Below are positions 1-51,021 of a stretch of DNA of 51,021 nt, one piece after another. Numbering within the stretch: the stretch's first letter is position 1; each line of letters begins with the position of its first letter. The DNA comes from Cyanobacteria bacterium P01_D01_bin.156. Its GTDB lineage: Bacteria > Cyanobacteriota > Cyanobacteriia > Phormidesmidales > Phormidesmidaceae. The stretch covers positions 1-51,021 of the forward strand of contig JBCCQQ010000047.1 of the NCBI GenBank assembly GCA_039024555.1, in the 5' to 3' direction. The notes under the pieces are model-generated. The model did no database searches and was not told where the DNA came from. It saw nothing but the letters and a program-made list of their open reading frames with translations. The position numbers were made by a program, and so were the translations under genes.

Positions 1-363
1 GGGTTTTATCGGAAAGTACACCAGCTCTACTTTTAACTAAATTGCTGAACAAGAAAACTGAGAGGCCTAAAGCCTTTGAATTATCTGACTTAGCGGCTTA
101 AAAAAACGACTGAACAGAAACAAAACTATTCACTGGCCAGTAATAAGAGTATCATTTGTGCTGATTGGGAATCACTTTCTAGTATTTTAGAGATTATTGC
201 GAAGCCTAAGCTAAAGGAAATTTGCCGGTTTTATCAATCATCAAGAGATGCTCATCAGAGGCCTCGAAATTGGGAAGTGTTTTCAGAGAGTGTAGAAGTT
301 GGAGAATGGACATACAAATATCCAATTATTGGCACGAATCAGAATTCTGATTTTGATGACTAA
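1..363 (+). pseudogene. Possible 3' end of a frameshifted gene entering from the left edge
   Basis: Frame 3 is open 3-101 and frame 1 is open 94-363 (TAA 361-363) with no ATG. Joining them needs a one-base shift near 93-106, next to an A7 run. No family recognised. Confidence 0.3.
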
Positions 364-366
364 AAT

Positions 367-1032
367 TTATAGGTTCTGAAATTGTAACTGCTGATGAAAC
401 CAACTAGCTGCAGCTGTATTTGTTTCTGTTTCCAAACGTTCTAATGTTTGCTCTACTAGTGAAAGTTTCAGACCTGGCAGTACTTGCGATATCTCAAGTG
501 ATTGATAGCTGCCCGATTCAGTTAACCCAAACGCAAACAGACGCATCCCTTTAACATCAATCACCCAATACTCAGAAATGCCTAAACTCGCATAAAGTTG
601 TTTCTGTTCATCTAAGTCCAAACTCAGTGTGGTGTCACCAATTTCACCGACCAAATCCGGTAGACGGTGGCGAGTTGTGCTGATGCGTCGAGGTTCACCC
701 GGCTGCCATTTAGGAATATTATCTCCCTTATACAGTACTAAATCTGGTGCACAAGCCTGAGTTTCTGGCTTCTCAATCAAGCAGCGGCCATAGGATTGAA
801 ATGTTTCATCTGGATGCAGAAAGGCCCATACGAAGAAAATCGCTGTTACCAAATCACTAAATGAGGCATGATTCGGTCCTTCCTTACCCATGTCAGCCCA
901 GAGCCATCCTTGATAAAACGCAATCTTGCGCCAGTCGATTTCCTGACTATCCCTTAGAGCAGCATAATCCTGCCAGGTAGCATTGTACTGCTGGCGAATG
1001 TGAGTAACGCTCTTATCAAGAGAGATGGTCAT
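367..1032 (-). CDS. Uma2 (DUF820) family PD-(D/E)XK-fold putative endonuclease
   Basis: 221-aa ORF with 'APDLVLY...PDLVGEIGDTT...KQLYASLGISEYWVID', typical of cyanobacterial Uma2 proteins. Confidence 0.9.
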   Translation of the reverse strand: MTISLDKSVTHIRQQYNATWQDYAALRDSQEIDWRKIAFYQGWLWADMGKEGPNHASFSDLVTAIFFVWAFLHPDETFQSYGRCLIEKPETQACAPDLVLYKGDNIPKWQPGEPRRISTTRHRLPDLVGEIGDTTLSLDLDEQKQLYASLGISEYWVIDVKGMRLFAFGLTESGSYQSLEISQVLPGLKLSLVEQTLERLETETNTAAASWFHQQLQFQNL

Positions 1033-1170
1033 GACTAAGCACTTAATTGAGATTTATGGTGCCCACATTCATCATAGCGCTCTACTCCGCTGCCAGTTGC
1101 TGCACAGATTCAGAGAATAGCTGCATAAGGTGGAGCAAGAATAGCCAATTTTGAAAATTCAAACTTAACC

Positions 1171-1190
1171 TTGACCAATTGGTTTAAGTT
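1171..1190. promoter_or_regulatory. Putative TetR operator upstream of tetR
   Basis: TTGACCAATTGGTTTAAGTT, an imperfect palindrome with 15/20 identity to the reverse complement of 1957-1976. Confidence 0.55.
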
Positions 1191-1228
1191 GGTTATTCTT
1201 AAATCAAGGTCGTTAACCAACCAGACTC

Positions 1229-1819
1229 ATGACACGCGGACCCAGCAAGCAATTTGACACCGAAGTTGCCCTTGGCAAGGCTATGGACGTGTTTTGGGAG
1301 CATGGCTACGAAGCCGCTAGCCTCTCACAGTTGCTCAAACAAATGGGTATCGGCAAAAAGAGTCTATATGACACCTTTGGCAACAAGCAATCATTATTTC
1401 TCAAGGCCCTAGAGCACTACGCCCAAACCACCTTACGAGATATCAAAGAACGCTTGTCGGCAGAAGGTTCTACCCTCAACAACATCAAACAGCTACTCCT
1501 CGACTGGCAAACTATGCACGGTCAGCCCGGTAGCTGTGGTTGTATGCTCGGTACCAACATTGCCGACTTTAACACCGAAGATGAAGCCATTGCCAAAGTC
1601 ATGCGCGGTTATCTGCGCCAGCTAGAAGACACCTTTAGCAGCGCCCTTACCCGTGCCCAACAGGCCGGAGAGCTGAGCCCCAACAAAAATTCACGGGACC
1701 TAGCCCGCCTGCTACTCTGCACCACCCAGGGCATTGCCCTTCTCGGCAGAGTTATGGAAGACGACACTACTCTACAAGGAGCCGTGCAATCAGCATTGTT
1801 ACTTTTAGAGGCAGACTAG
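1229..1819 (+). CDS. TetR/AcrR family transcriptional regulator (NemR/ComR-like)
   Basis: N-terminal HTH 'FWEHGYEAASLSQLLKQMGIGKKSLYDTFGNK' and C-terminal 'GCMLGTN' motif. Confidence 0.93.
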   Translation: MTRGPSKQFDTEVALGKAMDVFWEHGYEAASLSQLLKQMGIGKKSLYDTFGNKQSLFLKALEHYAQTTLRDIKERLSAEGSTLNNIKQLLLDWQTMHGQPGSCGCMLGTNIADFNTEDEAIAKVMRGYLRQLEDTFSSALTRAQQAGELSPNKNSRDLARLLLCTTQGIALLGRVMEDDTTLQGAVQSALLLLEAD

Positions 1820-1821
1820 AG

Positions 1822-1938
1822 CCCTCATTCTAAATCCCTCTCCCTGGGGAGAATGGCTTTGAAGACTTTTTAATCCAAAAGCAATTTTCCAACTCCAACT
1901 CTCCTTCTCTTTAGAGGAGAAGGGGCCGGGGGATGAGG
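1822..1938. repeat. Cyanobacterial intergenic palindromic (REP/MITE-like) repeat
   Basis: CCCTCATTCTAAATCCCTCTCCC...GGAGAAGGGGCCGGGGGATGAGG, with imperfect complementary ends and internal CTCCTTCTC/GAGGAG hairpins. Resembles a dispersed element I recall from filamentous cyanobacteria. Confidence 0.6.
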
Positions 1939-1956
1939 TTCACTTTTTTTTGTAAA

Positions 1957-1976
1957 AACTTAGACTGGTCGGTCAA
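1957..1976. promoter_or_regulatory. Putative second TetR operator upstream of SDR gene
   Basis: AACTTAGACTGGTCGGTCAA; reverse complement TTGACCGACCAGTCTAAGTT matches the 1171-1190 site. Confidence 0.55.
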
Positions 1977-2003
1977 TTTTGTTCACTTTTGGAGGTATTC
2001 ACC

Positions 2004-2741
2004 ATGGCACGTTTAACTAACAAAACAGCAGTGATCACTGGCGGCACTACTGGTATCGGTTTTGAAACTGCAAAACTGTTTATTGCTGAAGGCGCACGGG
2101 TGATAATCACCGGTCGCAACCGGTCTCGCCTGAATGAGGCAGTGGCATCCCTAGGTCCTAATGCCGCCGGTATCAAAGCTGATGTTCAATCTCTAGTCGA
2201 ACTGGACAGCCTCGCAACCCAAATTAAAAGCACCGTTGGCCAGTTTGACATTCTCTTTGCTAATGCAGGCATTGCTAAACGTGCCAACTTCCGCGACGTC
2301 ACTGAAGCTGACTTCGACCAAGAAATTGCCATTAACTTCAAGGGCGCATTCTTCACTGTCCAAAAGCTAGAGCCTCTGATGCAAGACGGTGGCAGTATTA
2401 TTCTTACCACCACTGTGCTTGACCAAACCGCTCTCCCCGGCGAAGGCATATACGGCGCCTCCAAAGCAGCCGTACGTTCTCTAGCTCGGTCCTTTAGTCG
2501 AGAACTGCTCGATCGAAAAATCCGTGTCAATGCCGTTGCACCTGGCCCTATTGAAACTCCCATTTGGTCCAAAATGGATCTTCCGGCAGATGTCCCTGCC
2601 CAAGTGCTGGGACGTACTCCCATCGGTCGTTTTGGTCAACCAGAAGAAGTTGCTAAAGCAGTCCTATTCTTAGCTAGCGATGACTCTTCCTACATGCTTG
2701 GTGAAGAAATTCTAGTTGATGGTGGCTGGGCAACGCTTTAG
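2004..2741 (+). CDS. SDR family NAD(P)-dependent oxidoreductase
   Basis: TGGTTGIG, NAG and YGASK motifs. ATG at 2004 follows a GGAGG RBS at 1991 (ORF track starts at 1989). Confidence 0.93.
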   Translation: MARLTNKTAVITGGTTGIGFETAKLFIAEGARVIITGRNRSRLNEAVASLGPNAAGIKADVQSLVELDSLATQIKSTVGQFDILFANAGIAKRANFRDVTEADFDQEIAINFKGAFFTVQKLEPLMQDGGSIILTTTVLDQTALPGEGIYGASKAAVRSLARSFSRELLDRKIRVNAVAPGPIETPIWSKMDLPADVPAQVLGRTPIGRFGQPEEVAKAVLFLASDDSSYMLGEEILVDGGWATL

Positions 2742-2831
2742 TTTTTATGAGGAAAAACAGCTACCCGTCAATGTACTGCTGTGCCAAAAATTGGCATTCG
2801 GTTGAATTGAACCTATTCTCTCTAAAATTTC

Positions 2832-2855
2832 AGGGCGCTCTTTGGGGTGCCCCTA
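2832..2855. repeat. REP-like GC-rich hairpin
   Basis: AGGGCGCTC-TTTG-GGGTGCCCCTA; its reverse complement begins TAGGGGCACC, as does the hairpin at 13983. Confidence 0.45.
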
Positions 2856-2892
2856 AGCTTGAATTAGATCTTGTACAACACCAGGAAAAATT

Positions 2893-3588
2893 ATGACAGA
2901 TTTTAAAATTGCTCTCATTGTTGGTGCAGGCGATGGTCTCAGTGCGTCTCTAGCCCGTCTGTTTAGTGCCAATGGTCTACAGGTGGCTCTCGCTGCTCGT
3001 AATATTAATAAATTAGAGTCCCTCAAGGATGAAATTGGCGCTCATGCATTTCAGTGCGATGCTGCCCAGGTTGATTCTGTTCATCAACTCTTTGATGCAT
3101 TGGATCAAAGTCTTGGGGCTCCAAATGTGGTTGTCTATAACCCTAGCTATCGTACCCGTGGTCCCATTGTTGATCTAGATCCTGTTGCTGTTCAACAAGC
3201 CTTGATGGTGACTGCCTATGGTGGATTTTTAGTGGGACAGCAGGCTGCAAAACGCATGGAGGCTAACGGTAAAGGCGCTATTCTATTTACCGGTGCATCC
3301 GCCAGTGTCAAAGGCTATCCCCAATCGGCTCCCTTTGCTATGGGTAAGTTTGCCCTGCGTGGTCTTGTGCAGAGTATGGCCCGTGAACTAGCTCCAAAAA
3401 ACATTCATGTGGCTCATTTTATTATTGATGGAGCAATTCTACCCCCTGGGCAAAAGCAGCCTGCAGACGAACCAGATCGTTTTCTAGAGCCGGATGCCAT
3501 TGCCACTAGCTACTGGCATGTGTTGCAACAACATTGCAGCGCATGGACTTGGGAAGTGGAATTACGTCCTTGGGTAGAAAAATTCTAG
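2893..3588 (+). CDS. SDR family oxidoreductase (atypical, FxxxK)
   Basis: 'VGAGDGLS' Rossmann motif, 'FTGASAS', 'FAMGKFALRGL', C-terminal 'WTWEVELRPWVEKF'. Confidence 0.9.
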   Translation: MTDFKIALIVGAGDGLSASLARLFSANGLQVALAARNINKLESLKDEIGAHAFQCDAAQVDSVHQLFDALDQSLGAPNVVVYNPSYRTRGPIVDLDPVAVQQALMVTAYGGFLVGQQAAKRMEANGKGAILFTGASASVKGYPQSAPFAMGKFALRGLVQSMARELAPKNIHVAHFIIDGAILPPGQKQPADEPDRFLEPDAIATSYWHVLQQHCSAWTWEVELRPWVEKF

Positions 3589-3725
3589 ACCATATTCCTT
3601 TCAAGGATGCTTTTATGCCTCATTTGTGCATCTTGATGCATTCTGTAGATGGATAGAACATAGCCCATGGATAGATTGTATGGGGTAGCCATGTTAGGCT
3701 CAAGCACCTTTCATCACTTGCTTCA

Positions 3726-4904
3726 ATGAATTCTGTAAAATCTCAGGTTGCAATTCTCGCCCTTTGTCAGGCGACGGCGATGACCACCAACACGGTTATG
3801 GTCACCGTGGCGGCTCTTATTGGTTATGCCCTGGCTACGGATAAAGCCTTGGCAACCTTACCTCTGGCCATGCGCCAAGTGGCAACCATGGTGGCGACTA
3901 TTCCCGCATCGTTATTGATGCAGCGTATAGGACGACGGGGTGGCTTTCTGGTGGGTGCTATGGTTGGCCTCTTAGGGGCTGCTATCGGTATTTACAGCCT
4001 CACTATTGCTAGCTTTTGGGTGTTTACGTTGTCTACCACACTGCTAGGGGTATCCAATAGCTTTGTAGGGTACTACCGATTTGCCGCCGCTGATGTGGCA
4101 GATGCAGCGTTTCGTCCCCAGGCAATTTCTTGGGTTTTAGCAGGGGGGATTTTGGCCGCTATCCTTGGACCTTGGGTTGCCACGGGCTCAAAAGGATGGT
4201 TTAACAGTGAGCTTTACATCGGATCTATTGTTGCTATTCTTGGTCTACAAATACTTACAGGTCTGCTTTTGTTGGGGGTAAAGGTGCCCGCCAGTAATAG
4301 TCAAAACAGTTCGCTCAACACCCGGCCATTAACCAAAATTATGCAGCAGCCTATATTTTTAGTGGCGGCTTTAGGGAGTACCGTTAGCTACAGTGTCATG
4401 GTGTTTGTTATGACTGCTACGCCTCTGGCTATGGCGGCCACGGACTACTCCTTTGACCAAACAGCCTCGGTGATTCAGTGGCATGTGCTGGGTATGTTTG
4501 CCCCGTCGCTGATAACAGGTTGGCTAATCAAACGTCTGGGAGTGTTGAAAATAGTTTTAATTGGAACTGTGATGACCCTAGCCTGCATCGGTCTAAATTT
4601 AGCAGGCACCTCATTTTGGCACTTTGCCACTGCATTGTTACTCCTGGGGCTGGGTTGGAACTTTATGTATGTGGGGTCCACCACCTTGCTAACGGAGACC
4701 CATACATCAGAAGAAAAGGGTAAGGTGCAGGCAGCCCATGATTTTATTATGTTTAGCTTTGTTGCCTTATCGACATTGTTAGCTGGGCGAGTATTCCATC
4801 GGTTCGATTGGGCCGTGCTTAATCAGATGAGTTGGCCAGTTGTTCTCCTTACGCTTGTCATGGTGCTATGGCTACAACAATGGCGCAGACGACGTTTGGC
4901 CTAA
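3726..4904 (+). CDS. MFS transporter
   Basis: 392-aa hydrophobic protein with 'MQRIGRRGGF' MFS loop motif and 'YRFAAAD'. Confidence 0.9.
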   Translation: MNSVKSQVAILALCQATAMTTNTVMVTVAALIGYALATDKALATLPLAMRQVATMVATIPASLLMQRIGRRGGFLVGAMVGLLGAAIGIYSLTIASFWVFTLSTTLLGVSNSFVGYYRFAAADVADAAFRPQAISWVLAGGILAAILGPWVATGSKGWFNSELYIGSIVAILGLQILTGLLLLGVKVPASNSQNSSLNTRPLTKIMQQPIFLVAALGSTVSYSVMVFVMTATPLAMAATDYSFDQTASVIQWHVLGMFAPSLITGWLIKRLGVLKIVLIGTVMTLACIGLNLAGTSFWHFATALLLLGLGWNFMYVGSTTLLTETHTSEEKGKVQAAHDFIMFSFVALSTLLAGRVFHRFDWAVLNQMSWPVVLLTLVMVLWLQQWRRRRLA

Positions 4905-5096
4905 AAATGCAAAGATTAGATGATGTTTCCCGGCAATGGGCGGTTGCGGTAGGCAGTGCGTGGCTAAATAACACTGTCTATTGTTTGTTTTTCTTAAAGA
5001 TTTAGCAGTTTCCTTAATGCGACTTTTTGAGATGGTCAGATAGTATGGCATATGGTTCAAAGCATTAAAGGTGGCTGAACTTAATTGTCCAAGGCG

Positions 5097-5666
5097 ATGA
5101 AGGATTTTCAACAGGTCGAGGTTATTAGCCGTTCTCAATGGCGTGATTGGTTAGCCAAGAACTATACCCAAACTGAAAGCATTTGGCTCGTTACCTACAA
5201 AAAACACACGGGTAGTCGCTATGTTCCCTACGATGCCGTTGTTGAAGAGGCGCTGTGTTTTGGTTGGATAGACAGTCTGCCACGAAAATTAGATAGCGAT
5301 CGCACTATGTTGCTGCTCTCTCCTCGTCGGCCCCAAAGCCCCTGGTCTAAACTCAACAAAGAGCGTGTTGCCCGTATGTTCAATCAGGGGCTGATGACCC
5401 CAGCTGGCCAAGAAAAAATTGATCAAGCCAAAGCCAACGGTTCCTGGACTTTTTTAGATGATGTTGAAGCCCTAATTATTCCAGACGACTTAGCAACAGC
5501 CCTAGCCGCTAATGTCCAGGCAAAAGAACATTTTGATGGATTTAGCCCTTCCTCTAAAAAAGGAATTTTGCAGTGGATCAAAAGTGCAAAACAAACCGCG
5601 ACTCGAGAAAAACGTATCCTCAAAACTGTTGAACTTGCCGCCCAGAACATTAAGGCTAACGGATAA
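5097..5666 (+). CDS. YdeI/OmpD-associated family protein
   Basis: 'VEEALCFGWIDS', 'WSKLNK' and 'AKQTATREKRI' signatures. ATG at 5097 (track starts at TTG 5085). Confidence 0.88.
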   Translation: MKDFQQVEVISRSQWRDWLAKNYTQTESIWLVTYKKHTGSRYVPYDAVVEEALCFGWIDSLPRKLDSDRTMLLLSPRRPQSPWSKLNKERVARMFNQGLMTPAGQEKIDQAKANGSWTFLDDVEALIIPDDLATALAANVQAKEHFDGFSPSSKKGILQWIKSAKQTATREKRILKTVELAAQNIKANG

Positions 5667-5722
5667 AAACGCTACGAGCCGTCGGTATTCGACAATAAAG
5701 CCCACACATCCCATCAACCTCT

Positions 5723-6241
5723 ATGTCTCAAGCTGCACGAATTATCCAAATTAACATCTCTGACGGTGGCGTACCCAAACGCCCTATCCCTGAAGTAGAA
5801 ATTACCTTAGAAGGACTGCTTGGCGATCGTCAACGCAACCTAAAATACCATGGTGGTCCCGACCGAGCTGTGTGCCTTTGGTCTGCCGACATTATTCAAA
5901 CCCTCCAAAACGAAGGACATCCCATTCAGTCAGGTAGTGCGGGTGAAAATATCACCATTACCGGCCTCTCCTGGGAAAAACTTGTTCCAAATACCCAAGT
6001 GCATCTAGGTAACACTGTTCAACTAAGGATTACCGACTATGCCCCACCCTGTCGAAAAATTAGTAAATATTTTAGCGATCGTCGCCATAGCCGAATTAGT
6101 CAAAAACATTATCCTGGAGTCAGCCGACTCTATGCTCGTGTTTTAACACCAGGTGTTGTTAGCACTGGAGACCAGGTTCATATCAATGAATTTATACCCC
6201 GACAAGACACACCGCGAAACACCTTCGGTACAGTTCAGTAA
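5723..6241 (+). CDS. MOSC domain protein (YiiM-like)
   Basis: 'GGVPK', 'GDRQ...HGGPDRAV', 'GENIT' and 'PC' motifs. Confidence 0.9.
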   Translation: MSQAARIIQINISDGGVPKRPIPEVEITLEGLLGDRQRNLKYHGGPDRAVCLWSADIIQTLQNEGHPIQSGSAGENITITGLSWEKLVPNTQVHLGNTVQLRITDYAPPCRKISKYFSDRRHSRISQKHYPGVSRLYARVLTPGVVSTGDQVHINEFIPRQDTPRNTFGTVQ

Positions 6242-6267
6242 TCCTCATCATATTTTCTAGAATTACC

Positions 6268-6954
6268 ATGCCTACCCCTCGGATTCTTATCGTTCTTACG
6301 TCCCATGATCAGCTTGGCAATACTAACCATGCCACGGGTTTTTGGCTAGAAGAATTGGCCTGCCCGTACTATATTTTTGTTGATGCTGGTGCCAGCGTGA
6401 CATTAGCATCCATCAAAGGAGGACAACCTCCCCTAGATCCTAAAAGTCACCTGGATGAGAGCCAAACAGAGGATACAAAGCGTTTTCTAGCCGATGGTGT
6501 TGCCCAGAAAGCTCTGGCTCACACCATTGCCATCGACCAGGTGAATGCAGATGACTACGATGCTATCTTTCTACCGGGTGGCCACGGCACCATGTGGGAT
6601 TTTTCCACCAGTGCCATCTTGAGCAGCCTGATTGCATCCTTTGATGCAGAGAAGAAAATTGTTGCTGCAGTCTGTCATGCCCCAGCAGGCCTAGTCAATG
6701 TGAAAACCTCATCTGGTGAACCCTTGGTCAAAGGAAAGACGGTCACTGCCTTTAGTAATAGCGAAGAGAAAGCCGTTGAGCTGGATGCCGTTGTTCCGTT
6801 TCTCCTGGAGACTCGCCTTCGCGAACTGGGCGCTACGTTTGAAGCAGGTCCTGACTGGGGGGCATTTTCAAAACAAGATGGAAACCTAATAACGGGACAG
6901 AATCCAGCCTCTTCTGAACCAGCAGCTAAAGCTGTTTTGGCAGCATTATCCTAA
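6268..6954 (+). CDS. DJ-1/PfpI (type 1 glutamine amidotransferase-like; Hsp31/glyoxalase III-like) protein
   Basis: 'GFWLEEL', 'PGGHG', 'AVCHAP' and 'ITGQNPAS' motifs. Confidence 0.92.
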   Translation: MPTPRILIVLTSHDQLGNTNHATGFWLEELACPYYIFVDAGASVTLASIKGGQPPLDPKSHLDESQTEDTKRFLADGVAQKALAHTIAIDQVNADDYDAIFLPGGHGTMWDFSTSAILSSLIASFDAEKKIVAAVCHAPAGLVNVKTSSGEPLVKGKTVTAFSNSEEKAVELDAVVPFLLETRLRELGATFEAGPDWGAFSKQDGNLITGQNPASSEPAAKAVLAALS

Positions 6955-6962
6955 CAGCTAAC

Positions 6963-6998
6963 TATGGATGTATCGCGATTAAGACCGATACATCCATA
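6963..6998 (+). terminator. Hairpin, probable terminator
   Basis: Perfect 13-bp stem TATGGATGTATCG/CGATACATCCATA directly after the DJ-1 stop; no U-tract on + strand. Confidence 0.55.
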
Positions 6999-7184
6999 AA
7001 AGTCAGGGAACGATAAATCTAACCGACACTGTTTTTAGAAGACGGTAAACGCACTCAATATACGCCTAAACACACAGCATCTTTAGGATGTTTTCAGGTT
7101 TTTAGTAGTAACATTGTTGAACTTGATCACATTTACGTTAGAATGCTGTAGCGAAGAATGTCAATGACACCCAATAATTAGAAT

Positions 7185-7982
7185 ATGCTCGGAGCAATTC
7201 TCGGAGATGCAATTGGCTCTGCTCATCAGCGGATTAAGACACAGAGCTTTGAAATAATCACTCCAGGCAGCCACTGGACAGAGAACACTATCTTTATGAT
7301 GGCCACTGCTGATTGTCTGCTCTATGGTGGTGAGTACGAGGAAGTCTACGAGCGTTGGTACGAGTGGTATCCAAAAATAGATGGTGGATACAACAACAGT
7401 TTTAGTCGTTGGGCTGCTGAAAATTGTTCTAAGCCCTATTACAGTTGTCGCAATGATGGGGCAGTCAGAGCAATTCCTGTTGCCTATGCTTTCGACAGTC
7501 TCAAAGAGGTGATGGAAGAAGCTGAACGTTCTGCTAAGGTCAGCCATAACCATCCAGATGGTATTAAGGGGGCTCAAGCCACTGCCGCTGCTGTCTTTTT
7601 AGCTAAGACAGGCACACCAAAGGAGACCATTGCCGGATTGCTCAGTAGCATTTTTGGTTATGATCTTCAAATGCCCTATCAATCTCTGCAAGATGGTTAT
7701 CAGTACAGCACTTTGGCTGGAGATACCGTAGCGCCAGCTATTATTGCTTTTCTTGACTCTAGCGGTTTTGAGGATGCTGTGCGCAAAGCTGTTGGTCTAG
7801 GTGGAGATGCCAAAACATTGGCTGCGATTACGGCAGGTATTGCTGAAGCGTTTTATCCTAAGGTGCCACCGTCTTTACGTAAGTGGGCCTGGGCACTGCT
7901 AGATGAAGGCCAGCAGGATATGATTACGGAATTTCGTGAAGAATTTGTTCAGGATGTGGCTGCAGCAAGAGCAGCAGCATAG
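7185..7982 (+). CDS. ADP-ribosylglycohydrolase (DraG/ARH) family protein with degenerate metal site
   Basis: 'MLGAILGDAIG', 'SHNHPDGIKGA', 'FEDAVRKAVGLGGD'. TDDT appears as TENT and GD(S/T)DT as GDAKT. Confidence 0.85.
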   Translation: MLGAILGDAIGSAHQRIKTQSFEIITPGSHWTENTIFMMATADCLLYGGEYEEVYERWYEWYPKIDGGYNNSFSRWAAENCSKPYYSCRNDGAVRAIPVAYAFDSLKEVMEEAERSAKVSHNHPDGIKGAQATAAAVFLAKTGTPKETIAGLLSSIFGYDLQMPYQSLQDGYQYSTLAGDTVAPAIIAFLDSSGFEDAVRKAVGLGGDAKTLAAITAGIAEAFYPKVPPSLRKWAWALLDEGQQDMITEFREEFVQDVAAARAAA

Positions 7983-8010
7983 GTCTTGTTAGGCGTTTGT
8001 TCTGACTCAG

Positions 8011-8610
8011 ATGCTCGATGTCAGTCAGTCATACACATTCACCAAGATTTTTGAGCTCAAGATTCCAGTTGATGAGCTTGCTGCTGAGCTGGGCTACACT
8101 CTAAATCGTTCTTGGCTGAGTTTGCCTCGTTTTCAAGGTGACCTAGATCGTATTGAAGAGCTTCGTGCCCGCATTGAAGAAATACTGCCATACGTGGATT
8201 TGGCCAGCGAAACGTCAAGGCGAGAAGTGCTGATATCGCGCGTTGTTTCAGAGTTGGTGCACTATACAAAAGCTCAGTTAAGGATTGAATATCCTCTCAA
8301 GGTTACTGCCCAGCTACAGGGGTATTTAGATTATCTTCTGAGAACCCAAACAGAGTTACTGGTTATAGAAGCTAAGCGACAAGATCTTGATTATGGGGTT
8401 ACTCAGCTGATCGCTGAAATGGTTGCTTTAGACCAGTGGGAGAAAACACCAGAGCAATCTATGTTGCTGGGTGTCATAACAACAGGAACTGTCTGGCAGT
8501 TTGCTTGGCTAAACCGCAATACGAAACATTTTGAGCAGGGTTTGGACAGCTATCGTGTTCCTGAGGACTTAGATGTTCTTATGCGCATTTTGGTAGCGGC
8601 TCTTACCTAA
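8011..8610 (+). CDS. PD-(D/E)XK nuclease-like protein (HsdR N-terminal-like)
   Basis: 'IEYPL...GYLDYLL...LVIEAK...TQLIAEM...GVITTGTVWQF'. Confidence 0.7.
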   Translation: MLDVSQSYTFTKIFELKIPVDELAAELGYTLNRSWLSLPRFQGDLDRIEELRARIEEILPYVDLASETSRREVLISRVVSELVHYTKAQLRIEYPLKVTAQLQGYLDYLLRTQTELLVIEAKRQDLDYGVTQLIAEMVALDQWEKTPEQSMLLGVITTGTVWQFAWLNRNTKHFEQGLDSYRVPEDLDVLMRILVAALT

Positions 8611-8751
8611 ATACGCATAAGATCAAGCACTGTAGACTAAGCAGAAGCGTCGCTATTTGTTTGGGAAAATCTAGAGGGCTGGCACAGGGTGTAGAAGAAA
8701 ATTAGCCTACGAAATTTCACTCAATATATTTCTTTAACAGCTACTAAGTCG

Positions 8752-9843
8752 TCACCCTTCTTCAAAAGCTAGCTGAGCATTGTAGGTGCCTACACCATCT
8801 TTTCTCTCTTTACGTATTGCTTTTCGCATGGGTTTTGACAAATATGATTTTTTCTTCAATTCCTCATCAGTTTTCTCAAGAAGCTCATCCACAATTGCAC
8901 AAGCTTCTTGATCCATAGGATCTTGTGATTGTGATAGTTTTGAAGGCTCTGGAAATAATGAGCTAGAAGAGTCTTCTAGATATAGCTTTTTCTTAATAGT
9001 TGAAGTATGGATATCTTTAAATGTATTTTTGATCTTCTGTATATGTAAATTTGTGCAGTATGGTCCATCTTTCTGACGAATAAAATACGCACCTGTATAA
9101 AGAATTCCATGCGTTTTATGTAAATTATATTCGACTAGATAGACTATTTTGTGTAGAGCAAAGTATGAAATATATTTTTGTTTGTTCAGTATATATTGAA
9201 CTAAATCAATTAAACTTTCTCCTACCTTTCCATAGACTTTTTTCTTCTTGACCCCCTGAGATTTCATAACATCTGAAATAAACTTATAGTCAGATTGCTG
9301 GTTAATAAAGCTCCGATGGAGCATAGCTCTTTGGCCTGGATGGTAAATAGGTATAAGAATCCTGCCATACCAGTTGCAGCGAGTTCTGACAGACTCCTTT
9401 AGAGTCAATTTGTGAGGTTCTATATAGGTTAGAGCCCGAAGAGCTGTGGCACCTATTGTTACAATTATTTTGGGGTCAACTACATCTATTTGCTGCTTAA
9501 GGAAAGCAGAACAGTTTGCGATCTCATTCGTTTTAGGCGTTGCATTATTACCATCCTCAGAACGAGGGTTGCAAAGAACAGCATTTGTTACAAATATTTC
9601 ACTGCGCGATATATTTGCAAACTCAAGTAAAGCCTCAAAATTATGCCCTGACTTGTCTCCGTAAAAAGGAATTCCTGTATCATCAGCACCCAAACGTCCC
9701 GGGGCTTCTCCAATAAACATAGCTTCTGCTAAAACTCTCCCAGAAGCTGGGCCAAGAATCTTCGCACTATGCTGCATACGCTCACAGTTAGTGCATGATT
9801 TGACCTGTGTACACAAAATCTCAAATGATTTTTCCTTATCCAA
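8752..9843 (-). CDS. Family-4 [4Fe-4S] uracil-DNA glycosylase fused to a C-terminal Panacea/SocA (DUF4065)-like domain
   Basis: CTNC, FIGEAPG, PFYGDKSG, TNAVLCNP and YHP in the N-terminal ~195 aa. C-terminal 'LHKIVYL...FIRQKDGPY'. TTG start with GGAG upstream. Confidence 0.85.
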   Translation of the reverse strand: MDKEKSFEILCTQVKSCTNCERMQHSAKILGPASGRVLAEAMFIGEAPGRLGADDTGIPFYGDKSGHNFEALLEFANISRSEIFVTNAVLCNPRSEDGNNATPKTNEIANCSAFLKQQIDVVDPKIIVTIGATALRALTYIEPHKLTLKESVRTRCNWYGRILIPIYHPGQRAMLHRSFINQQSDYKFISDVMKSQGVKKKKVYGKVGESLIDLVQYILNKQKYISYFALHKIVYLVEYNLHKTHGILYTGAYFIRQKDGPYCTNLHIQKIKNTFKDIHTSTIKKKLYLEDSSSSLFPEPSKLSQSQDPMDQEACAIVDELLEKTDEELKKKSYLSKPMRKAIRKERKDGVGTYNAQLAFEEG

Positions 9844-9848
9844 TGGCC

Positions 9849-10592
9849 CTACTCCCCAAATAAAAGTTCCTGCTGCATATTGAGCCTTGCAAGCGCTTCC
9901 AAAGGACCTTTATGATCTGAATAAGCCCGGACTGAGTGACATATTAACTTACCAGCATTGGTATCTGTAGCATTTGCAACGAAGTCAAGTAATTGACCTA
10001 ACCCAATAAAATTGCCCAGTGCCTTTTCAAAAAAATCATGATTTCTGTAAACAACAACTAGATCTAGTGTGCCTTTAACAGGTTGCACGAACTGCAGATA
10101 CTGAAGACATGGATTTCCTAATCGCTTAGCTAAAGAATCATAATCAGCTGATGAAATATGAATTGGATTGGTTGTTCTGAACCACCTGTCTTCGTTATTA
10201 AGAACCTTAATGATAGTCTCTAGCTGGTTATTATTAGCATCATCCCCAAAACAGATCATTCTTCTAAAGTAAGTACCCCATCTATCTTTCTTTTGATTGC
10301 CCAAACGACTTCTTCGAGAATCTACTTCAAGGTAGTACTTATAAAGTTCATCTCTTGTACGCTCTTTTACAAGACGTCTAGGAAATATGGTGTTGATCAC
10401 ATCCGATAGTGATGTACCGTTCGACTTTGGAATGAATGATCTGGGGTTGTAGGTCGAGATCCATTCCTCATCTAAGACTTTGGGATTCTCAATTGTTGTT
10501 ACTAGATTGAATAAACTATAATCTTGTTCGATAAGGATATTACATCCCTCTTTCCATGCTTCTAAGCATGTTTCTCCACTTACATGATACAT
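9849..10592 (-). CDS. Divergent thymidylate synthase-fold protein
   Basis: 'GNPCLQYLQF' (catalytic Cys), 'YRNHD' (QRSxD equivalent), 'ALGNF' (Asn177 equivalent), 'NQLETII', 'CHSVRAY'. Confidence 0.75.
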   Translation of the reverse strand: MYHVSGETCLEAWKEGCNILIEQDYSLFNLVTTIENPKVLDEEWISTYNPRSFIPKSNGTSLSDVINTIFPRRLVKERTRDELYKYYLEVDSRRSRLGNQKKDRWGTYFRRMICFGDDANNNQLETIIKVLNNEDRWFRTTNPIHISSADYDSLAKRLGNPCLQYLQFVQPVKGTLDLVVVYRNHDFFEKALGNFIGLGQLLDFVANATDTNAGKLICHSVRAYSDHKGPLEALARLNMQQELLFGE

Positions 10593-11489
10593 CTACAGCT
10601 TGTGTAAAAAACTAATCTCTCTAGCTAATAAGTCAATCTTGACATATCCCCCATTATAGCGATTTAATTTTCTGTACACTTCATATCCTTTTAGGATAGA
10701 CAATCTCCATTCGTATAGTGTTCTATCTTTAACCTCAAAACCTGAGACTAAATTTCGGATTGTTGACAAAACATCTAAATCAATTTCTCGGAGGTTTTCA
10801 AGCATGTAATGTCGTTTGGCATAGCTAAATATATAGAGAGATATAGCTTCTTCTGTAATTCGTGCTCTTGCTCCATCTTCTACTTCATCAACTTGAGGAC
10901 TAGATTTCCGCTTGATATTCAGTAGGTCACGAAGCACTGGGGACCAACCTAAAATAGCTGCATACGATAGGTGAAAGACATCATGAAATCTGTAAAGATC
11001 ATCTACATATGAGTTATCGGTCAATGTGTCGCCAATTTTATTCTCATTTCCTTCTGAATCAACTATGTAAACACTAGCTGCTTCATCATTTTGATTTTTC
11101 TCAAACCGTAATAACAGCTTGCGTGGTAATTGTTCTTCTGCAGGAAAACTTTGATCGTAGATTATGTATTCTTCTCGGCACTTAGAGCTACTAACCCAGC
11201 GATCTTCAGCTTTGTCTAGATTTTCTTTTGCAATTTCATTTAATGATAAATCCCACTTAGATGCTAAATTTGCGACGTACCACAAGACATCACCAATCTC
11301 TTCTCTTAAGTCGAGAATAAAATGTTCATAACTTTCACCATCTCGAATCCTTTTCTTAAAGCATGTGACCAGCGAGCCTAGCTCCCCAATTATCCCTAAG
11401 ATAGGTATCGTCAAAGATGCACCATCATCATTTACATCCGGAAATTGATCAGTGAGCTGAGCTTTTTTTTGATATTCATCTAGTTCCAT
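10593..11489 (-). CDS. MazG-like nucleotide pyrophosphohydrolase with C-terminal MazG-C domain
   Basis: 'YQ...LGIIGELGSL...EEIGDVLWY' MazG core and C-terminal 'DLYRFHDVFH' (DxYRxHDxxH), 'EVEDGARA'. Confidence 0.88.
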   Translation of the reverse strand: MELDEYQKKAQLTDQFPDVNDDGASLTIPILGIIGELGSLVTCFKKRIRDGESYEHFILDLREEIGDVLWYVANLASKWDLSLNEIAKENLDKAEDRWVSSSKCREEYIIYDQSFPAEEQLPRKLLLRFEKNQNDEAASVYIVDSEGNENKIGDTLTDNSYVDDLYRFHDVFHLSYAAILGWSPVLRDLLNIKRKSSPQVDEVEDGARARITEEAISLYIFSYAKRHYMLENLREIDLDVLSTIRNLVSGFEVKDRTLYEWRLSILKGYEVYRKLNRYNGGYVKIDLLAREISFLHKL

Positions 11490-11642
11490 ATGACCTTGTA
11501 CTTAAAGCAGCTAGTTCAAATTGTTGAATACGTTCTAAAGCCGCTCATTATGCAAAGCTTGTTTGGAGAATGCTTTGAAAGGTAGATTATATTAATCTAC
11601 TAATTTCCTTAGAGAAGTATGAAACATGATTTCACCACATAG

Positions 11643-11777
11643 CTAGTGGAGCGTCAAAGCTAAAAATTAGGATTGACCCAGTTATTCAGTGAGTCGTGAA
11701 TCGCATTCTTGATAAGGTCTAGCGGTAGTAAAGGCGATTCTCATCGATCCCAAATCTCAGTCTTGACGCTCCACTAG
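11643..11777. mobile_element. MITE-like element (127 bp between two CTAG copies)
   Basis: Perfect 15-bp inverted repeat CTAGTGGAGCGTCAA (11643-11657) / TTGACGCTCCACTAG (11763-11777), extending imperfectly inward (about 23/30). CTAG at both ends may be a target duplication. No coding capacity. Confidence 0.65.
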
Positions 11778-12053
11778 TAGAGTAATCTGCTCAAGTTCTC
11801 GGATTACGAAATCCTGACTGTCTTTGGCTTTAAAATCATTCGAAATGCTTACAGCATATAGTCGATCCCTAGCAGCCTGATGCGTCTGTTTACGTAAAAA
11901 GTAGATGGCAGCTTCTAAACGCTTTTCGGACAGCTTCTCTAACTGTTGAAAACCATTTTTTATTCATTATTACGCTACTTCAAAACTGCAGAGCTTAGTC
12001 AAATTATACTCAAACTAAAATCAAATGGCCTCGCTGCAATTGTGACTACTTAA

Positions 12054-12542
12054 CTATGCAACAATCTCCAAACTTAACCCATAGGTCTTCATCAAATTGC
12101 ATGTATCGTGATCCACCACATTGGTATCACTTAGCTCTAGATTATAGAAATTAATCATATCCGTCTCAAAATAAGGTCCTGCATGCCAAGTGCCCACTTC
12201 CAGCTTGATAAAACAATCTCCAGGAATCTTAAACGCCTGAATTTGTTGTGGGTCTGGTGCAGGTCCCTTACAAGGTGGAGCTACTGCCATCAGCCACTCT
12301 TTTCCTTCCAGAGACCCTAAACACTGGGTGCAGGCTAAATGCCGCGTAATCCGATCAAACCGGGTGCCCTTCTGCTTCAGTTGCATAATGTAAAAACGCG
12401 GAATTCCTCCGTCCAGCTTTAGCTGTGCATCTTCAGAATCGTAAGCTTTACCATCCCCCTGGGGACGTAACACCTGGCCAAAGGGACGAAATGCTTCGGC
12501 AGTCAACGGTTGAGCCTTAAGCTGTTGCAACCTAGTTTCCAT
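12054..12542 (-). CDS. allA: Ureidoglycolate lyase family protein
   Basis: 'LTAEAFRPFGQV', 'TRHLACTQCL', 'GTWHAGP' cupin-like motifs. Confidence 0.75.
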   Translation of the reverse strand: METRLQQLKAQPLTAEAFRPFGQVLRPQGDGKAYDSEDAQLKLDGGIPRFYIMQLKQKGTRFDRITRHLACTQCLGSLEGKEWLMAVAPPCKGPAPDPQQIQAFKIPGDCFIKLEVGTWHAGPYFETDMINFYNLELSDTNVVDHDTCNLMKTYGLSLEIVA

Positions 12543-12824
12543 AGAGCCCTGTAGAGAAGTAACCTCTATATTTTGTTGGGTGTCTTAAGGTAGCAACAAG
12601 GCAAATTGATAATGCGTCACATCCAACTCAACCGATGAAACACCTACAGACTGTGAACTAGTTCCAAACCTTACAACACATCAAAAATGCGGTGAGGTAC
12701 GTCAGAACTTATGCGATTCTGGGGAATGCACTTTTTGCAATTGCTGATTTTTTGAGCATAACCCGACCTGGTTTAACACTGCCTAGGGTCAGCAATGCCA
12801 ACTATACGTACCCTCTCCGACCCC

Positions 12825-13976
12825 ATGGATAATAAAGCAATGCTAATGATTCCGGGACCCACCCCGGTGCCCGAAAAGGTCCTCCAAGCCATGGGTAAAC
12901 ATCCCATCGGCCATCGCAGCGGTGACTTTGGTAAAATCATCGGTGAAATTAATGAAGGCCTCCAGTGGCTGTTTCAAACCAAAAACGAAGTCCTAACCCT
13001 CTGCGCCAGCGGTACCGGCTGTGTTGAAGCAGGGATCATAAACTTCCTCAGTGCTGGTGATAAGGTGCTGGTGGGTAGTAACGGTAAGTTTGGCGATCGC
13101 TGGGCACAGATTGCGAAAGCCTTTGGCTTAGATGTGCAGGTAATCCAAACCGACTGGGGTGTCCCCCTCGATCCTGAAGACTTTGGTACAGCCTTAGAAG
13201 CTGATACTGATAAGGCCATCAAGGCCGTCATCGTTACCCATAGTGAAACTTCGAGCGGTGTACTTAACCCTGTTGAAGCCATCAATGAAAAGGTTAAAGC
13301 CCATGGTGACGCCATCATTATTGTGGATGCGGTAACGAGCTTGGCATCCTATGACCTAAAAGTTGATGAACTAGGTCTAGACGTAGTCGCCTCGGGTTCC
13401 CAAAAGGGTTTCATGATTCCCCCTGGTATGGGCTTTGTTTCGGTGAGCGAAAAGGCCTGGGCCGCTTACGAGAATGCCACTCTGCCCAAGTTTTACATGG
13501 ACCTGGGTAAGTATCGTAAATCCTTTGCTAAAAACAGCACCCCTTTTACACCGCCAGTGAATCTGTATTTTGGTCTACAGGCGGCCTTGGAAATGATGAA
13601 GGCAGAAGGTCTGGAAAATATCTTTGCTCGCCACGAGCGCCAAAAGCAGGCCTGCCGTGCAGCGATGAAAGCACTGGGGCTGCCTCTGCTCGCTCCCGAT
13701 GAGTACAGTAGCCCAGCGGTTACATCGGTGATCCCCGGTGATATCGTCAGCGCTGAGGATATTCGCTCTACCATGCGCAAACAGTTTGACATTGCGTTGG
13801 CAGGTGGGCAGGACCATCTGAAGGGCAAAATCTTTAGAATCGGTCACCTAGGGTTTGTCTGCGATCGCGACATTCTTACCACCATCGCCTCCCTAGAAAC
13901 CACACTAGCCATTTTGGGCTACGAAGGTTTCGCCCCTGGCAGTGGCGTTTCTGCCGCCAGTCAGGTATTGCGTTAA
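12825..13976 (+). CDS. Class V PLP aminotransferase (alanine-glyoxylate/serine-pyruvate; DhsS-like)
   Basis: 'LMIPGPTP', 'HSETSSG', 'VDAVTSL', 'SGSQKG' (PLP Lys), 'FRIGHLG'. ATG 12825 preferred over 12795. Confidence 0.93.
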   Translation: MDNKAMLMIPGPTPVPEKVLQAMGKHPIGHRSGDFGKIIGEINEGLQWLFQTKNEVLTLCASGTGCVEAGIINFLSAGDKVLVGSNGKFGDRWAQIAKAFGLDVQVIQTDWGVPLDPEDFGTALEADTDKAIKAVIVTHSETSSGVLNPVEAINEKVKAHGDAIIIVDAVTSLASYDLKVDELGLDVVASGSQKGFMIPPGMGFVSVSEKAWAAYENATLPKFYMDLGKYRKSFAKNSTPFTPPVNLYFGLQAALEMMKAEGLENIFARHERQKQACRAAMKALGLPLLAPDEYSSPAVTSVIPGDIVSAEDIRSTMRKQFDIALAGGQDHLKGKIFRIGHLGFVCDRDILTTIASLETTLAILGYEGFAPGSGVSAASQVLR

Positions 13977-13981
13977 CTCCC

Positions 13982-14008
13982 GTAGGGGCACCTCTTGGGG
14001 GTGCCCTA
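13982..14008. repeat. REP-like hairpin between convergent genes (possible bidirectional terminator)
   Basis: GTAGGGGCACCTC-TT-GGGGGTGCCCTA. Confidence 0.55.
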
Positions 14009-14569
14009 TTCCTCTAAATAAGTAATCTCTACTCGGTCTCCAGGCTCCAGACCTAGCTCAGCTGACCGTCCGATGCGTAGCTCAATCACATTGTCTACCA
14101 ATAGTCGGCCTGGACCATAGGTGGGGCAGGGATCTGCAGTACATGGGGGAGCCTCAGCAATGCCCTGTACCTGACCCTGGTACAAAAACACCATATCCAA
14201 CCCTACGGGCACATTTTTCATCCAAAAAGCAACGGGCCGGGCTGGACTAAAGGGAAATAACATTCCCCGGTTATCTGGAAGCACGTTACGGTGCATGAGC
14301 CCCAGCTGTTGCTCTGCAGATGTACGTGCTACTTCTAAGTCAAAAGGTTCACCAGCAATCGTTGCTTGGGCTGTAATGGGTAATACTTGACCAGGTCCAG
14401 TCAGCATAGAAGTCGGATCGGCAGTAGCGGACTCAGCATTATTGGTGGACGTAGAAGAGGCTGACACATCAGCGACTGATGTGTTGGTGCAGGCAAGCAG
14501 CAGACAGCACAGACCCACTATGGAAAAACATCGCATCAGTAAATTTTGTGTCTTACGCCGATTGCTCAC
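14006..14569 (-). CDS. DUF192 family protein, probable lipoprotein
   Basis: 'GLMHR...RGMLF...FWMKNV..LDMVF...VIEL'; lipobox-like 'LLLAC'. Confidence 0.88.
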   Translation of the reverse strand: MSNRRKTQNLLMRCFSIVGLCCLLLACTNTSVADVSASSTSTNNAESATADPTSMLTGPGQVLPITAQATIAGEPFDLEVARTSAEQQLGLMHRNVLPDNRGMLFPFSPARPVAFWMKNVPVGLDMVFLYQGQVQGIAEAPPCTADPCPTYGPGRLLVDNVIELRIGRSAELGLEPGDRVEITYLEE

Positions 14570-14658
14570 ACCTGTTTTCCTTTATTAAATATCGTGATAT
14601 CGCTGCTGCTAGGGACACGGGCGGCTGTGCTCCTAAAAGGGGCTATAAAGGGGCTATT

Positions 14659-15348
14659 CTAGGTATCCCGTAAAACATAGCCGACACCGCGAACAGTTTG
14701 AATGAGTCGCTTTTCGCCATCGGCGTCAATTTTTAACCGGAGGTAGCGAACATACACTTCAATGACGTTGGATTCGCCCATAAAGTTATACCCCCAGACA
14801 TTCTCAAGGATCTGTTCTCGAGTTAAGACTTCTCGCGGGTGCTCCATCAAATATTTGAGCAACTCAAATTCTTTCATCGTCAGGTCAATTACTCGGCTGC
14901 CGCGTATGGCCTGGCGATTGGTAATGTTAAGGGTCAGTTCACCAAAAACAAGCTGTTCAACACCGTACTCACTGGGTTGTAGATAGGCGCTTACTAGCGC
15001 TAGAAATTCATCGCTACGGTAAGGTTTGAGGAAGTAGTCATCGGCCCCAGATTCTATACAGGCCACACGATCGTCTAAGTTATCGCGGGCCATCAGTAGC
15101 AACATGGGGGTGCGATCTCCCTGCGATCGCAGTTGTTGACAGAGATCTAACCCTGACTCCCCTGCTAGCATCCGATTCACCACAATCAAAGCAGGATGAC
15201 GTGCCCGCACCTCTTCCATACCGGAATCGATGGTCGTCGCCACTAGGGGAATATAGCCAGACTCCCGCAGGTCACTGCTAACGTGGTGGGCCAGTTCTTC
15301 ATTGGCCTCTACCAGCAAAACACAAGGAGCCGCTTCAGCAGCACTCAT
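14659..15348 (-). CDS. nblR: OmpR-family response regulator NblR
   Basis: Atypical receiver plus winged HTH 'LTMKEFELLKYLM...GESNVIEVYVRYLRLK'; adjacent to DUF192 as is usual for nblR. ATG at 15348. Confidence 0.8.
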   Translation of the reverse strand: MSAAEAAPCVLLVEANEELAHHVSSDLRESGYIPLVATTIDSGMEEVRARHPALIVVNRMLAGESGLDLCQQLRSQGDRTPMLLLMARDNLDDRVACIESGADDYFLKPYRSDEFLALVSAYLQPSEYGVEQLVFGELTLNITNRQAIRGSRVIDLTMKEFELLKYLMEHPREVLTREQILENVWGYNFMGESNVIEVYVRYLRLKIDADGEKRLIQTVRGVGYVLRDT

Positions 15349-15465
15349 GGAGAAAAAACCTCCCGATACGGAAAACGCCAAAAATTATTCATTACACGCA
15401 AATACTAGCGTGTGGTTATACAAACGCCATAAGTTAAGAAATATATGGAAACAACTAAGAGGTTT

Positions 15466-16986
15466 ATGACTGTCGGGATTTGGATACTAGGGGATCAACT
15501 ATGGAGTCAGCAGGCAGCGCTAGCCAGTGCAGCAACGGCTCCAGTAATTTTGATTGAGTCCCGTCACCACAGCACTGAGCGTCGCTATCATCGTCAAAAG
15601 CTAGTGCTAGTGTGGTCTGCCATGCGTCATTTTGCAGCGGAACTAGAGGGTAACGGTAGGGCTGTCACCTATGAAATTGCTGACGATTTTGTTACACCTC
15701 TACAAACGTGGATCAAGACCCAGGGGATTACCGAGCTGCGGGTAATGGAACCCGCCGATAGACCGTTTGCCACATTTCTCAAAGCCCTCGACCTCTCCTG
15801 TCAGCTCACCATTGTTCCCAACAATCACTTTCTTTGGTCTGTCGATGAATTTAAGCAGTGGGCTGATGGCCGGAAAAGTCTGCTAATGGAATCGTTCTAT
15901 CGAGAGGGTCGCAAACGGTACGGCATTCTCATAGAAGGTACTTCGAAGAAGCCGACTCCTGTAGGGGGCCAGTGGAACTATGACAAAGAGAATCGTAAAC
16001 CGCCCCCGAAAAACAAACAACAAGGTATCAATTCTCCCGCTCCCCACTGGTTTACACCGGATGCCATCACCCGGCAGGTAATGGCCGAAGTAGCCCAGCT
16101 AGATACGTTTGGAGATCTAGACCCCTTTGGGTGGGCAGTTACTCGCAGCCAAGCCCTACAAGTACTGGACTATTTCCTTCAGGTACGTTTGGCGGGCTTT
16201 GGCCCATATCAGGACGCCATGGTAACTGGAGAAGACACTCTCTGGCATGCGTTACTTTCTCCCTATCTAAATATTGGTTTACTACACCCCCTGGAAGTGA
16301 TTCAAGCAGCGGAAACCGCTTACCAAGAAAACAATCTTCCCCTTAACAGTGTGGAAGGGTTTATTCGTCAGGTTTTAGGATGGCGAGAGTATATGCGGGG
16401 TCTCTATAGCTATGTGGCGGCAGACTATCCCCAGGGCAACTATTTTGACCACCAGAATTCTCTGCCGGACTTTTTCTGGACTGGCGATACTTCCATGAAC
16501 TGCCTGCACCAGAGTATTAACCAGGCTAAACGCACCGGCTACAATCACCATATTCAGCGGCTGATGATTCTCAGCAACTTTGCGCTGATTGCCGGTCTTT
16601 CTCCACAGCAAGTTGAATCGTGGTTCCATGCAGCATTTATTGATGCCTATGACTGGGTTATGCAAACCAACGTTATTGGCATGGGATTATTTGCCGATGG
16701 GGGGGTATTAGCGACTAAACCCTATGCGGCTTCAGCCAATTACATTAATCGTATGAGTGATTATTGTAAGGGCTGCCAGTACAGTCCTAAGGCACGCACT
16801 GGGGACAAAGCTTGCCCATTTAACTTTTTTTACTGGGACTTTCTGGCCCGACACCGCGAAAAGCTATCTCAACAAGGTCGAATGAACTTTATTCTCAAAA
16901 ACTTGGACAAAATGACTGCAGAAGAATATCAAGCTATTCGCAATCATGCCAAAGAATGGCACCAGCAGCAGCAACCTGCTTCATAA
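15466..16986 (+). CDS. Cryptochrome/photolyase family protein, FeS-BCP (PhrB-like (6-4) photolyase)
   Basis: 'ILGDQL', 'HRQKL', 'GGQWNYDKENR', 'HHIQRLM', four Cys (MNCL, YCKGC, ACPF). ATG 15466 has an AGAGG RBS. Confidence 0.9.
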   Translation: MTVGIWILGDQLWSQQAALASAATAPVILIESRHHSTERRYHRQKLVLVWSAMRHFAAELEGNGRAVTYEIADDFVTPLQTWIKTQGITELRVMEPADRPFATFLKALDLSCQLTIVPNNHFLWSVDEFKQWADGRKSLLMESFYREGRKRYGILIEGTSKKPTPVGGQWNYDKENRKPPPKNKQQGINSPAPHWFTPDAITRQVMAEVAQLDTFGDLDPFGWAVTRSQALQVLDYFLQVRLAGFGPYQDAMVTGEDTLWHALLSPYLNIGLLHPLEVIQAAETAYQENNLPLNSVEGFIRQVLGWREYMRGLYSYVAADYPQGNYFDHQNSLPDFFWTGDTSMNCLHQSINQAKRTGYNHHIQRLMILSNFALIAGLSPQQVESWFHAAFIDAYDWVMQTNVIGMGLFADGGVLATKPYAASANYINRMSDYCKGCQYSPKARTGDKACPFNFFYWDFLARHREKLSQQGRMNFILKNLDKMTAEEYQAIRNHAKEWHQQQQPAS

Positions 16987-17025
16987 TGGCCGTCACATTT
17001 CTCAGGTGTCTTTAACGGTGTTGAC

Positions 17026-17066
17026 CCTGCTCATCAGTTCAGCAAAGCATTGAACTGATGAGCAGG
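17026..17066. terminator. Strong hairpin between convergent genes
   Basis: Perfect 16-bp stem CCTGCTCATCAGTTCA / TGAACTGATGAGCAGG with a 9-nt loop. Confidence 0.65.
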
Positions 17067-17243
17067 ATGGATTTTCATTAGCTGCTCTGATGAGCAGAAC
17101 ACAGCCGCAGGGGGCCTCTATTTTGCCGTTGCTGATTTAGGGCATAACCCGATCAGTCAGACTTGTAACAGAACAGTGTCTTTTAGATAAATTCATACCG
17201 AGGATCAGCAGCGCCTCTATTTCCATCGTCAGACAATTTTTAG

Positions 17244-17396
17244 CTAGTTATGGCTTTGGGACTCCCAAGCTGCGATCGCAAGTTCCAAAGCCTTCACCAC
17301 AATAGTGTTCATGGACTGGTCTTTTGACGTTGCAAGTTGCTGAATCTCTCTTTTTATTCGGGGGGGGACATAGATTGTCATTTGTTCTGTAAGCAT
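17244..17396 (-). CDS. Small ribbon-helix-helix (CopG/Arc-like) DNA-binding protein, 50 aa, absent from ORF track
   Basis: MLTEQMTIYVPPRIKREIQQLATSKDQSMNTIVVKALELAIAAWESQSHN: beta strand 'MTIYV', helix, 'SMNTIV..AL'. AGGA upstream; contains a HIP1 site. Confidence 0.75.
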   Translation of the reverse strand: MLTEQMTIYVPPRIKREIQQLATSKDQSMNTIVVKALELAIAAWESQSHN

Positions 17397-18118
17397 CTGT
17401 GTTAATCCTGTTGCACCAGTTAGTGAGAACCCACAGGCGAGATAATTCAGTGTTGCTGATTCCTACCTCTACAAACCTGCAGAATTTACCTCAAAATTGT
17501 CACTGTTCTGTTGAAGCGTGCCTAGATAACCCATACATCAGAGCTAGCAACTGCCCTAAGCTATTTTCACTGTAACCAGTGAAAATTAGTGTGTACAGCA
17601 TCGGTCAAGTTAGGCAAGTTAACTGCCATTCCTGAAAATTTTCAGTTCTAACAGCTGAGCCAACGTGAAATCTCCCAACACACACTGGCTAAATACGGCA
17701 AACTACAATGCCAGAACAGTAACGTACCTGCAGTCTAAAGGACTCCTTATGGAGACAATATGTACAAATGGCGGATCTTTATGGTCAAAAGTGCGCAACT
17801 AATTCTTCGCTATGCTTAATGTTAAGCATAATCTAACGTGGTCGAAGATGCTACACTGTCACCTCTTAGTGTAGTATTGTTGGGCTTACGGCTAGTCGAC
17901 CTTAGCCGATAAAATACAGCTCCTGCCCACTCAAACATTCGGTGGTGTTCATCTTCTTGAAAGGCGCAGCAATGACCACAACCTAAGGGTCTGTCAAGAA
18001 ACGACTTCACGGTTCAAGCTTGAAAAGCTTGTTAAGCCATGATTTCAATGCCCAAGGCCATAGTTCTACTCTCTAAAGGGTCCTAACCGATGGGTGATAC
18101 CAATAACGTAGGCATCGA

Positions 18119-20218
18119 TCACTCAACACCAATGCCTAACTTAACCTTTAGCAACTGATAAAAGACCCGCGAGAGATCGCGTCGTTGAACAATTTGTCGA
18201 TCCTGGGGGGTATTGGCAAACGCAGCTTTATAGGCACCGGGCATCGCTTTTCTGACTAAATATCCCAGATGCTGACGAGTCATGGCCTTGTCCGGTGCAA
18301 ATTGTTTTCTGCCAACACCAGCCACCATCCCTTCAGCTCTGAGGGTTTCAATATTGCCATAAGCCCAGTGTTGCCCAGGGTGTACATCCGTAAATGAAGG
18401 ATGCTCAGGTTCAACCTTTTTCAACCCTAATAGGCCCACTAAAGCCGTGCAAACCACCGCGCGACTTACACTACCGTAGGGGCGAAAGTGTAAATTTTGC
18501 CGATTTTCGAATGCGATGATCCCGGCTGCAGCCATCACTTGAATCGCTTCAAAGTCAGGATCATCATGGGAAATGTCGTCAAACCAGACAAGGGGAATAC
18601 CATTGCGGGCCATAAAACCCTGGAGTTTACGCAGTAATGCAGGCTCTTTGAGAATCTCTCGGGGCTGCTTTCCTGTCCAAACAGTAAATGCAGCCAAAAA
18701 GCCACTGGCTTCCCCAATGGCCCACTCCACGGGATGCATACGATAGGCGGCATTGGTAATGTGGGTAGTCCCAATACTTTTGGCCGATAAGATTAGACCA
18801 TTCGTATTGACAGGTACTAGGGAACCCCCAGGCAACGTGAACGGTAATGCAATAACATCTTTGCCACTGGGGCTGACATGACCGTCTACCAGATTGCCAT
18901 GGAGATCGAGATAGTGATACTGACCGATCCCGAGGGTATCGGCAAAAGTGCGGGCACGGGCCTGATTGGGAAAAAAGCTAGAAGCCACATCCTCGTGACG
19001 AATAGTGGTTAAAGCAATACCTCGGCGGGCTTCTCGAATATATGGCTCCAGGGCTATCCCGTCTTTTGTCCAGGTTAAATCTCCCCGGGGTTTTAGATCG
19101 GGTACGCCGTTTGTCTGCAAGTAGTGAATGTAGGCCTGCGCCCGAATACGGGCTCGTTTAATTTGCTGATCTCGTTCAGCCCGACTTAGCCCAATTAAAT
19201 AGCCCGTACGGTAGTCATTACCGCAGCATTGTCCCTGGTGTGGATGATCCGATGTGCCCCAATTAATCACTGCCACATCGCCTAGGTACACTTGCTTATT
19301 ATTCAGTGAACGCCGCTGCACTCGCCGATAGCGAAAGATGCCAAAAGGATCAAAAAATGCCCGCTTGTGCCAAGTCCCTTTTCTGCGGATCCAAAAATCT
19401 CCAGTAAACTCATGGATGTTTAACCAGGGAACTCGACCATATTGTGTCGGCATCCCCACGGCCAGCCCCTTACCTGGCCTTGTTCGTTCTACCAAAACAT
19501 CAAAAGTAAATGACTGCTGACACTGGGGGCGCGCATCCTCCGGCAAAATAGCCTCGCCAGTATCGCGTCGAGCTTCCTGACCTACCCGTGATGGCAACTC
19601 ACCTAGCTCTAATAGGTCGCCAAAGTCTGTTGCTTCAATCACGACTTGAGCACGTACCTTAAAGGAATGCTGAGTTTTGGTGTCTTGACATACGACACCG
19701 GTAACTCGTTTTGGCACTTCCCCCGGTGCCCACAGCACCTTGGTCGGCTCCGCATAGGGAATTAGGGTCAGCTTGCCCGAACGCAGATAGGGCAGCAAAG
19801 GCTCATTCATGGCTGTGGATGCCACTACAGGGGTGGTGGATAGGTGCCCTACCCATGAGCCACCGGGATCATCTATCTTACGGCCAGCCACAGGCTGGAG
19901 CTGGCGCTGACGATTGCGAAACAAACGCTGACTCTTAGAAATAGCAAACTCTTCCCCATTGACTGTGACCAGATCGGCCCGATGCCGAAATAGATCGCCG
20001 TCATCTGAAGCAGGTAGTGCCTGGGCAGTAAACTGTCCCCCGACTACTCGTTGGGGCTGTACTACACAGACATCTAGCTCTAGTTTCAAGGCCGTTAGAG
20101 CAGTGGTGTAGGCTGCCGTAGATCCGCCGATGACGGCAATGGAACAGGTGTAAACTGCTCCTTCTGCAGGACGAGTTAAAACGTTGTCACTCAGTAGACC
20201 GTTTTTCTGATCAACCAT
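18119..20218 (-). CDS. FAD-dependent oxidoreductase with C-terminal SLH domains
   Basis: 'VIGGSTAA', 'VIEATDFGDLL', 'PYIREARR', 'YRMHPVEW'; C-terminal 'FTDVHPGQHWAY...FAPDKAMTR' SLH-like repeats. Confidence 0.88.
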   Translation of the reverse strand: MVDQKNGLLSDNVLTRPAEGAVYTCSIAVIGGSTAAYTTALTALKLELDVCVVQPQRVVGGQFTAQALPASDDGDLFRHRADLVTVNGEEFAISKSQRLFRNRQRQLQPVAGRKIDDPGGSWVGHLSTTPVVASTAMNEPLLPYLRSGKLTLIPYAEPTKVLWAPGEVPKRVTGVVCQDTKTQHSFKVRAQVVIEATDFGDLLELGELPSRVGQEARRDTGEAILPEDARPQCQQSFTFDVLVERTRPGKGLAVGMPTQYGRVPWLNIHEFTGDFWIRRKGTWHKRAFFDPFGIFRYRRVQRRSLNNKQVYLGDVAVINWGTSDHPHQGQCCGNDYRTGYLIGLSRAERDQQIKRARIRAQAYIHYLQTNGVPDLKPRGDLTWTKDGIALEPYIREARRGIALTTIRHEDVASSFFPNQARARTFADTLGIGQYHYLDLHGNLVDGHVSPSGKDVIALPFTLPGGSLVPVNTNGLILSAKSIGTTHITNAAYRMHPVEWAIGEASGFLAAFTVWTGKQPREILKEPALLRKLQGFMARNGIPLVWFDDISHDDPDFEAIQVMAAAGIIAFENRQNLHFRPYGSVSRAVVCTALVGLLGLKKVEPEHPSFTDVHPGQHWAYGNIETLRAEGMVAGVGRKQFAPDKAMTRQHLGYLVRKAMPGAYKAAFANTPQDRQIVQRRDLSRVFYQLLKVKLGIGVE

Positions 20219-20399
20219 AGGTTTTGCTTTGGACTAAGCCTGTGAGTCGCGTGATGAAACCATATCGAGGATCTGCATTCTTTCCCCAAATTTGTATGTA
20301 GTTTTTTATAAAGTGCGACAGTACAGTACCCTCAGATCATTAGCTTTGATCATTAGTTTTATTGATTCAATCTAAGGAAAAAGCATTTTCATAGAAATC

Positions 20400-20519
20400 A
20401 TGGCGAATAAATCCCCTAATCAACCCCCTGTTCTGGATATTGATCCAGCTACGCTGCTTTTTATCGGTGGTTTACTAATTCTGCTGCCGCTCATTTTTAC
20501 AGGATTTATGGCTCAGTAG
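20400..20519 (+). CDS. 39-aa single-pass membrane peptide, absent from ORF track
   Basis: MANKSPNQPPVLDIDPATLLFIGGLLILLPLIFTGFMAQ: clean ATG..TAG, one hydrophobic helix, 14-nt convergent overlap with the next gene. Confidence 0.65.
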   Translation: MANKSPNQPPVLDIDPATLLFIGGLLILLPLIFTGFMAQ

Positions 20520-21222
20520 GTTCATGTTGATCTAGAGCGCGATCTAGAGCTGACCGCAGTTTGTGAATCACATAAAGGTCTTCCCGTTCGAGTCGGGCCA
20601 CCCCCTGAATCACGTAAGTTTGATACCGCTGGGGGAGTCCTACCCGTGACATTAGCTGCTGCAAAAGTCTTTTGAGACTGGCATATTCGGCTGGCGGCAT
20701 GGATTCGCTGTTAAGGCGCTGATCCGTAATCTGAATCTGGGTTTGATCATCAGATAGGACAAAACTGTAGACCATCACCGCTTGGGCAAGGTTTAACGAT
20801 GGCTGTACCTGATGCTGCGGTACATTAGTGATCAGGTCACAGACTTTAATATCAGCAGACTTCAGCCCTGAACGCTCACCGCCAAAAACAATGGCTACCC
20901 GATTTAACCATTCTCCCTTGGCTTGAAAGTATGCTGGTAAATCTCGTACAGAAGTGTAATGGTGCTTCTCATAGCGATGGCGCGCGGTGGTGGCGCAGGC
21001 TAAATCGCAGTCTTCTAACGCTGAAGATAGGGTTTCATATACCTGCGCATTATGAAGAATATGCTGGGAACCGTGGGCTAATGCTAGGGCCTTTTCCCCA
21101 AGATGATTGGCTTTAGGCCGTACCAGACGCAGGATGTTGTAGCCCATGGTATGCATAGCCCGAGCAGCCGCGCCAATGTTCTCGGCTTCTTCCGAATCGA
21201 CAAGGATGAAGATTGTTTCCAT
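20506..21222 (-). CDS. SPOUT tRNA/rRNA methyltransferase (TrmJ/LasT family)
   Basis: 'ENIGAAARAM', 'ATTAR', 'VFGGERSGL', 'SLNLAQAV'. Confidence 0.9.
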   Translation of the reverse strand: METIFILVDSEEAENIGAAARAMHTMGYNILRLVRPKANHLGEKALALAHGSQHILHNAQVYETLSSALEDCDLACATTARHRYEKHHYTSVRDLPAYFQAKGEWLNRVAIVFGGERSGLKSADIKVCDLITNVPQHQVQPSLNLAQAVMVYSFVLSDDQTQIQITDQRLNSESMPPAEYASLKRLLQQLMSRVGLPQRYQTYVIQGVARLEREDLYVIHKLRSALDRALDQHEPTEP

Positions 21223-21344
21223 GGGGATTTATTATATCGCTGTATGCCCGTTGTGTACCTGTCTTGAATGACTCAGAGAATCTGTGTCAACAACTTATTT
21301 CTGCAGAGGTTCCCTTAGCCTACGGAGCGCTTGTGATGGGAAAT

Positions 21345-23186
21345 TTAGGTGTAGCTTTCGGCCTGGAGCTCGAACATTTGAGCATATCGCCCTTTTTGAG
21401 CCATGAGCTCGTTGTGGGTCCCGATTTCGCTAATCTCACCCTGTTCCAGTACCACAATGCGATCGGCCATGCGCACAGTGGAAAACCGGTGACTGACTAG
21501 AAAGGTCATCTTATCTTTGGTAAGGCGACGAAATCGTTGGAAGAGATCGTGCTCTGCGATCGCATCTACCGCAGCAGTAGGCTCATCTAAAATTAAAATC
21601 TGAGCATCACTCATAAATGCCCGAGCCAAACCAATTTTTTGCCATTGACCACCAGAAAGATCGGCACCACCGGCAAACATTTTGCCTAAAATTGTCTGAT
21701 AGCCTTCGTGCAGTTGCTCAATCACAGCCGTTGCCCCTGCCCCTGCCGCCGCTTGAGTCACCAGTGCCATATCTCCACGCTGGGGGAGGTTCCCAAAACC
21801 GATGTTATCTTGCACATCGAGCGCATAGCGAGCAAAATCTTGAAATAAAATACCAATTTGACTACGCAGATCGCTCAAGGCAAAGTGTTGAAGTGGAACG
21901 CTATCAATAACAATTTTGCCCCGGTCAATATCATACAGACGGGTAAACAACTTTAATAATGTTGTCTTTCCTGAACCGTTAAGACCTACCAGGGCAATGC
22001 ACTCCCCTGGAGCTACCGTCAGATTAATCCCCTTTAGAGTCGGTTGCTCAGCGCCTGGATAGGTGAAATACACATCCTGAAGCTCTAACCCCTGCACCAT
22101 CGGCTTTGGAAAAGATTCAGGCTGGGCAGGGCTGATTACCCTAGGGGTAAGGTCTAACAGCTCAAAATACTGAGATACATACAGATTGTATTCATACAGG
22201 GTGGCCAGGCTAACTAAAATAGACTCAATTAGTGATTGGGCCTGCTGAAACGCACCCGCATACAGGGTGAGGTCCCCTAGGGTGACTAGGCCACGAATCG
22301 TTTGCCATAGCACTAAACCATAGGCTCCATAAAACCCAACCCCCCCCAATAGTTCGATACTAAGCTGGGCTAAGGATTGACGTTGGGCCAGCTGTCGGGA
22401 TTCTTGATTAAACTCCTGGCGAATGGTGCCATACTGCTCCACCATATGCTTCCCCAGGTTAAACAGCCGCACTTCTTTGACATACTTAGGGTCGGTTAGC
22501 ACTTCATAGAAATAATCTGCTAACCGACGGGATGGTGTCTGACGTCGACTCATCCAAAATCGCCGCTTTGAATAGCGCACACCCACCCATAGGGTGGGCA
22601 AAACACTCATCAGCAAAAGCACCATCACCGGCGCACTAAACCGTATCAACAAGGTCAGCAATCCTGCTAATCGAGTGGTACTCCCCAGTAGTCGGGCCAG
22701 GAGCTCTACCACGCGTACAGGATAATTGCTGCCACTCTGCTGGGCGCGATTAAGTACATCATGAAATTCCGAAGATTCATAATGGGCCAAGTCCAGTCGC
22801 ATGGCCTGGCGCAACAGTTGCACATTGGCATGGAGTAAAAACTGGTCATTTAAAATGCGATTGACCAGCGTATTTAGTTGACTAAACAGCTTTTGCAGAA
22901 GCAACAAACCAAACCCCACCCCCACGAGCAGCCCTAGATAGGGGGTAAATCCTGGGGCCTCAGTGGCTAAAATCCCCACTACTTGGTCGACTACGAGTTT
23001 ACTCACATAGAGCTGTGCCACAGGCACTAGGGCTGCGACCAACGTGACCCCAACTCGCAGCAGTAGCCATCCTGGCGCAGCGTCCCACACGAGCTGAATC
23101 AGCCGGGGAGTATTGCCTAATAAACTGAGAATTTCGCTGTAGTGACGACGGTAACGGGAAACAACGTTAGAAAGTGGGGAGCGCAC
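21345..23186 (-). CDS. ABC exporter, fused permease/ATP-binding
   Basis: TM domain, Walker A GLNGSGKT, LSGGQ, ILDEPT, SHR. Start uncertain (GTG 23186; ORF is open to 23258). Confidence 0.9.
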   Translation of the reverse strand: MRSPLSNVVSRYRRHYSEILSLLGNTPRLIQLVWDAAPGWLLLRVGVTLVAALVPVAQLYVSKLVVDQVVGILATEAPGFTPYLGLLVGVGFGLLLLQKLFSQLNTLVNRILNDQFLLHANVQLLRQAMRLDLAHYESSEFHDVLNRAQQSGSNYPVRVVELLARLLGSTTRLAGLLTLLIRFSAPVMVLLLMSVLPTLWVGVRYSKRRFWMSRRQTPSRRLADYFYEVLTDPKYVKEVRLFNLGKHMVEQYGTIRQEFNQESRQLAQRQSLAQLSIELLGGVGFYGAYGLVLWQTIRGLVTLGDLTLYAGAFQQAQSLIESILVSLATLYEYNLYVSQYFELLDLTPRVISPAQPESFPKPMVQGLELQDVYFTYPGAEQPTLKGINLTVAPGECIALVGLNGSGKTTLLKLFTRLYDIDRGKIVIDSVPLQHFALSDLRSQIGILFQDFARYALDVQDNIGFGNLPQRGDMALVTQAAAGAGATAVIEQLHEGYQTILGKMFAGGADLSGGQWQKIGLARAFMSDAQILILDEPTAAVDAIAEHDLFQRFRRLTKDKMTFLVSHRFSTVRMADRIVVLEQGEISEIGTHNELMAQKGRYAQMFELQAESYT

Positions 23187-23333
23187 AGAAAAAGAGCTAG
23201 CAAGGTAAACATGGCGAGGTGCACATAGAACCACTATAGCTGTGCGCACCCGGTGCAATCTACAGGTGAACGCCAGAGCGGTTGCCGTTTAACGGCTATG
23301 CATTCCGTGGAGTGCTAAGATCTGGCGTCGTGG

Positions 23334-24005
23334 CTATGTATCCACTAGACCCAGCTTGAGCGCTTTTACAATGGCCTGGGTACGGCTACGGACTTTGAGC
23401 TTTTCAAATACAGCCGTTAGATGGGCTTTCACCGTCGCCACAGTGATGTAAAGCTCCTTGGCAATCGCTTCATTAGAGGCTCCCTGTACGAGCCAGTAAA
23501 GGACTTCTCGCTCCCGTTCGGTCAACTTAATATCTTTTCTCCCGTGGACAGTTCGGCTCCCATTGTTGGCATGGAATAATCGAAAAAAGCCGCTGGTTAG
23601 CTGGGAGTCTAAATAGATCTCATCCTGTAAGACAGTACACAGCGCCTCGTACAGCTGAGTCGCTAGCTTATCCTTTGTGATATACCCTTGGGCACCTGCC
23701 TGCATTGCCTGAAAAATCCATGTGTCGTTTCGGTGAGCCGACAGCCCCAGAACTCGTGTATTAACGCCTAAAGTCTTGAGTCGCTGTAAAACTTCTAGCC
23801 CTGTACCATCCGCTAGCTCCATATCCAACAGGACCAGCATGGGTTTGTAGACTTCTAACATTTCTATGGCTTGCTCTGCTGAAGCCGCTTCAGCAACAAC
23901 GTTGAAGGCCGCTTGCCCATTGGTATACAAGCCCAGTAATGTGCGCAATCCCTGCCGAAATTCGGCATGGTCATCAACTAATAGAACAGAGATGGCATCG
24001 GTCAT
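23334..24005 (-). CDS. NarL/LuxR family response regulator
   Basis: 'VLLVDDH...LLD' receiver and 'LTEREREVL...TVKAHL' HTH. ATG 24005 likely (ORF is open to 24149). Confidence 0.92.
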   Translation of the reverse strand: MTDAISVLLVDDHAEFRQGLRTLLGLYTNGQAAFNVVAEAASAEQAIEMLEVYKPMLVLLDMELADGTGLEVLQRLKTLGVNTRVLGLSAHRNDTWIFQAMQAGAQGYITKDKLATQLYEALCTVLQDEIYLDSQLTSGFFRLFHANNGSRTVHGRKDIKLTEREREVLYWLVQGASNEAIAKELYITVATVKAHLTAVFEKLKVRSRTQAIVKALKLGLVDT

Positions 24006-24142
24006 TGAGGATGTAACGATCAATGGGTGATGGGTAGCATGATGTCTATTACGGCTTGTTGTCGGAGAATATGCACGGACCATAGGCAAATTCTGATGGG
24101 ATATATCTAAGATGAAAACGCGCTCAAACCAGTGACAGGCTG

Positions 24143-25237
24143 TCAACAAGGTAAGAAAATCGAAAATTTAGCGCCTCCTTCGGGCAGGGTTTCAGCTTCG
24201 ATACTGCCTTGGTGATCAAGGACGATTTTTTTTGCGATCGCAAGACCTAACCCTGTGCCGCCAGGTCGTTTTGTATAAAATGGACGAAATAGAGCATTGC
24301 TATCGAGATCCCCTAAACCTGGCCCCTGATCCCTGATGGAAATGCACAGTGTCTGCTGATATACCTGCCAGTGAACTGTGATCGTTCCTCCCAGTGGACT
24401 ATGGTGAATGGCATTATCCAGAAGATTTTGTAAAACTTGCTCAAATTGCCAGCCATCTACCATGACAGATACTGCCGCTGTGGGCTGAACACAATAAAGT
24501 TGTTTTTGTTCCATGGCTGGCGACAATATCGTTAGAACATTTCCCAACAAAACTCGTAAATCATGGTGTTCTCGAACCAGTGCGTCTTGTTGGCCACAGT
24601 GCAACAAACTTTCTAAACTCTCAGCAATGTTACCGGCTGTCTGCCGAATACAATCCGCCTGGTGCTGTTGCTGTTTACTCTCCGCACTGAGGACAATTGT
24701 TTGAGCATAGACTTGAATCAACGCCAAAGGATTTTTAAGCTGATGTTCTGCTTGTTGCAATGCTTCTTCTAACAACTTTATCTTGGCACGCTGACGTAGA
24801 TTCTCCTGATATAGCGTGAGATATTTTTGTAATAGTTGAACATCATCCTTAACAACATTTTGTTGAAGATGAGAAAGATGCTTTTCAGTCAACAGAAACA
24901 AGTAATCCCAATGGGTATCCGTTTTGCCTAACCCACAAACATAGACCTGAGTATCATCAGAATCAGCGGATAGGGACTTTAGCTCTAAAAATGGCAAATT
25001 CTCGCTAATCCATCTTTCAGAACTGAGGTACGTCTCTATTTCGAGCCTTAGCTGGTTATTTTGCCGGAAAGATAGTGTATCGTGCCTATTTTCCAGATGA
25101 TTCCAGCATACTAACCAAACGTCTAACACTGGTAGAGTTTCACTGAGACGTTCAATTTGAAATTGACACAGCTGGCGAATGTTTGCCGACGAAGTTTCTA
25201 ATTGCTCAGTAGACCATGAAGGAAACGTTGTACACAT
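24143..25237 (-). CDS. Sensor histidine kinase (no obvious TM helix)
   Basis: H-box 'EHQLKNPL', N-box 'NLLDNAI', 'DQGPG', 'GGTGLGL'. Confidence 0.9.
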   Translation of the reverse strand: MCTTFPSWSTEQLETSSANIRQLCQFQIERLSETLPVLDVWLVCWNHLENRHDTLSFRQNNQLRLEIETYLSSERWISENLPFLELKSLSADSDDTQVYVCGLGKTDTHWDYLFLLTEKHLSHLQQNVVKDDVQLLQKYLTLYQENLRQRAKIKLLEEALQQAEHQLKNPLALIQVYAQTIVLSAESKQQQHQADCIRQTAGNIAESLESLLHCGQQDALVREHHDLRVLLGNVLTILSPAMEQKQLYCVQPTAAVSVMVDGWQFEQVLQNLLDNAIHHSPLGGTITVHWQVYQQTLCISIRDQGPGLGDLDSNALFRPFYTKRPGGTGLGLAIAKKIVLDHQGSIEAETLPEGGAKFSIFLPC

Positions 25238-25596
25238 GTTTCAGTGGGAGTCAGATACACCCATTTACGGGCGACTGGCTGCGGTTAACTCATATCCATG
25301 TCCTCTATAGAATCAACATTTTTTTATCAATATGCAAGTGTTTGAGAAAATTTCGGTGTAAACACGCAGTCATTCAACTTTAAAGGAACATTTTCTCTGT
25401 AACCTAACAGCCTCGGAGAATTTGGCATTTTTGATCCCCATAGATGGATTGTTTAAAGAGAGCCTACAAAGACTGACAACCTATCTCAGCCCCAGGATTT
25501 GTGTTGTTTAGATTCGACCTTTGACCAATTGGCCTACTTAGAAACAACCTCCTAGGGTATGGATAAGCGCATTTCGTTGACATGTTCGCTATCGTA

Positions 25597-25626
25597 GACT
25601 CGTTCCACTTGCGTTAGGAACGAGTC
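25597..25626. terminator. Hairpin downstream of pentapeptide gene
   Basis: 10-bp stem GACTCGTTCC/GGAACGAGTC; T-run follows on the + strand. Confidence 0.5.
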
Positions 25627-25647
25627 CTTTTTATGTTTGCTGGCTGA

Positions 25648-26172
25648 CTAACCGTCACAGCCTAGGCTTTCACGGGTCGCCACTCCAGTGACGGGGTTAG
25701 TGCCTGACGCTCGCTCACACAAGTACTTAACCTGAAAGCGATCTAGGATGGTGTAGGAAAAATCTGCACCGGAAATTTCTGCCTCTGCGAAGGTGCTACT
25801 GGTCATGAGGGCATCAGTAACAACTGCATTAGTGAGGTCAGACCCGGTAAATTCCACTCGATCGGCAAAGGATTCTGATAAATTCGCGCCAGTTAAATCG
25901 GTATGAATAAACTTGGCTTTAGTCAGAATGGTGGCACTTAAATCTGCACCACGAAAATTAGCGTCACGCACTTCTGCCGCCGCTAGGGATGTCCCTGCCA
26001 AGTTAGCATTCTCAAAATTACGGCCAGTTAAATCAGTAAGGGTATAGTTGATGATCCCCGATTCCTGTGCGATCGCAGTTGATGGCCCACCTAGCCATAT
26101 CAGCATTAGCACCCCCAGAAGAAGCACCCATCTGCGTACTCCATCCAGTTTCCATACTTGCCCGCTCACCAT
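25648..26172 (-). CDS. Pentapeptide repeat protein, exported/lumenal
   Basis: Signal peptide ending 'AIA', A(D/N)LXX repeats, C-terminal '[22 protein letters not shown]'. Confidence 0.9.
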
Positions 26173-26233
26173 CTAGCCCACTCCTACTGCCGTAACTCCT
26201 ATCATAGTTGAATGGCGGAGCCTCCAAAACGAT

Positions 26234-28225
26234 TTAGGGAGCAATGTCTTTGACTTCTAAACCACTATCAACGGATTCAGATGTCTCGGTAATTGGCTGC
26301 TCAAGGAGTGCTACGTCATCAGCTTCTAAACCGCTATCCAAATTTAGATGCTCCATGGGAGTGTTTACAATCAAGGGCATTCCGTTAGGCTGCTGTAAAT
26401 CACTCCACAACATGTCTGAAACATTCTGAGCATCCCGGTTAAGCGTGGCGGTAATCGACTCAACTTCTGTCAGAATCTGGCGAATACTTTGGGCCGCTGT
26501 GGTCATCGCCTGCGACTTCGCCAATGTTGCCTGTCTTGCTTTCGTCAGATCGTTAGTCTGGTGATGTAGCTTTTCTAGGGAATGCCGCTGGTGATCGTAG
26601 GCCTTCAAGCTGGCCACATCGGCGATCAGTTGGTTGATCAAAGCCTGGGAATTCGCTTTGTCTGGTTGTTGAGCTGTATTCAGGGTGCCAGTTAGAGCTA
26701 ACAGGCGCTGCTCAAGCGCATCAAAAAGTTGGGCGGATTCGTCTTCCGAAGGCAGGCTATCTAAAAATCCTCCTAAGGTTTGAGCCAGCATAAACAGGGA
26801 ATCTAGACGATGATCCACTGAGCGATACTCATTGGCTTGGTTTTTTAGCTGTTGCTGTACCTGCTGAATCAATGTCTGCTGTTCTTTGACCTCTTCATCC
26901 ACTTGGGTAGTGAAGGCCAAAAACTTTTCAGTCACCTGATCGGCATGGCGATTTGCCTGGACGATATCTTCTTGCTGCTGACGAATGGTTTCCTGGTGTA
27001 GATTGACCTGGTTGAGAATATTGAAAAAGGACAGGGACAGCTGTTCTAGCTCGTCTTGATCAGCTGAAGCTGGCAGGAGACGGTTGTTATTACCTTTGCT
27101 CGCAAATTCATTGCCCTGTAAAAGGATGGGCTTAATCCGCTGATTTAGTTTGCTGATGGCAAAGAACACCACACCGCCCAGTAGCAAACCCATCACTCCG
27201 GTGGTAATGGCAACGATTCTGACAATACGGCCATAGATTGCTTTATAGGGGACAAACCCAAACAAGCGCCAATCTTGCCCGGGTACGGTGGCGTAGGCCC
27301 AGTAGCCACTATCTCCTCGAACAAATCCAGTCGGCGCACCGTTCGTATCTAGCCAGACCGCAGCTAGCCCTGGAATACTTTCATAGGTTTGAGTTTCTAA
27401 ATCCTCGCTCGCAGGGCTAGCAATGACTTCTCCCGACTCAGTCACCAGCACAAAATTGCCTGCCTGCTGAAATACAGCATCATTCAATAGGGTACTGAGA
27501 TAAGCCGTGTCAATATTGACTAGGGTTGTCCCCAACCAGGAACCTGATTCGCCAAACAACGGATAATAGTAGGTCAACACTCGATCCTGTTTATCAGTGT
27601 AAGGACCTGTCCAAACATTCCGTTGGGGTAGAAAATACTGTTGATAACGCTGGGTCTCAGGATAAAACTCGCCAACCTGATCGGCAAAATCTTCATAGCG
27701 GATTGAGTTTGAATCCGATTTGCCAGCGACAGAATAATACGGGAATAGCCAGGACTGATCTTCCAACAGGCCATTTTCGCTTTGGCCAAGTCCTAACCCT
27801 AGGATGAAGTCCGGGCGCCCCTCAAACAGCTGTAAAACCAGTTCACGATAGGTGTCTGGGAACTGGGCTCCCCGCTCATGGAGGGTGGTGGCGCTCACTC
27901 CTAAACTGTAGGCTAGGGTTTCTGCAGACTCTGTGACCGATGCGATCGCATTGATTTTACTGTCAATGCTGCTGCGCACCTGTTCCTCGGCCTGACGCTT
28001 TAACATTTCACTAAAGAGAAATGCCATGCCCCCCATACCAGCTAGGGCACCCAGCATAATCATCCAAAACAATCGTCCGCCAAAAGAATTTAAACGTAGC
28101 CAGGATTTGATCGTACCGACCGGACCACGTTTGGAATAGAAATTCGCTTCCATAGGAAATACGTCTCGGGAGTCTACCTTAAGTGACATTGACTGCTGAG
28201 CAGTCGGCAAGTTCAAGGAGGACAT
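26234..28225 (-). CDS. Membrane sensor: TM-dCache-TM-HAMP-like-coiled coil (paralog 1)
   Basis: Two TM helices flank a dCache-like region ('WLFPYY', 'WTGPY'); HAMP-like 'DELEQLSLSFFN'; Q-rich helical tail. Confidence 0.75.
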   Translation of the reverse strand: MSSLNLPTAQQSMSLKVDSRDVFPMEANFYSKRGPVGTIKSWLRLNSFGGRLFWMIMLGALAGMGGMAFLFSEMLKRQAEEQVRSSIDSKINAIASVTESAETLAYSLGVSATTLHERGAQFPDTYRELVLQLFEGRPDFILGLGLGQSENGLLEDQSWLFPYYSVAGKSDSNSIRYEDFADQVGEFYPETQRYQQYFLPQRNVWTGPYTDKQDRVLTYYYPLFGESGSWLGTTLVNIDTAYLSTLLNDAVFQQAGNFVLVTESGEVIASPASEDLETQTYESIPGLAAVWLDTNGAPTGFVRGDSGYWAYATVPGQDWRLFGFVPYKAIYGRIVRIVAITTGVMGLLLGGVVFFAISKLNQRIKPILLQGNEFASKGNNNRLLPASADQDELEQLSLSFFNILNQVNLHQETIRQQQEDIVQANRHADQVTEKFLAFTTQVDEEVKEQQTLIQQVQQQLKNQANEYRSVDHRLDSLFMLAQTLGGFLDSLPSEDESAQLFDALEQRLLALTGTLNTAQQPDKANSQALINQLIADVASLKAYDHQRHSLEKLHHQTNDLTKARQATLAKSQAMTTAAQSIRQILTEVESITATLNRDAQNVSDMLWSDLQQPNGMPLIVNTPMEHLNLDSGLEADDVALLEQPITETSESVDSGLEVKDIAP

Positions 28226-28526
28226 AATATAAAAATTATAGAGATATCTAAATAAGGTCCGAAAGCCTTCCAGACAGTGGCGATCATTCCCTCTGACTAT
28301 AACTTTATGTAAATTACTTAGATTTTACCGCTTTAGATAACAACTTCACTGTATAAACACGCAAATTGCCAGCCAACTTTATACAGAGGGGGCTTGATGT
28401 GTACGTTTGGGGACTGAGCAGTGCATCAGGTTAAGGTTTAAAAAGAAAATATAAAGCCACATCTAGGAGAACAACAAATTAATTGGCAAAGCACCTTGGA
28501 ATCAATCGTCATCTATCGGTATTAAA

Positions 28527-30419
28527 TTATTTTTTGACTGTTGTTAATTCATCTAAACTTACGGGGCGTTCTCTTTGAGCGAGATCCACATTAATCATGT
28601 CCGATACAACCTTAACTTGCCTATTTAGGGAATTAGAAAGCACTCTGATTTTTAATAGGCTATCGGCTACGGATTGCACCAACGCAGCTATGCCCTGTGA
28701 ATGTTCATGGGCCGCTTTGCCAGCTTGAGTAATAGTGCTGGTTTGGTATTGCAGCTTCTTCAATGAGGGCTGTTGCTCATCATAATCCCTCAGATTGTGA
28801 ATGTCCTTAGTTAATTGAGCAATGAGGATATAAATCTGAGTTCTATTGGGTTCAGCCATAGTTTCTACGGCTGTTTCCACACTCGCTAGTCGCTGTTCCA
28901 TCGCTGCAAATAGCTTTCTAAAGTTGAGGCTGGGCAGCCGCTGTAAATCGTCATCCAGAGCTCGTCCCATCATATTTAATGCATCTAGCTGAATATCCAC
29001 GGACTGCATGTCTTTATTAGATATCTGCTGTTGCATCTGTTGGATTAGAATTTGCTGATCATTGGCCTCCTCTCCCATCCGGGCTGTAAACTCCAAAAAC
29101 TGTTCCAGCATATGTTGAGTGCGGCGACTTTCTTGATTAAGTGCCTGCTGGTATCGATGAATGGTGCTTTCATGTCCATTCATTTGATCTAAAAGCTTAA
29201 AGAACGCTAGGGATAGCTGATCTAATTCATCGTGCTGATTCCAGTCAATCCAAAGCTCCGCGTTTGCTTGGGGGAGTTGGTCGGACTGTAGCAAAATAGG
29301 CTTCAAACGACGATCCAGCTTACGCACCGCTAAGAACAGCACCAGGGTCACCAGCCCCATCAATAGGATGGTCACAATAGCGGTGACTCGGACAATTCGA
29401 CCAAAGACGGCCGTGTAAGGGACATAGCCCAGCAGCACCCAGTCTTGACCAGGAATGGGGGCATAGGCCCAATACCCCGTTTTTCCACGCAAAAAACCTG
29501 TACTGCGTGATTTGACCCGTGAGTTAATCTGGGGCCAGAGAAACTCTAACTCAGAAATATCCTCATAGGTGCGTAATTGCTCCCCTAGGTCAGCTGACTT
29601 GGTGGCCGAGTCGGCGATAATTGCCCCTGACTGGGTAACTAATATAAAGTGCCCAGTCTGCTGAAAAACGGGATCATCTAAAAACTGCCTGAGATATTGA
29701 CTATCAATATCGACCAAAATCGTTCCTAGCCAATTTCCCCCACTGCCAAACAGGGGTAAGTAGTAAGTCAGTAGATGCCCATTATCTCCCTGATACGGCT
29801 CTGTCCATGAACTTGTTTGGGGTAAAAAATAATCCTGATAGCGTTGGCTGTCAGGATAAAACTCTCCCACATCATCCGCTAGGTCTTCGTAGACAATCGT
29901 GTTCTGATTAAACGAGGTATCTTCCTGGGCTGTGATGACTGAATAGTACGGGAACATCCAAGGCTGGTCGACAACAATTCCATTTTCGCTTTGTCCTAAG
30001 CCTAAACCGACGACAAATTCTGGGCGTCGTTCAAATAGCTGCAGCACAATTTCTCGGTAGGTATCGGCAAATTGTGCCTGGCGCTCGTGCAGGGTGGTTA
30101 CACTTACGCCGAGACCATAGGCGAGGGTTTCGGCGGTATCAGTCACAGATGCGATCGCATTAACTTTCCCATCAAGGCTGCTGCGTACCTGTTCCTCGGC
30201 CTGCTCCTTTAACATTTCACTAAAGAAAAAAGCCATGCTTCCCAGCCCGGCTAGAGTCCCGAAGGTAATGCTCCAAAACAATCGACCACCGAATGAGTTC
30301 AGTAGCCACCAGCGTCGTCGTCGTCGGATTATCCGTGTCTGAGGCCCATTGGAAGTTGTTGCGGATAAGGGGTGGTTAGGAGACGACGGCAACGCAGCAG
30401 ATACCTTAGAAGAATTCAT
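28527..30419 (-). CDS. Membrane sensor: TM-dCache-TM-HAMP-like-coiled coil (paralog 2)
   Basis: Shares 'LNSFGGRLFW', 'AETLAY', 'TTLHER', 'WMFPYY', 'WTEPY' and 'DELDQLSLAFF' with its neighbours. Confidence 0.75.
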   Translation of the reverse strand: MNSSKVSAALPSSPNHPLSATTSNGPQTRIIRRRRRWWLLNSFGGRLFWSITFGTLAGLGSMAFFFSEMLKEQAEEQVRSSLDGKVNAIASVTDTAETLAYGLGVSVTTLHERQAQFADTYREIVLQLFERRPEFVVGLGLGQSENGIVVDQPWMFPYYSVITAQEDTSFNQNTIVYEDLADDVGEFYPDSQRYQDYFLPQTSSWTEPYQGDNGHLLTYYLPLFGSGGNWLGTILVDIDSQYLRQFLDDPVFQQTGHFILVTQSGAIIADSATKSADLGEQLRTYEDISELEFLWPQINSRVKSRSTGFLRGKTGYWAYAPIPGQDWVLLGYVPYTAVFGRIVRVTAIVTILLMGLVTLVLFLAVRKLDRRLKPILLQSDQLPQANAELWIDWNQHDELDQLSLAFFKLLDQMNGHESTIHRYQQALNQESRRTQHMLEQFLEFTARMGEEANDQQILIQQMQQQISNKDMQSVDIQLDALNMMGRALDDDLQRLPSLNFRKLFAAMEQRLASVETAVETMAEPNRTQIYILIAQLTKDIHNLRDYDEQQPSLKKLQYQTSTITQAGKAAHEHSQGIAALVQSVADSLLKIRVLSNSLNRQVKVVSDMINVDLAQRERPVSLDELTTVKK

Positions 30420-30688
30420 ATACAGCCTTAAACAGGTGAGCCAGGGCTGGGTTATATCCGTAATACTGTCTACGGGATTCTACAGACACTGGCTTCTACA
30501 GATATTACATACTGCTACGGAATCTTAAGGAATCCGGTCAGAATCAGGGCATCTATACCAATTTCATCGTGGATATATCTGAACTTTAATCAGGTTGAGT
30601 TGCTTAGAGCTCTCTCAATTAGAGGGTTCTAGCTATCACTCATGGCTTTGTGTACAAATCTTTGTGCATGCCCAGGAGATCTGCCAAT

Positions 30689-32488
30689 CTAGTCCAATAC
30701 TGACTTTGCCCGCTGAGAGAGAAGTGTTGTGATGGTTTCAGCTTTGGTTAGCATTTCGGCCATGGCGTGGGATATATCCACCATAGACCGCGTTTCTTCT
30801 GCGGCCGCTTCCCCAGCGCGAGTGATGTTCCCTGCCTGCGTTTGCAAATTGTTGATAGCAGCCCACTTGCGTTCATGGACCTTGAGCAGAGCTACATTTT
30901 TGGATAGTAAGTCGACGAGGGGTTGAATTTCTGTCACAGCTGGGTGAGCGGGTTCAGCTTCTATGGCTGTGGCTAACTGGGTAAGCTGTTGTTCTAAAAC
31001 AGTTAAGGTTTCTGCGCCGTGCATTGGTAATCGTCTAACATCTCCATCTAGGGCTCGCCCCATGGTTTTGACAGCATCCAGCTGAATATCTGCTGATTGA
31101 GAGCGGCTAGTTAGCTGACCTGATACTTCCTGCAGGTGACGTATCAACGTTCGTAGCTCTTCTCCTTGCTGACTAAAAAATGTAGCAAATTCCTGAAATA
31201 TATCGGACACCCGATCCGCATGGAGAGTCTCCTTTTGAATTTTTTGTTCGTGGCGTCGGATAGTTTCCTCATTCAAATTGAGCTTTTCTAGCATATTAAA
31301 GAAAGCCAGGGAGAGCTGACTTAGTTCATCCTGGGTATTCCATAGGGCCAGTAGGTTTTCATCGGTTTGGGCTAACTGATTGCACTGGTTAAGGACTGGT
31401 CTAAGGCGACGACTAAGACCACGAATAGCCAAGAACGTTCCCACAGACAGCAGGCTGATCATTACTACTGTTGCGGCTAGGGTAATGAGCGCAATGCGAT
31501 TAAAAACAGCTCCGTAGGGGACAAATCCAAACACTAGCCAGTCTTGTCCTGGCACACTGGCATAGGCCCAATAGCCCTGTTCGCCTTCGAAAAATCCTTT
31601 TTCTCCATCGGAAACACTGTCCCACAGATTTTTCAGGTCGGGAATGTCCTGATAAGTTAGGGGCACTGCGTCCGCATTACCTGGATCTGCAATTACATTG
31701 CCTGAACGTGTGAGTAGGATAAAACGCCCCCGCTGTCGAAAGACAGGCACATTCAATAAGTCACTCAAGTGGTTGATATCCACATCGACCAATGTTGTTC
31801 CTAACCAACGGTCATCGCTAGCGAATAGAGGGAAATAGTAGGTGAGTAAACGATTGCCTTTAGCCTCATAGGGCTCGGTCCAAATTTCTTTTTGGGGTAG
31901 AAAGTAATCGCGATAGCGATCGCTATCCGGATAAAATTCGCCGTTATCATCGGCAAAGTCTTCATACTGAATCGATGATTGTCCTACAGGCAACTCAGCC
32001 TGAGAAGAATCCACCCAGTAGTAGGGAAACAGCCAGGATTGATCAACGATTAGTCCATTTTCGTCTTGCCCTATACCCAGACCTATGATGAAGTCAGATC
32101 GTTTTTCAAAGAGCTGTAGGGTTAACTCTCGATAGGTATCCGGAAATTGGGCTTGCCGCTCGTGCAGGGTGGTGGCGCTGATCCCCAAACCATAAGCTAA
32201 GGTTTCTGCCGCTTCAGTGACCGATGCGATCGCATTCACCTGACCGTCCAGGGTACTTTGCACCTGCTCCTCAGCCTGGTATTTAATCATCTCACTAAAG
32301 AGAAATGCCATCCCGCCGATACCCGTGAGAGCACCAACCATGATCATCCAGAACAAACGACCGCCAAATGAATTTAGCTGTAGCCATGCTGATAGGGTGT
32401 GTCGCCAATTCTTGTTTTGTTGAAAGTTTGGGGTCAGAGCCATGGGGGCAGCATCGGCGGCGGTATGATCCGATATTTGAGAGCGCAT
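30689..32488 (-). CDS. Membrane sensor: TM-dCache-TM-HAMP-like-coiled coil (paralog 3)
   Basis: Same motifs as paralogs 1 and 2; 'DELSQLSLAFFNML'. Confidence 0.75.
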   Translation of the reverse strand: MRSQISDHTAADAAPMALTPNFQQNKNWRHTLSAWLQLNSFGGRLFWMIMVGALTGIGGMAFLFSEMIKYQAEEQVQSTLDGQVNAIASVTEAAETLAYGLGISATTLHERQAQFPDTYRELTLQLFEKRSDFIIGLGIGQDENGLIVDQSWLFPYYWVDSSQAELPVGQSSIQYEDFADDNGEFYPDSDRYRDYFLPQKEIWTEPYEAKGNRLLTYYFPLFASDDRWLGTTLVDVDINHLSDLLNVPVFRQRGRFILLTRSGNVIADPGNADAVPLTYQDIPDLKNLWDSVSDGEKGFFEGEQGYWAYASVPGQDWLVFGFVPYGAVFNRIALITLAATVVMISLLSVGTFLAIRGLSRRLRPVLNQCNQLAQTDENLLALWNTQDELSQLSLAFFNMLEKLNLNEETIRRHEQKIQKETLHADRVSDIFQEFATFFSQQGEELRTLIRHLQEVSGQLTSRSQSADIQLDAVKTMGRALDGDVRRLPMHGAETLTVLEQQLTQLATAIEAEPAHPAVTEIQPLVDLLSKNVALLKVHERKWAAINNLQTQAGNITRAGEAAAEETRSMVDISHAMAEMLTKAETITTLLSQRAKSVLD

Positions 32489-32847
32489 AGGAATAAATTT
32501 AGAAGCAACAGATAAAGATGAACGTGTAAAACTGGGATCGCTATTGATTCAGTATGGTTTCTTGAACTATTTTTCCGAATGGAATTGAGCCCGCAATATT
32601 AACTATCTACGTAGAATTCTGATTGAGACCTGTTAATTGCAACTTAGGTTTACGTTGAGTCTCCTTTTACCGTCACTTCACGGTGTTTATCATTAATGTT
32701 CAAACCGTTGATAACAAAACCCGTAAACCTTTAAAAATAGCGTCCTTACTATAGAGCACGTCATGCAAAGAGATTGAAATTTCTCTTTTTATGACTAAAC
32801 TGGCAGGATGCTTAATCCCAGAACGTAGCCTATTTACTGGCACTATT

Positions 32848-32866
32848 ATTGAGAATAATTCGCATG
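32848..32866. promoter_or_regulatory. Fur-family box candidate
   Basis: ATTGAGAATAATTCGCATG matches 12 of 14 defined positions of AnTGAnAATnATTnTCAnT; lies in a divergent promoter region. Confidence 0.45.
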
Positions 32867-33069
32867 CCGAGTATCGTGCTGTAGCAATTTCATCGTATCA
32901 ACACTCAAACTTCAAACTACTCGCAACAAAGCCTGTAAACCTTTAAAGACTTATTCTGAATATAGATTGAATGATGCAAAAGGGATTGTGTTTTTCTATG
33001 GAACATTTTGTTTTTATAGATTGTCGCTGGGGGTATAACCCTTAATTCAGAAAACAGTTTGACTGTTCA

Positions 33070-33801
33070 ATGAAGCCCAAAATTCCTTATCAACCGTTTC
33101 TTCTTCGCTTTCTGCATGGGCTTACAGGCTGTTTTCTCCTGTTGGCTATGGCTAGTGCGTTTTGGACCTACAACACCTACGATGGCCGTTGGGGAAAGTT
33201 ACCACTGCCGAGATTTGAGCAGATTGAAGGCATCCATGGCACCTTTGGTCTATATACATTGTTGATTTTTCCAGCATTGGTTCTCTATGCATTTGGTCGT
33301 GGCCATCAGCGTCTAGGGCAGCCTAAATCGCTACTGCAGCTCACTCACCAAGTTGGCACACCGAAGTGGTGGTATACCCTCAGTCGTTGCGTCAATACCG
33401 TCTCTCTCCTAGCCCTTACGTTTGCCTTATTTAGTGGCAAAATGATGGATGAAAAATGGCTGCCCCAAGGAGATTTAGAGCAATTTTGGTATTACGCCCA
33501 CCTGGTGTCTTGGCTGGTAATGGCAGTTGCGATCGCGATGCATCTTTTAATGAATGCAAAAGTTGGCGGTACTCCTTTTTTGCTATCCATGCTGCAATGG
33601 CAATATCGACCACAAGATAGCCCCAAGCTCTGGAAAAAACACATGGCTGCCTGGTGGTCCAAGCGTCATCCCATATCTGGGATTGACCTAATCAATGTTG
33701 CAGCTAGGCGCTCTGCCCTAGAAATCCTTATTTGGTTTAGCCTAATTGCGGCTTGGACGATTTCCATCGCTAAGGAACTATCCGATATGTCGCTTGCCTG
33801 A
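33070..33801 (+). CDS. Cytochrome b/b6 domain (Ni-hydrogenase cyt b-like) membrane protein
   Basis: Four spaced His in or near TM helices (LRFLH, GIHG, YAHL, MHLL); 'PYQPFLLR'. Confidence 0.75.
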   Translation: MKPKIPYQPFLLRFLHGLTGCFLLLAMASAFWTYNTYDGRWGKLPLPRFEQIEGIHGTFGLYTLLIFPALVLYAFGRGHQRLGQPKSLLQLTHQVGTPKWWYTLSRCVNTVSLLALTFALFSGKMMDEKWLPQGDLEQFWYYAHLVSWLVMAVAIAMHLLMNAKVGGTPFLLSMLQWQYRPQDSPKLWKKHMAAWWSKRHPISGIDLINVAARRSALEILIWFSLIAAWTISIAKELSDMSLA

Positions 33802-34011
33802 TGGACCTAGGGTTTCCTCCCTGCCATCACTGCCGGATCTTTCCAAGAGCATACGTAAAATGACCGCAAAGGGATATACCCTAGATCTGGCTCTACTGTG
33901 GGGCAGATAAATCCGGCTTGGATTACCTTGCCTGCTCCACTCGGTGTAGAATCCAACGAGCGCTACGGTGTTCTGTTGAAACTCAATAAACGTATTGTTA
34001 GGAGCAAAGCT

Positions 34012-34461
34012 GTGGAACGCACTTTTATTATGATCAAGCCTGACGGTGTTCAGCGCGGTCTTGTCGGCGATATCATTAGCCGATTTGAGACTAAAGGATT
34101 TAGCCTTGTGGGAATGAAATTCATGGCAGTTTCCCGCGAACTTGCTGAAAAGCACTACGGTGTCCATAAAGAGCGCCCCTTCTTTAGCAGTTTAGTCGAG
34201 TTCATCACCTCCAGCCCCGTTGTTGCAATGGTGTGGGAAGGTGAAGGTGTCGTTGCCTCAGCTCGCACCCTGATCGGTGCTACTAACCCTTTGACTGCGG
34301 CTCCCGGCACTATCCGTGGTGACTATGGCGTTACCATCGGTCGCAATATCATTCATGGCTCCGATGCTATTGAAACAGCTCAATCTGAAATTGCCCTGTG
34401 GTTCACAGGTGAGGAACTCGCTAACTGGGAGTCTTGTGCCAAGAGCTGGCTGTACGAGTAA
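34012..34461 (+). CDS. ndk: Nucleoside diphosphate kinase
   Basis: '[16 protein letters not shown]...GTIRGD...NIIHGSD'. GTG 34012 with AGGAG RBS gives 149 aa. Confidence 0.97.
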
Positions 34462-34480
34462 CATTTACCCTGTGACAGGG

Positions 34481-34511
34481 CCTGATTTCCCTCAAACTGA
34501 GGGAAGTCGGG
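34481..34511. terminator. Hairpin between convergent ndk and P450 genes
   Basis: CCTGATTTCCCTCA-AAC-TGAGGGAAGTCGGG, 14-bp stem with G-U pairs. Confidence 0.65.
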
Positions 34512-34513
34512 AT

Positions 34514-35851
34514 TTACGATAACGGGTGAAATTTCACCCGCTGAAATTTCACCCGCAGATTATCCCGGGGATGGGGAGTCGGCACAACGACCATCGATAA
34601 ATCCTGATCGGGCAGGAGCTCCCACTGGTAATGGCGCAATAATTCCACTGCAAACAGCTTCATTTCTAAGCGCGCAAACTCTTTACCCAAGCATTCACGG
34701 ATACCACCGCCAAAGGGTACATAGCTATATTTGCTGGTTAGGCCATCGGCGGATGTCTTTTTAGCAAAGCGCTCCGGCTGAAATTCTTTTGGAGTCAAGT
34801 AGTCATCTGGATTTAGATGGGTTTGATTAATCTCATAGAGCACTGTCCATCCTTCAGGAATTTGATAGCCATTTAGTTCACAGGTTTTGAGTACCTTACG
34901 AAAGCCACCACCCACCGGGGGAATTAGACGCAATACTTCCTGCAAGACATGGTCTAAGTAGGGCATCTGCTTCAGAAACTCTAGGGTGAGCGGAGTTTCT
35001 AAACCAATGTCAGCCTGTTCTTTTCTTAACGTAGATAGAACCTGTGGATGTTGAGCAACCAACAAACAAAAAGAGGCTAAGGCCGAGGTAAGGGTCTCAT
35101 GGCCAGCAAACAGTAAGAGCAGCACCTGATCTTTAAGTTCATCAATGCTCAAACCATTGCCATCTTCATCTTTTGCCTGAATTAATAAGCTGAGGGCATC
35201 GTTGCCCAAATCAGAACTCTGTTGTCGTTGACGAATAATCTCTTCTAAGAGAACTAATAGTTGTTTACGAGCTTGTTTGGCTTTGCCAAATCGAGTCCAA
35301 GGTAAGGCTAGGGGTAGGGAAAATAATCCTGCACACCAGGTTTCAAAAAGATTCCCTAGCTCAGTTTCAGCCCCCCTATCTAGACCTACTAACAACTTGC
35401 AAGCCACATCAAAGGTATAGTCCCTGAGCTCTGGATACCAGGTGAGAGTATTCTTGTTTACCCAGCGTTGGGCATAGCGTTGGGTTATGGTCTGTACTGT
35501 TTCAATGTATCCGGATAATGCTCTGGGCATAAAGGCTTGAGCCAGCAATTTGCGTCGATTTTGATGCTCTCCTCCTGTTTGTAGAGCTAAGGAGAGATTG
35601 CCCAATAATGCTTTGGTGCTGGGTGGCCAGCTAACAACAAAATAGTTGTTTTCATTGGTTAAAACAAACTGATTGGCCTCTGCCCCCTTGACGAAAAGGG
35701 TGGGACTGCCTAATAAACGTGTCTTGAATATGGGGCCGTATTTAGCATGCTGTTTTTCGCCATAGTTAGGGTCGCGAAAAAAGTTGAGGGTGTCACCAAT
35801 GAGAGGCAGGCCAAAATCGCCGGGGGGTAAGGGCAGGTTAGACGCAGTCAT
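34514..35851 (-). CDS. Cytochrome P450 (CYP120-like)
   Basis: 'PPGDFGLP', 'AGHET', 'EVLR', 'PERF', heme motif 'FGGGIRECLG'. Confidence 0.93.
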   Translation of the reverse strand: MTASNLPLPPGDFGLPLIGDTLNFFRDPNYGEKQHAKYGPIFKTRLLGSPTLFVKGAEANQFVLTNENNYFVVSWPPSTKALLGNLSLALQTGGEHQNRRKLLAQAFMPRALSGYIETVQTITQRYAQRWVNKNTLTWYPELRDYTFDVACKLLVGLDRGAETELGNLFETWCAGLFSLPLALPWTRFGKAKQARKQLLVLLEEIIRQRQQSSDLGNDALSLLIQAKDEDGNGLSIDELKDQVLLLLFAGHETLTSALASFCLLVAQHPQVLSTLRKEQADIGLETPLTLEFLKQMPYLDHVLQEVLRLIPPVGGGFRKVLKTCELNGYQIPEGWTVLYEINQTHLNPDDYLTPKEFQPERFAKKTSADGLTSKYSYVPFGGGIRECLGKEFARLEMKLFAVELLRHYQWELLPDQDLSMVVVPTPHPRDNLRVKFQRVKFHPLS

Positions 35852-36131
35852 GAAACAGACAACAGGTAGGATAGAAACGCCCTAACTTTACCAAGTAAAT
35901 TTGCACCAGGCCTACTCATTTAGGCACAACACAGCTCTTCAGGTATCGCTTATCTCACGGTATGAAATCATCGGATAAAAAGATCTACTATTGCTTCTCG
36001 CCAGGGCTGACTCATATCAGTGGGCTCTTGCTTAAGAAGTTTTTGAAATAGTGCTTATAGCGATTGTTCCGAAAATAAGCAGTGAAACGCTGCTTAATCG
36101 CGTAATAAAACCCAGATAAACGAATTCCTTG

Positions 36132-37487
36132 TCATCTAGCACCAAGCATTGCTTCTACACGCTCACCGGTCAGACTAAAGGCGCGCACTTCAGTAATTTT
36201 AACCTCAATGATTTTGCCCTTTAAATCATTGATATTGCCTTCGCAGAATGTGAGCCTATTTGTGCGAGTACGTCCCATTACCTGTTGTGGATTTCTAGGA
36301 TTTATATCCTCAATTAACACCCGCTCTACTCGATTGCCATAGCGCTGGGACAGCTCAGCTGCCTTGATGGATACTAAATGATTGAGCCGCTGCAAGCGAT
36401 CGCTTTTAGTTGCCTCATCGAGCTGATTCTCCCAAAGGGCTGCTGGAGTATTAGGTCGGGGGGAATAGGCGGCGGTATTTAGCTGGTCAAAGCCAATGTC
36501 ATCCACTAGCTTTAGGGTACTTTCAAACTGCTCTTCCGTTTCTCCAGGGAAGCCCACAATGGCATCGGCACTGATGGCAGCATCGGGCACATAGCGCCGT
36601 ACCGTATCAATAATGCGACGATACTTTTCGTGGGTATAGCCGCGTGACATGGCCTTGAGCACATCGTTGTCACCGGACTGGAACGGAATATGGAAGTGTT
36701 CGCAAACTTTAGGTAGCTCCGCACAGGCTTTAATAAGCCGCTCCGTAAAGTAGCGGGGATGGCTAGTGGCAAAGCGAATGCGTTCGATGCCGGGCACATC
36801 ATGTACGTAGTGCAGCAGGTCCGTCAGGGTGTTCTGGCGTCGTCCCTCAGGGGTAATACCGGGCAGATCGCGGCCATAGGCATCGATATTTTGGCCCAGT
36901 AAGGTTACTTCCTTATAGCCCTGTTGGCCAATTACCTCCATTTCAGCCCGAATAGCCTCAGGGGTGCGGGACTGCTCTACACCACGTACGCCGGGCACCA
37001 CACAGTAGGTACAACGCTCATTGCAGCCGTAAATCACGTTAACCCAGGCACTGATCTTGCTATCGCGACGAGGTCGAGTAATGTCCTCCATAATATGGAC
37101 AGGCTCAGTGGCCACCACCTGGTTACCGGCGAATACCTGCTCCAGCAAATCGCCCAGACGATTAGCGTGCTGAGGGCCCATGACCAGATCCAGCTCTGGT
37201 ACCCGTCGCAGTAGCCTTTCGCCCTCTTGCTGGGCTACGCAACCTGCCACGACCAAAGTGACGTTGGGGTCAGCCTGCTTTCGCTTTGCTTGCTTACCTA
37301 AATAGGAGTACACCTTTTGCTCGGCGTTATCGCGAATTGTGCAGGTGTTATAAAGCACCACGTCAGCTTCCAAGGGATTTTCTGTCCAGTGCAATCCCAT
37401 ATCGTCCAAGATGCCTGCCATCCGCTCGGAGTCGGCCTTATTCATCTGGCAGCCGAATGTAGTGATGTGGTAATGACGGGTGTCCAT
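36132..37487 (-). CDS. miaB: tRNA-i6A37 methylthiotransferase MiaB
   Basis: 'TFGCQMN', 'NTCTIR', radical SAM 'GCNERCTYC', TRAM-like C terminus. Confidence 0.96.
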
Positions 37488-37531
37488 GGGGGATGCGGAA
37501 AAAATAAAACCAGTTCCCTATTGTGCCATAG

Positions 37532-39079
37532 CTACCGTGCTACGGCGACAGCACCTTGACGGCGATGGTCGCCAGCACCGTACAGTGCACCAGTATCGTC
37601 CAAGCCAACGGCATGTACACCGCCAAAGAACATGTTTTGAGCCTGCCACCAGACAGGCCGAGCATTTCCTAAAATCGCTTGGGCATGGTCATAACCCGGT
37701 TCTATGTGAAAGGTATTATTTTCCCAATGGATGCGGGGAGCCATGACCGCTGCTTCAAGGGGCATTTGAAAGTCTACCAAGTTGGAAATTACCTGCAGAA
37801 TAGCCGTACGGATGCGATTGGACCCACCGGAGCCGAGTACTAAATAGGGACGGTCATCCCGTAGCACCATGGTGGGTGCCATCATCGAAGAGATGCGCTG
37901 ATTGGGCTGCCACTGATGAAAGCCATGGGGGTTGAGGTCCTCCTCGCCGAGCATATTGTTGGCCATGATGTCGGTGCCAGGAATAACGTAGGAGGACCCT
38001 TCCCCATTGGAGGTGGTGACGCTGGCAGCATTGCCTTCGGTATCGATAACACTGAGGTGTGTGGTGCTGCCTAATTTATTGGCAATGGATTGATTGGAAC
38101 GAAGCGTTGCGATCGCAGTTGCCAGTTCCTGTCGATACTGAGACAGATGGTCGCTCGACAAAAACTGTTCAGTAACTGCGGGTTCCTGTAATCGAGCATC
38201 GTATCCATCCCGACGGGCGATATTCGTAAATCGCATCACTTGACTCAGGGCCAGTAAATGCTCTGGGCTGCCATGGGTCATCAAGTCACAATTCGCTAAC
38301 AATGCTAAGGAGCAGGCAATCAGTCCACCTCCTGCACTGGGCGGTGGATTGGTAAGCAGCTGTGTTCCGTGGTAGTCCAAGCACAGAGGCTCTCGTTCAA
38401 TCACCTGATAGTGGTCAAAGTCTGCCTTGGTCAAATACCCACCCTGGGTTTTGGTTAGATTTTCCGATATCTCCTCCCAGAAAAGCTCTATACCCCCCTC
38501 TACTAGTCGTTCCAAAGACGTTGCAAACGCTGGCATATGCAACCTTTCTCCAGCTTTTAACAGTTCCCCTGCTGGGGCATAGATGGAGCTAGCCTCCTTG
38601 GTTGCCAGTAAAATAGGCTGCAGCAGTCGATAAACATAAGCTAAAAAATCATTGATAACGACTCCATGGCGAGCCAAATAGACAGCCGGTGCGACTACCT
38701 GCTTTAGCGGTAACCGACCTAAGCGGTGATGCACATGCGCCAGTCCCTTAAGCACCCCCGGAACGGCCACAGCTCCTAACCCAATGTGAAACTCTTGGAC
38801 CGTATCGCCAAAGTCGGCATGGATGGGATAAAAATCCAACGCGTGGGACAACGCTTTATTAACGGGAGTTTGGGTAAAAAAGTCATACAGTACCGAATCG
38901 TGTCCTGCGGTATGGGCCATTAAAAAACCGCCCCCTGCCAGTGACGTCAATACCGATTCCGTCACACAAGATGCCAGCACGCCAGCCACCGCTGCGTCAA
39001 AAGCATTTCCTCCTTGATTTAACACTTCAACAGCAGCAGCAGCCGTCTGCTGATGACCTGCCGCAACGACTCCACCCAT
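37532..39079 (-). CDS. ggt: Gamma-glutamyltransferase family protein
   Basis: 'GGNAFDAAVA', 'GGGF', 'PPPSAGG', nucleophile 'STTHLS', 'SSMMAPT', 'GSGGSNRI'. Confidence 0.88.
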   Translation of the reverse strand: MGGVVAAGHQQTAAAAVEVLNQGGNAFDAAVAGVLASCVTESVLTSLAGGGFLMAHTAGHDSVLYDFFTQTPVNKALSHALDFYPIHADFGDTVQEFHIGLGAVAVPGVLKGLAHVHHRLGRLPLKQVVAPAVYLARHGVVINDFLAYVYRLLQPILLATKEASSIYAPAGELLKAGERLHMPAFATSLERLVEGGIELFWEEISENLTKTQGGYLTKADFDHYQVIEREPLCLDYHGTQLLTNPPPSAGGGLIACSLALLANCDLMTHGSPEHLLALSQVMRFTNIARRDGYDARLQEPAVTEQFLSSDHLSQYRQELATAIATLRSNQSIANKLGSTTHLSVIDTEGNAASVTTSNGEGSSYVIPGTDIMANNMLGEEDLNPHGFHQWQPNQRISSMMAPTMVLRDDRPYLVLGSGGSNRIRTAILQVISNLVDFQMPLEAAVMAPRIHWENNTFHIEPGYDHAQAILGNARPVWWQAQNMFFGGVHAVGLDDTGALYGAGDHRRQGAVAVAR

Positions 39080-39568
39080 CGTTTCTCCCTCTAAAAAGTT
39101 TATCTAAGGAGATAAGCATACACTCTCAAAGAGTGTTAACTTTGGTCTCTAAACAACGTAAGGCCAACAAGGTGATCTATATTGTCATTGAAGCGAAATA
39201 CATCGCTTCCCTGGCAGATTGAACAGCTAGAGAAACAAAGACAAGAGGTAACGCTGTTGTATAGTCTGTCTCGTCTAAACCAACACCCAGCAGGTCAAGC
39301 TGATCCATCCTATCGTTGTTAGATTGGGAGCTATGCTAACAGGGTTTAGTAAGATGCTCAAAGGGCAATTGCTACACTCCAGATTGTATCTCCAAGTCTT
39401 CTTGAGACAAGTGTAAGGATGTTCTTCAGGAAGATTGCTGGGTGTTGTACTTTTAAAGGGTTTTCTTTAAAGGACTATTTCATTGCTGTGCCGGTGGTGA
39501 ATCAAGTCGTTCATTAATAAGCTACCTGCGACTGAATTTATGCTAAGAAGCAGCGATCCTAGAGTTGT

Positions 39569-42500
39569 TTAAGACTGTTTTTGATCGGTTATTTGGGCCA
39601 GGCTAGAGCAGGTTTTTGTGTAATCTTCTTTTGTGCCAAAAAACTGATCCCATTCTTCGGTGGTGAGATTACGGGTTAAGCGTCGACAGCTTTCTTCAAT
39701 TAAATTATCAATTTCAATAGGTAAAATTTGGGCTGTGTTACCACTCTGCGTCAACAGTTGGTTGCCATCAGCACTCAGATGTACGCTATCGACAGCTTCT
39801 GTGTGAGGAATGCGAGCAATTTCCAGGATTTGCTGTTGCTCCCAATCTGCTAAAGCCTGTTCGGGGTCCCGTTCTTCAACAGCGGCTAAATCCCATACCC
39901 GTGCTGTCTTATCAACACTACCCGTGGCTAAATAGCGGCCATTATTGCCAAAACTAACCGCTATTACTGCATCTTCATGAATAATGGGATCCAGTTCTAT
40001 TTGCTTTTGCAGGTCCCATATCTTGACCGTTTTATCTGAGCTACCGGTGGCTATGTAGCGGTTATTGCGGCTAAAGCTGAGAGCATTGATAGGTCCCTCG
40101 TGCACGATACGGAAGGGTTCGTCGCCACCTGTCTCTAAGTCCCACACCCTAGCTACGTTGTCATTGCTCCCAGTGGCTAGATAACGACCGTCAGAGCTAA
40201 ATCCCACATCTGTGACCTCTCCTTCATGGATAAAGCTGCCTATCTGCTTAGCCTCATTGACATCCCATAGAATGGCCATATTGTTGGTACCACCAATCGC
40301 AACATACTGATTGTCAGGACTCAAACTGAGGCTAACAATATCTGCATCGTAGGGAATACTAGAAATCTTTTGCTGTGATTGCCATTCCCAGATTGTTAAT
40401 GTGTTATCTAAGCTGCTTGTGGCAAGATAGCGGTCATCTTGTATGTTGAACACCACGTTTTTGACGGGGTGCTCATGAACCATTTGAGCAATAACTTGTT
40501 TATCCTGTAAATTCCAAACCCTTGCAACCTTGTCGCCACTGGCAGTCGCTAGATGGAGCTTGTCAAAGCTGAAGTCGATATTCTCAATATTGTTATGGGT
40601 GATGCGGGGTTTTTCTTGATTGCTTTCTAGGTCCCATACCCGTGCTGTCTTATCTTCGCTACCCGTAACAATATAGCGTCCATCACGGCTAAAGTTCACG
40701 TGGATGATGGCCTTTTCATGAACGATACGGGCCACCTCGCGGTTGTTGTCTAAATCCCAAACTTGTGCCGTATTATCACTACTGCCGGTAGCCAGATAGC
40801 GGCCATTTGCACTAAAGCTAAAGTCTTCCACATTGCCTGTATGAGCGATACGTGCGGCTTCTTTATTACCCTTGAGATCCCAAGCTCTCATACTCTTAGT
40901 GCCTTCACTTCGGGTTGCAAGATACTTGCTGTTGGGGCTAAATCTAAGATCTATGACCTTATTGTCATTGTCGATACGAAGCGCTTCTTTACCCTGCCGT
41001 AAATTCCATACAATTACCGTCTTTTCCTGACTGACCGTGGCTAAATAAACACCATCTGGGCTAAAGCTAACGCCCTCTACTGCATTCTTGTGGCTAATGG
41101 TTTCACGATTTCTTTGTAGGTCCCAGACTCTAAACGTATCACTGGTCTTACGATTAGCAACGTAGAGACTGTCAGGGCTAAACCGAATATCTGCCACAGC
41201 ATCTGCATGACTGATGACAGAATGTCGATTTTCATTCAATGCTTGAATTCTGATTTCTCTGTTATTTAAACGATAGGCAAAATTACGGTCATTTGGGCTA
41301 AAGCGCACATCATAGTTCTGCCCATAGTACGAGATGTTGTTGTGAGTAACCTGTTTTGTCTTCAGATTCCATAGAGTGACTTTTTTGCCACTGTGCAGAA
41401 GCGCAAGGTACGTATTATTGGGGCTAAACATAACCTTCTCAACATTGTTCCACGTAGGAAACTCTTTGACTTTTTGTTTGGTATTTAGCTCCCATAAGCT
41501 AACGGTATTGTTATCACTACGAGCAGCCATGTAGCTACCGTTGGGGCTAAACTTAACTTCTTGCAGAGTACTCTCTTGGGGAGTATAGTAAGTGACTGCT
41601 TGATTCTCCTCAAGAGACCATAGGTCTACGCCTTGACCACCACTACGACTTATAAAATATTGATTGTTGGGGCTAAAGCTAATTTCTTTGGAGCTAAAGT
41701 CTTGTACGAGCTGATTTTTTTGTAAATCCCAGAGTTTCCCGGTATTGTCATCACTGCGGGTAGCTAGATAGCGCCCATCATTACTAAAGATGGCTTCCTC
41801 AACAGCTTCCTCATGAACGACAGCAGATGTTTGGGGGGGTAACAGCGCCAAGCTACTGTATAGGATATGACTGGCTTCCCCAGTAGAGGCTTTTCTATCC
41901 TGCAGTCCTTTCATCGCGGCGGTTGCTAACAGGAGTCCTTTGTCTAGGTCCTGTTGGGTAAATTGCCGAGAACGTGTGATAATCCGCTGATATTTTGCGA
42001 TCGCATTCAAATCAGAAATTTTATTTTGGGCACGTTGGAGGTTCTGCAGATTTTGATTGGCTTGGTCATAGAGCCTAAATGCGGTTGCCCCTGCCCCCAC
42101 TGCCATGACTAGCAGACTGCCTAACACAGCAATGGTGACCCGCTGGCGATTGTTCGTGGCTCGACGGGCCGCTACGGAGGCAGAGACATAATCTATTTGA
42201 GACTTAGTGGGTTGAGGTTCCTGGCTAGCACTCGATTTAATTAACCACTGAGCCGCCTGTTCTAAAACTCGGCCTCGTAATAGCAAACCATTGTCTCGAC
42301 TGCTTTTTTCCCATCTAATCGCCTGCGTGAGTAAGGTGGCATGAGCTTGCCAGTACTCTAAATCAATATCAATACTCTTAACGAGGTCGATAAACTTGGC
42401 CCGAAAGTCGTCCTTAGTTCGAAAGTAAATCCAGTTGAGTTTGGCCAGCGCCGGATGCACTTCATCAGCTTTTACATCGCGGCGCACAATGGGAATCAAC

Positions 42501-42751
42501 CGCTTGTTATTTTTGACAGCATGGTCAATTTCCTTACGACAGACTTTGGACGCCACCGAGTCAGGGCTCAAAATAAAGATAAAGGTATGGGCGGTTTCGA
42601 TGCCAGCTTCTATCTCTTTCCACCAGTCTGCGGTAAGCGGGATATTCTGCCAATCTACCCAAGTGTCATACTTACTCCGTATTAGGGCCGCATCAAGGGT
42701 GCGTACAAATTCTGTATCCTTGCGGGAATAGGAGATGAATAAATCAGCCAT
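39569..42751 (-). CDS. TIR domain - TM helix - WD40 repeat protein
   Basis: 'FISYSRKD...WVD...ILSPDSVASKVCRKEI' TIR; 'LLRG..L..A..WL' helical region; hydrophobic 'VTIAVLGSLLVMAVGAGATAF'; more than a dozen FS.DG.YLAT/VWD repeats. Confidence 0.9.
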   Translation of the reverse strand: MADLFISYSRKDTEFVRTLDAALIRSKYDTWVDWQNIPLTADWWKEIEAGIETAHTFIFILSPDSVASKVCRKEIDHAVKNNKRLIPIVRRDVKADEVHPALAKLNWIYFRTKDDFRAKFIDLVKSIDIDLEYWQAHATLLTQAIRWEKSSRDNGLLLRGRVLEQAAQWLIKSSASQEPQPTKSQIDYVSASVAARRATNNRQRVTIAVLGSLLVMAVGAGATAFRLYDQANQNLQNLQRAQNKISDLNAIAKYQRIITRSRQFTQQDLDKGLLLATAAMKGLQDRKASTGEASHILYSSLALLPPQTSAVVHEEAVEEAIFSNDGRYLATRSDDNTGKLWDLQKNQLVQDFSSKEISFSPNNQYFISRSGGQGVDLWSLEENQAVTYYTPQESTLQEVKFSPNGSYMAARSDNNTVSLWELNTKQKVKEFPTWNNVEKVMFSPNNTYLALLHSGKKVTLWNLKTKQVTHNNISYYGQNYDVRFSPNDRNFAYRLNNREIRIQALNENRHSVISHADAVADIRFSPDSLYVANRKTSDTFRVWDLQRNRETISHKNAVEGVSFSPDGVYLATVSQEKTVIVWNLRQGKEALRIDNDNKVIDLRFSPNSKYLATRSEGTKSMRAWDLKGNKEAARIAHTGNVEDFSFSANGRYLATGSSDNTAQVWDLDNNREVARIVHEKAIIHVNFSRDGRYIVTGSEDKTARVWDLESNQEKPRITHNNIENIDFSFDKLHLATASGDKVARVWNLQDKQVIAQMVHEHPVKNVVFNIQDDRYLATSSLDNTLTIWEWQSQQKISSIPYDADIVSLSLSPDNQYVAIGGTNNMAILWDVNEAKQIGSFIHEGEVTDVGFSSDGRYLATGSNDNVARVWDLETGGDEPFRIVHEGPINALSFSRNNRYIATGSSDKTVKIWDLQKQIELDPIIHEDAVIAVSFGNNGRYLATGSVDKTARVWDLAAVEERDPEQALADWEQQQILEIARIPHTEAVDSVHLSADGNQLLTQSGNTAQILPIEIDNLIEESCRRLTRNLTTEEWDQFFGTKEDYTKTCSSLAQITDQKQS

Positions 42752-43001
42752 GGATAAATTACTTTAGATGCAAATGAGGTTGGTTCTAACACCTGAACAG
42801 GAACTTAGAAGCCGCAGAAACAACAGAACCTATTACGTTATTCACGATTTTAAGTAGAGTTACAGACGCGAATAAATAACCTAGACAAAACTACAAACCC
42901 CGCTGCTCCTAAACTAGGATTTTCGTGGCTATAAACTGTAGGTTCGCTCCGTAAAACTATGGGGTATCCCCATAAAGTGGAATGATTTTCCCTGGAAACT
43001 A

Positions 43002-43077
43002 GAGTTAGGAATTCGGAAGTCAGAATTCGGAGTGCTTTCCCCTTCTGACTTCCTAACTCCAAATTCCGAATTCCAAA
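43002..43077. repeat. STRR-like heptameric repeats in inverted arrangement
   Basis: GAGTTAG/GAATTCG/GAAGTCAG/AATTCGG followed by complementary TTCTGACTTC/CTAACTC/TTCCGAATTCC. Confidence 0.6.
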
Positions 43078-43153
43078 TTAAGCCCCACCTGAGATCTCTC
43101 AATTTATGCTGTTGCCCCGTTAAAATTGTTCCAGTTGAGGCAAGGGATGTAAC

Positions 43154-43921
43154 ATGGCGATCATCGCACTCAAGGCTTGGTATCTGCAGAATTATGAGCC
43201 TATTCGGGAGCTAGAAAAGCGCCCCCACGATCTGCGTTTAGCCAAAAACAGCCTGCTCAAGTCGGCACTGCGGGCCGATTTCTTAGATGATGTTGCCGAT
43301 GTTCGTGAAGCGGAATGGTTTCAACGCTATCTAGAAGGGGATACGGTGGAGTTTTACATTGAGGGCAGTGGTACCTATGCGATCGCAAATATTGACATCA
43401 CAAGCCACGAAATTTACTTTGCCAAAGCCGACTCCCTAGCCAATCTCGATCCGGTTATTTTCCTCTGTTATCAAGAGGAGTATCCGGACTCCAGTGACTT
43501 GTTGCAAACCACGTTAGAAACCTATATCGAAAAGCTAAATCGTCGGTCTCGTCTGCCTATTGAACTGGTTGAATCCCATCGCCTCAGTCAGGGGGCTGTC
43601 CGGTTGAATAGTACGTTGATGCGTCATATTCGGCGCAGTTTGTTGTTTATTGCCGATGCCACACCCATCCTAGAAACAGACAGTGATTTACCCAGTTTGA
43701 TCCCTAACCCAGCTGTCTGTGTTGAACTGGGGTACGCCTTGAGCAGCAAACGTCACGAGCAGATTATTGTTGCGCAGATGGAACGGGATGACCTGCCGGG
43801 GCAGTTTCCCTTTGACATTGCCGCTCAGCACAAGCTGGAGTTTACCAACAAGTCCAGTTTGCAAAAGACATTGCCTAAGTTACTGGATGCCAAACTACAG
43901 CGATTTAACTTGGTGAGCTAG
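43154..43921 (+). CDS. Conserved cyanobacterial hypothetical protein with C-terminal deoxyribosyltransferase/TIR-like Rossmannoid domain
   Basis: 'IFLCYQ...LFIADATP...PNPAVCVELGYAL...FPFD'. Confidence 0.65.
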   Translation: MAIIALKAWYLQNYEPIRELEKRPHDLRLAKNSLLKSALRADFLDDVADVREAEWFQRYLEGDTVEFYIEGSGTYAIANIDITSHEIYFAKADSLANLDPVIFLCYQEEYPDSSDLLQTTLETYIEKLNRRSRLPIELVESHRLSQGAVRLNSTLMRHIRRSLLFIADATPILETDSDLPSLIPNPAVCVELGYALSSKRHEQIIVAQMERDDLPGQFPFDIAAQHKLEFTNKSSLQKTLPKLLDAKLQRFNLVS

Positions 43922-44714
43922 CGGGCTGCGATCTCAGCTCCAGATCGTAGCGATACAGAGCTACCGGTTGATCTAGCGCCTTAAAGTAATCCGGGTCCTG
44001 GGGGGATAAATACACTGCCGTGATCTGATCTGCCGTAACACGATCCGACTCACGGTGATAGGCTGTCGTATTTTCCACCTCATTTAAGTACACCGTGGGG
44101 CGTCCACCGCGAAAAAACTGTTGAAAAACCTCAGTGGTGATAAATGTATTCTCGTTCGGTTGTTCTACACTGCGCCCAGTCACGGTTGAAACCAACTGCT
44201 GCCGATCTTTAAGGAACGTAATCTGCCGATTAGGATTTTCTGGGTCCACCTTGACCGCCTTCACCCAGTCGTCGCCTAAGTAGGCCCTGGCGAGACTGAG
44301 CCCGTTAAAAGCCCGATCCGAAACCACACCCTCCGTTGTTTTTAGGGGCTGATTAAGAAATTTACCTTGGGCCACCCGAGCGGTTTGAAAGCGAATATCA
44401 GCAACGATGGGCTCATCTAGAAACTGGCGATTTCCCTCAAACCCAGGTGTGACCACATCGGGAGCTAGGGGAGCGACCATTTCCTGTAGGGTAGAGCTCA
44501 TTTCCCAGGTGCCCTTCATCCAGCTGGGATACACCAGATCACCTTCAGACGGCTGAACCGGTGGCTTGCTAGACCAATCCGGAAAGGCAGATACTCGTTC
44601 TGCCAGCGGGCTGGCTACGGCTTCACCACTGCATAGCAGCCAGACCAGCGCTAGCAGCGTGACCCACACAAGCTTTCGTTTTAGCTGCCGTCGCTTTGAG
44701 AAAAAACGCGCCAT
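43905..44714 (-). CDS. Exported hypothetical protein (DUF6816-like)
   Basis: Signal peptide; 'DLVYPSWMKGTW', 'DRAFN', 'YLSPQDPDYF'. ATG 44714 (ORF is open to 44732). Confidence 0.65.
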   Translation of the reverse strand: MARFFSKRRQLKRKLVWVTLLALVWLLCSGEAVASPLAERVSAFPDWSSKPPVQPSEGDLVYPSWMKGTWEMSSTLQEMVAPLAPDVVTPGFEGNRQFLDEPIVADIRFQTARVAQGKFLNQPLKTTEGVVSDRAFNGLSLARAYLGDDWVKAVKVDPENPNRQITFLKDRQQLVSTVTGRSVEQPNENTFITTEVFQQFFRGGRPTVYLNEVENTTAYHRESDRVTADQITAVYLSPQDPDYFKALDQPVALYRYDLELRSQPASSPS

Positions 44715-44776
44715 GGTTGCTTCCGTTACCACAAGCTCAGTGTAAGCCGAGTTGTGAAATCAGCAACTGCAAAGTT

Positions 44777-45121
44777 TTAAGGATTAGCTTCACTGCCATG
44801 ATCCATACCACCGTGGTCCATTTCACCATGGTCCATGCCACCGTGCCCCATGCCGCTATGGTCCATCATCAGTTCCATACTGGTCGGGCCTGCGGCCTTG
44901 ATACCCATAGAAACCAAACCCGATGTAAGCAGTCCCATGGACACCAGCCCTGTAGACAGAACTCCCATGGAAATGACACCGATGGAAATAATGCCGTGGG
45001 AAATGACGCCGATGGAAATAATACCGTGGGCAGATACGCCAACTGCGATAAAGCCGTGGGCACCAATACCCATGGAAAAGAACTTTCTTTTTTTGGGAGC
45101 TTCTAAAGATTGTGAGGTCAT
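44777..45121 (-). CDS. Small Gly-pentad repeat protein with His/Met-rich tail
   Basis: 13 GXXXX repeats followed by MDHSG-MGHGG-MDHGE-MDHGG-MDHGS; 15/30-bp periodicity at DNA level. ATG 45121. Confidence 0.75.
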   Translation of the reverse strand: MTSQSLEAPKKRKFFSMGIGAHGFIAVGVSAHGIISIGVISHGIISIGVISMGVLSTGLVSMGLLTSGLVSMGIKAAGPTSMELMMDHSGMGHGGMDHGEMDHGGMDHGSEANP

Positions 45122-45229
45122 AGAACTGTCTATCACGGAGCGGCCTATAAGAATGCCCCAGCGATAGTAAAGGGCTGGCTAAGACCCTGTCAAAAGACAG
45201 GCTGTCATAGAAGCTGTAGGCCTTACGGG

Positions 45230-46063
45230 CTAACCTTTTACACCGCTGCTGATTTCGTTGGGGACGATGTAGCGCTGCATCACCACAAAGAAAAGCAGGA
45301 TGGGGGCCGTGGCAATGACTGACCCCGCTGCAATCAATCGCCAATCGAGGGAGAAACTACCGGCCAAGCGGGCCACACCTAACGGCAGGGTGTAATACTC
45401 AGGGCGATTGAGCACCAGCAATGGCCAGAGAAAGTCGCTCCAGGAGCCGATAAATACAAAAATGGCCAGAGTTACCAGGGCCGGACGCACCGATGGGATC
45501 ATAATGTGCCACCAAATACCCAGCTCGGAGCAGCCATCGATGCGGGAGGCTTCTTCTAGTTCTTTAGGCACATTTTGAAAGGCCTGACGCATCAGAAAAA
45601 TGCCAAATGCGGAGGCAATGGATGGAAAGATGACGCCGAGATAACTGTTGGTAAGGCCCAGCCGTACCGTCAGGATGTACAGCGGGATCATGACAATCTG
45701 AAACGGAATCAGAATCGTGGCCACAATCAAAGAGAAGATCAGTTCTCGACCACGAAAGGTAAGTCTTGCTAAAGGATACGCCGCTAGAGAACAAAACAAA
45801 AGATTGAGAACTACGGTGATAACGGCTACCAGGGTACTGTTGATGAAATAGCGACCAAAGGGCTCAGCCTGCCAAACTTTAATGAAGTTGCTAAAGGTGG
45901 GCTCCTGGGGCAAAAAGCGTGGGGGAAACTCGAAAATATTTTCGGTTCCAGATTTAAAGGCGGTGCTAACCAGCCACAGCAGCGGTAAGAGCATTGCGAT
46001 CGCAACCCCCGCCAACAACGCATACATTAATGCAATTTCCCACCATCGCTTTTGTTTCAACAT
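45230..46063 (-). CDS. Carbohydrate ABC transporter permease (MalG/LacG type)
   Basis: EAA motif 'ELEEASRIDGCS', 'AAYPLARL', 'SSGVKG'. Confidence 0.92.
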   Translation of the reverse strand: MLKQKRWWEIALMYALLAGVAIAMLLPLLWLVSTAFKSGTENIFEFPPRFLPQEPTFSNFIKVWQAEPFGRYFINSTLVAVITVVLNLLFCSLAAYPLARLTFRGRELIFSLIVATILIPFQIVMIPLYILTVRLGLTNSYLGVIFPSIASAFGIFLMRQAFQNVPKELEEASRIDGCSELGIWWHIMIPSVRPALVTLAIFVFIGSWSDFLWPLLVLNRPEYYTLPLGVARLAGSFSLDWRLIAAGSVIATAPILLFFVVMQRYIVPNEISSGVKG

Positions 46064-46141
46064 GGCGTTTATATCCGCAACATCTCTATAGGAGGCAGAT
46101 GTTGAACCTACCTCCTGGAAGCTTATTATCCCATTGGCCCG

Positions 46142-47005
46142 CTAGCCAAAGGTGCGCTTTTGCATCAGCCAGAACCCAGCAAAGGATTCAGACTCCGGGT
46201 TATTTTGCACGGCTACAAAATGTACCTGGTTTGCCTGCTCGCGGGCAGCCATAAACCGCTCGGCTTCCTTTTTTAGCTCTGGGCTGTTCAGTCCTGCCAT
46301 AATCCAGGTGTCATTACTGCCAGTTTCCAACAATAGCTGAGACACCTTACCTATTTGTGCATCCAAGTAAGCCAGTTCCAACCCCGACATCCAACCGGCT
46401 AGGGGTAAGGCCCGCTCCGAAAAAATGAGAATGCCCGGCACCAACGTGTCCGGCGAAATATCGGTCAAATCTAGAGAAAACGCCTCACCAAAGCCAATAT
46501 CCCACTCGGGCATATCTGCCAAATCCTTGGCAGGCAAACTCACCATGGCCCACTGCTGCCCAAGTAAAGCATCTGGTAAGGGGCGGGCTACTTCCACCGG
46601 TTGTAGGGTGGAGGGAGGTTTCCCCGGTTGGTACCCCGGCTGTTCAGGATAAAAATTCTCTCGACGATCATCCAGCCAGCTCTGTAGTCTCAGGGCACGA
46701 CGGCTGAGCTTAGCCGGTAGGCCCAAGTCATCGCAGGCCCGCTTGATCATGTTTTGCATCTGATAGCGAAAGAAGCGAATTCGGGTTGGGGCTTCTTCTG
46801 CCTTCGCTATAGCTTCCTCCAGTGCCTCTTTAAGCTCAATGGAGTTTACCTGTTGATTTGAAACAAACTTACTGTACTGAAACCCACCATTGGGGATATC
46901 TGCAACTGTCTGACTGCCTTCGCAAATCAGAATTTCCCAACGTTTCTTTTTACTGTCATCAAGAATGGGGCGCGAGTAAAAATCAAGTTCCCATACGCTA
47001 CCCAT
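46142..47005 (-). CDS. Tab2/Atab2 family RNA-binding protein
   Basis: 'WELDFYSRPILD..KKRWE', 'RIRFFR', 'LAGWMSGLE', 'FAGFWL'. ATG overlaps the upstream stop (TAATG). Confidence 0.93.
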   Translation of the reverse strand: MGSVWELDFYSRPILDDSKKKRWEILICEGSQTVADIPNGGFQYSKFVSNQQVNSIELKEALEEAIAKAEEAPTRIRFFRYQMQNMIKRACDDLGLPAKLSRRALRLQSWLDDRRENFYPEQPGYQPGKPPSTLQPVEVARPLPDALLGQQWAMVSLPAKDLADMPEWDIGFGEAFSLDLTDISPDTLVPGILIFSERALPLAGWMSGLELAYLDAQIGKVSQLLLETGSNDTWIMAGLNSPELKKEAERFMAAREQANQVHFVAVQNNPESESFAGFWLMQKRTFG

Positions 47006-47883
47006 TAGCCCTCTTGCTCCGCCAGTAGTTTGCCAGGATCGGCCGCTCGCTCAGGAGCCTCTGCCATCAGCTTATCCGCTTCTTTCAAAATCTCGCCGGG
47101 GTACTTTTCTAGCACCTTGGTGGATAGGCTAATGCGCCCGCGCTCTTCGTCCAGGTTCAGTACCACCGCTTTGACCGGTTGACCCACCTCAAACACATCA
47201 CCGATGGAGGGTACAAAACTCTTACTAATCTGTTTAACGTGGAGTAAGCCGCGTACGCCATCAAAGTCAACAAATACGCCAAAGGGTTTGATAGACCCCA
47301 CTTTGCCATCCACCAGCTGACCCGGAGTCAGCTGCCCTAGAGCTGTAGTACGGGCTGCATTACGCCCTGATAGTACCAGTTTGTTGTTGGCTTCGCTGAC
47401 TTCTAAAAAAGCAACAGAAACAGTTTGCCCCACAAGTGCCGCTAAATCTTCCGGTGCATTCACCAAGTGAGAGCGGGGAATAAAACCGCGCAAACCTTCT
47501 ACATCGGCAATAACACCACCCTTGTTAGTACCCGTAATGGCGACATCGAGAATATCTTTGCTTTCAGCCCGCTGCTCCAGCTGTGCCCAGACTTCCTTAA
47601 TTTCTAGCTTGCGGATGGATAAGATCACCTGACCATTGGCATCCTGATCGCGAACAATCAAAAACTGGCGTTCGCTACCCACAGGGGCTGCTTCTTCTAG
47701 GGTGACACCTGAGGCAACAGATGCTTCCCGCAGGGGAAGAAAAGCCGCTGCTTTACCACCAATATCAACATAGGCCCCATCGTCAGTGTGGGTATCTACC
47801 TTGCCCGTGACAGTGGCTCCTTTCTGGAAGTTAAAGTCATGTTGGTCTAGGGCTTTAAGAAAATCGTCAGCAGAAAAAGTCAA
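47005..47883 (-). CDS. S1 RNA-binding domain protein (ribosomal protein S1 homolog B)
   Basis: Three S1 domains ('YVDIGGK', 'NKGG...GLRGFIPRSHL', 'GVFVD...GLLH'). TTG start. Confidence 0.88.
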   Translation of the reverse strand: MTFSADDFLKALDQHDFNFQKGATVTGKVDTHTDDGAYVDIGGKAAAFLPLREASVASGVTLEEAAPVGSERQFLIVRDQDANGQVILSIRKLEIKEVWAQLEQRAESKDILDVAITGTNKGGVIADVEGLRGFIPRSHLVNAPEDLAALVGQTVSVAFLEVSEANNKLVLSGRNAARTTALGQLTPGQLVDGKVGSIKPFGVFVDFDGVRGLLHVKQISKSFVPSIGDVFEVGQPVKAVVLNLDEERGRISLSTKVLEKYPGEILKEADKLMAEAPERAADPGKLLAEQEG

Positions 47884-47982
47884 CGGTCTATAGCCTGTTA
47901 GTCCAGGCTTCCTAAAAAAAGTCAGTTTTCCAAGTGTAAGTCAATTTTCGCTTGGCGGAATCATTAAGTTTTGATAGATTCC

Positions 47983-48711
47983 CTAGGCTAGCGTCTCCGC
48001 AAACAAGGTCTTTACCTTTTCCCAGGCATCGGATGCTGCATCCGGGTTGTAGCTGCCCCTGCGATCGCAAAAGAATCCGTGTCCAGCGCCTTCATATTCA
48101 AAAATCTGATGATCAATGTCGGCAGATACCAATGCTTCGCGAATTTGGTCCACGGTCCCAGTGGGAATAGATGCATCTTCGGTGCCAAAAAAACAGTAGA
48201 GAATGCCTGTAATTTGGGGCGTACGCTCCAGGGCCACCGGTCCTGGACCAAAGGCCGTGTCGGGAATACCCGCCCCATAGAAGGATGCGATCGCAATCGT
48301 TTCCTTGAGGGTGGCTGCCAAATAGGCCACATGACCGCCAAAACAAAAGCCGATACAGCCAACGCCCCCCGCCTTTACCTGGGGCAGGGTGTAGGCATAG
48401 TCGATGGTGGCCTGGATATCGCGCAGCAGTTCATCCGCTTTGGTTTGCACCTTATACTGACGGCCAATGTGAATATCCTCTGGGGTGTAGCCAGTTTCAA
48501 AGCCGGGGGCCTGCCGGTGGTACAGCGCTGGTGCCAGTGCCACGTAGCCTTCTCGGGCAATGCGTTCGGCCACATCACGAATGTGGACATTCACCCCAAA
48601 GATTTCCTGGAGTACCACCACTGCCCCTAAGGGACCTTCCGCCTCTGGAATAGCTACATAGACCGGTAGTTGAAGGTCGCCGCTGGTGACTTTGATGGTG
48701 TTGGTTTGCAT
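47983..48711 (-). CDS. Dienelactone hydrolase family protein
   Basis: 'QEIFGVN', 'GFCFGG' nucleophile elbow, 'HGFFCD'. Confidence 0.93.
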   Translation of the reverse strand: MQTNTIKVTSGDLQLPVYVAIPEAEGPLGAVVVLQEIFGVNVHIRDVAERIAREGYVALAPALYHRQAPGFETGYTPEDIHIGRQYKVQTKADELLRDIQATIDYAYTLPQVKAGGVGCIGFCFGGHVAYLAATLKETIAIASFYGAGIPDTAFGPGPVALERTPQITGILYCFFGTEDASIPTGTVDQIREALVSADIDHQIFEYEGAGHGFFCDRRGSYNPDAASDAWEKVKTLFAETLA

Positions 48712-48944
48712 CGTGGGGGTAGCCGTTGTGCTGCGCTTTTATTCTTGATCGACGCACTCTCTAAACAATGGCCTTAGTGTGAACTTTTGTGTCCCATGAT
48801 AGCTATATGACAATTGTCACATCTCAAAAATCGCTTGGGCGAGTACCCTCATAGGGAGAGTGGGTAGCCTGGTTTTGGTCAATCTAAGTTTTAGATGGCT
48901 ATGTAGGACTAAACTCCCCCATAGACGGCAACCGAGCGCAATCC

Positions 48945-49931
48945 ATGGTGCAATTTCACATTCAAACCGATAGCGAAATTCCGGCTTCTACTCAGCTATA
49001 TGACCAAATTTGGTTTGCGATCGCATCCCGTCAGTATCCGCCGGGGTATCGGTTGCCTAGTACTCGCCAGCTGGCCATGCAAACCGGGCTGCACCGCAAC
49101 ACCATTAGTAAGGTGTATCGCCAGCTCGAAGATGCTGGGGTGGTAGAAGCCCAGCCAGGATCTGGCATTTATGTGCGCACCCAAGGCAATGTGGAAATCG
49201 ACAAGCCCCGCTCGCCGCTATTGGCCCAGTTTCCAAAAGCACAGGAGCTGGTGGAAAGCAGCCTAGATGAACTGCTGCGCCAGGGGTGCTCGTTACATCA
49301 GGCCCGTGAACTATTTTTGGGAGAAATTGACTGGCGGTTGCGCTGTAGCGCGCGGGTATTAGTGACCACGCCTCGCCAGGATATTGGTGCTGGGGAATTG
49401 ATGGTGCGTGAGTTAGAGCAGGCTCTACGCATTCCGGTGCAGTTGGTGCCCCTGGAAGAGTTGGAAGATGTCCTTTCCCAGACACGTTCCGGTACGGTGG
49501 TGACCAGTCGTTACTTTATTAATGAAGCAGAAGCCATTGCCGCACCTAAATCTGTGCGGGTAATTCCCATCGATATCTACGACTATGCTGACGAACTGAA
49601 CCAGCTCAAGGAGCTACCTAAGGATATGTGTCTTGGGTTGGTGAGTCTTAGCTCCGGTATTCTTCGCGCCGCTGAGGTGCTGGCCTACAGTCTGCGGGGG
49701 GATGAGATCCTGGTGATGACGGCTCAGACCGATGATGAACAAAAACTCTCGGCGGTGGTACGCAGTGCCCAAACGATTGCAGCACTGGATAAGGCAAGTT
49801 TCCCTGTGGTAAAAGAAGCCCTGCAGGCGGCTAGAGAAGACATCATTCGCCCGCCAAAAGTCTTCTTCTGTGAGAACTATATTGGTGAGAAATCAATTGA
49901 AGTACTAAAGAGAGAATTAGGCTTAGATTAA
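48945..49931 (+). CDS. plmA: GntR family regulator PlmA
   Basis: 'MVQFHIQTDSEIPASTQL...LPSTRQLAMQTGLHRNTISKVY', 'EIDWRLRCSARVLV'; divergent from dienelactone hydrolase. Confidence 0.88.
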   Translation: MVQFHIQTDSEIPASTQLYDQIWFAIASRQYPPGYRLPSTRQLAMQTGLHRNTISKVYRQLEDAGVVEAQPGSGIYVRTQGNVEIDKPRSPLLAQFPKAQELVESSLDELLRQGCSLHQARELFLGEIDWRLRCSARVLVTTPRQDIGAGELMVRELEQALRIPVQLVPLEELEDVLSQTRSGTVVTSRYFINEAEAIAAPKSVRVIPIDIYDYADELNQLKELPKDMCLGLVSLSSGILRAAEVLAYSLRGDEILVMTAQTDDEQKLSAVVRSAQTIAALDKASFPVVKEALQAAREDIIRPPKVFFCENYIGEKSIEVLKRELGLD

Positions 49932-50143
49932 AAGAGCCTTCCAGGGCTGGCATTGCCATATCTAAAAAAATATCTATCATCAATCTCCTCACCATTGATT
50001 TGATAAATTTTTCTAGGAGATGATGACTTCTATAGAAATGTTTTGCTTATTTCAATAAGCATAATCTGAAGACTTCAGGTACTCCACGGCTCAGCAACGC
50101 GAATCAATTCACAGAATCAAGACTAAACCTCTAAGCAACTGCC

Positions 50144-50845
50144 ATGAAAACCATTGGATTGATCGGTGGAATGAGTTGGGAGTCCTCAATCGAGTATTAC
50201 CGAATTATTAATGAGGCTACCAAGACTAAACTTGGCGGACTGCACTCAGCCAAAAGCATCATGTATTCAGTTGACTTTGCAGAAATCGAAGCATTACAAC
50301 ATCAGGGACATTGGCAGGATGCTGCAGAATTGCTAGTTGTCGCAGCCCAAGGGATTGAGCAAGCCGGAGCAGATTTTGTGGTCCTCTGCACAAATACGAT
50401 GCATAAGCTTGCAGACAAGATTGAAACAAGTATTCAAATTCCACTGCTGCATATTGCCGATGCAACAGCTGAAAAGATCCAGTCCCATGGAATTCAAACG
50501 ATAGGCTTACTGGGAACTCGCTTTACTATGGAGCAAGCATTTTATCGAGGGCGACTGATCGATAAATATGGGTTAGATGTTCTCACGCCTGATAAAGATG
50601 CGAGAGAGATAGTGCATCGTATAATTTACGAGGAATTATGTTGCGGAATTATCGATCCAGAGTCGAGAAAGCAATATATCAAAATTATGAATCGCTTGGT
50701 CGAGTCAGGTGCAGAGGGTATTATTCTCGGTTGTACAGAAATTGAGCTACTTGTACAGCCTGGAGATGCAACTGTTGAATTATTTCCAACAACAAAAATC
50801 CATGCAGAGGCCGCAGTCGAGAAAGCAATAGCTACCATACGGTGA
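50144..50845 (+). CDS. Aspartate/glutamate racemase family protein (YgeA/RacX-like)
   Basis: 'IGLIGGMSWESS', 'CTNTMH', 'ILGCTEI'. Confidence 0.93.
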   Translation: MKTIGLIGGMSWESSIEYYRIINEATKTKLGGLHSAKSIMYSVDFAEIEALQHQGHWQDAAELLVVAAQGIEQAGADFVVLCTNTMHKLADKIETSIQIPLLHIADATAEKIQSHGIQTIGLLGTRFTMEQAFYRGRLIDKYGLDVLTPDKDAREIVHRIIYEELCCGIIDPESRKQYIKIMNRLVESGAEGIILGCTEIELLVQPGDATVELFPTTKIHAEAAVEKAIATIR

Positions 50846-51021
50846 GTCTTATTAGCTTGTCTCCTCCACATAACGAATCGCCCTGAAAGGGAGACACAAC
50901 AGCTAAAGCGTATCTAGGACAGCTTCTATAGCTCTTAGCCCTCGTAAATGATACTCAATTTTGTTTCGGTCGAGTCTCATCAACGCCTGAACGTGTTTGT
51001 GGCAACGGTGCCAAAAAGGAA

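Follow-up and report, generated by a model that had tools for sequence, protein, structure and literature searches.

What a MazG-type protein, a divergent enzyme of the thymidylate synthase (TS) fold and a uracil-DNA glycosylase (UDG) fused to a Panacea domain may be doing together in one operon is the question raised by a contig of the cyanobacterium P01_D01_bin.156, analysed here over 51,021 nucleotides (the window in the following). A sequence-only reading of this DNA had taken the three genes for a candidate modified-nucleotide anti-phage system, and had proposed two mechanisms for it, namely the destruction of modified dNTPs with excision of such bases from phage DNA, or the generation of an aberrant nucleotide that is incorporated and then excised. 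This interpretation of the triad is supported, since every refutation test that can be run computationally (conservation of the triad, defence genes in its flanks, the TS-like gene as a thyA stand-in) came out in its favour; the anti-phage activity itself is what we infer from it.

Anatomy, insertion and conservation of the cassette

The features of the locus, in window coordinates, are:

8611..12053, no strand: inserted island of 3.44 kb, 37-38% GC, bearing the entire cassette (flank comparison, GC profile)
8752..9228, minus strand: gene 3, C-terminal domain (aa ~206-363), SocA/Panacea, with the stop codon (PF13274 matches of homologues, structure)
9229..9843, minus strand: gene 3, N-terminal domain (aa 1-~205), family-4-type uracil-DNA glycosylase (Pfam UDG, family profile)
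9849..10592, minus strand: gene 2 (247 aa), a divergent enzyme of the thymidylate synthase fold that probably modifies dUMP at C5
10593..11489, minus strand: gene 1, MazG (aa 1-~100) and MazG_C (aa ~109-295), 298 aa (ORF, Pfam)
11642..11780, no strand: MITE-like repeat upstream of gene 1, within the insert (inverted arms, copies elsewhere)

The earlier reading had correctly placed three co-directional genes here, all of them minus-strand ORFs, the third of which runs as a whole from 9843 to 8752 and encodes a 363-aa protein with the UDG fused to SocA/Panacea. The two tight junctions it described are also there: the MazG stop abuts the ATG of the TS-like gene as TAGATG (minus strand, window 10595-10590), and the TS-like stop is followed, after a gap of 5 bases (9848-9844), by the TTG start of gene 3 at 9843. 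This TTG start is supported because it adds N-terminal residues, the invariant C17 and C20 among them, whose conservation extends over 42 homologues.

The cassette is a recent insertion in the cyanobacterial genome, horizontally acquired. Window positions 8610 and 12079 are separated by just 21 nt in the same-genus genome G404, and 8604 and 12054 by just 39 nt in a second one (G415); among the matches listed from 18 same-genus genomes, 8612-12050 is uncovered, a short repeat element excepted. The AT-richness noted before is found at the regional scale, with a GC content of 0.366-0.384 in the 1-kb bins from 9001 to 12000 against 0.417-0.536 in every other bin of the window, but the values of 23%, 35% and 48% then given are samples of single lines and do not hold as means of the region. 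The MITE-like repeat has inverted arms of 34 nt (11643-11676 and 11744-11777) that are 79% complementary, with 99-100% identical copies on four further contigs of the same genome and about 74-94% identical copies in same-genus genomes; an Rfam search gave no match for it, and it is probably a passenger, outside the system.

That the triad is conserved as a unit, a point on which the earlier proposal depended, is borne out by the metagenome loci with room on both sides. The order MazG-MazG_C, TS-like, UDG-Panacea, with abutting genes, recurs at 43 of these 47 informative loci, from unrelated metagenomes, and the arrangement is therefore far beyond chance. No fourth recurrent gene was found among 222 neighbouring ORFs (largest cluster, 4).

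The TS-fold enzyme is present in every system type, and the modules around it are exchanged. A dCTP-deaminase/dUTPase-like protein is found in place of MazG-MazG_C at two loci (L061 and L067), and accompanies the system at another (L058) and on a Sulfitobacter plasmid. At L078 the place of the UDG is taken by a 5-hydroxymethyl-dU (5-hmdU) DNA kinase (PF18723, 2.7e-95); a related TS-like gene adjoins such a kinase in 5 of 5 other cyanobacterial genomes, four of which also have MazG-MazG_C, and the same linkage occurs at 3 of the 6 plasmid loci read. Variants on conjugative plasmids that are devoid of Panacea have an XRE and ImmA/IrrE pair in front of the operon. The family is widely spread over phyla and plasmids (13 of the 20 plasmid records that contain distant homologues are conjugative) and is rare: out of 1.84 billion representatives, 838 belong to it at E<=1e-10, and within the phylum it occurs in 6 of 401 genomes, that of P01_D01_bin.156 included. 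Relatives were found in none of 50,697 phage records, and none in a scan of IMG/VR.

Properties of the three proteins

The domain identities proposed earlier stand for MazG and MazG_C, which exceed their Pfam cut-offs, and for the UDG, whereas TS and Panacea fall below their own cut-offs in the window proteins. MazG of gene 1 (PF03819; 1.9e-5, 25.3 bits against a gathering threshold of 22, residues 60-97) has the four-helix MazG fold and is closest to DCTPP1/iMazG-type enzymes, with family-profile matches to iMazG (1.5e-6), YpjD (7e-6) and DCTPP1 (3.2e-4). The metal ligands of MazG enzymes are four acidic residues in the motif E..E ... E..D. At the putative ligand positions, E36 is found in 38/38 sequences, E63 in 36/38, E/D64 in 37/38 and D67 in 37/38; the fourth ligand position (39) is D in 23/38 and Ser in the window protein.

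MazG_C is matched at 9.2e-71 (PF18722; 237.8 bits against a cut-off of 29.7), with 184 of the 190 profile positions covered, and contains the DxYRxHDxxH motif that had been pointed out (D164...H173), whose six fixed residues are invariant across 38 sequences. Comparison of its fold gave no recognisable match, and its sequence has no P-loop. A nucleotide-kinase role is mentioned in one phrase of one paper; MazG_C need not be the kinase, because at locus L102 a separate thymidylate-kinase domain stands alongside it. Among 120 long MazG_C proteins listed, 58 carry a fused 5-hmdU DNA kinase domain, in one case together with thymidylate kinase, and one (P0174) is a natural fusion of TS-like, MazG and MazG_C. 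Some fused relatives are labelled 'putative DNA base hypermodification protein' by NCBI.

Judged by its residues, the TS-like protein is a catalytic enzyme, yet not ThyA. Its match to Thymidylat_synt (PF00303; 7.7e-4, 19.1 bits) is under the cut-off of 24.3, the ThyA family score is not reached (TIGR03283, 48.7 bits versus 174.55), and the family profile retrieves no TS chain at E<=1 from the PDB sequences. The TS fold and the equivalents of the catalytic and dUMP-binding residues of ThyA are present, Cys162, Arg183, Asp186 and Asn194 (C146, R166, D169 and N177 of ThyA) being each conserved in 32/32 sequences, and Gly159 occupies the Leu143 position, also in 32/32. ThyA's phosphate clamp, Arg126/Arg127, has not been kept, the positions being variable (F138 and R139 in the window protein), and the substrate may therefore be other than a simple dNMP; the His222 position (equivalent to H207) is Arg in the window protein. 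This mapping, obtained via hhalign at a probability of 9.6% and E 0.0033, leans on the shared fold and agrees with the fold match.

The closest structures to the TS-like protein are pyrimidine hydroxylases/hydroxymethylases, i.e. non-methylating TS homologues. In ThyA, N177 is described to select dUMP over dCMP, and the bulky L143 is thought to keep water out, so preventing hydroxymethylation (PMC13326640). The uracil-selecting Asn194, the open entrance (Gly159) and the genomic link to the 5-hmdU DNA kinase are those expected of a dUMP hydroxymethylase, and the product would be a C5-modified dU, probably 5-hmdU. Membership of the phage hydroxymethylases by descent is unsupported, as no match to phage records was found at E<=1e-5. 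Since the ThyA cut-offs are failed, the nearest structures are of non-methylating homologues and ThyX is encoded in the same genome (138.6 bits), in which a search found no ThyA, the earlier view that gene 2 would be no mere thyA stand-in appears well founded.

The N-terminal domain of gene 3 (Pfam UDG, 2.3e-25, 89.8 bits) is, by sequence comparison, a distinct branch close to family 4. Its family profile matches family-4 enzymes at 5e-29 to 8e-25 (TM0511 5e-29; 1ui0 7.7e-25) and, further, UdgX (about 3e-16) and family 5 (8e-10), and the protein itself remains under the NCBIfam cut-offs (TIGR00758, 93 versus 125.3 bits; NF040953, 102 versus 250; UdgX, 75.4 versus 189.95). Like the family-4 UDGs (T. 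maritima TM0511, T. thermophilus UDGa) and UdgX, it has the GE[A/G]PG, PF.G, N..(K/L)C.P and HP motifs and four Cys; in 42/42 UDG sequences GEAPG, PF.GD..G, TNA.LCNP and YHPGQRA are invariant, as are C17, C20, C91 and C111, which align to the Cys of TM0511. With these motifs and cysteines kept in all 42 sequences, the glycosylase looks active. It differs from family-4 UDGs in its own family invariants (R50, D54, an extra D63, R172, H176, R177), in the 160-residue Panacea extension and in a context that is a mobile operon and not repair.

The identity of that extension as SocA/Panacea follows from the sequences of homologues and from the fold. The window protein matches PF13274 at 3.1e-3 and 18.9 bits, under the cut-off of 25.7, while 39 of 42 homologues match it at E<=0.01 (best 9.2e-10); in the Atlas, the feature score is 0.94, with Panacea clusters making up 25 of 30 matches, the structure gives TM values of 0.73-0.83 against Panacea clusters, and one Atlas cluster of 350 members is itself UDG+Panacea. 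Panacea is described as a toxin-neutralising module that binds toxins directly (PMC8832971).

Relation to known systems and to defence loci

The enzymes by which certain phages replace thymidine are the first term of comparison. In the 5-hmdU route, as described in PMC8989533, a TS homologue serves as dUMP hydroxymethylase and is accompanied by a dTTPase/dTMPase, a dCMP deaminase and a dNMP kinase, and this pathway and thymidine hypermodification (SPO1, PhiW-14, SP10, ViI, M6; PMC8989533, PMC5889632) appear to have their enzyme logic in common with the cassette: a dNTP/dNMP hydrolase removing dT, a deaminase supplying dUMP, a C5-modifying TS homologue, a dNMP kinase and a DNA-level enzyme recognizing 5-hmU (the 5-hmdU DNA kinase), to which relatives of MazG_C and of the TS-like protein are linked or fused. 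By this analogy, the toolkit would be the enzymology with which phages swap thymidine for 5-hydroxymethyl-dU. The cassette differs in that its home is the chromosomes and plasmids of cells instead of phages, the TS-like protein has diverged so far as to miss the Pfam cut-off, the DNA-level partner is a glycosylase, which would erase the base, and it has a Panacea or XRE-ImmA switch and no finishing enzymes.

Of the validated systems, DS-4 of DefensePredictor comes nearest (a TS, an adenylate-kinase-like dNMP kinase, a 5-hmdU kinase/hypermodification protein and a TIR protein); it protects E. coli against phages, by a mechanism that the study does not give (PMC13092281). Nucleotide-modification enzymes are recruited to defence in DS-4 and, as it would seem, in the cassette, but the TS of DS-4 has 361 aa and, in the supplement of that paper, a full ThyA-type match, and it is accompanied by a kinase and a TIR protein, as opposed to the glycosylase of the cassette. 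The same source, which refers to Burroughs et al. 2015, lists MazG, MazG-C, dUTPase and UDG as predicted, unvalidated defence domains, and motif searches of its supplements did not find the exact triad.

A second line leads to glycosylases that act on phage DNA, and the first of them, Brig1, is reportedly a single-gene defence of the UDG superfamily against modified phage DNA. Brig2 is described to act on the thymidine-hypermodified phages M6, YuA and Ab18, and its homologues, likewise, lie in AT-rich, mobile regions (bioRxiv 10.1101/2025.10.29.685425); Brig3 works with a helper, BapA, which alters the phage base first and is a base-modifying enzyme encoded in the same operon, as would be the case in the cassette (bioRxiv 10.64898/2026.02.25.707755). 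Common to Brig1, Brig2, Brig3(+BapA) and, as it appears, to gene 3 is a UDG-superfamily enzyme leading to abasic sites in unwanted DNA. In the Brig systems, however, the bases are phage-made and the glycosylase alone suffices for basal defence, while the enzyme of the cassette is a clear family-4 relative with the 4Fe-4S Cys and the Panacea fusion, tied to two enzymes of the nucleotide pool that could themselves produce its substrate. As for the fusion, PanA-PanT similarly has a Panacea/SocA domain with, or fused to, an enzyme that is harmful if uncontrolled, and a term search of the Panacea paper gave no mention of a UDG, MazG or TS partner (PMC8832971); in CapRel-SJ46 the fused antitoxin-type domain is both inhibitor and phage sensor (PMC9712102), but this C-terminal domain, unlike that of gene 3, is not Panacea.

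Proximity to defence genes, also named as a check in the sequence-only reading, is modest and threshold-dependent: with one cyanobacterial genome as control and with near-duplicate loci (L057/L062, L015/L016, L051/L053, L074/L075) in the flank set, PADLOC matches at E<=1e-20 are enriched (26/149 flank ORFs versus 12/158 control ORFs; odds ratio 2.6, p=0.0095), but those at E<=1e-5 are not significantly so (37/149 versus 29/158, p=0.21). Strong matches are found in 21 of 59 flanks; among them are restriction systems of type I, IIG and IV, DarG, SduA, LmuB, DruA and RmrA. None of the three cassette proteins matches a PADLOC-DB 2.0 family at E<=0.1.

A putative mechanism and its alternatives

The cassette is quite likely a conflict system. 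Its role, as far as sequences can tell, would be self-contained and most likely anti-phage, of the abortive type. From the observed anatomy, folds, conserved catalytic residues, insertion, conservation as a unit and module swaps we infer substrates and products, the sequence of reactions, the trigger and a role against phages, in a scheme that has close to an even chance of being right: the cassette makes a C5-modified dU, probably 5-hmdU, which is taken up into replicating DNA and excised there by the glycosylase. The MazG domain would hydrolyse a pyrimidine dNTP (dUTP, dCTP or dTTP), supplying dUMP and/or draining dTTP. Cys162 of the TS-fold enzyme would then attack C6 of dUMP, and, because the active-site entrance is open (Gly for Leu143), a C5-modified dUMP, most probably 5-hydroxymethyl-dUMP, would be released rather than dTMP. 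After re-phosphorylation, by MazG_C if this is a nucleotide kinase and otherwise by host kinases, the modified nucleotide would be incorporated into any replicating DNA, during infection mainly that of the phage, where excision of the modified base (or of uracil) by the family-4-type glycosylase would lead to abasic sites, breaks and arrest of replication. The fused Panacea domain may silence the system until infection as an antitoxin-like inhibitor, possibly also as a sensor. Two further considerations weigh against this scheme, namely that incorporation and excision of hmU would harm the cell's own chromosome, so that tight control is required, and that Brig1-3, the defence enzymes of the UDG superfamily known to date, attack phage-made bases.

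Of the two mechanisms proposed at the outset, generation, incorporation and excision is favoured by the replacement of the UDG by a 5-hmdU DNA kinase, that of MazG by a dCTP-deaminase-like enzyme and the one TS-MazG-MazG_C fusion, and destruction of modified phage dNTPs is less so. The latter belongs to the main rival, a Brig-like restriction of phages with uracil, 5-hmU or hypermodified thymidine, in which the three enzymes would act in parallel on one phage class, the glycosylase excising the phage base, MazG hydrolysing hmdUTP or dUTP and the TS-like enzyme diverting dUMP, e.g. to dTMP. This is doubtful, although defence against modified phage DNA by single genes of the UDG superfamily has been validated, the MazG domain is closest to DCTPP1/iMazG-type enzymes and the dUTPase-like substitutes for MazG fit (hm)dUTP hydrolysis as well as dUMP supply: an invariant, catalytically equipped, non-ThyA TS-fold enzyme is left in every system type without good reason, its fusion to MazG-MazG_C is unexplained, a dCTP-deaminase-like enzyme makes dU nucleotides and does not remove them, and the spread over phyla and plasmids is wide for a defence that would serve only against rare dU/hmU phages.

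An addiction (toxin-antitoxin) module with no dedicated anti-phage role, in which MazG-MazG_C and/or the TS-like enzyme would poison the pool and the Panacea protein neutralise and repair, so that the island is kept, is improbable. It would agree with the description of Panacea as a promiscuous antitoxin domain of two- and three-gene loci (PMC8832971), with tightly packed genes whose ends overlap or abut, with the conjugative plasmids and with a small island devoid of its own integrase; many toxin-antitoxin systems also defend, hence the two are not exclusive, but the replacement of the UDG by a 5-hmdU DNA kinase and that of Panacea by XRE-ImmA/IrrE suggest a DNA-directed effector under an inducible switch rather than a simple neutraliser, and 21 of 59 flanks have strong defence genes. 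Self-modification, by which the element would mark its own or the host's DNA with modified thymidine against restriction, in the style of phages, is very improbable: the homology to the phage hypermodification toolkit (PMC5889632, PMC8989533) and the NCBI name of some fused relatives speak for it, but the glycosylase would erase the mark, the operons have no aGPT-Pplase-type finishing enzyme or dedicated polymerase, and no member of the family turned up in the phage collections searched. A housekeeping operon, in which MazG would sanitize dUTP, the TS make thymidylate and the UDG repair uracil, is highly unlikely as well; every domain family has housekeeping members and all three touch dU/dT metabolism, but the insertion is unmatched among the matches listed from same-genus genomes, the family is rare in the phylum and overall, ThyX is already encoded, the TS-like protein is under the ThyA thresholds and devoid of the Leu143 and Arg126/127 features, and repair has no use for a Panacea domain.

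A bolder form of the generate, incorporate and excise scheme, which we regard as a real though tentative possibility, is a write-then-erase defence: a modified dUTP made by the cell (5-hmdUTP or a related C5 derivative) would, upon infection, fill the phage DNA while MazG starves the dTTP pool, lesions would be made by the glycosylase or, in sister systems, by the 5-hmdU DNA kinase, MazG_C would be a new nucleotide-processing fold, possibly the recharging kinase, and Panacea a phage-sensing lock. The strategy has been predicted before; experimental precedent for exactly such a cassette was not found in the literature searched, in agreement with the earlier statement that no experimental characterization is known. 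If true, the TS-fold branch would be a new one, dedicated to the synthesis of modified dUTP, in a combinatorial family with a UDG or a kinase as effector and Panacea or XRE-ImmA as switch. Animal cells restrict retroviral DNA through uracil incorporation and excision, and this family would be a bacterial and archaeal counterpart.

An inserted three-gene cassette

The sequence-only reading had described three closely packed genes running in one direction through AT-rich DNA, and both points are confirmed. The genes follow one another in tandem on the minus strand, with a repeat upstream of the first:

11489..10593, minus strand: gene 1, MazG+MazG_C, ORF of 298 aa
10592..9849, minus strand: gene 2, thymidylate synthase (TS)-like, ORF of 247 aa
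9843..8752, minus strand: gene 3, uracil-DNA glycosylase (UDG)+Panacea, ORF of 363 aa
11642-11780, strand not given: MITE-like element of 136 nt with 34-nt inverted arms, upstream of gene 1

On the coding strand the stop codon of gene 1 abuts the start codon of gene 2 (TAGATG), and a gap of 5 bases separates the gene 2 stop from the TTG start of gene 3, which is credible because the residues that follow it, including two invariant cysteines, are conserved in homologues. The three 1-kb bins of 9001-12000 have a GC content of 0.366-0.384, against 0.417-0.536 in all other bins of the window.

The PD-(D/E)XK gene with its end at 8610 and the gene ending at 12054 are adjacent in same-genus genomes (21 nt apart in G404, 39 nt in G415); among the matches listed from 18 such genomes, 8612-12050 is covered by the MITE-like repeat only. 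Thus, the cassette is a recent 3.44-kb insertion without a recombinase of its own. No convincing direct repeats flank the insert, and no att-like sites are claimed; a promoter and terminator scan gave the counts expected from shuffled sequence, and no promoter is claimed; an Rfam search of 8500-12200, MITE-like element included, matched no family; and no RNA sequencing run containing this stretch was listed, whereas one DNA run, which may be its source, does contain it. Copies of the MITE-like element that are 99-100% identical are found on contigs C51, C46, C39 and C10 of the window's genome, and diverged copies in same-genus genomes. At a completeness of 99%, the window's genome holds a single MazG_C gene, that of the cassette, and gives no match to the 5-hydroxymethyldeoxyuridine (5-hmdU) DNA kinase.

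The PD-(D/E)XK protein (8011-8610, plus strand) directly flanks the insert and matches PADLOC PDLC01472 (CRISPR-associated PD-DExK) at 1.6e-27; it was ruled out as a part of the cassette, since genomes of the genus without the cassette also conserve it. In same-genus genomes the DJ-1/ADP-ribosylglycohydrolase block (approx. 5700-7980) and the PD-DExK/ureidoglycolate-lyase-like block (8003 onwards) are found on separate contigs; a second site of rearrangement may thus lie around 8000. The third gene next to brig3-bapA (bioRxiv 10.64898/2026.02.25.707755) likewise encodes an ADP-ribosyl glycohydrolase, probably by coincidence.

Properties of the three proteins

The gene 2 protein scores under both the Pfam and the NCBIfam thymidylate-synthase cut-offs, but its predicted model (pLDDT 89, pTM 0.89) has the TS fold, with a best Foldseek E of 3.1e-11 and 396 matches at E<=0.001. 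The relation is recognizable only through the fold, since the family profile searched against PDB sequences found no TS and gave two chance matches only. In a profile alignment to Escherichia coli ThyA, which is weak (E 0.0033) and consistent with the fold, C162, R183, D186, N194 and Y224 correspond to Cys146, Arg166, Asp169, Asn177 and Tyr209; the first four are each kept in 32/32 sequences and the tyrosine in 26/32. Gly159 takes the place of ThyA Leu143 in 32/32, and the Arg126/Arg127 positions are unconserved. According to PMC13326640, Asn177 selects dUMP and Asp selects dCMP, the bulky Leu143 is thought to exclude water and thereby to prevent hydroxymethylation, and Asp169Asn is the mark of 5-hydroxy-dCMP synthases. 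Under these rules, given the retained Cys, Arg, Asp and Asn and the Gly at the Leu143 position, the family looks like a uracil-specific, catalytically competent but non-methylating TS homologue, not of the 5-hydroxycytosine type. The window's genome encodes ThyX (138.6 bits) and no ThyA. The family is rare: of 1.84 billion representatives, 1,398 match it at E<=1e-3, while thresholds of 1e-10 and 1e-30 leave 838 and 183, and no relatives were found in viral contigs and phage records. The sole match of a genome-contig scan with the single TS-like protein, in a Lachnospiraceae metagenome-assembled genome, spanned 40 residues and was dropped as spurious.

The N-terminal ~205 residues of the gene 3 protein form a UDG-superfamily domain (2.3e-25), whose profile matches family-4 enzymes best (TM0511, 5e-29; 1ui0, 7.7e-25), followed by UdgX (~3e-16) and family 5 (8e-10). 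Motifs of family 4 and four cysteines can be aligned with TM0511 and do not vary among 42 sequences, and the score, being under the NCBIfam family-4 cut-offs, sets the domain apart as a separate branch. The remaining ~160 residues, at the C-terminus, are a SocA/Panacea domain: taken alone, the window protein matches it below cut-off, but 39/42 homologues match it (best 9.2e-10), and the predicted structure agrees (TM 0.73-0.83). The same UDG+Panacea build is common to an Atlas cluster of 350 proteins. A complex prediction for the TS-like protein, MazG-MazG_C and the Panacea domain scored 0.00, which has no bearing either way.

In the gene 1 protein, three of the usual four acidic positions of MazG are kept in 36-38/38 sequences, the fourth being Asp in 23/38 and Ser in the window protein. 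MazG_C, named 'a predicted nucleotide kinase' in PMC13092281, comprises residues ~109-295 with many invariant polar residues, including DxYRxHDxxH and a KRKS loop. No structural relative was found by searching with the whole-protein model, which matched only MazG N-domains, nor by the Atlas structure search, in which MazG_C clusters were joined only by an unnamed one at TM 0.55 and by rows below 0.4; the searches covered the whole-protein model and the Atlas, and a new fold is not claimed. A 582-aa protein (P0146) joins MazG_C to an N6/N4 DNA methyltransferase domain (PF01555), a further tie of MazG_C to DNA-level enzymes.

Module exchange and the proposed mechanism

A profile scan of metagenome contigs yielded 223 relatives of the TS-like gene. 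Among the best 80 loci, MazG-MazG_C and UDG-Panacea homologues are each present in 71, and, where at least 900 nt upstream and at least 1,100 nt downstream are available (47 loci), both partners are adjacent, on one strand and in the same order in 43. The triad, which had been expected to be conserved as a unit, is indeed so. There is no fourth component, as the largest homologous cluster among 222 further neighbours has 4 members. In three acidobacteria-like soil loci (L073, e.g. 8823-9533, L074 and L075), a conserved 234-237-aa protein without a Pfam match lies between UDG-Panacea and an inverted MazG-MazG_C gene, and could represent an additional part of a sub-variant.

The departures from the triad are exchanges of modules. 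In two metagenome loci (L061, L067) a dCTP-deaminase/dUTPase-like protein, the C-terminal part of which has no similarity to MazG_C, replaces MazG-MazG_C upstream of the TS-like gene, and in a third (L058) both are present; in L078 there is no UDG, and a 5-hmdU DNA kinase gene (PF18723, 2.7e-95) is convergent with the TS-like gene. Within the window's phylum the family occurs in 6/401 genomes, the window's included; the other five carry a sister operon of an XRE-type HTH protein, an ImmA/IrrE peptidase, the TS-like enzyme and a 5-hmdU DNA kinase, with MazG-MazG_C in four and a radical-SAM gene in its place in the fifth. One sister operon (L102, 4046-5776) encodes a 577-aa fusion of the kinase with a thymidylate-kinase domain, and an 871-aa protein (P0158) joins Tmk, kinase, MazG and MazG_C; both fusions tie dNMP phosphorylation to the same pathway. 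Among the 120 long MazG_C proteins listed, 58 have the 5-hmdU kinase domain in the same polypeptide and one is a TS-like+MazG+MazG_C fusion. In the cyanobacterial sister operon at L100 (contig G008:C1, 8495-10421) a TS-like gene shortened to 121 aa beside an IS66-family transposase looks like an inactivated copy.

Of 20 distant homologues carried by plasmids, at 25-32% identity, 13 are on conjugative ones, and gene context was read at six loci. In Sulfitobacter, Sinorhizobium and Burkholderia glumae, genes for HTH, ImmA/IrrE, papain-like peptidase and TS-like proteins face those for a tandem-MazG-MazG_C protein and a short UDG-superfamily protein without Panacea, which belongs to another UDG branch (weak Pfam matches in 2/3, family-4 profile matches in 0/3); in Nostoc, Streptomyces and the archaeon Haloarcula the TS-like gene is paired with the 5-hmdU kinase. 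Cys and Asn are invariant across an alignment of the three TS-like subtypes. These swaps leave the TS-like enzyme and MazG-MazG_C as the constant core, which combines with one of two (hydroxymethyl)uracil-in-DNA enzymes and one of two kinds of switch.

As outlined in PMC8989533 and PMC5889632, phages make 5-hmdU by means of a dTTPase/dTMPase, a dCMP deaminase, a TS-homologue dUMP hydroxymethylase and a dNMP kinase, and some then use a 5-hmdU DNA kinase. Compared with this route, the cassette and its variants have counterparts of every enzyme, plus a glycosylase. The most economical reading, not proven and with putative substrates throughout, is that the cell itself would synthesize a C5-modified dU (probably 5-hmdU), that replication would install it in DNA and that the base would then be attacked there, through excision by the cassette and phosphorylation in the sister systems, while the Panacea domain, or XRE-ImmA, would keep the system off until infection. 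Synthesis by the cell would explain why every variant has a TS-fold enzyme that is invariant, uracil-specific and not ThyA, why this enzyme can be fused to MazG-MazG_C, why a deaminase-like protein can replace MazG and why UDG and kinase interchange. The main rival, in which the glycosylase targets phage-made bases as Brig1-3 do and the other two enzymes are helpers, has good precedent, in that thymidine-hypermodified phages are the targets of Brig2 and Brig3 works with a helper that modifies bases, but it accounts poorly for the TS-like enzyme. Housekeeping and self-modification both fit the data badly.

If the cell does make the base, bacteria and archaea would have turned a phage counter-defence, thymidine replacement, on replicating foreign DNA by coupling a self-made odd base to a base-specific effector, a principle unlike nuclease restriction, dNTP depletion or the Brig glycosylases, which need the phage's own modification. 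Three orphans (MazG_C, the rare TS-fold branch and the UDG-Panacea fusion) would then acquire functions, and the commonness of 5-hmdU DNA kinase genes in cellular genomes could be explained. The enzymes could also serve as tools, one as a new means of modifying pyrimidines at C5 and the other as a glycosylase whose base specificity may be new. Being small (2.7 kb, three genes) and self-contained, the cassette makes the hypothesis directly testable by heterologous expression.

No literature describing or testing the triad was found, and two earlier papers of the Aravind laboratory (Burroughs et al. in 2015 and Iyer et al. in 2013), which probably introduced MazG_C and the 5-hmdU kinase, may already mention related operons. 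What the analysis contributes is the combinatorial architecture, together with residue-level arguments for a TS homologue that is non-methylating and specific for uracil. The triad was not found by domain names and short motifs in the available part of the DefensePredictor supplements; in that study (PMC13092281), MazG, MazG-C and UDG are predicted, unvalidated defence domains, and the validated TS-containing system DS-4 differs from the triad.

Defence-gene surroundings

The three cassette proteins have no PADLOC matches. Among the flanking genes (149 ORFs from 59 metagenome loci, taken up to 2 positions away on each side) are complete type I, IIG and IV restriction components, RmrA, DarG, SduA, LmuB and DruA, as well as PDC-S19/S21 and a GajB-like helicase. 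That the cassette keeps company with defence genes holds at PADLOC E<=1e-20 (26/149 against 12/158 control ORFs, odds ratio 2.6, p=0.0095) and fails at E<=1e-5, where 37/149 flanking ORFs match, compared with 22/119 in eight arbitrary 20-kb regions of the window's genome and 7/39 among other window ORFs (p=0.21). The latter threshold was set aside for judging defence context, because ~18% of control ORFs match at it through generic ATPase, methyltransferase and aminotransferase domains. The enrichment is, therefore, real but moderate, the control being a single genome and a few loci near-duplicates.

One of the arbitrary control regions (L088, contig 5 of the window's genome, 6169-16021) contains a complete type I restriction-modification locus along with PDC-S02 and PDC-S70 genes, which shows that this genome is rich in defence islands and which raised the control rate. 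Within the window, a further candidate for defence, with no relation to the cassette, is the gene of a 1060-aa protein (39572-42751, minus strand) that has an N-terminal TIR-like match (PADLOC Aga_TIR 1.3e-10, SAVED_TIR 3.6e-8) and HEAT/ARM repeats (5e-22), and the protein encoded at 370-1032 (minus strand) is a putative restriction endonuclease of the Uma2 family (Pfam 4.4e-25; PADLOC PDC-S17 6e-12).

Follow-up and report, generated by a model that had tools for sequence, protein, structure and literature searches.

The locus raises the question of why a uracil-DNA glycosylase (UDG) should be fused to a Panacea domain, and which of the neighbouring genes, if any, the fusion keeps under control. 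The fusion gene spans 8752..9843 on the minus strand of the window, the whole stretch of 51,021 nt analysed from Cyanobacteria bacterium P01_D01_bin.156. It has a TTG start, with GGGGAG located 8 nt 5' of it, and encodes 363 aa. The single open frame and the existence of full-length homologues (47-69% identity) rule out an annotation or frameshift artefact. A family-4-type 4Fe-4S UDG domain (aa 1-195; 9259..9843, minus strand), matched by Pfam PF03167 at aa 38-176 (E 2e-25), is followed by a Lys-rich flexible linker (aa 196-207; 9223..9258, minus strand) and by a Panacea/SocA-fold domain (aa 208-350; 8794..9222, minus strand). The initial annotation had read about 160 aa located after a KKKKV run, and featuring LHKIVYL and DGPY motifs, as a Panacea-like domain. 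The landmarks are in place (KKKKV at aa 199-203, LHKIVYL at 230-236, YFIRQKDGPY at 253-262), and the region extends from the linker end to the C-terminus at aa 363. The linker sequence is not conserved, the homologue consensus being x at the columns of the Lys run.

PF13274 (SocA_Panacea) matches aa 230-324 at 18.9 bits in the whole protein (E 0.003), and at 20.2 bits when the C-terminal part is scanned alone (E 0.001). Both scores are under the cut-off of 25.7; however, 6 of the 7 homologues scanned (24.6-51.4 bits) pass it, and the low score is a property of the window copy. Precomputed PF13274 matches are present in 79 of the best 120 homologues (counted by hand). Between 77 and 79 of the 79 proteins aligned share residues F228, K232, R256, Q257, G260 and P261; the G260-P261 pair is present in all, a Tyr standing for the Val of the GP(V) motif. 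In the ESM Atlas, where feature and structure searches count as one source, aa 203-363 have a feature score of 0.94 and TM values of 0.71-0.75 to stand-alone and HTH-Panacea proteins. The fusion proposed at the outset is borne out by homologue scores, conserved residues and Atlas similarity together, and aa ~208-350 have the Panacea fold. The association is already visible in automatic annotation, since an Atlas cluster of 350 members is annotated as UDG in 100% and as Panacea in 58%.

The AlphaFold2 (AF2) model of the fusion, obtained from 71 sequences (pLDDT 86.7), features two domains joined by a low-confidence linker (pLDDT<50 at aa 202-207). A single-sequence model of the Panacea domain (pLDDT 49) was left out of the analysis. 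The helical core and the small sheet bearing the GP(V) motif, both distinctive of Panacea/SocA, are recognizable in the AF2 model (helices at aa 209-221 and 227-245, strands at 254-257 and 260-263). Among 48,161 solved chains, aa 208-350 match best DarG's C-terminal domain (7yk3_D, Z 9.0, rmsd 4.8, 131 aligned); this is a middling Z for a helical domain, and says nothing on function. Over its first half, the domain is similar to winged-helix proteins (Z about 5). A NCBIfam DarG profile matches aa 171-254 of the fusion at E 0.066, the Foldseek PDB matches listed for the fusion are all UDGs, and a viral library yielded a Panacea match only at an E of 0.014.

Two genes precede the fusion, in the order MazG/MazG-C, thymidylate synthase (TS)-like, UDG-Panacea, with gaps of 0 and 5 nt, respectively. 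That the Panacea domain belongs with both upstream genes to one inserted cassette, as had been suggested, is confirmed. The three genes are part of a low-GC insertion (8611..12053; GC 0.37-0.38 vs about 0.47), located between genes encoding a PD-(D/E)XK protein and an ureidoglycolate lyase. The segment is recognized as an insertion because these flanking genes directly adjoin in 5 of the 21 congeners. Their junction, empty in those 5 and filled by other inserts of about 750 bp in two genomes (G011 and G019), has the look of a hotspot for insertions. Neither flanking repeats nor an integrase were found at the cassette edges. A MITE-like element of 136 bp (11643..11778), the inverted ends of which are imperfect and 34 nt long, lies upstream of the cassette; four additional copies, 99-100% identical, are found in the genome, and diverged copies in congeners. 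Being about 150 nt 5' of the cassette start, the element could affect cassette expression. Genes encoding an ADP-ribosylglycohydrolase (7185-7982) and the PD-(D/E)XK protein (8011-8610) flank the cassette on one side. Both are found in congeners, yet in no homologous cassette locus, and are thus placed outside the cassette.

In the initial annotation it was suggested that the glycosylase may serve as a sensor; a purely passive role of this kind is one which the active site argues against. The GE(A/G)PG motif A, the four Fe-S cysteines, and the pocket Asn and His of family 4 are present. The Fe-S cysteines C17, C20, C91 and C111, as well as E46, N87 and H168, are conserved in 79/79 proteins, and F60 is nearly invariant (78-79/79). 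The domain is close to 1l9g in structure (Z 24.4). Sensing of Ugi-type phage inhibitors is also hard to reconcile with the window enzyme, since Ugi is described as family-1-specific in PMC5449639, and the window UDG is a family-4-type Fe-S enzyme. Motif A, GEAPGRLGAD, carries one residue more than in family 4, and Ala53 takes the place of the family-4 Glu. The Ala is found in 159 of 161 UDG-Panacea homologues, the Glu in 7 of 7 housekeeping UDGs. In family 4, the Glu preceding the motif-A Asp keeps out 5-substituted bases; a literature search yielded no paper confirming this role. With the one-residue insertion, the spacing G49-A53-F60 equals that of G87-M91-F98 in SMUG1 (numbering as in PMC13230825). 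A Tyr-to-Ala change in motif A lets BdiUng accept 5-hmU, at a motif position different from that of Ala53 (PMC5449639). The C5 pocket is hence predicted to be open. Because catalytic and Fe-S residues are kept and Ala replaces the motif-A Glu, the domain probably has enzymatic activity towards 5-modified uracil and is not a passive sensor. The fusion scores below the NCBIfam cut-offs of TIGR00758 (93 vs 125.3) and NF040953 (102 vs 250); UdgX identity was rejected (TIGR03914, 75.4 vs 189.95), and so was identity with a housekeeping UDG, a separate and ordinary copy of which is present in the same genome.

The middle gene (9849..10592, minus strand) encodes a divergent TS-fold protein of 247 aa, aligned to ThyA by HHalign at 98.9%. 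Residues Y108, C162, R183, D186 and N194 correspond to E. coli Y94, C146, R166, D169 and N177, and are invariant (78/78). Other ThyA signatures are missing. The phosphate pair R126/R127 is not kept, as the columns feature R/K in 41/78 proteins, then Ala/Thr and Ala/Gly; the His147 column is Leu or Trp in 78/78; the H207/Y209 equivalents are shifted and partly kept. The N-terminal 100 aa, a half that aligns poorly, contain no invariant acidic residue that could correspond to the folate-activating Glu58. Since R126/R127 and H147 are not kept and E58 is not placeable, ordinary thymidylate synthesis by this protein is judged, from its residues, unlikely. Asn at ThyA position 177 marks uracil substrates, and N194 accordingly points to uracil rather than cytosine as target. 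The host genome as a whole features no PF00303 match at E<=0.001, and for this reason probably uses ThyX.

Clustered at 50% identity, the TS-fold family (E<=1e-30) falls into about 390 groups. The only phage match is to a methanogen-virus TS (E 0.02). A viral pairing of TS and UDG is seen in Methanobacterium virus PhiF1 (L215:2734-4968), where a methanogen-type TS adjoins a gene for DnaE that carries a family-4 UDG domain at its N-terminus. A cyanobacterial protein of 500 aa with a C-terminal TS-like domain is encoded by about 25 of 400 sampled genomes (L096-L119), and two of its neighbours match a PADLOC dCTPase model.

The first gene (10593..11489, minus strand; 298 aa) encodes a MazG pyrophosphohydrolase domain (aa 1-98), the nearest solved relatives of which include dCTP pyrophosphatase 1 and YpjD, and a MazG-C domain (aa 109-295). 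MazG-C carries many invariant charged residues, and no informative fold neighbour was found in the ESM Atlas; aa 104-298 have no phage match.

Homologous cassettes were surveyed in two sets of 80 top-ranking loci, taken from 372 matches in GTDB and from at least 582 in metagenomes. Because one of the search patterns was the Panacea motif, the presence of Panacea in these loci is partly selected. A TS-like gene is found in 153 of the 160 loci. In GTDB it adjoins the fusion in 80/80 loci, one of which is a deletion remnant; in metagenomes it is present in 73/80, five of the remaining loci being cut by contig ends and two, near-identical, lacking it. Of the 80 GTDB loci, 71 encode MazG-C, 7 have a radical SAM-SPASM gene instead, and 2 lack both. 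A three-gene unit is thus found in 78/80 GTDB loci, and not the two-gene operon typical of PanAT. The radical SAM-SPASM gene stands in for MazG/MazG-C beside the TS-like gene in loci with Panacea and in those with HTH-ImmA genes described below (L078, L082-L085, L087, L088, L233, L200). Hosts include Pseudomonadota, Bacteroidota, Verrucomicrobiota, Bacillota, Chloroflexota and others, and the cassette is horizontally mobile. The full-length fusion was found neither in 40 relatives nor in the viral contigs searched, and none of 368 matched plasmid records covers 80% of it. In Bradyrhizobium and other Alphaproteobacteria, a sub-lineage carries a hydrophobic 240-aa gene, devoid of Pfam matches, 3' of the fusion (L041:9122-9835, L048:9096-9818, L182:3863-4108), and a double-length MazG gene on the opposite strand; the hydrophobic product is a possible membrane effector.

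A reverse search was carried out with the TS profile on 1,600 genomes evenly drawn from four phyla (E<=1e-15, centres excluded). The 13 matches obtained, plus 9 of 21 plasmid matches and one viral contig, gave 23 TS-like loci. Twelve of the 13 genome loci are of an ImmA type; the thirteenth is of the Panacea type and lacks ImmA. The one Panacea-type locus among the 23 encodes TS, radical SAM and UDG-Panacea. In all 22 loci without the fusion, ImmA, or ImmA followed by a C1 peptidase, is directly upstream of TS. HTH is present in 21 of the 22, and a small carrier-protein-like gene in most. The small gene in these cassettes (L200-L213, L226-L232) is acyl-carrier-like, and is often accompanied by a holo-ACP synthase gene. 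Each of the 22 also encodes an uracil-base reader, either a SMUG-like UDG lacking Panacea (8 loci) or a PF18723 protein (14 loci), PF18723 being named after part of a 5-hmdU DNA kinase, a writer in phages. MazG-C is found in 17, radical SAM instead in one, neither in 4. In 8/8 SMUG-type loci TS lies in the switch operon, and the UDG, with MazG in 7, on the opposite strand. The SMUG-like UDG has a small residue at the Ala53-type spacing too, and is a separate lineage (HHalign probability of 3.6% to the Fe-S UDG of the fusion). In turn, ImmA is directly upstream of TS in none of the 160 Panacea loci, and weak HTH-ImmA matches are found nearby in two, in neither case beside TS. From the contents of both locus types, the core may be defined as a TS-like gene, an uracil-base reader and one control module. 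Both ImmA and Panacea are hub antitoxin domains in NetFlax (PMC10440598). On the TS tree, loci of the Panacea type and loci of the ImmA type cluster apart, and their mutual exclusion therefore rests on few independent swaps. Neither the root of the tree nor its count of Panacea gains can be used: this is a quick tree, in which the MazG-C group was reduced to 25 rows, and four of the outgroup rows, from cyanobacteria, correspond to the wrong (N-terminal) part of their proteins.

The gene pairs were compared in co-evolution tests on 107 and 93 non-redundant cassettes. Distance-based partial correlations are about 0.03 for Panacea and TS, 0.44-0.45 for Panacea and the MazG N-domain, and 0.56 for TS and MazG-C. 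The first value is not in favour of a cognate Panacea-TS pair. The second may be compositional, as it groups low-GC hosts together. Branch-length covariation and mutual information gave no signal for any pair, no Panacea-partner pair exceeding a z of 5, and tree conflicts in the same cassettes identified no Panacea partner.

These data are best accommodated, with a probability of roughly 40%, by viewing the TS-like protein as a putative toxic writer of C5-modified uracil, UDG-Panacea as its DarG-like antidote and eraser, and the Panacea domain as the gate. The initial annotation had left open whether the held toxin is MazG-C or the TS-like protein. The latter fits, and is likely the guarded component, because all 22 TS loci without the fusion carry ImmA directly upstream and another uracil-base reader. 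We regard it as a probable toxic writer since no other gene is invariably linked to a control module, since TS is what is lost or broken in three decayed cases (L034, L180/L182, L204), where the reader gene is intact, and since it is transcribed apart from the UDG in SMUG-type loci. Cys162 would attack an uracil nucleotide, in partnership with MazG-C or a radical SAM enzyme, and the modified nucleotide would end up in DNA. In uninfected cells the UDG, through its predicted open C5 pocket, would remove the modified base, and the MazG domain would clear the modified triphosphate from the pool. Panacea would either bind the writer, as the DarG C-terminal domain binds DarT, or sense a phage cue and disable the guard. 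Upon infection, the modified base would build up in replicating DNA, which would be blocked or fragmented.

An antidote that is also a gate fits the layout of DarG, in which the N-terminal enzyme is the eraser and sequestration falls to the C-terminal domain (PMC7003065). It fits as well the view of Panacea as a sensor advanced by Ernits et al.: in multidomain PanA proteins the other domain neutralises, and Panacea is hypothesised to sense (PMC10440598). These roles are the reverse of those first assigned to the fusion, in which the UDG was to sense and Panacea to neutralise. The writer/eraser reading is weakened by the near-zero Panacea-TS correlation, the few independent swaps, the middling DarG match, the modest and unmatched neighbour enrichment described below, and the single effect listed for the validated analogue DS-4. 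In addition, PF18723, a phage writer-type domain, suits an eraser role poorly, and the TS-like protein lacks R126/R127, H147 and an identifiable E58. An extended version, improbable as a whole, would make the TS-like protein the first TS-fold toxin, a folate-independent enzyme that lacks the phosphate clamp for free dUMP and introduces a new 5-substituent on uracil, possibly within DNA, the group being supplied by MazG-C or radical SAM. The glycosylase-Panacea antidote would then reproduce from unrelated enzymes the eraser-plus-gate design of DarG, and the invariant RQKDGP hairpin would be the trigger-sensing surface of Panacea.

A rather unlikely alternative, which the same cassette anatomy fits, assigns the killing to the glycosylase. 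The TS-like and MazG-C proteins would mark new DNA with a Trojan nucleotide, the UDG would produce abasic sites that kill phage DNA, and Panacea would hold UDG or TS back until infection. In other loci the third gene is exchanged for PF18723, which is a domain of a 5-hmdU-activating enzyme. Lambda DNA is unmodified. The validated DS-4 system, made of TS, dNMP kinase and PF18723, acts on lambda, the one effect listed being a -log EOP of 0.93 with smaller plaques (PMC13092281). Brig1 and Brig2, which have the UDG fold, act as effectors against phages (PMC11078745; bioRxiv 2025.10.29.685425). However, the reader gene is intact where TS is lost, and is found outside the switch operon in SMUG-type loci, and the enzyme-plus-Panacea layout is antitoxin-like, as in DarG.

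Decidedly improbable is a restriction aimed at phages with uracil or 5-modified uracil already in their DNA, in which the UDG would excise the phage base as Brig2 does (bioRxiv 2025.10.29.685425), while MazG and the TS-like protein would drain or trap precursors. The predicted open C5 pocket is suited to this task, and a TS-like protein devoid of several canonical residues could work as a trap, but the constant placement of TS under an ImmA switch or beside Panacea is left unexplained, and Brig1 and Brig2 are described as single genes.

Strongly disfavoured is the MazG version of the initial annotation, that of a sensing UDG and a Panacea domain physically holding MazG/MazG-C as a classical toxin. 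Stand-alone Panacea neutralises toxins directly (PMC10440598), and the partial correlation between Panacea and the MazG N-domain favours the pair; Panacea swaps partners easily, and the idea can therefore survive the loss of MazG from the radical SAM loci. However, the correlation is not reproduced on branch lengths, and the intact UDG active site is at odds with mere sensing. MazG-C is replaced by radical SAM in 7 of the 80 GTDB loci with the Panacea motif R256-Q257-G260-P261 unchanged, and is missing or replaced in 5 of the 22 HTH-ImmA loci.

Least plausible of all is an operon for accessory house-cleaning of pyrimidines or for repair, uninvolved in conflict, in which Panacea would be a DNA-binding or dimerisation add-on: the three enzymes all have metabolic or repair folds, the first half of Panacea is winged-helix-like, the cassette genes match no PADLOC model and 117 of 148 nearest neighbours lack a PADLOC match, but the spread is very patchy (no full-length match in the 40 relatives, about 1% of sampled genomes), the cassette is a low-GC insertion that swaps modules, and a housekeeping UDG is already in the genome.

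The cassette was compared to known systems. No PADLOC 2.0.0 family matches the three genes at E<=1. Among the nearest non-cassette ORFs, 31/148 match PADLOC models vs 6/63 controls (counted by hand), but neighbours were chosen mechanically, spurious ORFs included, and controls are shorter, cyanobacterial and unmatched. Matches include R-M subunits, SduA and PDC candidates, and also generic helicases and HTH proteins; as support for a defence role the enrichment is modest. The words thymidylate, uracil, MazG and glycosylase are absent from PMC8832971 (3 supplements), and thymidylate and glycosylase from the main text of PMC10440598. Literature searches for MazG-C with TS and UDG, and for Panacea with glycosylase or DarG, yielded neither a UDG-Panacea fusion nor such a cassette; Burroughs 2015 and Iyer 2013, outside their scope, may show it.

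UdgA, a family-4 UDG, shares with the fusion GE(A/G)PG, the four Fe-S cysteines, Phe, Asn and His. The fusion differs for the longer motif A with SMUG1 spacing, the Glu to Ala change, the C-terminal Panacea domain and scores below NCBIfam cut-offs. Brig1 and Brig2 share the UDG fold, the extra room predicted near the pyrimidine C5 and a mobile AT-rich setting. They are single, highly divergent genes, whereas UDG-Panacea is a 29-31% identical family-4-type enzyme in an obligate cassette. Panacea toxin-antitoxin pairs (PanA/SocA, PF13274) have in common with the fusion the fold, the LxK...GP signature and the C-terminal position, as in HTH-, ZBD- and PAD1-Panacea proteins; in the cassette, Panacea is fused to an enzyme in a three-gene unit, and GPY replaces GPV.

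The domain pool of the cassette is that of the predicted nucleotide-modification conflict systems, drawn in Fig. 6F of the DefensePredictor paper, citing Burroughs 2015, with MazG/MazG-C, TS, UDG and aGPT-Pplase (PMC13092281). In the same paper MazG, MazG-C and UDG are among predicted, unvalidated systems, Table S4 counts among its putative defence genes a SMUG-like UDG that bears the motif seen in the HTH-ImmA cassettes, and the main text does not mention Panacea. The UDG of Table S4 belongs to the SMUG-like lineage, the window UDG to the Fe-S lineage. The TS of DS-4, 361 aa long, reads as a more canonical type than the cassette protein.

If the preferred writer/eraser reading is correct, the cassette would introduce a new writer/eraser chemistry in bacterial immunity, and provide a function for the orphan MazG-C domain and for the TS-fold family. 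The fusion would offer a clean test of Panacea sensing vs neutralising, because the enzyme and Panacea halves are separately mutable, and a family-4-type glycosylase accepting 5-modified uracils could be a useful reagent. A close counterpart is DarTG2, the antidote of which similarly joins an N-terminal remover of base modifications to a C-terminal domain of similar fold, and is encoded right after the putative writer. Membership in DarTG was rejected, as the cassette proteins are TS-fold, MazG/MazG-C and UDG, and neither DarT nor a macrodomain is encoded; moreover, the putative writer is TS-fold, a third gene is present, and removal would be by a glycosylase, with destruction of the base. The window cassette is real and conserved, and appears to be a variant of the predicted nucleotide-modification conflict systems, one that, as presently interpreted, works like DarTG.
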